A stretch of 63,939 nucleotides of DNA, filler included, from Dugesia japonica (Eukaryota), in assembly GCA_001938525.1 (NCBI GenBank). It is 5 parts of 5 records of this genome, joined end to end, with 100 filler letters (N's around TTAATTAATTAA, not from the genome) between each part and the next. Parts side by side here need not be neighbours in the genome. Positions count along the whole stretch, not along the records: positions 15,966 to 30,538 come from MQRL01546055.1; 4 more parts are not named here. One strand, 5' to 3'. The notes under the pieces were generated by a model that was not told where the DNA came from, did not search any database, and saw nothing but the letters and a program-made list of their open reading frames with translations. Numbering within the stretch: the stretch's first letter is position 1; every line of letters begins with the position of its first letter. Shown one piece after another: positions 1 through 63,939 of the stretch. A program made the translations under genes and the position numbers.

Positions 1-1427
1 TTATTTTGTAAGTAATATTTTTTATTGCATATATTTCTACGATCACAAATGCATTTGAGATCACAAAATTCTGTCTTGGTTTCTGTAATTACATATCCAA
101 AGGTGCTTGCGTTTTAAATATAATTCTTAGATTGTGTTTGAGTTTCGATTTATTTATTATATTTTGCATGATTTGGCTACATTTCTCATAAATAAAAGGT
201 AATTTAATTACTATGTTTGTTTTTTGTTTGATTTATTTATATTTTGTATTCGAGGATAGATACACATTAAACTCGGCTTAGTGTTTATTTTAATGGAAAT
301 AATGAAATATAGCTTATAGATTTATGTCTAATGGAACAAATTAAGAATATTCAATGAATTAAGTGGTTGCATTGATAGACTAGATTAACCCGTTAACGCC
401 CAATTTAATTTTTTTAAGAATATGTTTACAGAAGTTTAGAAGCGAATAACACAAACACTAAAATACGTNTGATAAAANCAATACATGTCAAGTGTAAGCA
501 TATTATTGTTTATTATTCTTATTTTAAAATTAAAATGGAATAAGGTTTAAATAGAGTACTAGAAAAATTATCAAGTGGGTCCTCAAAAGAGGACGCTGAG
601 TGCTAATGAGTGAAAATAAATGAAAGCACTGATTTAAGTAGAATACATGATTGTATTAAATGTATAGGTNNNNNNNNNNNNNNNNNNNNNNNNNNNNNNN
701 NNNNNNNNNNNNNNNNNNNNNNNNNNNNNNNNNNNNNNNNNNNNNNNNNNNNNNNNNNNNNNNNNNNNNNNNNNNNNNNNNNNNNNNNNNNNNNNNNNNN
801 NNNNNNNNNNNNNNNNNNNNNNNNNNNTCGTGTCTTGATTTCGTTTATTTCGTAAGTTTTGTTCTGCGTGAGATTTTTTATGTGATTTTTTATGCGGTAC
901 CTATCCATTACACAAAAACAGGTTTGAGCGTATTGAGTTCAGTGAATGTATCAGATTCATTGGGTTTATTAATGTATCGGGTTTAATTACTTGTATTGGT
1001 TTAGACAGAATATATACATAACTTGACACATGTTCCTTTATAGTATTAAACAATTGCTAAAAAATTTGGCTTATATACATGAGTAACAAATTTTGGAATG
1101 TTGAAAAGATTACATTTATTACAAACAATGAATTTAAACAAGAAATAATGAAGATGATATTACAATTAATTAATAAGTTTAATCAAAATTACTTAAAATA
1201 ATCTAGTTAAATACGTGTATTTGTAGTATACTGAAATATTATTAAATAACTTTCAAGTTTTTAAGTTCTCAATTGTCAAGAATCGGTGAGTTGTACCCAT
1301 CAAACAAATATGTGTAAAGACTTTTATTAATCTAAAGGAAGACAAAGGCATGATTACAATAGAAATCCATTGTAAATCTATATAGGTAAATAGACTATTA
1401 AATATTTTATCAACGTATAACATCTAT

Positions 1428-1710
1428 GGATAAATTTCCATGACTTCTGTGTACTGTTATATAGATTTCAATGACTTCTGTGAAATTATTGATAAAATTT
1501 TATGACTACTCGGAAATATTGGATAAAATTTTCAACACTTCTCTGAAATTCTATGTAAATTTCGAACACATCTCAGATATTTTTGAATTATTTCCCCAAT
1601 GTTTTACATGGGATTTGCTAATTTTCCAACATTTCTCTGAAATTCTGTATAATACTCCAACACTTCCTGAAAACTTTGTACCATTTTCCAATACTTTTAA
1701 AATAATATAG
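1428..1710. repeat. Degenerate tandem repeat, ~31-bp period, about 9 units
   Basis: Successive units such as ataaatttccatgacttctgtgtactgttat / atagatttcaatgacttctgtgaaattattg / ataaaattttatgactactcggaaatattgg / aattttccaacatttctctgaaattctgtat align by eye. Confidence 0.7.
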
Positions 1711-3379
1711 TCATTTATCCTTCATTATCATCATCTGCTTGCANNTCTGCTTGCACCTCTACTTTCTTCATTTCTTCTTTCCTCTAAAAATTAAAAACAA
1801 ACACTTGTAGTAATTTGTAGAAATATTTCCTTCATTTCTATGTATTTATGACTAATATGAATAAACTTCTAATGTCCGGGGCATACTCTACTTATAATTT
1901 TCAGTTATGGGTTTATTGATTGTATTTAGTTTTATAGTGTTTATGTTGAGATCTGAAGTTGAAAAGTTAAGAGTCAAATATAACAACAGCAATACATAAC
2001 ATATAACACATGACAATCAATATTCGAATCTATTGGAGATCGGTCAACAATCAAGCGTGTTCAAGATCAATGATCAACAATTTATAAATTAACAACATTT
2101 ATGATCGTGAATCAATAACATTTATTTTATGACATTATTTTGTAGTGGTTTGATCAGCAACATTTATTTTATTTTTATTTTTGGTCTATTATTATTATTC
2201 TTCATTTTTTAGTTTTATTATGATTTTATTATTATTATTTTATTTTTATCGTTATTAGAGCGGATATTATTGTCGATTCTGTAAATCGAAAATGCTGATT
2301 TAAATTCAAAAATATAAATAAAACTTTGTAAATATCGGTTTAATTAATCGAAACTGCCGATTTAAATTCACAATGATTTTATAAAATTTTGTAAATAATT
2401 AGTAAAATTTTGTAAATAATTATTTCATTATTAGTTTTGTGCATGTATGTATCCTGTAGAAAATCAGTACAAATACTGATTATTTTTATTTAAAAATTCA
2501 GACTTTTTAATTGAGAAAACCTCTCTTTTTGAGTGGCTTTTTTCTTTTAATAAAATCTTTTTAATAAAGTCTTAATGTTACTGTTATTTGTTATACATCA
2601 AAAATAAAAGTATTGAAAAAGGTATATCTTCATTTATTTATAAGAGACAACATACATATATTACACTATTTATAATTTTGATTAATAATATACTTTATAC
2701 AGTATTTGTACTTACATACGAAATCAACACACCTCTATAACAACAAAGAAATTAAANAAATTTTATCGAACCATAAACATTTTGTTGAGTTAAATACCCA
2801 ACATTTAATGTACTTGGATAGTATAGTTATTAAATAAATAAATATATGATGGTTAATTGTATCAAATATCAGGGCTTATATTTGTAAGAACGTACTGTAT
2901 ACGTATGATATTAGTACATAGATATAAAAAACACTAGAAATTATTTAGAGTTTCATTCAAGTACATGATTTATATCTTCAAGGTATTCAATGCCGCAGAA
3001 TAGATTTTTGACACTGATTACATGAATAAGCACATCAAAAAGAATATGAAAGATATATTTTGATTACAACATCAATTTCAATGTAGTGACAAGTAGCAAC
3101 TGGTCACTCAAATTTCATGACGGATGATTATTTAATAGGTTTATTCGATCAAATCAGTATATTAAAGTAAATTATTGTGTTTAATTTTAGACTTCTAATA
3201 GAATCCAGACTAATTATGATCGACGAAAGATACCATTTGATTTGAAAAAAAATCTTGTAATTTAAATTTTTTGTATGATTTTAGTATTATTTTAATGTAA
3301 ATTGAGCTATCTCAATGTTTCCAAATTTGACGATTACAAAAAGAATTAATTTAAAATAATTTCAAAATTTTAATTAATT

Positions 3380-3591
3380 AATTATTAATAATTATTTCTT
3401 TTTCTTATTATTATAATTATTATTTATTATTATTATAATTTATGATTTATATCTAATAATAATTATAATAATAATAATAATAATTATTAAAAATTATTAC
3501 TAATTATTTTTCTATGAAATTATTATTTATTATTATTATTTATTATTATAATTTATTATTATTTATTAATAAATAATTATTACTAATTAAA

Positions 3592-3624
<33 letters not shown>

Positions 3625-3720
3625 GTATTTTTATTATTTTTATTATTATTATTGTTATTATTATTATTATTATTATTATCAAATTTATTATTATTATTAT
3701 GATTATGATTATAATTTTAT
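3380..3720. repeat. Imperfect (ATT)n microsatellite / low-complexity tract
   Basis: Long runs of ttattattatta visible directly. Confidence 0.9.
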
Positions 3721-4269
3721 ATTCTTTCGAGAAATACGTATATTTTTCCAGTAAATCCTTTACGAAAATGTTAACTGTTTTATTCTGAGTTCAACGATAC
3801 TAATTGTTTGATTATCATAAGTATTTCCAGAGTAAATAATTTATTTTATCCAAGGTTGGACATGATACACGACAATTTTCTATATTTCGAAGTAAGCATA
3901 TTTATACAGCAAATTCTATACGAAATGTGTTCAGAATTTTATTTTGAATTGAATAGTACTAATTAAGAAGCGATACAATAAGTTTTGACTGAGAAATTCG
4001 TTGATCAAGGCCAAGTGATCCAGTGCGACGCTGCATTTATTCTGAAAAAGTACAGAGAAGTGAACCAGTGCGTAACTACCTTTTCTAAGAGAACCAAGCA
4101 TATTTTCACTGCAGATCCTATACAAAAAATAGTTTTTAATTCTGAGTTCAATGGTACTAATCTAGTGCGCCACTATCCATCTATATGTACTCTATGAAAC
4201 ACATAGGTAGACGAATATACAATAAATGTAGACTTTTTTCAGCGCCTAAAGATTAATTTCTTCGCTCTG

Positions 4270-6305
4270 GTCAATGTTTCTGTTGTTGTGGAGAAGGCCA
4301 TCTGATCGATTAGTATGTGTGTTGATTTCAGTAGAATAAAAACAATCACTGAGAAGTTTAAATTTTCTATGCTAGATATGCACCACCCATTGTAGAACAA
4401 ATGTTTAATTTGCGGTAAACATGATCATCTTTCCGGTCATGTTCACTGTTAGAAACAACAGCAAAGCCTTCAAGAATATTAGTGATGCGTATACACAAGG
4501 AATCAGATGATATAAAGCAAATAAACTGTTTACAAGATGAATTTGAAGAAGGAAAAAACAAGAGGACCCCAATTACATACATTTTATTTGTGGGGTTAAC
4601 TCAATAAAAAATTTCAATAATCGGAATGGAAAAGACATTGAAATGTATGAGACTGCAAATGGACTTTGATGAAGATGGAAGATATGGAAATTAGACTGTC
4701 TTGAGATTCTGGAGCATCACTAACAGCAATGAGTGAAGAAACGTAGAGAACAGTCGGATATCCTAAATTATTTTCAAGCAGTATCTTAGTGAGCGGTGTA
4801 TTTTCATCGGGAGGATTGAAGCCTTTTGGGATGTTCAATACTAAACTTTATTAGAATGAAAGAACTTGCAAAGCAGAAGTAATTGTTCTAAAGAACACTG
4901 CAACCAGATGTTATTGGTGATGTGAATTTGATGAAGTTATTTGGAGTCAAAGTGTACTCAGTTTACAATATTAGATTCCGTTGATTTGAAGAAAAAAATA
5001 TCAGACATTAATAGAAGAAATTATGTAGCATCAAGTTTTAAAGATCAATAAAGTATGTGATTTCATAATTTATTGGGTCAATTTTGCAATATTTTTATGG
5101 CATCAAAATTTGACATTAGGTTTACAATTGTAGTTCAAAATGATATCGAAGTAACAAGCACACCTATTTTACAACACCCAAGAAGACAACCCAACATTCC
5201 ATAATGCATCTTGAGTCAAAGGTTGATGAAACAGTGTCACATTTCGTAATCGCTCGCATTGTTTCAGAATGTAAAAGCCTATTGAAATCTTCTTTAGAAG
5301 TGGTTTCAATAAAAGGATGGATCGATTCGTATGTGAGTTGATTTCAGTAGAATAAAAAAAAATCACGGAGAAGTTTCCATCTCCTATGCTAGATAGGCAG
5401 ATATTATTTGGCTGATTCCAAGTATTTTTCAATAATAGATTTGGATCAAGCGTTTTATCAAAAGTAATAAAGGAGCTGTCAGAGAAGTCAAGCTTGATCA
5501 CAGCTTTTAGAACCAAACAAGGCCAGTCTTTGCCATTTGGATTAGCATTTGGCTGATTCCAAGTATTTTTCAATAATAGATTTAGATCAAGCGTTTTATC
5601 AAAAGTAATAAAGGAGCTGTCAGAGAAGTCAAGCTTGATCACAGCTTTTAGAACCAAACAAGGCCAGTCTTTGCCATTTGGATTAGCAACAGTATCATTA
5701 AAATTTCAGACACTTGTCGCTAATGAACTGCGATACTGTGTAACAAAAAATGAATGGTTAGCCTTATACGAATTTGTTTTACATTTTAAACAATATTTAT
5801 ATGGAGAATAGTTTATTGCACCCACGGATTAGAAAGCTTTAGTTTTTATGAATATTACAAAACATCTAATCAGTCCCCAATTTCAGACTTGGTTGGAAAG
5901 TTTATCTGAATTCAATTTTGAGTTGAAGTACAGAAAAAGCGAGGAGCATGGTAATGCTGATGGAATATCAAGAATTTCTCACATCACATGTGCGCAGTGT
6001 CAGACAAAATACAGTGATGCCAAGAAAGAAAAGCCCAATATTAATATGATGCAGCATGATTTTGGTCGGCTGGAAAGAATGCAATGTGAACAAAACTGAG
6101 ATCGAGTTCCAGGAATTTTTAACAGGGGAGAGGGTTGAGTTGTCCGAAGTTTCAGAAAAGAATATTCTTTATGCCAGGAGAAATAGTCTTAATGTAGTGA
6201 ACGATTTGATGATTCTAAGAAGAAATGATAAAAATCTTATTTTAATACCAGAAGAATTTGTACAGGAGTTCGTATCAAATATTAATTCAGAACTGTCATT
6301 TTGAT
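4270..6305 (+). mobile_element. Decayed Ty3/Gypsy LTR retrotransposon gag-pol remnant
   Basis: Zinc-knuckle-like KCLICGKHDH (~4400). Protease DSGAS (4705). RT pieces: MCVDFSR at ~4315 and a similar copy at ~5330, plus YFSIIDLDQAFYQ...TAFRT...LPFGLA (5410-5690). RNase H end ISPQFQTW...HGNADGISR and CAQCQT (5870-6010). Many stops and frameshifts. Confidence 0.85.
5407..5688 (+). repeat. 141-bp tandem duplication inside the RT remnant
   Basis: 5407-5547 and 5548-5688 are identical except one base (ttggatcaag vs ttagatcaag). Confidence 0.95.
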
Positions 6306-6859
6306 AAAGTAAATAGATTTTTATTTTTAGAGTGATTATTTAATATCTAAATCAAATATAAAGAACTATCTTAATATAAGGATAATTAAACAATGATAAC
6401 AATAAATTGATAACGGTGTTAATTATTGATCACGTTTCATAATAGTTAAAAGAATTACCAACAATGATCACTCATGATAATAAAGATTAATAATAGTAAT
6501 TTATAACAAACATAAGCGTGTGGAATCCCCTATGAACTTAGGACTCAAAAAAATTTACCTAACTTAAAATCTCTAAGTTAGTAAGTATACTAGGGGGTTG
6601 TTTATAGAATATTCGTAATGCTTCATTAAAATTCTATTATCAAAAATAATAATGATAAAAAAAATCGCGATAAAAATAATAATAATAACACATATTTCCC
6701 ATAAATCAGTGATAATTACCCTGACTAATAGTCTCAGGAGGTCATAACGTATTAACCATATTATAAGGTTATGTATAATAACAGTTGTCATGGTGCACGA
6801 TTTTCAACGACACCATTATCATGGACAATCATCAGGATAGCGACACTAATGATAAGCTT

Positions 6860-7070
6860 TAAGATTATCTAACGATCTAAAGCGAATATCGATTAAATAA
6901 GAACCCGAACTAAAAGAATTAGAGCATGCATTGGAACTACAAGTTGCGAGTTACCGGCTCTATTCTGAAAATCTAAAAGGGTGACACTAGATCAAATTCT
7001 TCGCGGAGTTTTGCTAGAGATATTAGTTTAGATATAAGATAAATTGAGATGACTAGATGGAATCCAAACA
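6860..7070 (-). mobile_element. Partial copy of the LTR family typified by 55375-56965
   Basis: Reverse complement starts TGTTTGG and carries CTAGCAAAAC...GAAGAATTTGATCTAGTGTC...GAATAGAGCCGGTAACTC, matching the 55375, 58030 and 63182 copies. Confidence 0.7.
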
Positions 7071-10000
7071 TTTATCCATTTAGTATTTTCGTATTAAGAA
7101 ATTATTAGAAAACGTAATCTATGAAATTGAAATTGAATGTTTTTTGAAGTATTTTTCAAAAAATTATATTTATTATTAAAAAATTCATTAACACGTTTAT
7201 AAACAATTTATAATTGATACTTTCTATTTAGTAAATTAAAATTTAAACAATTCAACCATGTCAAAAGACAACATAATTTAAACTAACTAAACGTAAAATT
7301 AGAAAACTAACCTATTTCATTTATATACGATTCAAGATTTATATTATAAATCCAAATTCCTTATATAAAATTAATATTTTAAACAACATATATAAACAAG
7401 TTAATAAATCTACCGCAATTTTCCACCAATAACGTGCAAGAAATCTTTAAAAATCACATTTAAATAAAAAGATAAACAGTTCGTGAAAATATTTATCTAT
7501 TATCTATATGCGCATTATCTAAAAATTTTCATTATAAGATGGATAGTGCATACTACACCATTTAATATGCAAACCTCCCAGGATTAGTGATGAAATGAAA
7601 CTTAATCTCTGTGTATTAAATTTGGAATTAAGAAATTGCATCATATTAGATAATATTATGTAAGTGGTGTGAAATTTTTCCCCTATTTAATTAGTGAAAA
7701 TATTTTGCACACAAATTATATAATTGGATTAATTTCATCGTCGAGATATTACGTAATATTATCGGATTAAGTGGTGTGGAATTTTTCGTAAGTATTTAGT
7801 TGGGAAAATTGTTTATGGGAATGCGGGTAAACAGCTCAAATTTGAAAAAAAAATTTATTCAGTTTCGGTCAAATATTTCCCCGGGCTGGTCGAATTTGGT
7901 GATTTTTTGGTCGATTCGGTCGAATTATTCTCTGTTAGGTTGCGATTAGGTCAGTTTGGCTGATAATCTGGGCAAATTCGATCGGGTGTATGTGATTTTT
8001 GAATGATAATTTGCTCAGTGAATTAGAATCATGTCTACTTTTTGACTGGTTTTGGCTCCTTTTGGAGATAAATTACACTTCACTGGTTTTCTTACAGGTC
8101 TTCACTCTCATTAACTGATTTTCCTCAGCTATTTGATGGTCTTCGCTCTTTGCTGGCGGTAAATATACTGTTTGAATAATGTTTTTCTACATTGAAATTC
8201 GTAGTAAGACGAAGTTTCAACTTATAAATTTAAACCGGTTGCATATTTTTAATTGTAATTTTTAAATTTAATTAGATTTTGTGTGTATTTTATTTCACGT
8301 TCTAATTTTACCCATAAAAAATTGAATTAATTTTTAATTTATTAATATTAATTTTTTATTAAGCACTGGTCCATTTGAAATAATTTCTGTATATTTATTG
8401 AAAATGAATAATTTCAAACTTTTATTTATAATAGGAATTTTTATTAAGCATTAGATAAATTTGAAAAATTTGTAACTATTTATTAAAAATAACCCATGTA
8501 ATTGATATCATAAATAATTTTCAAAAAATTATCAGAAAAGTATCTAAAACATTAACCATTTATAGGTCATTGACTGAACTCAGTTAATAACCCATCACTT
8601 TAATGCCTATATTTCCAATAGCGCCTATAGATATTACAACTTTAGAATTTTAATACGTTATAATAAATATAAGAAATATTATTAGTATTTTTATTGAATT
8701 TATTTTATGTGGGCAATAAGTATTTTAAAATGTAATAGTTGAAATTAAAATTTCAAAATAATTAATTTGCCCTAAAAATGGTTAATTTTAAGTGTAAAAT
8801 ACAATAACTTTAGACTTTTAAATAAGAAGGAAAATTTAATCTTTTACAATTATGAAGAGGAAAAATCTTTACAATTTATGGTTTCACATTCAGTAAATAC
8901 TAAAATAAATAAGGATAATTCTAAAATTAACTAAAATTAAATAAAACAAGGGCAATTTTTATTTTCAATTAGGATATTAAAATTTTTATTCGTGTGTTAT
9001 AATTTCTTAATGTATTGAATTTTTAAGTTAAATTTAAAATTTTTATATGTTGATTCTAAATTTTACTTTGATTGAATGAAACTTCTTTGGAAATTACTTT
9101 GATTTATTTATTTCAAAGGTTTATAATAGGTTCATAATAAAACTGGATCACTTAGCCTTGATCAACGAATTTCTCAGTCAATAATAAAACCTATATTTTC
9201 ATATTGAAACTATTATTTTATTGATAAAAACATTATTTTTTCATAATTGAAACCATTGATACTATACTACATGGTTAATTATTGAGTCGTATTATTTAAT
9301 TTACGGAAATGTTTATCAATGTTACAGTAACGTAACAAATTTAAGAAAATTTCAACATATTTAACGATTTTATTGTATAAACTTTATGAAATTACTGCCT
9401 ACCTAAAAGATTTAGAAACATATATTTTCCTTGTTAAGACCATTATTTCAAATATGTCCAATATTTTCTATGTTGAAATCAATATCTTTTATAATGAATC
9501 ACGTAATTTCTATGTTAAGCTCTAACATGTTATGTTATTTTCTAACATGACAACTGAATATTTGCTATCTAGAAAGAAAATAACCTAAGGAGACCAATGA
9601 GTAAGAGGGGTTGCTAATGAACAAGCAAAGAAACAGAAGAAAAATTAGATGATGGAAAATATACTGAAAGGGTTATATTATTTAAATAAGAAGCATGTAA
9701 TACCAACTCTCATGTATTATCATTCAATCTGAATATTTCCTTTTATTTTGAAATGTCACTCTTTAAGAAAGTAATAAAGTGTGGTCTATGAAAATATGAA
9801 GAAAAAAACATCGAAACCTAATAGAAAATAGNNNNNNNNNNNNNNNNNNNNNNNNNNNNNNNNNNNNNNNNNNNNNNNNNNNNNNNNNNNNNNNNNNNNN
9901 NNNNNNNNNNNNNNNNNNNNNNNNNNNNNNNNNNNNNNNNNNNNNNNNNNNNNNNNNNNNNNNNNNNNNNNNNNNNNNNNNNNNNNNNNNNNNNNNNNNA

Positions 10001-10299
10001 GGTGAAAATAGACAGAAAGTAGATGAATAAAGCATATTAAATGTATAGAACAAGTAACATCAAAGAAGAAAGAGATTATATCAATTTTGAAGAGAAATGA
10101 GATGATGAAAATTGGTTTGTTGATTCTGAAGATGATGAATTTTTAATAATCACGAATTCATTTCTACATCTAATTAAATTTCAAAATTACATTCACAAAA
10201 TAATTAATTAAATATATTAAATATTTATTTAATTTTGTTTATATTTTTATCAAATATTTTATTGAAATACATTCTTTTCAAATTATTTGGATTCTTTTT

Positions 10300-11600
10300 C
10301 ATTCAAATTATGTCATTTGATATTAACTACAATGGTGTCAGAAGCAAAAAACAAAATCGCGTTCAGGTGAAAATACCGAATTATTTTCCGAATCCGATCA
10401 TTTGGTTCACACAAGTAGATGCAGGTTTCGAATTATCCAACATTCGCAATTAAAAGACAAAGCATTTTCACCTGCTCACTAGCTTTCTTCTAGATATAAT
10501 AGAAATCGATTCATATGATTTAAATTCGCATTCTAATGATCCTAATGAAAATTTAAAGCATACCATATTAGCGAAAACGTCAATGTTTATGACTCAGGCA
10601 ATCAATTGGCTTACAAATTCAAAAATGGTTTGTTACAGGCGTCCATCTCAAACTCTATTGGAGCTAACACAATTCTTCAAAATTAAGCAGCCTGATGAAA
10701 ATCCAGAAACATCAAACCTTTTCAGACACATATTTATGCAGTCAGTGTCAATCAATATTCAGCATCATTTGGTACAATACCAAACTAAAAATCTGAATTA
10801 GCTAGCCAAGCTAGCTGACTGTCATTTAGAAATAGAATCCCATTCTCTCAACTCTATTATCAAAAGCCATGAAGAAGTGAATTCAACTCAAGAAGTTCTC
10901 AATTCTATTAAAGCACGAAGGAATCAGGATAATGATAAAAATTTAAGAGATCCAAGACAAACCAAAGTCGTCGCAATCTATAAATACGATCTTCAAAGTT
11001 CCAGTTTTTTCAGAAAAACTAAAATATAAATTTTTAGTGGACTCAGGTGCTGACATTAGTATTGTTTCTATTCAACTATTCCAGCCAGATAATAAAAATC
11101 AGACATGTCTACTGCTAACAATGTAGAAATCGATGTTTTGGTGAGAGAAAATTAATATTATATATTCCAAGCATTGTAGGAACATTCACATGGCTTTTCA
11201 CAGTTGCTGAAGTACGCCGACTAATCTTAGGATCTGACTTCCTGTCAAAGTTTAGATTATTTGTAGATTGCCACAACAAATGCATTCTTAGAAAACAGAA
11301 CAATATTATGAGTACTGAAAATCAAACTTGTCTAAGAATAGAAACTTTCGGAGCACTAGTAAAACAAAGAGTTTGTAGATTAGGAGGAACCGTTCTCAAT
11401 CAAATATTATATCACTCAGGATATTATTCAACCAATTAACAGCGAATAGGTTTTACCACTTGTAATTGTCAAAAAGAAAGATGGAACTCTTCGTCCATGT
11501 GGAGAATATCACATACTTAATGCAATCACGAAACCAGGCTAATTATCCAGAATGAGCGACATTTTGGACAGAATTATAAGTTTTTCTACAGAAAATTTTC
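10300..11600 (+). mobile_element. Ty3/Gypsy remnant (gag, protease, RT start)
   Basis: Gag-like VQVKIPNYFPNPIIWFTQVDAGF. Protease FLVDSGADISIV (~11032) and downstream ILGSDFL. RT start PLVIVKKKDGTLRPCG. Interrupted by stops. Confidence 0.8.
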
Positions 11601-11949
11601 AGCAGACTGGTATAAAGATTTTCATGTTATTATTATTATAATTTAAAAGTTCCATACGTTGTCTCCTTACTTTAAAGAATCAACTAATGACGTCATTTAA
11701 TACTTGGCGTCGTTTTATGTTAGTAAACGAATACAAAAATTTTGACAAAAATGTAAAACCACCCTCCTAAAAATATTTCTAAGTTTTCTTGATTAAATCA
11801 GTTAATTAAATCAAATATTTAATTGGTTTAGTTTCTATTTGTAACCGCAAATTTGTTACACGAAAAACAAAATTTTCCAAAATTGAATTTGTAAGGAAAA
11901 TTAACATTTGAAATGAAATGTGAACCACATTATCATTTAAAATAATTTA

Positions 11950-14900
11950 ACTTATAATATTCAATTGTTAAATGTAATTTTATTTTGAATGCAAAACAAC
12001 CTTTGAGATGCAACTCAACGACTCGGAAATAGTTATAATTAATAACTTCATAATTCATTTTATATATTGTATAAAAAATTAATCAAACATTTACCATAAA
12101 TACTGGAAAAATTAAAACTTTTAGATTTTAAAATAAAATTTTTTATGTGGCGTTTTTCGCATTTCAATGGATATTCTGCAACTTCCGATTTGTTTAACAA
12201 GCGAGTTTTCATGGTTAAATTACCATTCGAAATTCTATGTGACTTTGTTAGTTTCTTAACGAAATACTCCTTAATATTATCATTATTCATTATATATAGA
12301 GAAAATTAAACTTCTATTATTCTTTCCACTTCATTGAAATCTGAAGACACTTCTGAAGTAACAGATGAAGTAGATTGTGAACTGATTGAAGAACTTGTTA
12401 TGTATGAAGATGATGAATTTGGAGATTCAGTCAAATAAACTGTATATATAAACCTTTATCATAAATAATGAAATACTACTTATATCATTATTAGACACAC
12501 ACATTGATAAACTGATAAGAATTTCTTTAACTTATAAATCCATGAAGTATTTAAAAAAAATTACATTTATTATCAACAAATTCATTAGCACAGCAAAAGT
12601 AACTCGACTTTCTATAAAATTTTCAAAGTGTATAAAAACTGATTAATTTTATAAATTTAAAACAAAACGTTGAATTAGAAATTTTTATTCGCTGTAATAA
12701 AAATACAATTTAAACACTTTTCAAGCAATTTAGAATTTCTTCCAGTGTTCTTTTAGTATTAACTTTCGGTGACTTCTAATTTTAAAATTATCACATCAAA
12801 AAATATGAATTACTGACTTTTTTAGAAAAAGCATTCTTTTTAAGTAAATAACCATTTTTCATTAAACCCTTAAGATTTTTATTAAATAAGGAATCATAAA
12901 TGTCACCGGCTCCGACGAATGCACTTCTATAAAGCTAAAAACGATATCAGATTTTTCAAAAAAAAATTAAAAAGACTTCATTAATCGGATTTGATAAACA
13001 ATCCATAATATTGCTTTTATTTTTCATATAAATTATCTAAAACAGTAAATTAGAAAATTATGAATGTATCTATAACTTCTTCCATTGATGGGAAATTGCG
13101 ACTAATAGACCGAAATTTCCAATAATTTAAAAGATTATCAGTCATTTTACGAATTCCTCTTTTTAAATTTTTCGTCAAAAATAATTGACAAGATTTATTT
13201 TTTGAAATTTCTTCTAATGTTTTCCCATATAAATTTAAGCTAAACTGATGAATGTTTTCAGGCATAGGCTTTAAGAAATCAGGAGATGGCGACTCACATT
13301 CAGAATATGCATCTATTCATACTAATAAAATAATTTATATAAGCTAAAGTACTTGAAGATCCATTAAATTTTTTCATACTATCTGTATCTATCATTTGAA
13401 TTAATAAACGACCTTCTTGTCTAAAAAAAACAAAAAGAAAGCAAAGCAATCCTTGGCTAATACAAAAATCAATCGATTCATTAACGTATTTAATTTCTTG
13501 TGGTAAATACAGTTCTCGATTAGTCATCAAGCCTCCAGTTCCGCTTTAAAACTAATTTAAATTATCTAAGATATAGAATTTACCTTGGGTCACACTTTGA
13601 ATGAAAATAATAAATATCCAAGAGATCTTTACTAGATTCCAAGCCGGTACACACTATTTGTTGTGATACTTTCACAATTTGTTGGACAATTCTGGGTATT
13701 GTAAGCCATAAAAACGTTTTTGTATTATACAAGATTCGAATCTTATTGTCAATAGTCGATGATGCTTCAGAATTTAATTCATTATTATCAATCAATATCT
13801 TCAATACTTTATTATAACAATCATTTTCCTCATTGGAGCCATTTTCTGCAAGAAAATTCTAGCTTGGTATTTTGATAAAATAAGTACTTACCAATAAAAT
13901 CATCCAAATCATTATCATCTTGAAATGTTTTACTACTATAAATTTTAAGAACTGATAATCTATCAATTAAAACATGAAAAAGTCTCAGAAATGTGTACCT
14001 AAACAAAATAAATCTATAAATTAATTAATCAAATACATGTAAGAATTTCCAATCATAAGTTTGTATTTTAATGGGTTTGGTCGTATTTCATAATTGTGTG
14101 ATTTTGTACCATCACTCATCTTCAAACTTTTATTCTCAATGACCTTTAATTAATCGTAAAATAAATAATAATCGTAAAATAAATAATTACATAATCGTCC
14201 TTATCATTATGTATTCTTTTACATTTGAATTTTCTATCCAAAGGTGTAGAATTATGATTTCTGTCCTTTGATTCTTTATTCACATCATCCATAAAATTGG
14301 AAATATTAATACCAGAAGTGCCAAAAAAATAACCAACAATCTGATTAAACTAATATACATTGTAAATAATTATTAATTTTATAAGAATATACAAAATTAA
14401 AAAGCAAATGTTTATCTTCCTTAGACAAATTATTTTGAAAATGAATTTGATTCATTATCAATTTATTGGAATTTTCAATTATGTCTTTCATAGAAATACC
14501 AGTATTAGATCCGAATAATTCTGATTCCGCGGGAAATAACAAAGTTAAATGAGGACCTATTAATGATTGAAAATTAACAGGCGTTTCTAATATATTTCCA
14601 TAAATTCCTTTCGGAATATTTTGTGTGTGAACCATATGGTCATAAACAAAGTTTGTATCAGTTTTAGATAAAAATCTAACAAAATCACTGTTTAAAAAAT
14701 TACGACTTGTTGTCAGAAATCCCTAAACTTTTATCATGGAATTGAAAGAATTTTGTAAAATTACTTTAGATAAGCTGTCGATTTGCGAAAAAAAGACAGA
14801 GCGCTTTAAAAATACAGCATCGCGTTTAGTCCAATCTCCTTGATAATCAAGAGACTGCCAATAATGTTTGTTAGCCCTATCTTCCCACACCATCTTAAAT

Positions 14901-15851
14901 TTTGAATGAATTTGATTCCACTCTTTTGCCTTCTCCTGCATTCTACTTATAACTAAAGGAATTGCCATTTTTGGTCGAACTTTGAGGCCCTCAATCATAT
15001 TATCAGTAGCATCTCCATAGATTCTATTATTCATTGTTTTAAATAATATCTTAAGGTTAGACGTACCTAAATATCGCTTTTCTCATTAAAATAGCAGATG
15101 AGCCACCTATACTATCATCAAGTTGGAATTTTAACTTCTCCTCTTTTGACATAGTTTCCATTCTCTTATTTATTTCACATAAATGCTTTAGAGCATATTT
15201 ATTTATTTCTTGAAACATGTCAACTTCATATCTTTCATCTTCCAGTTTATTTATCTGTTCCTCGTGCATATTTTTCTTTGACGATACAGCAGAAGTATCT
15301 TCAGATATCATCGAAGGAAAACATATGTAATCGTTATTCAAGCAATCACTGCAATTGGTTAAATGAACACGACCACTACACGTTTTATGGTTATAATCAG
15401 AAGGTAAAATTCTATAACTAGGACCACCATCATTGAGAATTGTAAATTTTAAGTCTTTACGAACTCGAAAATTAACATCACGAGTACTCAAAAGCATATT
15501 TTTTATATCTACTCTACAGTTTTCTTTCTGTATCTAAAAAATATAAAGTGCATTTGAAAATTTAAATGTTACTTTTTCCATAATTTCAACAAAATCGTAA
15601 TAGAAATGAGTAAAATTATCATCAAAAAGTGATTTGACACTATTCTTAAGTTGTACAGAATCAATTTTCAGGTCATTAAACAATTTTATACAATTATGTA
15701 AATGCGCTACTAAATAATCATAATTCAATGGATTTGATTTTAAAAAATGTAATTTAATTTTATGGAATAAATTAATAATATCTAATTCTAATTTAGATAA
15801 ACCTATTTCAAATCTTGATAAATCAGAAACTTGAGATTCAAGAAAACTCAT
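11950..15851 (-). CDS. SIN3: Sin3-like transcriptional corepressor (PAH3-like, HDAC-interacting and C-terminal regions), multi-exon, possibly 5'-incomplete
   Basis: Manual splicing over GT-AG introns (e.g. 15534-15572, 39 nt; others about 40-47 nt) gives a continuous frame. It includes GPSYRILP...CSGR...LNNDYICFPS..SED...SSKKNMHEEQINKLEDERYEVD, KAIFRIYGD, PLVISRMQEKAKEW, YWQSLDYQG, YTFLRLFHVLIDRL and LTIPRIVQQIVK, all Sin3 hallmarks. Exons below ~12700 are less certain and may belong to a neighbouring gene. Confidence 0.9.
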
Positions 15852-15865
15852 GATAAAATTTAATA

Positions 15866-15965
15866 NNNNNNNNNNNNNNNNNNNNNNNNNNNNNNNNNNN
15901 NNNNNNNNNTTAATTAATTAANNNNNNNNNNNNNNNNNNNNNNNNNNNNNNNNNNNNNNNNNNNN
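15866..15965. other. Artificial contig linker (44N-TTAATTAATTAA-44N)
   Basis: Exactly 100 nt with a 12-mer giving stops in all six frames; same construct at 30539, 41428 and 51440. Confidence 0.95.
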
Positions 15966-16122
15966 AAAAATTGTGAAACATGTTTGAGAATCTGTCCGAA
16001 ACCGAAAAGATTTCTTCATGGGAAGTTGTCTACAACCAGAATATGGCATAGATTGTATATTGGCATCACGCACTATCAAAATAAAGTTTATTTGACCTTT
16101 GTAGATTCATGTTCAAGAAAAT
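15966..16122 (+). mobile_element. Integrase N-terminal fragment of an LTR retrotransposon
   Basis: Translates KNCETCLRICPKP...WHRLYIGITHYQNKVYLTFVDSCSR (zinc-binding CxxC and start of the rve core). Confidence 0.75.
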
Positions 16123-16198
16123 TGTTATTGGAGATCATAAACCGATGGATGCTATAGCATCAATGTTGCTGCTAGATGTGCTGCCAGGTGATATAACA
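16123..16198 (-). mobile_element. Putative very short (76-bp) 3' LTR
   Basis: TGTTAT...ATAACA inverted ends; directly follows a purine-rich GGGAGCG just after the integrase stop on the minus strand. Confidence 0.65.
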
Positions 16199-16217
16199 CG
16201 CTCCCATGATCTCAAGA

Positions 16218-17010
16218 TCAATCAAGATCATAATTGGCTAAACGCTCTGGTAAACGTCTAGTACGCTCTGTTAGCGCATCCCTCTGAGTAGTTGATCCTT
16301 GTGCTTCATAATCATTAGACATTGAATCATCAAAAGCTTCATCGTCACTGTCTGTCTCACTGTCATCTGAGCTCTCATACTGCATTTCTTTCTCCTCGGA
16401 AAGCAAAGATTTTTCTTGGAACTTCCGAACATGCGATACGTGTCTTGAAACACCGTCACTATCCAGTTTGATACTAGCCGCCGAGTGAATTTTTGAGATT
16501 TTATGTGGCCCCGTCCAAGGATCATCACATCTGCCAGTAGATCGTAAATATACTAAATCGTCAATCTTAAACGGATTGTTGTCCAAATCTTGGTAAGGAT
16601 CATATTCATCGTTGCTTGATCGGCTTGATCCTGTAGCATGTGCAGCTGAGCTTCTTTCTCCTACATTGGGTAAACGCGGCTCAACGCGAAACATTAGCTC
16701 ATATGGACTTGCATGATGTCTACCGGCAGTACCATTGTACCACAACACACACTCGGCAACCGTTTTTCCTGTTCGTGCGGCCATGGTCTTTATCGTAAAA
16801 TGATTCCGTTCACACATTCCATTTCCTTGGGGACGATATGCAGATGTAAAAAGTTGATTAACACACCAAATCTCCATCATTTTTCTTAACCGCGCGACCT
16901 GGTAAGTCATACCGTTATCCGAATAAAATTCGTTAGGACGGCCGAATTCTGAAAACACGCTCTCTATCTGCTCATGTACTTCTTCGCTTGTTTCGTTCTT
17001 AACATTCCTT
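16218..17010 (-). mobile_element. Ty3/Gypsy-type integrase core and C-terminus (open frame)
   Basis: FGRPNEFYSDNG...FTSAYRPQGNGMCERNH (second D and E of DDE), W-TGPHKI motif, ends RTRRLPERLANY. Confidence 0.9.
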
Positions 17011-17252
17011 TGGTTCCACTGATAAACGCAATAACATTGTCATTGTGTTCTCGGGTATATGAATGGTTTGAGATGAGGAGTTCTGTGAGCATTGCGCCTA
17101 TGTAGATCGGATGTCCACAGTAAGCTTGGCGTCAACATGGTTATATTGTCGGAGGATAGAATACCCAGGTTGTTTAATGAGAGAAGTAACGGCTCAGGGG
17201 AGAAATCCTGCAGGCAAAACTCTCCACGTCATTCAGTATTGGGATAGCATCT

Positions 17253-17711
17253 ATGACTAGGCTTGGCTTCGGGTTGAACATTGCGCCGAAGGTTATGCCG
17301 AAGATAGTTGAGAGAGTTTTATCGGAAAATAAAACGTTCCAAGCTACAAGTTATATCGATTACATTTTTATCACGCCAAGAGGTTATGTAGCTAAGGAAG
17401 TTGTCGAGCATTTTGAAAGGTATGGATTGTCATCAAAACCCATAGAGAGATTGGGAGGTGGTGAAAATATCAGAGTTTTGGGTCTTAGCGTGAATAATGA
17501 CTACCAATGGTGTAGAGATAAGGAGTTGCCTCAGTACAAAAATGGCACGCTGACGCGGAGGGCAGTGCATGGAATCTTAGGTGAGTGGGTTAGTCACGTT
17601 CCTGTTGGCGGATGGTTAAGAGTAGCATGTGCGTATATACAACAATCAACGGCAAAGGAGAAAATAGGACGGAATGAAATTGTTATTGGCCGGATATGTT
17701 TTAATATCTGA
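17253..17711 (+). mobile_element. LTR-retrotransposon reverse transcriptase fragment
   Basis: MTRLGFGLNIAPKVM, SYIDYI (degenerate YxDD) and IRVLGL motifs. Confidence 0.8.
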
Positions 17712-18039
17712 ATTAACGAGACAGATTGGCTTTTGAAATTGAATAAATAAATTTTGGTTACAGTCGATTTTTAGTTATTGTTCCCAACAGATATTATAAT
17801 AGATTTGACTTGTTTTTATTTGGGTTTGATACGGGCTTTAAGTACTTTTCGAATATTTAAGAGTTTATTGAGTTTACGTGAATTCTAAGGGTTTTATAAT
17901 GGTATTTATATAGAGTTATAATAGGTTTTACATACTTGTATAAGGCTTTCTATAGTTGGATAAGGCTTTTATACATGCTTTAAGGATTTCATCGAATATT
18001 TGGTAAATCTATTTGGTAAAAAGATTGATTTTCAACCAG

Positions 18040-18620
18040 ATATTTTGAAACCAGATAAATTGATAAGATGAATTTTCAGAATAACTTTAAAAAACATAGG
18101 GAGAGAATTACAGAAAAGAGAAAACAGATTCCAAAAGAAACTAAAGCAGAAAATCAGAACACTACATTAAATATTGGAGATTGGGTAATGGTAAAAACAG
18201 AAAAGAGAGGGTTAATAAAAAAGATATACAGGACCGTGGATGATAAGCAAGTTTCTCAGTAATTATAATTTAGAATTAGATGACAGAATGAAAGTAATTC
18301 GTCGAAATCTTCACCAAGTAAAACGATTCAAGGAAGAATTCAGAAATAAAAAATAAACGGTTAATGAATCAATCATTAGTGCCACATATTTGACAGTTAA
18401 CAAAAATGATGCAAAACGTTTTCTTATAGACATCTAAGAAGAATACGAAAGGCGATATTCAACGAGAGAGAGAGAGGAAGCCAAATCCAAAATATTTCAT
18501 CAACTTTTAAAAGAAAGAGGATTGTGATGTGTTTTAATAGTATTAATTAATTAGTGTAGATTTTAAATAAATTTTAGTAAACCCAAGTTTTTTTATTCAA
18601 TTATAAAAACACTAATCCAA
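18040..18620 (+). mobile_element. Gypsy integrase C-terminal remnant, PPT and start of 3' LTR
   Basis: LNIGDWVMVK...YTGPW...IRRNLHQVKRF across frameshifts; purine tract aaaagaaagagga (18509-18521) followed by TGTGATG. Confidence 0.65.
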
Positions 18621-19213
18621 AAATAAAACAGTAAATTTTTATAGTTTTTCTTGTTTAATAAAATTTGTAAAATATTTGATTATTTGTTGGTTAATTTATA
18701 GAAATTTTATTATTATATTGTTCTCTGTGTATCATACACCAACACAGCATACATCCCGGTTGTTCCAACATTGAGACAGGATAATCTACCAGGCTCAGCA
18801 GATTCCTTTGATAATAAAATAAAAGATATAATAATAGCTAAAACTAATTAAAATAAAATAATAACAATAGGAGTTATTATGGTATATTCATATAATATAA
18901 TTCAGATTAAGATAATAGAACTTTACAAATTGTATTTTATTTATTAACTTAACTAATAGGAAAACGCCCCAATCTTTTATCACGCTCGATTTAACACAAC
19001 AAATTTGTTTCAAAAGAAAAGAAATAAAAAAAATAAAACCCTAAATTGAAAATATTTAAAATCTGTTCTTCAATTGTTGTGCTTTCAGATTAGCTAGTAT
19101 TAACGCAGTAAGCTATATCCTTCATTTACCTCATTTGTTTGCAAACATAAAACATAATCAAATTTGCATTGAAAAAGAAGAAATAGAAATCCTAAAACTC
19201 TAAGATAACGAAA

Positions 19214-22200
19214 ATGAGTTTTGTAAACTATGAAAACGAAGAGCTGAACATAAATTCAATTTTTAAATCGAAAAAAAACATTCTCAACTATTTTAGTTAT
19301 GAAAATGGAACCCCACAAAAGTGGCTGGACTTCGTCAAGCTCAAATTACCATTATTGGGGATCAAATCTTCTGGAACACTATGTTCACATACCCTTTCAG
19401 CTCTTACCTAATGAAAATTTATTTAAATATTATAATTTAATTACTTCACCTTGCCATTCAAAGCATGTTTGATGAATTAAATACTTCCAATGTTAATCAA
19501 GTTTTCAACAAAAATTATTCAGAAGCAGATCAATTAGAAAATTATTTTAGCTTACTGAATCAAACTTATCAACAAAATGCTGCTATTAAAATGAAAAATA
19601 GCCTGTCAAATTTAAATCAATTCAATGATGTAAAAAATGCTATTAATAATCGAGAAATAAATCAATTGGGAACTTACATTAACCTTTTGAATCAAACTAT
19701 TCACGATTATGCCGCTATTAAAATGCATAATAGCATACAAACCAATAATCAATCCAATGTTGTAAAAAATGGGCTCATCAACAAGAACATAGATCAATAT
19801 TACCAATCAAACAATTCAGAAATAAAAACATTTCATTATTCCACCAATTCCAGTTTAAATAACTCTCAATATGAATATTACAACAGAGATCTTTTTTTAC
19901 AATTTTTCAAGGATTTCAGTCACGAAAAGCATTTTCTCTACCAAGATACAATGCAATTTATCGAGTACTTAAAATTAAAGATCATAAGATTTACCAAATT
20001 ATACTCTGCTTGTGACACTATTATGGATATTGGTAAATTCAAGGATGATCAGGTATCTAATGATTTCATATCTTTTATTATTAATACCAGTGATAAAAAA
20101 TATGATATATGTGACAAAACAATTCTTAAACTTAAAAATCTCCTAATTGAAATTTTCTGGAAATTATTGATTCTTTTTTCAATTGTTAAATCTGAGGAAA
20201 CAGATAATTTTTTTAATAAGATATGTGACGAAGATATTTTATTCCTCGAAATAATTAATACTTACTTCAACTGGAAAAGTTTAGAACATACTAATCTCAC
20301 TTACATAAATATTGAAAATTCTATTGAAAATTTAGAAAATTCTTCAATTAATAATCCCTGGTCTGAATTTACTAATGATTCTTTATCAAAAAACAAATCT
20401 TTGATATTAAAATTTAAAAAAATACTTTTGGCAAATTATCGAATTTTAAAAATGAAACTCCTGAAACAACAAATATTATCAATGCAAATTTTTCTGTAAC
20501 TTCTAATTTTACTAAAATGACTGATAATCTAAATATTAGAGAAGATTTTAAATGTGAAAATGAAAATTTAAAAAATAATTCTCAAATTCAAATGCATAAT
20601 TATATAACAAATAGCGGAAAAATTGTTAATAAAGAAGAAATTAAATCTTCAATTTTGAACTCTAATGAAATTAGTAAAATTAATATCAATGAAAATATTA
20701 ATTTAAATATTAATGATATTAACAAAAAAATGGCAGCCTTGTTTATATTACACCAATTGATGGCACAAATTCTAATGAAAAAATTTTTAAAAAAATTAAA
20801 AAGACGCACGAACAAACCAGCTTAGTAAGTAAAGATCAAACTATTATTTCTTTGAACAGTCAAACTCAGGAATCTGAGACGGAGCAAGTCTCTTTCAATA
20901 ATAATATGTCTCCATTGAATGTCAAAAACTACTTCAGACTGAAAGTACGTTTTCATAAAACTACTCTTTTCACTCTTCTCGAACATTATCTGAAAAATAA
21001 CTTTCTCTCAGAAAATAGTCTCTAAAATTCTCTCAATTGCTGAAAAAAATCTTAATTTCCTCTTCCCTCCTTGGGAAAGTTACCAAATCTCTTGATCAAG
21101 ACTTCTTAAAATTCATTAAGTGTCAAAATGGTAACAAACCTACTCCTTGGGAACTCAATATTCTCAATCATCTTTTAGATCTTAACAACCTCATTGATTT
21201 TGATAACATTAAACATGCAAGATTTTCATTTATTCAACGGGTGGCAACAAAAATTAAATCTAGTGACTTTGCTCTAAAAAAATAAGACATGCATATCAAA
21301 TTCCAAATCACCTCACTTGCTGAAACTTTAATGAAAAATAACTTAAAAATTAAAAAAATTCTTAATAGAAGAAATCTTATCACCGAATTGTTCGTCATTA
21401 AAACATCTAATGATATTATCGACAATATACAAAAACACTCAAACAATCTAGCCTCGTTTGCTAAACTTGAACTGGACTCAGTCATTAACAATTTCAATTA
21501 TCACATAAACATTACTGAAAAAACTGAAATAGCAAGTCAGTTTTTAAGTTCCTCAACCGACTTGAAAGTACTTACCAACTAAAAAAGTTGAACTCAAATG
21601 ATTTAAATTATATCAGAGATCAATCCCTTAACTATTCAATCTACATCAAAAAGAAAAGTATTCGAAAAATAATAGTTGGCATCCGTGAGGGAGAAGGATC
21701 AAATTATTGTTCATCTATTGAATCTATCGAAGAATGCAATCAGTATTATCAGTCTCTAAAAAACACTGACACTAGAGATGGAAATCCATCCCATGTTGCA
21801 GAATTTCATAATCCCTCCTCATCCAAATCTAATAAGAAACGCAATCAAGGCTCAACTAATAAAACTATTAATAGATTCCAGCTTCTGAATGAATTAACAT
21901 ATATTGATGATGCNCAACTTTCATCAGATTGTGTAGACTTAGACTGTTCTCCAACACATCGCAACATCTCCTCACCAAATTCATTTAACCAGCCTACTCT
22001 AGCTTCTAGTTTGACAAACAACTCGCAAACTCTGACTCATAACTCCATACGTGAGACCGGTAATCAATCTATCTCTAACCAGTCCACCGAAAGCATTTCT
22101 GGATTACAATATTTTCCTACTCAAGCACATAATGTCACTAATAGAATTATCAAAAACACTCATCTCAAAAACAATACTGAACGGACTTCTTCCGGCTTAA

Positions 22201-25200
22201 GTTATTCTCAAGATGATTGTCTCTCGGATGGTCTTTTCAGGTCTCTAAGCAAAATCCTTAGCTCTCCAAAACATCGTGAAAATAGCGGCAGTGATATCTT
22301 TTCTGATTCTAGTTCCAGCGACTTTTCTATTCAGGATCAAAACACGCATATCAAGACCGACAATTCTAATCAGCTGAAACTCCTACAAGTAACTCATCTG
22401 AAACAATTAGCTATCATAGCTAACCTCGTAGATTATCCTGATCCTAGGAAAATCAGCAGACAATCTCCAGATCAAGATTCTAAACAGAATAACGAAGCTA
22501 TTACTGACGTTCTTCAACAAATAATGTTCACGGACGAAACTAATAATACTAAAGAACCTACCGCAACTAGTCCAAAACATACAAAAAAATTAACTCCAAT
22601 AAAAGCCAGGAAGCCCACCACACATGATGTCAAAGCCTTGAAGTCTATCTACTCTCACAACTTCATTGCATATCGTCTCAATGTAGAAAAACAACTTAAG
22701 TGCACCCATCCGACTTCATGTGGAGGTGGAAATAAAAAATCCTATGTGATGGATAGCAAATTTCTCTTTGATCATTATTCGATTGATCATAAAATTAAAC
22801 TTAAAGAAAACTTCATCATACAATGTGATCTTTGTCCCATTTCTAATGGTCATAAGAAAGATTTCTTCTACTCTGACCTTAGATCTCATGATATCTCGTT
22901 TCACGGCTCCACACTTTCCAAACTACAAATCAAGAATGACAACAACGCCGAAAGAAGAGATCTCACTGGTTCAGGTAAGAACAGCCACTTTCTACTTGAA
23001 ATTGACTGCGTGTCTAACTCTGAAACCTGAAAATTTTCCTCCAAAAAAGACAAAAGCTGCGGAACCTCGTTTGAAAACTTAGAAAATCTTAATAAACTTA
23101 CAAAATCACATCAATATACTCCAGCAAATTGACATTGCTAACACTGACACTGTCATTCTCTGCAAATGTGGAAGTAGCACCAACTTTGATAATCTCAGAA
23201 CTCACATAGAAGTGTGCACTAAAACACCTATGAACAATCATTCTATCACCACTGAAGATTTCAATCTCCTGGAGTCTGATGCTAATGCTTTATGACTAAG
23301 CAACCATGTCGTTGAGGCTTATCTCAAGAAATTCATCTTGAATAAAGACTCTCTTTTTATTGATCCCTTTGTCAGTAATGCCCTTATGCATAACAACTGG
23401 GATGAATACTACAGCAAATTTCCTTTTAACAAAATCTTTAATGCAAAATACATCGTTTTTCCTTACAACTAGAATAACAGTCATAGGATTCTCTATTTTG
23501 TTGACCGGAATAAAAGTAGATCTATTCTTTTAGATGCTTATAGTTCCTACCTCCCAATGGATCAAATCCAGCTTCACCATAAACTTGATAAAATCTTTTC
23601 CAATTATTACTTTCCTAAAGAATAAATCTATATTCATGCTGACAGTTCATACGCTCATCCTTTACAAAAAATAGCAACGACTGTGGGATCTTCGTCATCC
23701 AATATAATAGATGTCTTCTCAGCAACACTCACATCACAGTACCTGATATCAAAGACTACCGCAAGCAAATCAAGTGTATGGTCTATGATAATATTAAACA
23801 AACAAAACTTAACCACTAAAAAGTTGCTAACCAGGATAATATTTCACAGATCACGAGAAGACTCTCTAATGGGTCAATCAATTCTACTGAAGCCCTTAAT
23901 GATATCCAAAGAGAATTAGCTAAAATTGTGCCTAGAAAATTCCTTAGTGGTAATCCGAAGCACTCGTACATCATATAAGGAATAACCTTTTAGAGTCTAG
24001 ATACAAAACTCCAGTCAAAATACCTCATGAATTCATCTGCTGTTTTTAATAGACTTATTGGCGCTTCTACTCCTGACTCGTGTCCTACCAAAAAGGACAT
24101 TATCAAAGAGTTTACTTAGAAAAAGCATAATAATCTTGACTTAACATCATACAACGAATTCAAGCTTCCTGTCTCTGAAGAGTTTCACAGCCACAATGAA
24201 ATTTTTTCCAAAGAAATTGAATTTGCTTTTAGCTGTGCTAGCAAGTCCTCTCCGTGTTTGGATAAAATTTCTTATTCGGATTGGTCGAAATTAGATGCTA
24301 AACATATCTTTCTTAAAGAACTCTACAACAAAATCATCAAGCAGAAAGATATTCCTGGTCAATGGAAAAATTTCCACACAACTTTGATTCTTAAACCTGG
24401 GAAAGAATCAGAATCACATATTATCTCCTCCTGGAGACCCATTGCTGTGCTTGATACCTCTTACAGAATCTTCGCCATCATTATGAATCACAGACTTCTC
24501 CATTGGATTAAACATGGTAACCTCCTTTCGGTTACCCAAAACGCTGTGAGTGTTTCCGATGGCTGCTCTCAGCACACTGAGAGCATTATTCAAATGATCA
24601 AAGAAAAAGCTGACAGAGAAAATTCCAAATTTAATCTTATTTGGCTTGACCTTGCTAATGCATTTGGTAGCCTGCCTCATGATTTTCTCTGGTACACTCT
24701 GAAACAATTAAGCTTTTAGGTGATCTCGATACAGATGTATCTTCTAGTTACAGTTGTTTCGACATCAACACTGGTAATATTGCTATTCATAAAGGCGTTA
24801 AACAAGGTTTTCCTATGTCTATGACTCTCTTTAGCCTTGCAATCGACTTTTTAATTCAAGATACAGCAAATAAATTTCCATTCATCAATTCAAGTTTTAA
24901 TACAGTCATCCTTGCCTATGCTGATGATCTCATGCTGATGTCCAACAATCAACGGAAAGTGTATCTATGTTAAACAACATTGTTAGTCTCGCTGAGATCA
25001 ACTTCGGCCAAGGCCTAGCAAATGTGGTTTCTTCACAAATAACAATCGATTTACTTCGAGCGAGATTCAAATCTATGGCGAAAAGCTCCCGATTATCGAT
25101 GAAGCTAACTTCTACAATTACCTCGGTGTACCTTTTGGCGAAAAAAAGAAATGCAGCCTTGAAAACATTATCTCTAAAGCCATTGAGGAGTGCATCAAAA

Positions 25201-26563
25201 TTTCTGAATCTGACCTTTATCCAGCTCAAAAAATACAAGCGTATAAAATGTTCATTCATTCGCGGCTTACGTACTCTATGCGGAACAGCAACATCCTACA
25301 CATGAAGCTCAACAATCTGCACCATAAGCCTGTTGATGGTTCTCCTGGTGAACCCGGTTTTGACCAAATTGTCAAGAAACTTATTAAAGGTATCATTGAA
25401 GCTCCTAATATCAGCCATAACAATGCTTATCTGTACCCTCCTTCTAATCTAAGAGAACTTAGTCTTATTTCATCAATTGATGAATATTATATTCAATCTA
25501 TCGTTCACGCACTTCGTACTCTTAACTCAGACTCGGAGGTATTTAGGAATTTTGTCACCTGCGAATTAGAGTTGTCTGGTAAACATCGCTTCCGTAAGGA
25601 TACTAGCTTCTCTTTGGAAAAGTGTTTGGATTGGATTAACGACTCTATCCCTCCTCAAGACAAAGCCGATGTTGTTACCTCGTGGTGGACTCGAGTCAGA
25701 ATTGCTATCAAAAGACTTAGAGTAGCGCATAAGATTATAATCTCGTTTTCCAGAGACGACGATCTTATCTCTCTTCGTTTATCTGACTTGGCTGATTATA
25801 ATGAAGACACCAAAATCATCTTCAATAATGAATCAAAATCAAAGACCTGCAAGGCGCTTCACAAAGAGATTGGTTACACCTACTATCAGAATTGGCACAA
25901 TCTATCTACTCAAGGCCTCGTTGCCAATGCTTTTGCTGCTTCTGAAATTCATGAAGAATATTAGCGTTTTGGAGAAGGACTTCTAATTCCTTGTCAGAGC
26001 TAGAAACAACATCCTTCGTACCAATTACAATTCTTACAGGCTCAAAAAGAACATGCCTACTCATTGCAGACAATGCACAAACACACATTTTTAATCACTG
26101 TCCAGCCATGAAGAACCAAAAATACAACAAACACAACAGAATTTTAGAGAAGACTGCATCCACCTTCAGGAAATGGGACTTTGACGTACAAACCAAATTG
26201 AGACCTGATCTTGTTGTGACTAGTAATATGAACAATAAGATTCACATTCTGGATGTCAAAGTACCATACGATTCCATTAAAGGTTTCTCTAAAGTTCGTA
26301 CTGATAACAAAATAAAATATGAAAAAATTCGTAAGGATCTGGGAACCAAGTATCACAAAGAGGTTACTCTCGATGCTCTTGTCATTGGTACTCTTGATTA
26401 ATGGGATCCTGCCAATCACAAAGCTTTCAAAGCTTTTGGACTTTATAATTAAGAAATTAAGCAAATCTCTCAAATTCTGACAGAAAAAGTTATCAAAACT
26501 AGTCATCGGATTTATCTTGATCATATGATAAACGAAGCTAGATTCAATACTATCGATTTTTAA
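19214..26563 (+). mobile_element. NeSL-like RLE-clade non-LTR retrotransposon (ZnF - Ulp1 protease - RT - CCHC/RLE), inactivated by frameshifts and stops
   Basis: C2H2-type fingers at ~22700-22905 and ~23000-23220. Ulp1/C48 protease motifs FPYN.NNSH.IL..VD...LDA and QKNSNDCGIFV (23300-23720). RT with SWRPIAV, WLDLANAFGSLPH, GVKQG.PMS and AYADDL (24917). RLE with THIFNHC..KHNRIL, RPDLV..ILDVKVPYD..KIKY..LVIGTL. Including 19214-21590 in the element is inferred from strand and continuity. Confidence 0.85.
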
Positions 26564-26744
26564 TCCAACATTTGTGATTCAGCAATGACAATACTATTGC
26601 TCGTGTATTTATTATTTTGTTAAAAACATTTTTGAGATGTTGATTTTTTCTAAATCTTTTGTGATCCAAGTTTTGGGTCTGATCAACCCCTTGAATGGTT
26701 AAAAAAATTTTATTTTATTCATTTATTTTTTTTATTATTCAAAA

Positions 26745-28000
26745 TTGCTGATTAAATTGGTTCCGTCGCAAAAGACGAAGAGCCATTCGAAAAGCTTTAT
26801 AATATTTTACTCAATAAGAATAAACTGTATAAAAGGCAAGTGCTGAAAGATTACTCTAATAATACCTAACTAGGGAACAATAAATCAACTTATTTTCCAC
26901 ACCAGCTCAAGCACAATTCAGAAAATGTTCAATCAAATATAACTCCAACTCAACCGAGTTATTAAAAATGTTTTCTACGCGAGCAATATAATTCGAATCA
27001 CGGAAAATCCTTGCAGACAGTAATACGGACAAAGTAGAAACACGGCCAGAAATAGCAGATAAAATAAATAAAGAAATTAATCCCGTCATCTGTAGCACCA
27101 AATATCAAATGAACTAAGACAGTAACACAAAATTACTGATAAAATCCCTGATGTCCAAAATGGACAACGTATTCACAAAAAATAAGCAAATCAAAGAAGA
27201 AATAAATGAAATAAAAAATTCTCGAAAACGAGAACAAAATTACGGCTCTCACTGAAACTACGACAGTAGGACACATTCTAGGGTCTTACCACAAAATCGA
27301 TTCCATTCAGGTAATTAGAATCACAAACCATTTGACAACAAACACGAAAATAAAAACACAAACTGGTGTTATTTTCACAGAAAATTTGCGGACAAAGACT
27401 ATACGTGCGTCAAACCGTGTAGATACAATCTAAAAAAGAGAAAACCGAAAATGTCGCCAGTAGTAGAACCTGCATTCGGTCACAATAATCACATTTTCGC
27501 GGTAAATTTAAATAACATTGAATTTTTAATAGATACCGGTTCAATGATTTTACTACTTTCACATTACCTTTATAAAAACAGCTCCAGAACAAGCAAAAAA
27601 TTAAATGCAACCAATGGTTCAACTATTAACACGTTTGGTGATAAGCACCTAACAATCACCGTTAATAACAGAACCTACAAATAAACCTTCACAATCTCTG
27701 AAGTCCCGCAGGCTATAATAGGAGCAGATTTCTTGACATCCCACAAGTTGCTGGTAGATTGTCATAACAAAACAAGGATAGAAAATACAAACAATGGTAA
27801 CCTAGTAAATACAACACAGCTCAACAGAACAAAAAACCAAAATAGACATTTGAGTAGTGAACATAACCCCAACAGAATATCACAAACATAATTTAACAAT
27901 CCTGAACGAAAAAAACATTTTATTGTAAAAAAATACAAAAGTATTACAGAAGACAAAAGTTACTCGAAACTTTTCCTTCATAACAGAGCACGCTATCATA
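26745..28000 (+). mobile_element. Ty3/Gypsy gag-protease remnant
   Basis: EPFEKLYNILL...LGNNKS...RKILA...IADKI gag pattern, WCYFHRKF...CVKPC, protease FLIDTGS (27520) and AIIGADFL. Confidence 0.8.
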
Positions 28001-28009
28001 ACTAATGGT

Positions 28010-29220
28010 AATCCAGTGCACGCAAAATTTGTTTGACAATGGCATTATTAGAAAGTGTAGTTCACCATAGAACACTCCGTTAATATGTGTTTCCAAAAAA
28101 AGGAAAGACGTTAGATAATGTCTAGATTTTAGAAAACTGAATGCAAACACAGAAAGACAGGCATTTCTGATGCCCAATGTAGAGGAAATACTAGACAATT
28201 TAAGTGTTGCAAGATAATTTAGTACTATTGATTTGGCTAATGCATATTATCAAGTTCCGTTACATAAAAATTCACAAGAGAAAACAGCATTTTCTACAAA
28301 AAATGGACAGTATTGTTTCACAAGAATGCCTTTCGGTATAGCTGCAGCACCGTGAACGTTTCAAGAACTAATGACAAAAGTATTAGGAAGATTGCGAGGA
28401 ACAATGATATACATAGATGATATATTGACTTTTTCAGAAAATTTAGAGCAGCACTATAGAAATTTAAAAGAATTTAAAAGAATTTAAGAATCAGGATTGA
28501 GAATTAATCCAGAAAAATGTCATTCATTGCTAGCAGAAGTCAAATTTTAGGACATATCATAGACAAAAATGAAGTTCAAACTGATCCAACAAAAATTAAA
28601 GTGATAAAAAATTTCGGAAGACCTAAATGATTAAAAAATTTGAGAATCATTTTGAGAATATGCAATTACTATAGACGGTTCTCAATAAATACTCAAAGAA
28701 AGCTAGAAGCTTGGAAGAGTTATGTGGAAGTAATAATACAAAACTTGTGTGGTTTCAAAGTTGTGATAAAGTTTTTAATGATATGAAAGAGGCATTTACA
28801 AAAGCACCGATATTGACTTTTCCAGATACCAAAAAGATGTTTGTACTAGATACAGATGCAAGTTTTTATGCTATCAAAGCAGTTTTATTGCAAATAGATA
28901 AAAAAGGTATAGAACAAGTCATTGCATATGGGTCACATGCAATTGCAGCTCATGAAAGAGAATATTGTATAACAAGAAAAGAATTATTGGCCATTTATTA
29001 TTTTTGTAATCATTTTAAACATTATTTATATGGAAAAAGATTTTTTCTGAGAACAGATCACAAGGCAATCGCATTTATAAAAAAGACAAACAAGCCAATT
29101 ACCCCGCAATTTCAGACTTGGGTGGATTTTCTTAGTAGCCTAAATATGGTTTTGGAGTTAAGACAAGGTGCGAAACACACGAATGCAGATATGCTGTCGA
29201 GAATGAATTGAAGTATGTGT
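28010..29220 (+). mobile_element. Ty3/Gypsy RT-RNase H remnant (same family as 43985-47920)
   Basis: CLDFRKLN, IDLANAYYQV, MPFGIAAAP, YIDDIL, FVLDTDAS, RTDHKA, KPITPQFQTW, HTNADMLSR; closely similar in DNA to 45780-46960. Confidence 0.9.
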
Positions 29221-30199
29221 GTAGATTAACTAATCCTTTCTCCAACACGTATCTCCTTGATTATTTTTGTACCCTCCGGGGTATGACCTAAAAGCTGGAG
29301 GATTTGTGCAACTCCTTATATATTCTCTGTTTCCGTATTCAGCTGATCCTCGTGGTAACCCGACTTGCTTATTTTAATAACATTGTTTTGACTTCTGTTA
29401 TCCTAACCGTTCAGCATCACTTGTCGTTTTAGTTCGTCGTCTGCTCATCTTCAAACACACATTCCTTCATAACCGTTATATTTCCTCAACCGTGGACCTC
29501 TTTTTCCTCTTGATTGTAACTCCTACACAGAGTACAAATGTTTGCAACGAGAACCACCTCTCGATCAGCGTACGCTTTACGATGTCTTCAATTACTAGAC
29601 AGCTCATTCTCATGTTCATTTCTCGCCAAAGCAAGAGTTGATTTTGTTCCACCAGCGTGCTGTTCCGCTGGCGTAGCGTAGATACTTCTTTTTTTTTAAA
29701 CGATCTGCTTGCGTTTTCAATCTTAGTTACGATTCCTCCTTAGCCGTCCATATTTGTTTTCACATTTCTTCGTTGAAAACTTAACGAAAGAACAAAAAAA
29801 ATAATTTCATATCTTATATCGTTTTACCACCAGCTCCTATTACTATCCTTAAGACGCTTTTACCCTCATGACTAAACCAACATAATCCAAAAGAGAACAC
29901 TCAATATCTTGATAATATTGTTGTGCTAGAACACCGATATTAATAAAAATTAAAAGGGAGGAGGTCAAGGAAGTAATAGTATGGTAGTGTATGATGTTTC
30001 GGATTTTATTGTAAGAATGTTGTGGAAAGATTATTTATTTTTGAATGTATGGCATGTTTTGTTATTGTATATATATCTGCAAATTATAGAAAATCACGAA
30101 TTCTGTAGTATGAAATCGATTATATTATCATTATTATTAGGATATAATTAAGATTTGTTAAAATTAATACTAGAATTATTATCGATATATTATTATTAG

Positions 30200-30259
<60 letters not shown>

Positions 30260-30309
30260 NNNNNNNNNNNNNNNNNNNNNNNNNNNNNNNNNNNNNNNNN
30301 NNNNNNNNN

Positions 30310-30374
<65 letters not shown>

Positions 30375-30376
30375 GT
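30200..30376. repeat. (ATT)n microsatellite spanning a gap
   Basis: Pure tattat runs on both sides of the N gap. Confidence 0.95.
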
Positions 30377-30538
30377 TGTTAGGCTGAAACACCTGGTACC
30401 GAAAATAAAAATAGCGATAAGTATACTCGAAATTCAAAAAAATTGTCGTCAAAAAAGAACCAAAGAAATAACCAAAATTACAGCAAGAAACAACTCAGAA
30501 ATAAGTAAACCAGAGAAGAAAAGAAGTAATAGAAGCTG
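30377..30538 (-). mobile_element. Terminal fragment of the 55375-56965 LTR family (opposite end), abutting (ATT)n
   Basis: tgttaggctgaaacacctggtaccgaaaataaaaatagcg matches the reverse complement of 56925-56965; the downstream caagaaacaactcagaaataag also matches ~56780-56803. Confidence 0.75.
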
Positions 30539-30638
30539 NNNNNNNNNNNNNNNNNNNNNNNNNNNNNNNNNNNNNNNNNNNNTTAATTAATTAANNNNNN
30601 NNNNNNNNNNNNNNNNNNNNNNNNNNNNNNNNNNNNNN
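30539..30638. other. Artificial contig linker
   Basis: 44N-TTAATTAATTAA-44N. Confidence 0.95.
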
Positions 30639-30714
30639 TTTTATATTACAGTACTTATTATGATAAATCTATTTTAAAATTTTTTTTAAAACTTAAAAAT
30701 TATTTTTTTAACTA

Positions 30715-31005
30715 TTCGTTTTTAACAACAAAAATTTTTTATTTAAACAAATTTTTAACAAGCAAAGATCAAAGTTGCTGTTCTACTATTTTCAATATTT
30801 CGACATAGCTTTCTTCAGGAACTATTGTTCAGTAAATTCTTATTACAAATTTTGACATAGAGACAGATTTTAAATAAATTTGAGTAAAATCAATTTTTAT
30901 TGGTTTTTAATTATAATATAAAATTGAATAAATTAAAAACAGCAACTTTGATCTTTGCTTGTTAAAAATTTCTTTTAAATAAAAATTTTTGTTGTTAAAA
31001 ACGAA
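30715..31005. mobile_element. Foldback/MITE with ~70-bp terminal inverted repeats
   Basis: ttcgtttttaacaacaaaaa...aacaagcaaagatcaaagttgctgtt and its near-perfect reverse complement at 30938-31005. Confidence 0.8.
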
Positions 31006-32121
31006 ATTAAGTATTCATTATATTCTACTTATTGAATTGCTCTGTTTTAAATAATTTGGAAATACCATACATAACAAAATTATTTCAAAATCGTTAATAG
31101 GTTTCCAAATATTTAGTTACCTGAGAGAGAATATCGTAAATAAATATACATGAAAATTGATAACAAATTTATCTAAATGAAACAACATTAAACTTTCAAG
31201 CTTATTATATAAAAATATTAAAAATAATTCAGAAAAAAGAGGAAATTATTCATATTCAAACTGGAGCCATTGAAAAGCAACTATGTTAACACTTTAATTA
31301 TACATAATTGTAGCGCAACAGCTATAACAAGCTTTGCCAAATATAAATGTATTCATAGCCTTCAACCATTCTTTGATCAAATCTCAATGAAGCATGCTAT
31401 GTATAATTATCAATGAACACAACAATAGTGATTGTCTGAATTCATTTTTTTAATTTTGTTGATCAAAAGTTTCACTAGAACACCAACAAACAAATATAAA
31501 AATGCTACTAAATTTATGTTAGTCAATTTGAAACTTAATGACTTGTTGCATAAAACAACCTAAAAGTACAAAAGTAAAAATTTGTTTATAATTTATAAAT
31601 TTGTGACATTTGAAAATAATTATCTAAAAATGTAAATAAAACAAATTTCATAAATCGAAAAATTAACAAAAATAAAATATCAACTTACGAAAAGATTTAA
31701 ACTAGGTAACATAAAAATAAATAAGTTGGAAATTAAGAAAATAATTTAAAAATTTTAAAACAAGTTTTAATGAAAATAAAGAAACCAATCATTTTAAATA
31801 ATTAAAAAAAAGTTTATGAAAAAGTTGGAATGAAATAACATCGTTGGAATCAGAAACAAAATTTGAAACTGAGTCGATATCAAATTTTGATAAGAGTTGC
31901 ATACAATCACGAAATTAAGTCATTAGATTCTGATTGTTGTAAAGAGTTGCCTCAAAAGAGTAGACAACATTAGATTTTGTTCTGAATTGATATGAAACAT
32001 TATCTTTCGTCCATAAATTCACAAATGGAAACCTATTTTAAGTTTTTATTTGTTCAACTGTAATATTAATGCAGATTTAATCAATATTTTTTATTGAAAT
32101 ATTCTGCTGAAGAACACTTAT

Positions 32122-32488
32122 AAAGACGTCCATTAATTATGCCTAAGAAATTGGGGAAAGGGAGGTTGACATGGGTGGTGAGGGTTAAAGATTAATTACC
32201 TCAACAATAGCTGTATTCTTAAATGACATCATATACATAGTTTTTCCTTTATAATGCCTGTTAACTTTATGGAAACTTGCTATAACCAATAGAATACGGT
32301 AATAGGAAAGTTGGTTATTTATGTGGGATATCACAATAAAATACGGTTAGTTTGTAGGGAGAGAAGAGTTGAAATTTTATGACATAATTTTATAGGGGGA
32401 CAAAGAAATTTTTAGAGCTGTTGAAAAGGGTAAAAAATCAATTTATTAAAAAGCCTTAAAATTGTTGTCATAATTAATGGACGTTCTT
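32122..32488. mobile_element. MITE, probably PIF/Harbinger-like
   Basis: Inverted ends acgtccattaattatg / cataattaatggacgt. The superfamily call rests on TIR resemblance only. Confidence 0.6.
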
Positions 32489-33470
32489 ACAGGTACAGCT
32501 GGAGTTATGATTGTAATGGCTTCGGTTATACGTTCCTCGAAATAATTTGTTTTGTGTCCGAAATTTTCTAAACCACTTTGTTGTTTCCCAGTGATAACGA
32601 AGTATTTTTCAATGACAGTCTTTTAGACAACGTGTACAGTTTTTTTATTCTGATCCTAATGGTATCAAAATATTTAAAAAATTATTTATAATTATAATTA
32701 ATAATATAGTATCTTATGAAGGAAACAATTTTCAGTATGACGTTTAGACAATGTATAGACAGATATTTATTCTGAATCGAATGGTACCAATTTGGAAACC
32801 AATCGATAATTTTTGACCGAGAAAATAATAAACCAAAGTTCAAGTGATTTAGTGCGCTACACCCCTTCCACTGAGAACGAAGCATTTTTTGATAGCCTTT
32901 TAAACAGTTTTTAATTCTGAGTCCAATGATACCAAATTTGAAGCTATACGATAAAATTTGTCCAAAAAAAATCGAAACTAAAATACCGATTTTCGAACAA
33001 TAAAATTCGAAATCGATTCTATTGAAAAGTATGTGCAAAATTTCTAAATCACTTTTTTGGCGGGTGGGTGCCGTTTAGTGCACCAATATCTACCTACTAC
33101 TATGGCTTCAAATGACTAAAAAAATAAAAATGAAGCGGAGTGAAATCTTGGGATCTTGGATAAAGATAAATAAAAATGGTTTTCATAATAAATGTTAATT
33201 TTTCATAAGTATGGAAACTTGTGGGACAGCTTGTATAAATGTAAGTATTTCATTGGTTTAATGGGGCAAAAACAGATGATATCAACAACAGTTATAACGA
33301 CTTTAATTTTTATATATTAATAAATATTTTAATTCAAATTAATGTTGGTTACATGTTTAAGTTAAAACTAAAAGATAATAATTATTTACATAAATTTTTA
33401 TTTATCTGTTTTACTGTGACAATTTTAACTTTTAAATCAACTTTTTTACGTTTTCAATAAAAAAACCAAC

Positions 33471-36400
33471 TTTTAACTGTGATAATTTTTTCTCATATTC
33501 ATTTTTAACTTTTCGAACCCTCTCCTCATTTGTGACTTCTACTTCTCCAAGATTTGCCAGAACTTGATCTCTTTCCTGTTCTGTTTCTTTGATTCTATTT
33601 TGTAAGGCTTCTAATTGAGTTTCATAATGTTCACGAATTTTTTTCAACTGCTTTTGTTTAGTTTGTAATTCACTAATAAGGCGTTTTTTAACATCGATTT
33701 CTGTAGATAAAGTAGCTAAGCTTTGATGTAAATAATTTTCAGCGTCTTGATCTAAATTATCTCAAAAATTATATAAATGAGTTATGAAATCATATTTTAC
33801 TTTCTGCATCACTATCATCGTCATCATCGTAGCTATCTTCTGCATTACTGACTTCTTCAGCATCCCCATTTAAACTATCTTTATCAACATCACTTGATGC
33901 AGACGGACCTGGTGGATTTGTATCTCCAGTTTCACTAATTGAACATATAAAGGTAGATCCATTTTCAATGTCACAAACTTCTGATTTTTTCGCTAAATAA
34001 ATATAATCAAAATTTTATATTTTTATATTAGAAGTTAAACAATAACGTAACGAAATATCAAAATAAAATAAAGATCCTGCAATCAAAAAATAAAAAAAAT
34101 AATTGCAAAGAAATTCAATAACAAGTAATTACTTTTTCTTCTTTTAGGGTGAACAATAAAAGAATCCCAATCGGTACTTATAGTACTTTCAAATACAGAT
34201 TCATCTTCTGGAAACTCACCTGACATAGAAATATGAGCGTGCTTTGAAAATTCAACTGTGGAAGACATTGTATTAGATCTTTGCAAAACATTGACCATAG
34301 CTTCGGCTTCAGCTAATTTAGCTCTAAATGAATTTTATTATTATTGTTGTTATTATTATTATAACTATTATTATTACTAGGTATTTTATGAGCGGCAAGC
34401 CGCATCGTAATAAAAGAATGCACATAGAGAAAAATCATTTGTAGAATATTTTTTGAATTAAATTTTTTTATGCATTATTATACTTTTACAAATGTGTCAT
34501 GTAAATGTGGGCTACTAAAAGGGTTCCAATCAATAACCAACCTTTTAGGAACCTAATTTTGGTCTTTTTGTTTGTTTGCTCAAGAGACCTTATATTGTTC
34601 GACATAAGTGCTTTCCTCCTACTCTCTTTCTTCCTACTTTCCAACGAGCCTCTTGTCCCAATTAATTTTTTCACCAATCACTCGCATTAATTGGCACATC
34701 AATTACTTCAGGAAGTTGCCTTATCATGTTCACTTCCATGTTCGTCTTTTAGCTATAGTTTAAAATTTTAAGCGTCACGAACAAACAAATGAACAAACAT
34801 ACACCACTGGGTTTTTCATATATCAATTTTAAAAGCTATATAAAAAAACCCAATTTTTGAATAATATTGGACATCACTCACAAACAAACACACACTACAG
34901 GGTTTTAAATATATTAATAAAAACTGAAACTTTTCACCATTATTTTCAAAATTTAAAATTTTTTTTCAGAATTTTTAAATTATCTGGTTTTAATAAATTT
35001 TTCTGTATATTTTTAAAATGATCATCATTGAAGTTAACCATTTTAGAATCCTTTTCTTGCTTATTTTCTGAATAATTTTTATTAAATCTTTCAAAATTTT
35101 TATATTTTAATAATTTTTGAATAAAATAAACCAAACATACGCTATTGGGTTTTTAATATATTAATTGAAAATTTTAAAATCTATAATAAACAATCAGTTT
35201 TTAAAATTTTATGAATAATATTGAGCATCACGCACAAACATACAGACAAACAAATAAACACACCACTGGGCTTTTCATATAATTATGATATTATTAAAAT
35301 TCTAAGGTTTTCGAAATAAATTATAAAATGACCTGATTATAGAATTTCTATAAAACAAAATTTAAGTTTCATTAATTCGATGAAATCAAATAGTAGCATT
35401 TAATGCAATATATTATAATTGTTATGCTGTACAGAATGTAGGAGAATTTAAATCGATATTCACATAATAGAAGATTAGAACAATACAATGTTGAAATATT
35501 GAATATGTCATTAGCAAGAATAAAAATACTGACATCAATCGTAAATATCTAAAAATAATAAAACTGAAATATCAGAAATTTAAAGTTTTTTCAATAGGTA
35601 AAATGATTTTACCATTTTATACATTATTTATAAGTAACATTTTTGTAAAGATTGAATTTTAATTTTTCGTCGATATGAGAAAAATGTGACAATTTTGATA
35701 GAGTATGATTTTTTGTATACAATTTATTTATACGTTAATTATTATTTTAATGTGACAGTAAATGGTTACAAAACAAACATGAGTGATTCTATTGATTTAT
35801 AGTTCTAGGATAATATCCACCGGGACAATTATTTAATTATATTATGCATATAATTATTTATGATAAAAAGATTTTATAAGTAAAAATAATTAAAATTTTG
35901 AGGAATATTATTTTCTTTACAATTGCAAATTAAAATTATTTCAAATAATTATTTATGATATTAAAACCAAAAAAAGTTTTTATAAGCAAATTTTTATAAG
36001 CAAAATGAGTCTAGGACAATATTGTAAATTTGCACATGCCCTAAAATCCTGTGTATAACACGCACATGTATTTTCCATAAAAATATTACTTTTTTTCTTG
36101 TATAAGACGGATTTTCTTAAATCTAGCTTAGAGCTTTTATGATATGAAATTTTAAAATTATTAAAGATTTATTACGTTTTGATTTTCATAAAGTTTATTC
36201 GATTACTTAAAGCCGCCAAAGTTAATCACAATGACTGGTGCAGAAAAGTGTAACTTTACCGTTGTTCTCTTAGTGACTTCAGATGGTGGGAAACTTCCGC
36301 CAATGGTTATATTTCAAAGAAAGACACTCCAAAAAGAAAAGTTTCCGGCTGGAATTTGCGTAACAGCTAATGAAAAAGTCTGGAAGAATGAAGATTTCTT

Positions 36401-39001
36401 TACAATTTGGTTAGAAGAGATTTGGAGGAAAAGACCTGGATCATTTTTAAAGCCTAAATCTGTTCTTATTATTGATTCTGCTCCATGTCACTTAACTCCT
36501 ATGGTTGAGATAAAAAACATTCCCAAATTGCTGTAATACGAGATAGTCTTACTAAAAAATTACAGCCTTAGACATATCAGCTTTAAAAGTCATATACGGA
36601 ACAAATGGGGAAAATGGATGATTGAAGACTATCACACATTTACAAAATGCGAAAAGCATCAGTTTCAGAGGTTTGTAAATGGATTGTTGAAGCCTGGTCT
36701 TTAGTGACAACAAATTGTGTTAAAATTGGCTTGTAGAAAGCGCAAATTTTAAGCAATGGCAAAACTTTTATTAATTGTGAGTCAAGTGAAGGAATAAAGA
36801 GGAATGCTGAAATTTTGGAAGAACAGCTTCCTCAACCCTTTCTTAATCTTATGGATTCTCTTACTGTCGAATCAGAAGAAAATTATCATTAAAAATAAAA
36901 TACATATATGTATGTAGTTAAAGTTTTTTATTCATTTCGACTTTATTTTACTAATTTTTAAATGTACCCGTGTATAAACGCACACGTATTTTCCATAAAA
37001 AATGCTACTTTTTTTTATTGTATAACACGCGTGTTATACACAGGATTTTAGGGTATATACATTTTCTCAAAGTACTCCTGAAACTCTTCAAGATCTCAAA
37101 AATAATTTCTTAATAAATTTTTATAAATTAATTTTTCTAAACTTGAATAGTTAACTTGACTTCAGCTTATTTTCAAAATAACAATTTCCATAATTCTCAA
37201 GTCAACTTTTTCACAATAACAGAATATTACTTATGAATTATCATTCCAAAGTTAAATTATTTTTGCGAAAGTTATCAATAACTTGTTTACTAAAAAATTA
37301 TTGTCTTAATTCAAAAATCGATTTGTTTTAAATTCAAGAAATGAAGATATAGTCTGAAAAAACAAAGAAACTCCACAACAAATCATCACTCAATCTCTTT
37401 CAACGATAACAAGAGATTATTTAATTATCTTTGCATATAAAATCTTTTTTTGGTTTTAAATAATTATATGAAAAATATAATTAAATAATTGTCCGGGGGG
37501 TATTGTCCTGATACCTTGATTTATATAGCAGCATTGTTAAATATTATATAAATGATTTTATATTTTTGTAAATTAATTCCATAACAAGAGATGCTTGCTA
37601 GATTCCGAACAAATACTTCTTGATTTTGGTAAATGAATTAGAAAATGAAAAACATTGCAAAAAAAACAATACAATAATTTAAAAGCTGTCACGAGACTCT
37701 TGTGTCAATTTCAAAATTCAAAAATATAATAAAGAAATATCTTTTAAGACTTCATTTCACAGACTATTAACCCTTTGATGTCCGATGGTACTAGAAAGTA
37801 CCATCATGTAAATATACGCTTAAAACTATAACAGAGTTTTATTTATCTACATTCGCTAGCAGGAAATAAAACATAGCCTAACAAAAAAATAATACAAAAT
37901 AATTTTTTNAAAAAATCGGGAATTTTAAATTTTTACTTATTTCAGACTAAAAAGGGTTAATTCAAACGATAAGGTGTTTGACAAATAGACTCTCCGGTAG
38001 GAACACCAAGGTATTGATAAAATTCACGAATTGTGTTTAATTCATGGATAAGGAATCTAACACAATTGATGAATGTTATCAATACCTTGGTGTTCCAATT
38101 GGAGAGTCTACTGATCAAACACCTTATCAACTGTTGGATCTGATGCTGAAAAACTGGCAAGTTCTGATTTATTTGGTTGGCAAAACTAAAATCGAACAAA
38201 GTCTTTCTCCATTCTAGATTGGTATTTCCNNNNNNNNNNNNNNNNNNNNNNNNNNNNNNNNNNNNNNNNNNNNNNNNNNNNNNNNNNNNNNNNNNNNNNN
38301 NNNNNNNNNNNNNNNNNNNNNNNNNNNNNNNNNNNNNNNNNNNNNNNNNNNNNNNNNNNNNNNNNNNNNNNNNNNNNNNNNNNNNNNNNNNNNNNNNNNN
38401 NNNNNNNNNNNNNNNNNNNNNNNNNNNNNNNNTTTGAAAAATGGAAGAATAAGAATATAATCATACATAATTCTTACAGAATATATGAAGATAGGCAAAG
38501 GAATAACGATGATTAAGATAAAATTACAGAAAACTTTTGGATTTTCAATTTAAAATATACAACAGAAATTTAGTTTACAAATCATTCATAAAAGTAATTA
38601 ATAATACCTTAATCCTTCTACCTCAAGCGTATATTTTTCGACGACTTTCATAATCTCCTCAGATTCCAAATCCAAAATATTTACTTCAAAACCATTGTTA
38701 TTTTGTTTAATCATTTGCCAATTGAAAGACTCCTTTTCCGCAAGAACTTGGGCATTACGTGCCTTTTAAAATTCAAATATCAAAAGAAGATAATTTAATT
38801 TACCAAAGTTTATTATAAATTATAATTATAGAAAGAGTAGCACTTTAGCATGAAATGAAAACTTACTTTTAGAGATTCAATAGTTTCTGATAAAGCTTTA
38901 ATTTTAAGTCGTAAACCTTGATTTTCGGATTGCAATATATTATTTTCAGTGTATATATCACTGAACCCACCTTCGTCTTTTGAATCGGCTGATCTTTTAC
39001 C
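33471..39001 (-). CDS. KIF21: KIF21-like kinesin-4, internal coiled-coil exons 38867-39001, 38608-38762, 34133-34323, 33801-33992, 33471-33751 (gene continues beyond the contig)
   Basis: GT-AG exons splice in phase to GKRSADSKDEGGFSDIYTENNILQSENQGLRLKIKALSETIESLK...YTLEVEGLRAKLAEAEAM...acidic linker...LATLSTEIDVKKRLISELQ...YETQLEALQNRIKETEQERDQVLANLG...RKVKNEYEKKL. This is collinear with the post-motor stalk of KIF21A/B. Confidence 0.9.
34375..35285 (+). mobile_element. Non-autonomous Helentron/DINE-like element(s) in the KIF21 intron
   Basis: Starts TACTAG next to a short hairpin (gcggcaagccgc). Three copies of a (caaa)n-acaccactgggttttcatat end at ~34770-34822, ~34870-34915 and ~35225-35283. 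The family call is by resemblance. Confidence 0.5.
35801..37515. mobile_element. Mutator-like (MULE) non-autonomous element with long TIRs and 9-bp TSD
   Basis: TTGATTTAT at 35792-35800 and 37516-37524; ~80-bp imperfect inverted ends (ggacaattatttaattatatt...). Confidence 0.75.
36039..37053 (+). mobile_element. Internally deleted pogo/Tc2-like DDE transposon nested in the MULE element
   Basis: Perfect 25-bp TIRs ccctaaaatcctgtgtataacacgc (36039-36063 / 37029-37053), followed by TA on the right. Transposase remnant TGAEKCNFTVVL..DGGKLPPMVIF..VLIIDSAPCH..LQPLD. Confidence 0.9.
37771..37956. mobile_element. piggyBac-like MITE
   Basis: TTAA|CCCTTT...AAAGGG|TTAA. Confidence 0.75.
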
Positions 39002-39872
39002 CTATAAAACAATAAATGATATTCTTTTATATGTAACATGCAAGTGCAATATGTTTTTATTGATATAATAATTGATCATAATCACGAAGTCTAAATAAAC
39101 ATTACTGGAGATATTTTAAAATAAAAAATCCCTAAGAACAAATAAAATTATTAAATTCTACCGTAGATAATTATTGTCGAAGTAATAGAGTTCCTTTTAA
39201 TAATTTAGGTTACTAAAAATATTTTAAAAATTGATATTAGAACAAAAGATATGAAACATTTGTATGTAAACAAATCGTTCTAACAATGTAAATTGATGTA
39301 AAACGATTCAATAAATATTTAACCACGTTTACATCAACAAATAGGATGCGATTATGTACAACCACATTTGCATTTTACTTTGAATAGAAAAAAATTATTC
39401 AGTGAATGAGAGAAAACTTACACTACAAATATTAGCAAGCATGTATAGTGTTGGAAACAAAAACAATATTTTTTAAATAAAAACCATATGCAAAAATAGT
39501 AGTGGTTTCATAAATTACTTATGAAAGTTATTAAGAGTTGAAAGACATGGATTCCAAGTAATCGGTTTGATTAGAGACTACGGATTTGTATAACAAAAAC
39601 TAGTCTGTGATCAACACAACGATCATAAATAAACCTCCAAATTAACGAAAGAGTGGGGAAACAAATTAAATTCATGATCTCGACTGGTCAGCACTATACA
39701 TTAATATGAATCTATTTGAAATATTTTTCGAAGTTATTGAGAGAGTATTGAGGCGAAAAGAACGAAAATTAATGATGAGTTCTTGTTATTTATAGAATGG
39801 TGAAAAATATCATCGAATTGCTGAAAGAATCAATAAATTAAACAAATCTAATTATATAAAACCACGTATTAA

Positions 39873-40106
39873 CCCATAAAGGGCCGGAATTAAACTATGA
39901 AATTTATTTGAAAAATATCGATTGTTCCCATTTGAGACCCTCTAGCGTCAAAATTTATTAACGCTTCGAACTTCCTTTTTATGTTATAGTTTGAAAACAT
40001 AAAACATAATCTGCTGAGTAAAATAATAATAACTTATTTACAATTCTCATGGGTTTAATGCGATATAAAAATGCATACTAAAAAAGGGACGTTGGCCGTT
40101 GATGGG
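39873..40106. mobile_element. piggyBac-like MITE
   Basis: TTAA|CCCATAAAGGGCC...GGCCGTTGATGGG|TTAA. Confidence 0.75.
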
Positions 40107-41145
40107 TTAATCAGAATAGACGAAAATAAATAAATTAAATAACGATTAGTTTTAATTAGTTGTATAGAGAATATAATTATTATTTTTGTTTATATGTCGT
40201 CTATATTGAAGAGTAAGATAGTTCCGTAATATTTTCTTGAAATAAACAATAATATTGAACTTAGAATTATGTAAATAAAAAAATACAAATTCAGAACTTT
40301 GATTAAATAAAAAATATAGTCTTTAGATGTATCTTAAACATCATGAATGATTTAAAATTAGAATTATATTAAGGTGACTAACAACAGCACTATAATATAG
40401 CATGATATTACAAAAAAATACAGGTACTACCAAAAATATCAATGGAAAATCAAATACATTTCCTGTTAAAACTTGGGTATTAAAAAGTAATGTACTATTA
40501 ATATATTACAAAAATTTCGAGTTATTTACAACGAAAATGACAACAATTTTGGTGGATAATTAAAATTTTCTCATGATAAAATTGACACGTAGTTTAACCT
40601 TTACAGGAAATGTGTATTCGTTGAGATTTGTAAATAAGTTAAAGATTTGAGTTTGAATTTGATGAAAACAAAAATAATGTAAGCAAAACATGTTTAAATA
40701 TTGATTTTCCTCTTTTCGTGAATTTTTATAATAATATTAAAGAGAAAATTATGATAATATGTAGTCTCAATTGTGATAAATAAACTATCTTCTTAATCTT
40801 AGTTTCAGTAATACAAATTTTAAATTAAAATATAGGCTTCTATTATTATATTTTTTCTAACTCTCAATATATGACAATGTGTATTCCAGTGCAAAAACAC
40901 CGCTTCGCAATTTCTTTTTGATTAATTTTAAAGATCAATGTAACGAAGAATTATAATTCGGGAAAGAAAGGGCTAAACATCAAATAATGATAACAGTTAC
41001 ACATGAATAACTTAATTTAAAATTATTCTAATGCAAATATGTGGTCGAAATATTTGTTAAAAGTAAACAAATCTTACTATGTTTGTATGAGAAGAATATC
41101 AACATAATTTAAACATAATTAAACCAGAAACAAATTAAAACTTAC

Positions 41146-41157
41146 CATTTTAAAATT
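41146..41157 (-). CDS. KIF21: Candidate 12-nt microexon of KIF21 (NFKM)
   Basis: tttaAG|aattttaaaatg|GTAAGT; phase 0 joins the GKR exon, and NFKM-GKR resembles EYKT-GKR of vertebrate KIF21. Confidence 0.5.
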
Positions 41158-41427
41158 CTTAAATATAAATTATTCAATATTTATTAATAAGTAATGAGAA
41201 ATCCAAGAAAAAATATATAATCATTTTTCAATCAAATATTAATTACTGAATCATAATTTAAAGTGACGAAACAATTTTTTTAGATAATTTGAAACCAATG
41301 TTCCGTTTAGTTTTTTTGACTAATTTCGCGGAAAAAATTCGAGTTAGCGTAATAAAAAAATGAATTAATTAATATAACCATGTAAAACGATTCTTAGAGG
41401 TTGGTAACATTTATAAGCACATAGATG

Positions 41428-41527
41428 NNNNNNNNNNNNNNNNNNNNNNNNNNNNNNNNNNNNNNNNNNNNTTAATTAATTAANNNNNNNNNNNNNNNNN
41501 NNNNNNNNNNNNNNNNNNNNNNNNNNN
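41428..41527. other. Artificial contig linker
   Basis: 44N-TTAATTAATTAA-44N. Confidence 0.95.
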
Positions 41528-42199
41528 GGAGGGGGTATGGTGTGAGTTGAAAGCGTACTATTACTATTACTTATATATATATATATATATATATAATTCA
41601 TTTTAATAATACTAATTAGAATGTATATATTGATTAAATTGTAATTGGGGTATATTCATTATAATAAATTTCTTTTCTTAAATTCGATTCATTTCTATTT
41701 TTATAGATATCAAGTTGAGAACATCAAAGAATGAATACAAAATAACTAAAGAAATATTAGGATTGATTGGTGGCCACATTCAGGCTGGGAAAAGTAATAA
41801 GGAGATTTTGGATTCTGTAAACATAAGAAAAATCTGTAAAAATTAACCAGAGAAGATGATACATGAACTATAGTTAGTTCCACGAAGTTACCTCGTTAAT
41901 TCTGGGCATATGTACAGGTAATAGCACGCTAACTCAAAAAGGCATGGCTGAAGAATTGGTGAATTTTGGAAATTATCACCCACAAACCACTAATTTTCCA
42001 AATTTTAACAAGGATAGAAATTACTATAAGACTGAACAGATTTCCTTATTAATGGAATTCATTACATGTGCTTATGCTAATATTTGTTAATTATTTCAAG
42101 AATTAATACAAAGTTCTATTGATTAGATTGATAGATTAAGATAATCAATAAATTCATTAACTCTATAAAAAAATTTTAAATATGAAATATTCATATTTT

Positions 42200-43850
42200 A
42201 CAATGACAATTATTGTGAGAATAATTGTTGGAATTAACTATTTATCGTATTTGAGATTTGAAGATAATTCATGAAGACAATAGCCGAAAATTCGGATAAC
42301 TTCCAAAAAAGAAAAACAATATTTTGATAAAAGCTTTTAATCTAATGAAATTTTAAATTATTACCATAAAATAAATTTACAATTAGATGTATTGTGAGAA
42401 TAATTGTTAGACTTAACCCAATTATCGCATTTTTAAACTTTCAATAAATTAAAAAGCTTAGATGAAAATCCTTTTTTTTGGTTAGTAATGAGAATTTTTC
42501 AACTAGTCTTTTTAAGTATTGTTCATTTCGAGATTAATAAGCCTGTTTTTCAAAATTTTTCTATCAAGATTGTCAACAATGATAGTGCCGAGGATAAGCT
42601 TAATAATAATAGTACGAACTGTAACAATGACATTGGATCATTTAATTTTCTTAAATCTGATAAATGTAATACTAATGCAAACTTTAATAAAGGTAAAATT
42701 GCTTTATCTGCAAATGAACTCGGTCCATACATAATGAATACAGCTATTTGAAACCTATTCATAATAATATAGACAAAATAATATAAAATGAAATTGCAAT
42801 GCAAACTTTATTGGTAAAAATACAACCAAAAATGGCAAAAGCAATATTGAATTTTTTTGCAAATGGTTCAAGTGCAAAATAATGATAAACTATCTGCAAA
42901 ATTTCAATTTTTAAAAGAAAAGATAAACCAGTTTATTTTAACAAACTGAAGAAATATAATTATAATAATTAAGCTAATCTATTTTTTAAAAATGTTAATA
43001 ATTGTACAGTTTATTTAAATAAAAATTCTAATTCAACTTCTGTTGGAAATTCTAATAGAGTTAATATATATAATTCAAATAAAAATAATAGAAAATTCTA
43101 ATAAAACGTTTATTTAAATTTCTTATAAATTTAATTGTAAATATTATTCTAAAAAAAATCTAATGAATTTAATAAATTTAAATTTACAAACAATTCTTAT
43201 TAAATTAACAAGGAAAATTTCAATAAATCTAATAAGTTTAATTTTGAGGTAAATTCTAATAAAACTAATAAATTTTAAAGTTAAACATAATTAAAATTTA
43301 AACATAATTTAAATTTAGTTAAAAATAATAATAAAGCTGCAATTACTGATGTAGAAACTATTTCTACAACAGATTTTAATATTTTGCCACATTATGATAA
43401 TTCTATAAAAAATAATGCTATGCAAATCACGTGACATTGTAAAATAAATGTCAAATTCTATTATATGGATTATTCATGGAACTGATGTTCTTGACTTAAA
43501 TCAATCACCACGTGTAAGTTAGATCCTTAGACTCTGATAATGAGTTTTTGATCTTTATTTCGGTTAAGTCTGTCTACAAAGATGGTTCTTGCTAAAATTA
43601 AATCTGTAGCTTGAAAGTAAACTAAAGCGGTCTCTGCTGAGCGTTATTCGTACAACAAAGATGAAAACATACCTTTTCGAAAACTTTTTATTTTTGAAAA
43701 ATAATTCCTATCGAATTCCAGATCAATTGATGAAAAAAATCTCGATTAAAATTTTTTGCAAATATTTTCGAAATTTGAGATGCTTAATAATTACAATTAT
43801 TGTGAGAATAATTGTTGGACTTAACCATTGATCGCATTTGAGATTTCATT
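42200..43850 (+). repeat. Dispersed ~55-bp repeat, three copies (~42205, ~42390, ~43795)
   Basis: attgtgagaataattgtt(g/a)ga(a/c)ttaac...atcg(t/c)attt recurs. Confidence 0.7.
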
Positions 43851-43984
43851 AAAATAAAGAAAAAGATTCGATCAAAATAATATATATTTGTAAAAAAGTT
43901 CAAATTTTCAACAATAATCTACTTCAGGAACATGTTAGCTTCTTGATATATTCAACGCAATAGATCTTTGTTACTCAATTCTTT

Positions 43985-46900
43985 AAATGGGCGATGATGT
44001 CGAAAAATTTATTCTAATGACAACGAAATATTTTGATATAGCCGGAACAAAGAAAAACTATTGGAATTTGGTTACAATTGGTTTCATAGATAAAAGTTTA
44101 CGGGAAATCTATGAAAATGACGACGAAGCATAGGGATTTGAAAAAAGATTCAAAAACGCTTTCTTTAGGCTACCAATAATGATTAAAGATATAGAGAAAG
44201 CTCTAAATTATTGTTGGAGTGCAGAGCATATAAATATCTATAAGATGAAGATTGGAGGATTGGTAAAAAAGTTAATGGCTCGTAAATGTAACAAAGATGA
44301 CTTTAAAAAGGAGTTAATAATGAATAGTGGCAATGACAGAAAGATAATACATAAAATCAAATCAGGAAAAATAGAAAAGTAGAAGATGTATTTAAAGCAA
44401 TAAAAGAATGGGAAGACATAAAGACGAAGTAAAAACTGAAAAAATAAATGTAGTTCGTAACTACAGAGATGCAGTTCGCAGAAGTTCAGAACAAAGAAAT
44501 TTCATTAAGAGTCGTAATGACGAAATACAACAGAACAGAAACCACGAAAGACGAGAAATCACGTGTTGGACCTGTAACAAAATAGGTCATGTAAGAAGAA
44601 ATTGTCAAGAAAAATAAAGTGTTATGGTTGTGGATCTGAACAACATTTGAGAAGAGACTATACAAAAGTTAATTGCTTAAGATGCTACAAGAAAGGACAC
44701 TACACACAAATATGAACAGAAAGTTTAGTTATCAGAAAAAATGTGAACAGGACAGAAAAAAATTGGAAATAGCAAATAAAGATATTATTCGAACAATACG
44801 AATAATTACACAGAAGGAATGGAAGTCATGTTAATTTAATTGTGGAAAATGGGAAAGATTGTGTATGTAGAAAAGTAAAAAAAGGAAAAAAAAGGATCAA
44901 ATATTTATAAAAATTGTCAAGCTCTGACCGAAGTCGAGATTGTAGTAGTGCTGAACTAAGTATCCTAAAAAATCGTTGTAAAAGTTGTATAAATAATGAT
45001 ATAAATAAAAGAAACGAAGATAAACGAGTAGATGAGTACAATGATGTAAAAGAAAAGTTTACAACTTTATAAAGAAAGAATTGAGTAGTGGCCAACCAGA
45101 GATGATCAATGATATAAATGGGGAAAAAGACAGTGAAATTGTGACGATAAATGAGATAAAGCGACAAGAGATAAGTTATGACAAGGTGCAAGGTAGACCA
45201 AGTATAACGGTTGAAATACAAGGCGTAAAAGTTAGACACTGGAGCAAGAGTTAATGTGATGAGTTGGATAATTTTGGAAAGATTGTGAAAACCGAATGTA
45301 TTAAAAAGTGAAGACAATTTAAGATGTGCCAATAATAGTCCGCTCGAAATAGTAGGTACGATAAAGGTAGAAGTAGAATTTGAAAATAAAAGAGAAACAA
45401 TTAAATTCATTGTGGTTTAACAGATACATCCAGATCTAATAGATGGAATAGAATTACAGGTATCTGCTTAGATTCCAACTGCTGAGAGAGACTAAATGTG
45501 ATGACAACGAAATGTATCTTTGTAATATAGAAGCAAAGTATGGACGCAGTACAACAGATGAAGAGAGAGTACAGAGAACCATAAAAGTATTGATTAATAA
45601 GCCAAATGAGAATTTAGAGAAAGTTATAATGATTCATAAAGTAATATTCATGGCAGACAACTGGGATATTGGCCGAACAACAATGACTGAACATCAAATA
45701 ATCACAAAAGAAGAATCAATAAGTACGAAACCATGGAGACAACCAATGCATTTAGGGAATAAGATAGATGACGCTATCAAGAATTTGTTTGACAATGGCA
45801 TTTTTAGGAAGTGTAATTCGCAATGGAACAATTCGTTAATATGTGTTTGGAAAAAAGAAAGAAAAGACGTTAGATCATGTCTAGAATTTTTGAAACTGAT
45901 TGCAATCACAGAATGACAGGCATTTCCGATATTCAATGTAGACGAAATACTAGACGATTTGAGTGGTGCAAGATATTTTACTACTGTTGATTTTTACTGT
46001 TGATTTTACTACTGTTGATAAACGTTCCGTTATATTTAGATTTATAAAAGAAAACGCATTTTCTACTGAAAAATGGACAGTATTGTTTAACAAGAATGCT
46101 TTTTGGTATAGTTGGAGCCCCTGGAACGTTTCAAAAATTAATGACAAAAGTATTAGGAAAACTGAGAGGAACAATGGTATACATGAATGATTTATTGATA
46201 TTATCAGAAAGTTAAGAGCAGCACTAAAGAACTTTAGACCAAGTTTTAAAAGAATTCGAAAATCAGGATTGAGAATTAATCCGGAAAAATGTCACTTGTT
46301 GGGAGCAGAAGTCAAATTTTTAGGACATGTCATAGACACGAATGGAGTTCGAACTGATCCAACAAAAATTGAAGCGATAAATAATTTCAAAAGACCTAAA
46401 TGTGTGAAGAACTTGAGAAGCTTTTTGGGAATATGCAATTACTATAGACGATTTATCAATAATTACTCAAAGAAAGCTAGAAGCTTGGAAGAGCTTTATC
46501 GATGTAATAATACAAAACTTGAAAGTTGGGATAAAGCTTTTAATGAAATGAAAGAGGCATAACAAAAGTACTGATATTGAGTTTTCCAGATATCAAACAG
46601 ATGTTTGTACTATATACAGAAGCGAGTTTTGATGCAATTGGAGCAGTTTTATCGCAAATAAATGAAATACATTTTGAATAAGTCATTGTATATGGGTCAC
46701 ATGCAATATCAGCTCATGAAAAAGGATTTTGTATAACAAGAAAATAATTATTGGCTATTTACAATTTTTGTAACCATTTTAAACATTATTTGTATGGAAA
46801 AAGATTTTTGTTGAGAACAGATTACAAGGCAATAGCATTTATGAAAAAGACTAACAAGTCAATTTCAGACTTGGATGAAGTTTCTTAGTAGTTTGGATAT

Positions 46901-47920
46901 GAAATTGGAATTTAGACAAGGTGCAAAACATACAAATGTAGATATGCTGTCAAAAAGGAACTGTGGTACAATACTTAACAAATCATAAGAATCCAAAGGA
47001 AGGAAAAATAAAGACAAGAACAATTAATGGTATATCAGGTTCAGATACATATAAATGGCAAAGTAATGTAGAAAAAATTGAACAGATAAAAAATAATTTA
47101 AAAATAGAACATGTAAAAGGTTTCGATTAATAAAAGATATAATAACAACAAAAGACGGTAAACTATGGATCTCGTCAGGAAAGAAAAGTTAAATGGTAAA
47201 AGAAATGCATAACTTATTGGTGTACACAGGCACGGAAAAAGTGATAAATTATTTGAAAAATGAATATTATGTGTAAGATTGGAGAGAAATAGTGTCAAAA
47301 GTAATTAAAGAACGTACAGCGTGACAAATGAACAATGTAACAACATTTAGAAAAAAGAAGGAAACTATAAAATTAAATGTTAATGAACCATTTGAGAGTA
47401 TTTATATTGATATCTGTGGACAATTCCAAGAAACCTTAGAAAGAAAAAGATATATGTGCCATAATAAATAAATTTAACAGATACATATGCTTAATAGCCC
47501 TTGTTAAACAAGATGAAGAATCAATAAATGGATACTGAGATTTGGTGCTCCTAAAGAGATACATTTCAATTTTGTGAAGATCTTCGAATCAAAAGCCTTA
47601 AAGAGATGACAGATTCAATGAATATAACAATTGGCTTTTCAAGCCCATATCACCATAATACAAATGGAATAGTAGAAAGTCAATTCAGAACGATCAGAGA
47701 TTACATCAATGCAACATTAAAAGATAAAAAGAATAAAAATTGGGTAGAGTTGATAACAGAAATTGAATATACACTAAATTCATAAAGTCAAAAGACTTTG
47801 GAGATAAGAGCGGCAGAAGTGATATTCGGTAAAAAGATAATTAGAGAAAGATGATTCAATAATGGTGAAAAGAATGAAGAATCTGAAGAGTTGACATCAA
47901 CAAAGAGACATTTTTAAGAA
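43985..47920 (+). mobile_element. Near-full-length decayed Ty3/Gypsy element (gag-PR-RT-RH-IN)
   Basis: Gag with CWTCNKIGHVRRNC and further knuckles; protease LDTGA (45233); RT ...VKFLGHVID..LRSFLGICNYYRRFI; RNase H YTEAS; integrase FSSPYHHNTNGIVE. Many stops. Confidence 0.9.
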
Positions 47921-47949
47921 AAGACGAGACTTAACTGGGGACCCCGCCA

Positions 47950-50900
47950 AATATGTTAATGTAGTGACACACCATCATTAACGAAAATTAATTTTAGAAG
48001 CCTTGCCTAAAAAGACTCAGTAGCTTATCAATTTTAATATAAAAAAATATGATGGCAAAGATGCTTCAGAAGCTACAATATGGCTGAAAGAAATCAAAGA
48101 ATGGCTCATTTTGAATGATTGAAGCTTGATGGGAAGGTTTGATCTCTTGTTATCTGAGGAAGCCGGAGTTTTATAGAAAAATTCTAAGTGGAATGAAATT
48201 ACGAAAGAAAAGGGAAAAATGATTTATAGACACTTTTACAACAAAGAAGTTGATGGCAGAAATGAATTATAGAGCTTGAACCAGTTAAACAAGAATCAGA
48301 AGAGAAATTTGCAACGTTCGAGATACGAGTAAGACATTTAGTTAACTGTGCATTAAATTTAGGGTTAAGTCATGACGAAATTATAAATGATTTACTGACA
48401 AAGAAAGTCAGGAATCAAAATATGCGAGAAACGCTTACAACAAGATCAGATATTAAAGTTGTTGAGATGAGATCTCTTGCAAAAATATATGAAGATAAAG
48501 AATATTTTCAACGCGTTGCTGGGAATGAAGATATTTATGCAATATAGAGAAAAATTTATTAAAATGTGTTAAAAGGAGACCGAAGTGATCATCAGAGTTG
48601 AGCTCAAAACCAGCAGTAAGTTAGTTTTAAAACCAATAATAATGTAAGATTTGAAAAACCAAGAACAGAAATGTCAAACTATCAGAGAAAATATGAGAGG
48701 GTGTCACCACCTATAATTACAGAGAACAGAACACAGGTTTAAGTAGGATATCAACAGTTTCGATGAAACAGATTGCAAGATGTTATTTTAACAGATGTAG
48801 AGGATTGACAGAACCACAAGAAAAAGAATTACGAGAAGGGTAATGTTATTGTTGTGGAGAACATGAACATATGCGTTATCAATATCCATTAAAAGACAAA
48901 TTTTCGAAAGCTGGACACAATTCCCGCCAATGCTGTCTTGTGCAAGGTCGATCTAATGGCCCAAATACTAAACTTTTATGCATACAAGAAGAACAAGATG
49001 TACAAAAGGACGAAGATGAAGTCTTTGAAATGAATGATATTGTCAAAAAAAAAACCAGAACAATTCCGTTGCATACATTTGATCACTGAAAAAGTTTAAT
49101 TTCCGATGCCAGAAATCCAGTTATTATTGGATTGCTTAGCAAGTGCAAAAATATTTTCTTCAATTGATCTAGGACAAGCTTACTACGTTGTAGAATTATC
49201 AGAAAACTTGAGAGATGTTACGGCATTTAGTACAAAAGAGGGTCAATTTAGGTTCAATTGGATTCCATTCGTGTTGGGAACGGCACCGGCAAAGTATCAA
49301 AAGTTGATGCATGATATATTAGCATGGGTAATTTTTAAAGGTGTCATCGTATATCTAGATGGTATATTAGTGTATGGAAAGAACATCGAAGATCATAATA
49401 AAATTTTGAAAGAAGTTTTTAACAGAATCAGAGAATCAAAATTGAAGATAGATGCAGGAAAATGTAAATTTTACCAAAAAACAACTGGTATTTTTGGGAC
49501 ATACAATAAGTGCAGAAGAAATAAAAACAAACGAAACTAAGATACAGGAAATAGAAAATGCCGAAGAACCAAATTATTCATCTAAACTCAGGTCTTTTCT
49601 TGTCTTAACGAATTATTACATGCGTTTTATCAAGGATTACGCCAGAATTGCTACACCTTTATATGAAGCTATTCCAGGATGTGACAAACCTTGATGTGGA
49701 CAGAATCATGTAGAAAAAGTTTTGAAAGCTTAAAAGACAAGTTAAGTTGTGCACCAATTCTCGATTACCCAAGAGAAAATAGAATGTTTATCCTAGATAC
49801 TGATGCAAGTTTCGGAACTATTGGTGCAGTGTTGAGTCAAAGAACGGGAGATAGTGAAGAAGTGGTAATACCATATAGATCAAAGCACTTCACTGCTCAT
49901 GAAAAGAGTTACTGCGGTTCAAGAAAATAATTGCTGGCGTGACATGATTATATGGTACATTTCAAGCAATATCTATACGGAAAGAGATTCTTGGCAAGAA
50001 CAGATCACAATTCACTGATATTTATGAATAACACAAAAAAACCGATAAGCCCACAATTTCAAACGTGGAAGGCAAATCTGGGAGAGTATGACTTTGAGTT
50101 AAAATATCGAAAATGCTGATGGATCATCGCGGATAAACGAGAGTTTATGCTCACAATGCCAAACAGTACATTTGGATGCCAAGAAAGGAAAATCATGAGT
50201 AAAATATATTAATATTATACAGGAGAATGAAAACATCATAGAAAAAATTCGGAAGGCTCAGAAAGATGATCCAATAATTCAAAGAAGAATTGAAATAATG
50301 CAAAACGAATTACATCTAGTAAAATAAATCATACAGCAAAACTAATTGGATAAATTTGATCGCGAATTGAAAATTGATGATGGATTATTAGTCAAAGAAA
50401 GAGAAAATAAAAATTTGATAATAGTACGAACGAGTATAAACAACGAAATCATCAAACTTATTCATGAAGAATTTTGTCATTTAGGAATAAAGAAAACATT
50501 TTCATATTTAGAGAACAATTATTACTGGCCTACAATTATGGAGACTATTAAAAATAACTTGAATAAATGTGTGATTTGTGCAAAAAGGAAAATTTATTAA
50601 AGAAGAACAAAAGAACTGATGTTACCTAGAAAGTGTCAAGATATTTTAAAACAAATTGTGGTAGATATTGCTCATATGGAAACTGTGGCACCAGGAAAAA
50701 AAACATGGTGGTGATAATTAGTTTTATTTGTTTTCTTCATTTCAGTCAACTAAATTAAGACTTTTGATTCAATACTTAATTTAAAATACAAATGATTCTT
50801 CTTTGAAATTCTTCTTGCTTTTTGAACGCTTCTTTCAAAACTTGCCTTTCCCAATTTATATTTTTAAATAATAATAAACTTAAATAAATGTACACTATTG

Positions 50901-51439
50901 TATATACACTATTGTATATACACTATTGTTTATACACTATTGTATTATTTATTATTTATTTAAAAATATATTTTACAAATATAAATCTTTCGAATTAAAA
51001 ATAATAATAATCAATAATAAAACGATAAAATCTAATTATTAAACTTTTCACTAAATATTTACATTTAAAAACTTTTGTAAATAAATATTTTTATAAAGTT
51101 TTACAATTAAATTTCAAATATTTATTTAAAAAATTAAACTAATAAACATTGATTTGCATATAAACATTAAAACATTATTGCATTAAATTTTAAAAATATT
51201 TACGAATTTTGAAAATTACCTAACAATGATTATCGATTGGTTTAGCAAACCATTAAGTGCATCGAAGGATCAAAGATAGATGAAGAAACAATTTTCGGAA
51301 TAATTTTGAACAAATGGATATATCGTTTCGGCAAAAAATAGCTTATTAATCGACAGAGGAAGAGTGTTTGAGAGTAAATACATATCAGACCATGAGATAA
51401 TGAAGTTCAAATCAGATCGGCAAGTAGAAATCAAATTTC
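47950..51439 (+). mobile_element. Second decayed Ty3/Gypsy element (gag, RT, RH, IN; protease region apparently deleted; AT-rich insert ~50720-51230)
   Basis: Gag-like KYDGKD..EATIWLKE; RT FSSIDLGQAYY..VYLDGIL; ILDTDASFGTIGAVLSQ; KPISPQFQTW; IHEEFCHLG..YYWP..CVICAKRK. Confidence 0.88.
50891..50945. repeat. 14-bp tandem repeat, about 4 copies (tacactattgtata)
   Basis: Directly visible. Confidence 0.85.
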
Positions 51440-51539
51440 NNNNNNNNNNNNNNNNNNNNNNNNNNNNNNNNNNNNNNNNNNNNTTAATTAATTAANNNNN
51501 NNNNNNNNNNNNNNNNNNNNNNNNNNNNNNNNNNNNNNN
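51440..51539. other. Artificial contig linker
   Basis: 44N-TTAATTAATTAA-44N. Confidence 0.95.
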
Positions 51540-51880
51540 ATCATCAGTGGAACAACGAGACCTAATACATTAGAGTTGCAGAAAACCGAAAGTAAAGACA
51601 GACGTTACCCAATAAGAGAACAAAAAAAACCTAAATACAAACAATAAATTCCAGAGGGGAGTGTAAAAATAGATGTTGTTTAGTTGAAATAATATGTAAT
51701 CGGCAGTTTTTTAAAATATATTTTGTCTATTTAGTTTCTTTTAGTTATAAAACANNNNNNNNNNNNNNNNNNNNNNNNNNNNNNNNNNNNNNNNNNNNNN
51801 NNNNGAAATAATATGTAATCGGCAGTTTTTTAAAATATATTTTGTCTATTTAGTTTCTTTTAGTTATAAAACAACAGTTA
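51540..51880 (+). mobile_element. Gypsy 3' end: integrase tail, PPT and short LTR-like sequence
   Basis: RRYPIREQKKPKY then stop; agaggggag purine tract then TGT...ACA. Confidence 0.55.
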
Positions 51881-51889
51881 TAATATTTA

Positions 51890-53370
51890 TGTAATTTGTT
51901 ACAATTTTCATTGTGTGGGCTTAAAAGTTTAGTGTAAGTTTAAAATATTTGTATTATGGGTTAAGGGTTTATAACTTGGTTTCGAATTTTTATGTACTAG
52001 TATAGATTTTTGTATGATGGTTTATAATTTGTAAGTAATGTGTTTCAATTTATATTGTGCTATCTTAGAATTTTAAGTGTATTGGTATCAAATTTTAATA
52101 TATTGGTTTAGATATTTATATGATGGATTATAAATTTTATATTTTTTATTACAATTTTTATTGTGTTGTCTTAAAAGTTTGTATTTATTGTTGATTTCAA
52201 AATTATAGTAATAATTTAAGATAACTAAATTACTTTTTATGTATTGATTTTGATTATTTTTCGTATGACAGATTATAATTTTAATGTAATGTGCTANAAT
52301 TTTATATGTTTGATTAAAATTTTAGTGTGTTGACGTAGACCTTTGGTGTGTTGGTTTAAAATCTTAGAATGATTGATAATTTCCATGTGATGTATTAAAT
52401 TAATTAATTTGTAATTATTTCTGCTGTAAGTTTTATTTTAAGTAAAAGTTTGCAGATGTTATATTAGGTTAAATTTTTATTTGATTGATTTTTAAAAACT
52501 AGAGTAAATTATGAGAATATTTAAATACATAAATGATTGATTGAATTACATTAAATAGATTGTAAAAGTTCAAATAGATGATTGATTGATGAATAAAATA
52601 CATAAGATGGATTGGAAAAAATATTTTTATGGGTTCTTTATTAGTTCAGTTTGATCGACATATTTATTAAATTAATAAAGATTAAAATTAATTACTTGAT
52701 TTAATTCATATCAGTCAAAGGTTTGGTTTCAGTNNNNNNNNNNNNNNNNNNNNNNNNNNNNNNNNNNNNNNNNNNNNNNNNNNNNNNNNNNNNNNNNNNN
52801 NNNNNNNNNNNNNNNNNNNNNNNNNNNNNNNNNNNNNNNNNNNNNNNNNNNNNATTCAATTTCGAGTGATTCAATTTAGTTTCACGTGTTTTAATTTTAG
52901 TGTAATGGTTAAGGTTTTAGTGTGATGAGATAAATTTTCATATGAATGGTTAAAAAATTTAGTGTATTGGTTAAGAATTTAAGTGAATTGATTTTCAATT
53001 TGAAGTCAAGAGTTTATTAATTTTCATTTTGAGTATTAATTTTTATATGTTGGCTTTAAATTTTTATGTTATATATGTTACTTTTTTGTATGTTGGTTTT
53101 CAATTTCTGAGAATTGATTTAGAATTTTGTGTAATGTATTTATAATTTTAATGTATTGGATCATCTGTTTTTGTATGTCAGCTTTGAATTTTTATGTTGT
53201 GTTAAGTTTTTTATAATGATTTATAACTTTTCCTTTTGTTTGATAGGTTAAATTTACTGTGATAGGTTTCAATTTTCATATATGAACTAATAATTTTAAT
53301 GTACTGGTTAAGAATTTTACACGATGGATTATTATTTTATGTCTTGGATCAGAAATTTTAACTAGATTAC
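51890..53370. repeat. Degenerate ~21-bp periodic repeat, T/G-rich on the + strand
   Basis: Units like aattttaatatattggttta / atttttgtatgatggtttat / aattttaagtgtattggtatc recur at ~20-22 nt spacing. Confidence 0.7.
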
Positions 53371-55374
53371 GATGATTCTACTCAATTTATTGAAGCAAAT
53401 TATACACTTTACATACTTAAGACTCAATTATTAGTGTATATACTTGTGAGAAAAAGTAGATTAAGTAAGTTGAATGGGGAATTTACATGAATGAAACCAT
53501 ATACTCAGGGTCACGATTTTTCAATAAGTAGTTTATTGAATGTATTTTGATTATGGGTGTTATGGTTATTGAACAAATTCAACGTATAATAGTTAATTGT
53601 ATAATAAATCTGATTATATTTGTATGAAATTACCATAAATGTATAATATTAGTACATATATTCTAGTAAAAAGTCATATTTGTGTATAATTATATAAAAT
53701 GAGTATATCCTACTGAAATTTATTGCGTATTTTAATGAAATTTAAATTTATCACTAGTAATTTTCAAGTTAAAACCAATATTTTCTTTGTTTAAATCTTA
53801 TTTTCAATAGTGACGACTCGTATATATTCTGAAGTATGACCTGTATAATCTTTGACGAAACATGTATATTCTGAGGTAAATAATGTATAAACATGATGAA
53901 GTGACTATTTCTTCCTATGAATATTAGAATTCACACAGTGGACAATGACTACTATACACTTAATTCTTGTTCAATTGAACATGTGTTGTACTCATATTGC
54001 ATTTATATTGTACTTATATTACACATGGATGTGAAATAACTGAATAAATCGGTTTGAATGACTAATTTAATGTTGTTTCTGATGGATAAATTGACTATAA
54101 TTTGTATGCTTTTAGTAGAATCAATGAATATCTATAAGAACAGCACATGTTTTGTACAAAATTGCTATATTTTAGCAAATTTATTAAAATTTATAGATTT
54201 TTCCATGAAATATGTATACTTCTCATCAAAATTTCTGAAGATTTTATTGAAAATTAAGTATATTTGTATGATATTATTGTGTTAAAATGTGATTAGAATA
54301 ATGAGAAATTATGTATACGTATTAAATTTTTGTATATGACTGATTAAATGTTTTGTATTATTCACGAGATTTAAGTGGTTTTGAACACAATGTAATGAAA
54401 ATAGTGTATATGATGATGCAATTAGACCATACTTTATTGAAATTAGTGAATAAAATGAGTGAATATTCCACTATGCTGAAATTAATATTCGAGAGAAATT
54501 TGATAGATGTTTTTGGAATTACATAATTTAACCAATAGAAGGAAGTAGTACAATAGGGTGTGATGAATTCAGTCAATGAGACTGATTAAAATATCATATG
54601 ATATTATCGAGCCAATTGAAAGATCGAGGGCGCATAAGAAAAGTAGTATAAGTACCGTTGCAAATTTCATTTAAAAAATCTGAAAAAGTTCACTTTTGAG
54701 TTTAACAAGTTAAAGGTGGCTTCTTAAAAAATATTCAGAAATATTATCAAAAGATCTGAAACAGTTTCTGCTGATGAATTGAAATAGGGATGAATTATTA
54801 TTATTATTATTTGATTGAGGAATTAATAGTAATATGCTCCTGGCGGTTATCATCGCTCACGTAAGTAAATCTGTAACCTACATTATAATATAAAGTTTGT
54901 AATAATCAATTTTAATAAACTTTCCTAAATCATGATTTATAATTTTTTTTGAATAAAGTAATAATAATAATAATGAAAGAGTAAAAGTAAAGATTCCTTT
55001 TTTCAAAAATAGACAGTAATCAATATTGATAATAGTAAGTAGGTGGATAGAAGCACACTAAAACAGTCAACCCCACTAACATTTTTTCAAATTTTGGTGT
55101 TTTGACTGTTAGAAATGTAGCATTTTGATTGGTCGTTACGATTACGTAAAACAATTATTTGAATTCGGGTTGGAAGGGTCGAATATTTGCTCGGGAAGAT
55201 TGAATGTTAAAATTTTGACTTCTAATTTTTGGTCAATTTTTATTGTATGGTTTCGGATTTGGTATTGAATTTCTTAAAATTGAAACCTAAACATTTTATA
55301 GGGTTTTCTGTATAAATATGCATAGTTCATGAAATGATACATAATTATATAATTAATTATATAATTATAATTAT

Positions 55375-56965
55375 TGTTGGGAAAATTTAGTGTAGGGCCT
55401 AGTAAAACCCCACGAAGAATTTAATCTTGCGTCCCCAAAAATTCCAGATCTTCGGAATGGAGCCGTTGACTCGGAATCCGAGTACAGACTAGCTCTCCTT
55501 TGGTTTGGGTTCATATTTCATAATACTCGCTTGATCTTCATTATATTCATAATTCTTACTGGTCATTTTCTTATGACTCCTTAATTCATTATAATTACAT
55601 TTGATGCGGCATTTATGAGTCTTTGTTTTATGATCTGGTTTAATCTTACTTAATTACATCTTTTACGGGTTTGTTAATAGTACAAAAGGAATTATTAAAT
55701 AGTTAGCGGGTTCGGAAAATCTTATAAATCGCATATTACCATTTATTACTTTTGATAAATTAAATACGAAATAAATACTTCCTAAAATTTAGAAAATTAG
55801 ACAACTGAGTAATAATACCAAAATTTTTTTAAATAAAATATATATTGCAGCATATACAGGATACAGCATAATTTTAAAATTACGTAATAATTAGTACTTA
55901 CATGGGACGCAAATCGTTCCGGAGCAATCAGACAGAGTCACGGAAAATCTTCCTTGAAATCAAATAAAATTGGTTTTTTAACCTTTGTGCATTTTCCATA
56001 AGTTTTGGGTCGGAAACCGTTGCATAACACATTTTTTAAAAACCGATCATTACCTCTTGNGATAAATTGCGATCCAGTATTAAATTTGTTGACGAGTACA
56101 AAAATGTTTTGATTGATTAAGCTTACTTTTTTTAGTTAAATTTAATGAAAATTACATCGGTATTTATACCGGTTTTTAGATACACCCTCGTTTTTTCTAT
56201 TGGTCACAGGGAGTAGTTCGATTTTTCTGACGTTCTTATTGGATTGATCGTCACATGAGTTCTTTTTATTGGGTAGAATTTAGGAATTCCAAAATTACTG
56301 GAGTTCTATTTGTCAACCTTCAGACCCTTATAACTTTTTTCTGGATCTGGTTACGATTTTTTAACTTGCATTTTTGAATTCCCCGATTTTTTATTGTCCA
56401 AAACTTTTTTAACTGCCAATTTTAACTCAAGCGGAAACTTTCATTTTTCTTATTTTTGAAAAATTATTTATTTTCCGCTTCAAAATAAATCATTTTAATT
56501 CATATGATTTATTTTATTTAAATAAATAAATTATTTTATTTTATTTTCTTCATAAAATTTTAATTAATGTTCATTTCTTTGTTTTTCTGATCTAAATTTA
56601 ATTTAATTTCTTTGTTTTTCTTTCATTAATTAATATAATTAATTCCTTTAATTTATTTTCTCTTTCTCCCATTTTTTGTTCAATATGGTTTTCTTAGTTT
56701 TGCCTAATGAACTAATTGTTATTCATTATTTTCTTTATCTGGCTGATAGCTTCTATTACTTCTTTTCTTCATTTTGGCTTTCTTATTTCTGAGTTGTTTC
56801 TTGCTATAACTAACCTTAGTTTTTCTTTTAATTACTTCTTTCCTTCCATGAATTGTGACTTTTGTTTGTCTGTATTCCTTGTTTCCTCATTTGATGACTA
56901 TCTTTTCACTTTCGACTTTACCTACCGCCATTTTTATTATTCGTACCAGGTGTTTCACCCCAACA
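55375..56965. mobile_element. Solo LTR, 1591 bp
   Basis: TGTTGGG...CCCAACA termini with TTAT direct repeats on both flanks; both ends have homologues elsewhere in the window. Confidence 0.75.
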
Positions 56966-57050
56966 TTATAATTAAATTAATAATAAGTTTCAAAATATTA
57001 TTATACTATTCAACTTATAATTAAAAACTCAATAGGAATATAACTTTACT

Positions 57051-57454
57051 TTATACGAAACATGCTCTCAGAAATAGTAGTGGCGCATTGAGCCATCTCA
57101 CCTTTAGTGTTTTAGACGATTTTGACTCTAAGCCGATATCATTAGATAAAGAATTAAAAAGTAGATCAGAAACATTTTCATGCCAAACTTTTGAAAATGC
57201 TTCCTTCTATTTGAAAATCGAGGTCAAAGTTTTTAATGTAAAATTTCAAAATTTTATTTCTCTGTAAAAAATTATTGTATGAGGTTGAATTTTCTATAAA
57301 TATTCTTATAATTAAAAGTTCTTTATTTGCTATATAGAGTATGTTATATAACTATGCTTAGTTCACTCAGTAAAGAATGTAGTGCATCATTAAACCGATA
57401 ATTAAAAACTGTCTCTTCATTGTCTAAAGGACTTATAGCTAAAATTGCTTGGTT
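57051..57454 (-). CDS. Last two candidate exons (57353-57454, 57051-57206) of an unidentified gene
   Basis: AG/GT-bounded, phase-0, stop-free: NQAILAISPLDNEETVFNYRFNDALHSLLSELSI|KEAFSKVWHENVSDLLFNSLSNDIGLESKSSKTLKVRWLNAPLLFLRACFV*. Confidence 0.5.
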
Positions 57455-57829
57455 CTTGAAATAAAAAAAACTATTGATTATATTTGTAATTATAATTTTA
57501 ATTATTTTTATTTTTATACTATAAAAATCAGAATAAAAAACTGTCTATATATTGATAATTGAAGTACTATCGAAAAATGCTTCCTTCTTGATAAAAAGTT
57601 TTTAAAAAATTTTCACTGATTATAAAAAGGGGAGGAATATTCCAGTGCGCTACTATCCATCTACTATAATAATAACAATAAATATGGTAATGATAGCCCT
57701 GGTAGAATGTTTAGGATCATTGTATTATAAATAAATGAAAGCAAAATACAAAAATCCTTTTATAAACGAATTGCGAGGAAAAATTGATAATGAAAAAAAT
57801 TTACGGAGTCATCAACAGGTATTGCAACA

Positions 57830-58030
57830 AACCAAAGCGAGTGTTATAAAAGATAAGAACTTAAACGAAAGGAATACGACCATGCACTCGAACTACGGGT
57901 TAAGAGCCACTGGCTCTATTCTACAGATCGAGATTAGGGACACTAGATTAAATTCTTCGATGTGGTTTTACTAGGTAATTTTACCTTCTGACATAAATTA
58001 CAATTGATCTGCCAAGATGGAACCCAAACA
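57830..58030 (-). mobile_element. Partial copy of the 55375 LTR family
   Basis: Reverse complement TGTTTGGG...CTAGTAAAAC...GAAGAATTTAATCTAGTGTCCC...GAATAGAGCCAGTGGCTC. Confidence 0.75.
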
Positions 58031-60136
58031 ATATTCTTAATTTTATATTTATATATTTGAAAGAAAATATTGACATATGCATTTGATGCTACCCGGATAT
58101 TTGACAAAAAATTTATTTTTATTGATATTTTTTGGCAAAGCAGCTTTTTTATTTTTTAAGTTCCTAAAATACCCGAAGTTAGCTGCATTGATTCCATTCT
58201 AATCAATAGATTGAAAATGTATAATTGTTCAAAGAATTTATGAAGTTTAAATTTCTCATATCATAAAAATATTTTGGAATGTTTCAGGACCTTTTAGAAT
58301 ATTCTGAAACAATTTGAAATTAATTCAAAAATGATGTTTAAGAAGCAATTGCTTTTATTCAAGCTGATTATGAGAGATTTAATGATTTACAAACTGAAGA
58401 AAATGAGTCTGAAAATGTATGAAATACTTGATAAGCCTGTCAACAATGAAGATGACGATGAGGACTAAAGTAACGAAGTAAGTATTTTTTTCACTTGGTA
58501 TTCGAGTGTTAAATAAATTTAAATACGATATATTTTGTAGTACGAATGAATCAATGAACAAAAAATGGTTGCTTTATTGAAGTTGTAGAATATTTTATTG
58601 TTTTTGAATTTTTCAATCAATTGGTTTTTAATGTTAATTTTGTGAATTTTAATTTTGAATTTAATTTTAAACGAAAATTTAAAAATTTCAGTTTAATTTT
58701 AATAAAATTAAATTATTGATATAGGTTAAATAAAACGAGGTTCCACATTTTAAAATTTCTGAAACTTTTTGAATTTAAACAAAGAAATTAACGGAACCTT
58801 CACAATGTTTTTTACCAGAAAATGATAAACATTTTGTAGTTTACTGTTTAATAACTACATGCAATTCAACATGAAACAAGACAATTTTAAAATGATAGTT
58901 GAAATATTTGAATTCAACTTCAATAAGCTGAATTGTTCGAAATTAAATATATACCAAATAAAACGAAATATTGAAAAGATCTGTCATAATATTAAAACTT
59001 ACACATATGTACATTATAACATGTTTTTTCATGTTCAACTTAAGAAATTATTTTAAATTTATACAATGTAATTATTTCAAAATGTAATTGCTAATTTTAT
59101 GTTTGATTTATTTCGAATGGGTTTTATGAATTCTTTTATATAAATTNNNNNNNNNNATTTAATTGGATTTTAATAAAATACTTGGAAATTAATAAATAAT
59201 AAAAGTGCTTTTGAGGAATTAAAAATTTTATAAATCATATTTATTTTAAAAATGCTCATTAAAAAAGTTGAATTCGCAAAAACTTTAATAAAATAATTTG
59301 AAATTAAAAACAATTTATGATTATTAAAGAATAAAAATTCTAATGATATGATATTAAGTTTAGGTATTTTATTATTAATATAATTTCTTATGATAATACA
59401 GAAATAAAATTTTATTATTCTTTAAAACAAATTAAAACACATTAGTGAATCGTTGTTCAGAACTCATGGTAAGGTTTTACCAAGCTTTCAAAAACTCATT
59501 AATTAATTTAACATAATTTTATGTTGTGATTATAATTGATTTTTGAAATAAATTTGAATTAATTATTTCTAAAAAAATTAATTAAATATTTAATTTTAAA
59601 ATATAAAAAAATCAAATTAATGTTAATAACTTAAAACGTTAAAATCGTTTTAAAAAGAAATTAAATTAGTATCATTGTGATTTTTATAGACAATATTCGA
59701 ATTTAAGTTTTAAAAAGTTTATAAAAATGATGTAAAAATAAAGTATTTACCTTATTCTTCAAATAAATTCAACAGACAAAATGTTTACCAACCAGAAAAT
59801 AATAATTAATATTATATTTAATTCCAACTGTGCTTTATAAAATAGTAATTGTCTTTATATCATTATTAGCTGAAAACGGAAGCGATTAATAGAAATGATT
59901 TAATTTTGAAGCAATTAATTATTTAAATTGCTTTTCTGACACGTTTTCAATATTAGATAATTTAATTTATTTAATTTATTTAATAAATTTTATTATTAAA
60001 AAACATTTACAAATTATACTTGCACATTTATTTTAAATAATATATCTCTAAATTTTAATTTTTGACATAATATGGTTACTTTATTAATGAAAGACATGTT
60101 GTTTGTTTTAATATTGCATGCTTTTTTTATTTAAAA

Positions 60137-60458
60137 ATGTCAACATTTGTTCAACCTAAAGTTCCTAATAGTTGTGGCTCTTTAGTAATTAATTCGCTTG
60201 GAGCCATTTTATATTCTAGTGGAGATTTAGAAAACGATGAAGACTTAAGTCAAAAATTTTTTTCTATAGCTGTTCGATTGCAGTTGCTTTTAAAATCGAA
60301 AAAGTTTATTAATTTTGAAAGTTAATTTTTAATTTCAATTCTGGAATTTATTATTTTATCTAGTTTATTTTGATGATTTCCTCTACTGTCTAACATGTGT
60401 GGGTGAAAATATATTCGTAAATAAGCAGATGAATGAAAGTATTCCAAAAAATGTGTGA
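60137..60458 (+). CDS. LAMTOR4: Ragulator complex subunit LAMTOR4 (exons 60137-60320, 60364-60458; 92 aa)
   Basis: GSLVINSLGAILYSSGDLENDE matches the LAMTOR4 signature GYLV..GAVLASSGDLENDE. A 43-nt GT-AG intron restores the frame to IYFDDFLYCLTCVGENIFVNKQ...*. Confidence 0.9.
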
Positions 60459-61489
60459 AAAGAAAACTAATTTATTCATTTTTAAAAAAAAATCGTGATT
60501 TTTAAAATTTATTTTCTTGATTGTGTAATATATTTTATCTAGAATATTGAATTAATAAAGTAATTTTACATAAATGATGAGATTGTAAGTGAAATTGATT
60601 AGTTTTTTTATTATGTTCTAAATTGATATGGTTATGGCTAAATTTCGAAACTTCTTTGACTGTTAATTTTAGGTAATGTAATAATCTTTGCTTATGCTGT
60701 ATTTATTTAATTTTAAATTAATAGTAGATTTTAATGTATTCGGTTGGTAAAGCAGATGCTCGGATTATGAAAACAAATTTGATTGATTAATGGCAACTTT
60801 AATTCTGGTGTTACTGTCAATTTCGAGATTTTATACTTTTATAAAATTAGTCGTGGATCAGAAATTATATTAATCAACAGCTTAGCTAGAAACCTTAATG
60901 AGATGTAATCTGTATTGATTTCAAATGAATTGAATCATAAGTGCAACACACCAAATTTAGACAACTTTTAATTTAATAGATTATGTAATACGTACTAAAG
61001 AATAAGGGTTTTTGAATTTGTTCCAATGAAGTCATTGCTTAGTTACTGGTAACAGAGTGCTTACATTATAAAGGCATACCGAAGACTAAATTTAGAAGTA
61101 TCTAATATTAAAAATATTAATTATTTTTTTGTTTCATTATATAAGAATTTATAAAAGTAACGCTATAAAGTATTCTTTCAGTTGATAATGCTTTTTCTGT
61201 GATAAATTTATATTTTCATTCCTAACGACATTTCTCGATTTTATTCACAATAATTGGATGTCTAATTTTAAAGTTTCCGTGTGAGTGATTCTTTCTTGGT
61301 TTTCTGGTTTAGATGGAAGTTTTCAATTTATTAACATAAAATATTTGATTGTCAAATCGACAAAGTTAATATTTCTTCATACATTTCGACTATTTGATTT
61401 TTGAACCAAAATTCCATAATATTTTGGCTCAATTTCGCTTTTTGGATCGTGGAAAAATTTTAAGTATCAAAGTAGACAGTTATTTGATA

Positions 61490-62000
61490 CCAAGCTATGC
61501 CTGCATGGTTCATATCTTCGGCAATATATGTTGCCGTTATTTTTAGATCCTCAGTTTCCTTTAGGAAACGAATAGACTTGTTCCGCATTTCTTATAGTTG
61601 TAGTCTATTCGCGTCGTTAAATAGCTGCAATTAACTGAACTTCTCGACCTGTCCGTTGTTTTTTTTGTTTCAAAGTGGGTCAATGTATTGTGAGGGGTTT
61701 CAACTTTCAGTAATTTGAATATGTCTATAAGACGTGTTTCATAAACTACGTGAATCCTTCGCTTTTAATTCAATAATGTCTGACGAAAGAACAAAACTTG
61801 CAACAATTTCAGAAAAATTTGTGCCAAATGTGAATGTTTAAACAAGATGCATGCTTTGTTATGGTAATATGAATCATAGACGTAATGAATGTCTGCTTAA
61901 GAATAAATGTTAAATTTGTGGTAAAACTGGTCATTATTTCAGACTGTTTTTTAGTTATCAGTACCCATTAAAATGGAAGAATATCATGTTTTCATGACAA
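61490..62000 (+). mobile_element. Gag remnant with tandem zinc knuckles
   Basis: Degenerate CF..GNMNHRRNEC and C.ICGKTGHY..C at ~61850-61945. Confidence 0.55.
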
Positions 62001-62584
62001 AAAAAGAAGTATGAATTAGATTTGACAATTAGAAGTGTGAATAACTTTGATGCAATCGATGATAGTGAAATGGGAAAAAACTCTTATCAACTCCCCGTAG
62101 CTTTCTCGTCAAAAGGAATTGAGGCAATAAATTTCAATGATTAAAAATATAGAAAAGAGGAAGATGAGATGAATGACGAAGAATTTAGAATGTTTTAAAA
62201 TATAAGTGGAAGGTAGTGAGGTATTATGAATAGTAATTGATGTAATATTAAAGTGAAGAAAATTTTATCTGAATTGGTGCACCAAGTATGTAATAAAATT
62301 GTAACATAATGAGTTATTATTATCGTGTTTACTATTATTTTTACATGTAAATTAGAAATTTTATTTGTGCAATTCATTGAAATTTTACGTCTTTTTAAAT
62401 ATTTAATTTTTACGTAGATTTCTAAAATATTTAATGAACATGTGATGGTTCAACACCCATTGGTTTGTACTACTTAGACCATTATAAAATAATATTTTGT
62501 AAAAGTGTGATGAAAGTCGCGGACTGGAAAAATGTTCAAGGCCGGCAACATGTGGCCCGCATGAAGCGTGTTGGTCACCCTTGT

Positions 62585-62935
62585 TCTAATCCATCCAAAG
62601 AATTGATTCTAGACACTAATGCAAGTTTCGTAGCTATTGGAGCTGTTCTAAGCCAAAGTGATTACAAAAGCAATAAAAAGTCATTTTTATTTGAGTTTTA
62701 ATTCTAACCAGACTAGCTATTCATAAAGTTTTTATGCATTTTAAGCATTACTTAATTGGAAAAAAGTTTAAAGAAAAAACTAACTAACAAACTATGACTT
62801 ATGAAGAAAACGAGTAAACTAATTAGTTGACAGTTTCAGACTTGGTTTGTCTATCTTTTTGGCTTTAATTTTGATTTAGAATATTGAAAAGAACAGATCA
62901 TAGTAATGCTGACAAGCTGTCTAGAATAGATGTGT
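62585..62935 (+). mobile_element. Gypsy RNase H remnant
   Basis: ELILDTNASFVAIGAVLSQ...QFQTW...HSNADKLSR. Confidence 0.75.
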
Positions 62936-63181
62936 TGCAGTTGTAAGCTAGGCTTACATTAATAATTCCAGTTTAATTATAATTTATTTAGTTTAATTTA
63001 AATTATGTATTATGGTTTTAATTAGTAAAGGTTATTAAGGGAATTACTAAAAATAGTAGATATTATTCTATTATTAATTAAATTATTTTATTTACATTAT
63101 TAAATTATTTAAATTAGAAAATAAAATTTACAGGGGATTTTTTTTAGCAATTTAAATTTTAAAAAGAACTTATATTATTAG

Positions 63182-63400
63182 TGTTGGGGTTCCACCTGCG
63201 TTGGCTGTTTCATTTTATGACTGGGGGATCCGTCACCCAATAGAAACCCTTGAAGAATTTAATCTAGCGTTCCAGTGCTAGATTTTCTGAATAGGACTGG
63301 TGACTCCCAACCCGTAGTTAGGGTGCTTGTCCGTATTCCTTTAGTTCGTGTTCTATAAATTCCCCTAATATTTCACTTATGAAAAGATGAATACAACAAA
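63182..63400 (+). mobile_element. Copy of the 55375 LTR family (extent to the right unknown)
   Basis: TGTTGGGG start; GAAGAATTTAATCTAGCGTTCC...GAATAGGACTGGTGACTC module. Confidence 0.7.
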
Positions 63401-63939
63401 GTGATTAAAAAAGTTAATGAATATTCGGAATTATAAAGATAATTAGGGTTTTGCTGCATGTTCAGGTTCAATATTGAATGCGGCCGGATCGTCTAACTGG
63501 TTGATCGTTAGTGTACGGTGTCTGGTGGCCAGATCCGTAATATACACTTTTTTACGGAATAGTATATTTGTGGTGCTGATGGCGACGGGCAATTGTTTTT
63601 TACAGACGATTTTGAGTTGTTTAATAATTTCATTCCTTTACTTTATGTGCCGGAGCNNNNNNNNNNNNNNNNNNNNNNNNNNNNNNNNNNNNNNNNNNNN
63701 NNNNNNNNNNNNNNNNNNNNNNNNNNNNNNNNNNNNNNNNNNNCGTGGTAACAAAAAAAATCTACACGAGATGAAACATTTAAGACTTTATTTACAGCTG
63801 TCAAAAATCAGTTCAGTTTGTGTTACCTTATCAATGAGAAGGGGTTCAATGGGTATCCGTGCCATCAATTTTAAGATATCCTCGACCAGTTGATTTTCTT
63901 GATTATACAATTGCTTTATCAATATGGCAAGAGAGTCCA

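What the first reader, a model, noticed from the sequence alone, without database searches (positions are those of the whole stretch)
21588..26563. Non-LTR retrotransposon carrying a SUMO/Ulp1-type protease and 3-4 zinc fingers upstream of RT
Seen: domain order ZnF cluster, His...Asp...Gln/Cys protease (NSH.IL, LLDA, QKNSNDCG with Cys at 23682), RT (YADD), RLE (PD..D..K). The protease lies in frames not shown in the ORF track. Established: Ulp1-like proteases occur in NeSL-clade elements, several of which insert sequence-specifically into small-RNA or rRNA genes. Inference: the protease could process the polyprotein or counter SUMO-dependent silencing. I found no SL, U2, tRNA or rRNA target in the flanks; the 3' end abuts a Gypsy gag, so the target preference may be new or absent.
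Basis: partly seen in the sequence, partly recalled or inferred. Interest (0 to 1): 0.75.

Follow-up and report, generated by a model that had tools for sequence, protein, structure and literature searches.

The report
Protease-carrying LINE with likely stop readthrough
This is a decayed 7.3-kb jumping gene of a known group, sitting inside another jumping gene and carrying a SUMO-protease-like enzyme; a stop codon at the enzyme's first conserved residue is likely read through by ribosomes, and the enzyme likely cuts the element's own long protein.

Summary
This is a decayed RLE-type non-LTR retrotransposon with zinc fingers, a C48/Ulp1-like protease (His 23482, Asp 23533, Cys 23682), RT and RLE. 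Pfam misses the broken pieces, but a profile from C48-positive relatives hits both halves (E 1.7e-12, 2.3e-6). Ulp1-bearing NeSL-clade elements are published, so the domain order is known. Corrections: the element probably starts about 2 kb earlier (about 19428-26734) and lies inside a Gypsy gag, not beside it; no small-RNA target was found. Its RT falls in a protease-rich lineage apart from nematode NeSL, possibly flatworm R5/LIN (not testable here). Two extras raise interest. (1) A TGA in a leaky context (TGA-CTA) occupies the protease's conserved Trp. In 13 of 15 closest families the called protein starts just after that column, and none has Trp there, which suggests lineage-wide readthrough; an earlier scan note says the same for another genome. 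(2) In sister lineages, 9 of 11 scorable families carry Gly-Gly 43-49 residues after the catalytic Cys, a likely self-cleavage site, absent in 0 of 15 of this subclade's families. Neither mechanism is shown. New variant of a known kind.

The parts
19214..19427 (+). 5' part of the Gypsy-like gag that was interrupted (host element)
   Evidence: Contigs in both DNA runs join 19390-19404 to 26780-26829, skipping about 7.4 kb (3 joints per run); translation
19419..19427 (+). Candidate 9-bp target-site duplication, left copy (TTATTTAAA)
   Evidence: one mismatch to the right copy; AT-rich, so chance is possible (inferred)
19428..26734 (+). Whole insertion, about 7.3 kb: decayed RLE non-LTR retrotransposon
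   Evidence: Empty-site joints and internal links 20236->22234, 20783->21024, 20791->21229; chain of + strand ORFs; exact ends inferred
19441..22700 (+). Long N-terminal ORF1-like coding region in several frame-broken pieces, with a 132-bp duplication and a Ser/Asn-rich stretch; no family match
   Evidence: no hit in Pfam, Atlas or 289 held proteins
22701..22904 (+). Two CCHH zinc fingers
   Evidence: Motifs in sequence
22959..22979 (+). DLTGSGK: candidate Gly-Gly-like cleavage site before fingers 3-4 (speculative)
   Evidence: Only such motif found in the element's frames; LxAGG lies before the finger pair in P0269 and P0274
23028..23217 (+). Degraded third finger and CCHC fourth finger
   Evidence: similar finger pair in P0269/P0274
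23293..23298 (+). In-frame TGA-CTA at the conserved Trp-Leu column that opens the protease; candidate readthrough site
   Evidence: column identified from S5 Fig of PMC4640811
23293..23800 (+). C48/Ulp1-like cysteine protease (His 23482, Asp 23533, Gln 23665, Cys 23682); broken by stops at 23470 and 23623 and a frame break near 23668
24186..25260 (+). Reverse transcriptase (YADD at 24917), two frame breaks
   Evidence: RVT_1 E 1.5e-10; phmmer; trees
26065..26563 (+). CCHC knuckle and PD-(D/E)xK restriction-like endonuclease
   Evidence: Motifs; tblastn with relatives
26564..26734 (+). 3' UTR ending in an A-run followed by a degenerate poly(T) tail
   Evidence: Sequence; resembles the 3' ends of LIN24_SM and LIN26_SM
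26735..26743 (+). Candidate target-site duplication, right copy (TTATTCAAA); the Gypsy-like gag resumes here

Best explanation
This is a decayed NeSL-clade non-LTR retrotransposon with a Ulp1-like protease before its reverse transcriptase, lying inside a Gypsy gag; its enzymatic half is likely made by occasional readthrough of a UGA at the protease's first conserved residue, and the protease likely trims the resulting polyprotein at Gly-Gly-type sites. Shown: domain order, catalytic triad, RT placement, empty-site joints, the TGA-CTA. Inferred: one long reading frame of about 2,350 codons, as in the 2,421-aa relative P0132; abundant N-terminal zinc-finger protein ending at the UGA and a rarer fusion with protease, RT and RLE, as in gag/gag-pol; Trp insertion would supply the equivalent of Ulp1 W448; insertion by target-primed reverse transcription with a 9-bp duplication. 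Odds by step: identity 0.95; TGA is lineage-wide rather than decay 0.6; readthrough given that 0.7; self-processing is a real role of the protease in this subclade 0.45 (0.8 in the sister lineages).
For: Protease: profile hits; C48 in 6 of the 9 best RT hits at or near the Pfam cut-off; nearest solved relatives of the domain are Ulp1 and SENP1. Tree: window RT in a 12-row clade with support 1.0, where 11 of 11 others have a protease hit, inside a 31-row clade with 23 hits; same. Stop: 13 of 15 subclade families have called proteins that start after the Trp column (two only 2-3 residues after it); the other 2 run through with Glu/Lys; none has Trp; outside the subclade 5 of 18 scorable families start after it (Fisher p 0.0009). 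CTA is only 11 of 130 Leu codons here, and UGA-CUA is a known leaky context where Trp can be inserted (PMC4973966 passages). W448 and W515 line the Gly-Gly tunnel of Ulp1 (PMC9603560 passages). Gly-Gly 43-49 residues after the catalytic Cys in 9 of 11 scorable sister families, against about 2% expected per family. Of the copy's stops, those at 23470, 24117 and 26450 are listed as sense codons in other copies, the TGA is not (only 40 of about 1,300 differences were shown).
Against: No relative's DNA at this codon was seen; the start-site test rests on gene-caller starts, on a grouping made after seeing the data, and on related families; 8 of 26 outside families were unscorable and P0092 was mis-scored. 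This copy has 10 in-frame stops in the segments counted, and another Trp codon has also become a stop (23470), so decay is a fair reading. No strong 3' RNA structure after the TGA (z -1.33). P0269 and P0274 lack Trp at this column, so it may be dispensable. The Gly-Gly site after the protease is absent in 15 of 15 subclade families and 10 of 10 scorable nematode-like proteins; the window's DLTGSGK is a single imperfect candidate. No structure model could be made. In Tca2, sequence flanking a gag-pol UGA was not enough for readthrough (PMC2194720 abstract).
Confidence: 0.5

Rival explanations
1. Ordinary dead copy of a single-ORF NeSL-type element: the TGA is a decay mutation, and the protease is a captured deSUMOylase that stays fused to RT and removes SUMO from host chromatin, repair or silencing factors at the insertion site.
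For: Many stops and frame breaks; no Gly-Gly site after the protease in this subclade; closest solved folds are SUMO proteases; SUMO represses R1/R2 in Drosophila (PMC7676866 passages); Ulp1 domains recur in Ginger and Mutator transposons (PMC2836005 passages).
Against: No subclade family shows Trp at the column and 13 of 15 start after it. In the Drosophila work, knockdown of Ulp1 itself also raised R1/R2 expression, so the direction of effect is not simple. No SUMO-binding surface was tested.
Confidence: 0.27
2. Two-ORF element: the TGA truly ends ORF1, and ORF2 is started anew just downstream by reinitiation or non-AUG initiation, giving a protease without the first Trp.
For: Termination-reinitiation is known for SART1 and L1 (PMC5972666 passages); R5 is recalled as having two ORFs (not read; one search found no copy); two subclade families lack the Trp.
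Against: No AUG at a shared position after the column: called starts scatter from 2 to 93 residues downstream. The frame is unbroken from the CCHC finger into the protease, and the stop sits exactly on a domain-initial conserved codon in a leaky context.
Confidence: 0.15
3. The element family targets Gypsy gag sequence, or the 7.3-kb insert is a compound of two elements (19428-21500 being unrelated).
For: The one insertion seen lies in a Gypsy gag with no rRNA, snRNA, SL or tRNA nearby; the upstream 2 kb has lower GC and no homolog.
Against: Contigs link 20236 to 22234 and 20725-21572; planarian LIN26_SM and LIN24_SM land in other repeats as off-targets; no second Gypsy junction was seen among the rows shown.
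Confidence: 0.08

Closest known systems
NeSL-1 of Caenorhabditis and Utopia-1_TSP (NeSL clade; PMC4640811)
   Same: N-terminal zinc fingers, Ulp1-like protease, RT, CCHC knuckle, RLE, in this order
   Different: RT only 29% identical to the Caenorhabditis protein P0027 and in another clade; no SL1 or U2 target; about 7.3 kb with a long N-terminal region; TGA at the Trp column where most NeSL proteins have W
R5/LIN lineage of planarians (LIN9/15/24/25/26_SM, R5)
   Same: NeSL-clade RLE element in an AT-rich animal genome; T-rich 3' end; off-target insertion into other transposons
   Different: No 28S or tRNA target here; 3' UTR is not that of the five LIN families shown; the paper read names a protease only for nematode elements; no R5/LIN protein was available for the tree
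Ulp1/SENP SUMO proteases (Peptidase C48)
   Same: His-Asp-Cys triad, oxyanion Gln, His-Trp motif in relatives; best solved matches 1euv and SENP1
   Different: Element-borne; the W448 column is a stop here or Glu/Lys in two relatives; substrate unknown
gag-UGA-pol expression in Tca2 and UGA-CUA readthrough in Sindbis virus and mammalian genes
   Same: In-frame UGA between a structural-type ORF and the enzymatic ORF; UGA-CUA context
   Different: Not found described for an RLE non-LTR element in the searches run; here the stop lies inside a domain

Membership tests
NeSL clade (RLE non-LTR) | C-terminal CCHC knuckle plus PD-(D/E)xK endonuclease, no APE | tested here: met
NeSL clade (RLE non-LTR) | RT groups with NeSL/Utopia/R5 | tested here: inconclusive
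   Nearest hits include Caenorhabditis NeSL-like P0027 and RNase H-bearing Utopia-like P0039, but the tree has no named R5, Utopia, R2, R4, CRE or HERO rows and a long-branch root
NeSL clade (RLE non-LTR) | N-terminal zinc fingers | tested here: met
   Two CCHH, one degraded, one CCHC
NeSL clade (RLE non-LTR) | Ulp1-like protease upstream of RT (in some families) | tested here: met
NeSL-1 (nematode, SL1-specific) | RT in the nematode NeSL branch and insertion in spliced-leader genes | tested here: not met
   Separate clade, 29% identity; no Rfam match at the junctions. One origin for both protease-bearing clades is not rejected (AU p 0.20)
Utopia | U2 snRNA at the 3' junction | tested here: not met
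   No U2 by Rfam; no target-like motif near either junction
R5/LIN lineage | RT clusters with R5 and LIN families; flatworm host | not testable with these tools
   No named R5/LIN protein among hits or in the supplement searched; host not identified
R5/LIN lineage | T-rich 3' tail | tested here: met
   26700-26734 against S6 Fig; by eye only
R5/LIN lineage | 28S rRNA or tRNA target | tested here: not met
   one copy only, and off-target copies are known for LIN24/26
Peptidase C48 | His-Asp-Cys triad with oxyanion Gln in C48 order | tested here: met
Peptidase C48 | Direct PF02902 hit on the window's own sequence | tested here: not met
   on pieces split by the frame break; relatives hit up to E 3.9e-12
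Peptidase C48 | Cleavage after Gly-Gly of SUMO or another ubiquitin-like protein | not testable with these tools
   Needs an assay
Programmed stop-codon readthrough | Stop conserved across copies and relatives | tested here: inconclusive
   Indirect start-site test supports it; no DNA of relatives obtained
Programmed stop-codon readthrough | Leaky context UGA-CUA | tested here: met
Programmed stop-codon readthrough | 3' stimulatory RNA structure | tested here: not met
   z -1.33; 22 of 200 shuffles fold as well; decayed copy

The most novel reading that the evidence does not exclude
A large, mostly unnamed lineage of RLE non-LTR retrotransposons expresses and matures its protein like a virus: one branch makes protease-RT-endonuclease by UGA readthrough at an active-site Trp column, and sister branches carry a leader protease with up to two degenerate copies that cuts itself free at a SUMO-like Gly-Gly site. 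That would give the first concrete, testable substrate for the Ulp1-like proteases that transposons keep capturing.
Probability: 0.4. Interest if true: 0.75.

Novelty: new variant of a known kind. Interest (0 to 1): 0.5.

Why it matters
Ulp1-like domains recur in NeSL, Ginger and Mutator elements, and the papers read offer only suggestions for their role. The conserved Gly-Gly site names a specific bond to test, and the UGA names a specific codon. If both hold, early-branching LINEs, whose R2 relatives are being developed as genome-writing tools, use gag-pol-like stoichiometry control and polyprotein processing. If not, this is one more dead NeSL-clade copy, still showing the protease well outside nematode NeSL.

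Tried and rejected
No genome is held, so junctions of all copies could not be aligned. Word-based homolog searches with the thumb ORF and with the finger-protease piece found nothing. Related-locus scans gave 2 unrelated loci with an N-terminal APE-type region in metagenomes and none in viral or prokaryote contigs. The Atlas gave no hit for the upstream ORF and, for P0004, an unnamed RVT_1 cluster with C48 on 28% of members and no taxa. No structure model was obtained, so the fold is unchecked. Expression: no RNA holder was listed; two RNA runs gave 168 and 54 reads, mostly under 90% alike, so nothing is concluded about this copy. Contig depth rises towards the 3' end, which fits 5'-truncated copies but is no copy number. 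The first tree dropped the window row and was redone without 35 near-duplicate or long-branch rows. U2, SL, tRNA, rRNA and ribozyme matches at the ends: none. Folding of the 3' UTR was unremarkable (z -1.04). Literature searches found no report of readthrough or Gly-Gly self-cleavage in NeSL-clade elements; Repbase, Malik and Eickbush 2000 and Burke 2003 were not readable, and may describe part of this.

Full report
1. Observation. The copy is decayed: 9 in-frame stops in the segments counted plus the TGA at 23293, and several frame breaks. An exhaustive search with the first RT piece returned 4,315 proteins at E up to 0.001. Among the 9 best hits, 5 pass the C48 cut-off and a sixth is just under it; the 3 others start within or after the domain. 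A profile of 12 such N-termini hits the two halves of the window's domain at E 1.7e-12 and 2.3e-6, and nothing else in the window significantly. The protease is real.

2. Extent and site. Contigs of two DNA runs each show three joints from 19390-19404 to 26780-26829: the flanks are contiguous in other copies, so about 7.4 kb was inserted into a Gypsy-like gag that starts at 19214. A 9-bp repeat with one mismatch (19419-27, 26735-43) in the same reading register is the candidate target-site duplication; the joints only bracket it, so the ends are inferred. Joints 20236->22234 and a contig running 20725-21572 tie the upstream 2 kb to the rest. The coding chain from 19468 to 26563 is about 2,350 codons, close to the 2,421-aa single-frame relative P0132, though no sequence similarity to it was found upstream of the protease. 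The 3' end is T-rich like LIN24_SM and LIN26_SM, which also land in other transposons (S6 Fig of PMC4640811, parts 1-2 of 3). No rRNA, snRNA, tRNA or U2-like target lies at either end. One insertion says nothing about preference.

3. Placement. In a 154-row RT tree the window falls in a 12-row clade (support 1.0; 11 of 11 other rows have a protease hit) within a 31-row clade (0.98; 23 with a hit), apart from the branch holding the Caenorhabditis and Acrobeloides proteins (35 rows left out as duplicates or long branches). A 35-row tree agrees; holding both protease-bearing clades together is not rejected (AU p 0.20). All close relatives are unnamed. The host is an animal (SRP fragment); a planarian host and R5/LIN membership are my inference from composition and the tail, untested. 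PMC4640811 (passages, Introduction, part 2 of 5 of the text, S5 Fig whole) names the protease for nematode NeSL and Utopia-1_TSP only.

4. The UGA. TGA-CTA at 23293 sits on the Trp-Leu column that opens Ulp1-like domains. I had noticed that close relatives begin just after it; an earlier scan note (e1-7879953) then reported the same stop in four elements of another genome, and I tested it. Of 15 subclade families, 13 have called proteins that start 2-93 residues after the column; P0269 and P0274 run through from zinc fingers with Glu or Lys there; none has Trp. Outside the subclade, 5 of 18 scorable families start after it, 8 of 26 were unscorable, and one of the 5 (P0092) was mis-scored (p 0.0009, families not independent). 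Several source contigs are 5-8 kb, long enough to hold upstream sequence. The stop-free pair nests inside the subclade, which fits a later loss of the stop. UGA-CUA is a known leaky context and Trp is among the residues inserted (PMC4973966 passages); W448 lines the Ulp1 tunnel (PMC9603560 passages; the match of this column to W448 is recalled). Against: no relative's DNA was seen, the copy has another Trp-to-stop change, and there is no strong downstream structure.

5. What the protease cuts. In the sister lineages, 9 of 11 families with a scorable catalytic motif (19 examined) have Gly-Gly 43-49 residues after the Cys, usually as L/T/K-x-G-G-G; a tenth has L-K-G-S-G; background is 0.27% per position. 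This resembles the SUMO end that Ulp1 cuts and lies at the domain boundary, before one or two degenerate protease-like repeats. It points to self-cleavage. It is absent in 15 of 15 subclade families and 10 of 10 scorable nematode-like proteins (13 examined). In the subclade, LxAGG precedes the finger pair in P0269 and P0274, and the window has DLTGSGK in a similar place; that is thin. DeSUMOylation of host factors stays open: SUMO represses R1/R2 in flies, yet Ulp1 knockdown also raised them (PMC7676866 passages); other transposons carry Ulp1 domains (PMC2836005 passages).

6. Verdict. The architecture is known; this is a new variant. The likely UGA readthrough and the Gly-Gly site were not found in print in ten searches, but Repbase and the original NeSL-1 and R5 papers were not readable. 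Other papers seen: PMC5678591 (passages, supplement searches), PMC5009743, PMC5972666, PMC7650587 (passages), PMC2194720 (abstract). Interest 0.5.

Noticed in passing
P0015, P0019, P0020, P0023, P0168, P0052, P0166, P0083, P0132, P0285: Sister-lineage elements carry one intact C48 domain followed by a conserved Gly-Gly site and then one or two degenerate protease-like repeats before RT.
   Followed up: partly
window 37960-38230: Short fragment of a second NeSL-like element, best matched by the WFTD sister lineage (P0015/19/20/23), with an adjacent inverted piece, ending at a gap. Both lineages live in this genome.
   Followed up: partly
window 17097-17261: S-domain fragment of metazoan SRP RNA (121.7 bits) running directly into a degraded LTR-type RT frame (17190-17711), back to back with an integrase on the other strand (16218-17039); possibly a template-switch chimera.
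   Followed up: no
window 18523-18770: LTR-like segment (TG...CA) after a purine-rich tract and ahead of the interrupted gag; very high contig depth. Not verified as an LTR.
   Followed up: no
window 19513-19771: 132-bp in-frame tandem duplication (74% identity) at the start of the ORF1-like region.
   Followed up: no
window 19905-20205: RNA reads of a diverged relative of the ORF1-like region in one oligo-dT run, about 13 reads; a related family may be transcribed.
   Followed up: no
window 15866-15965 and 30539-30638: Assembly gaps carrying a TTAATTAATTAA linker, and an (ATT)n array near 30200-30380.
   Followed up: no
window 44300-49600: Further degraded Gypsy-type pol frames.
   Followed up: no
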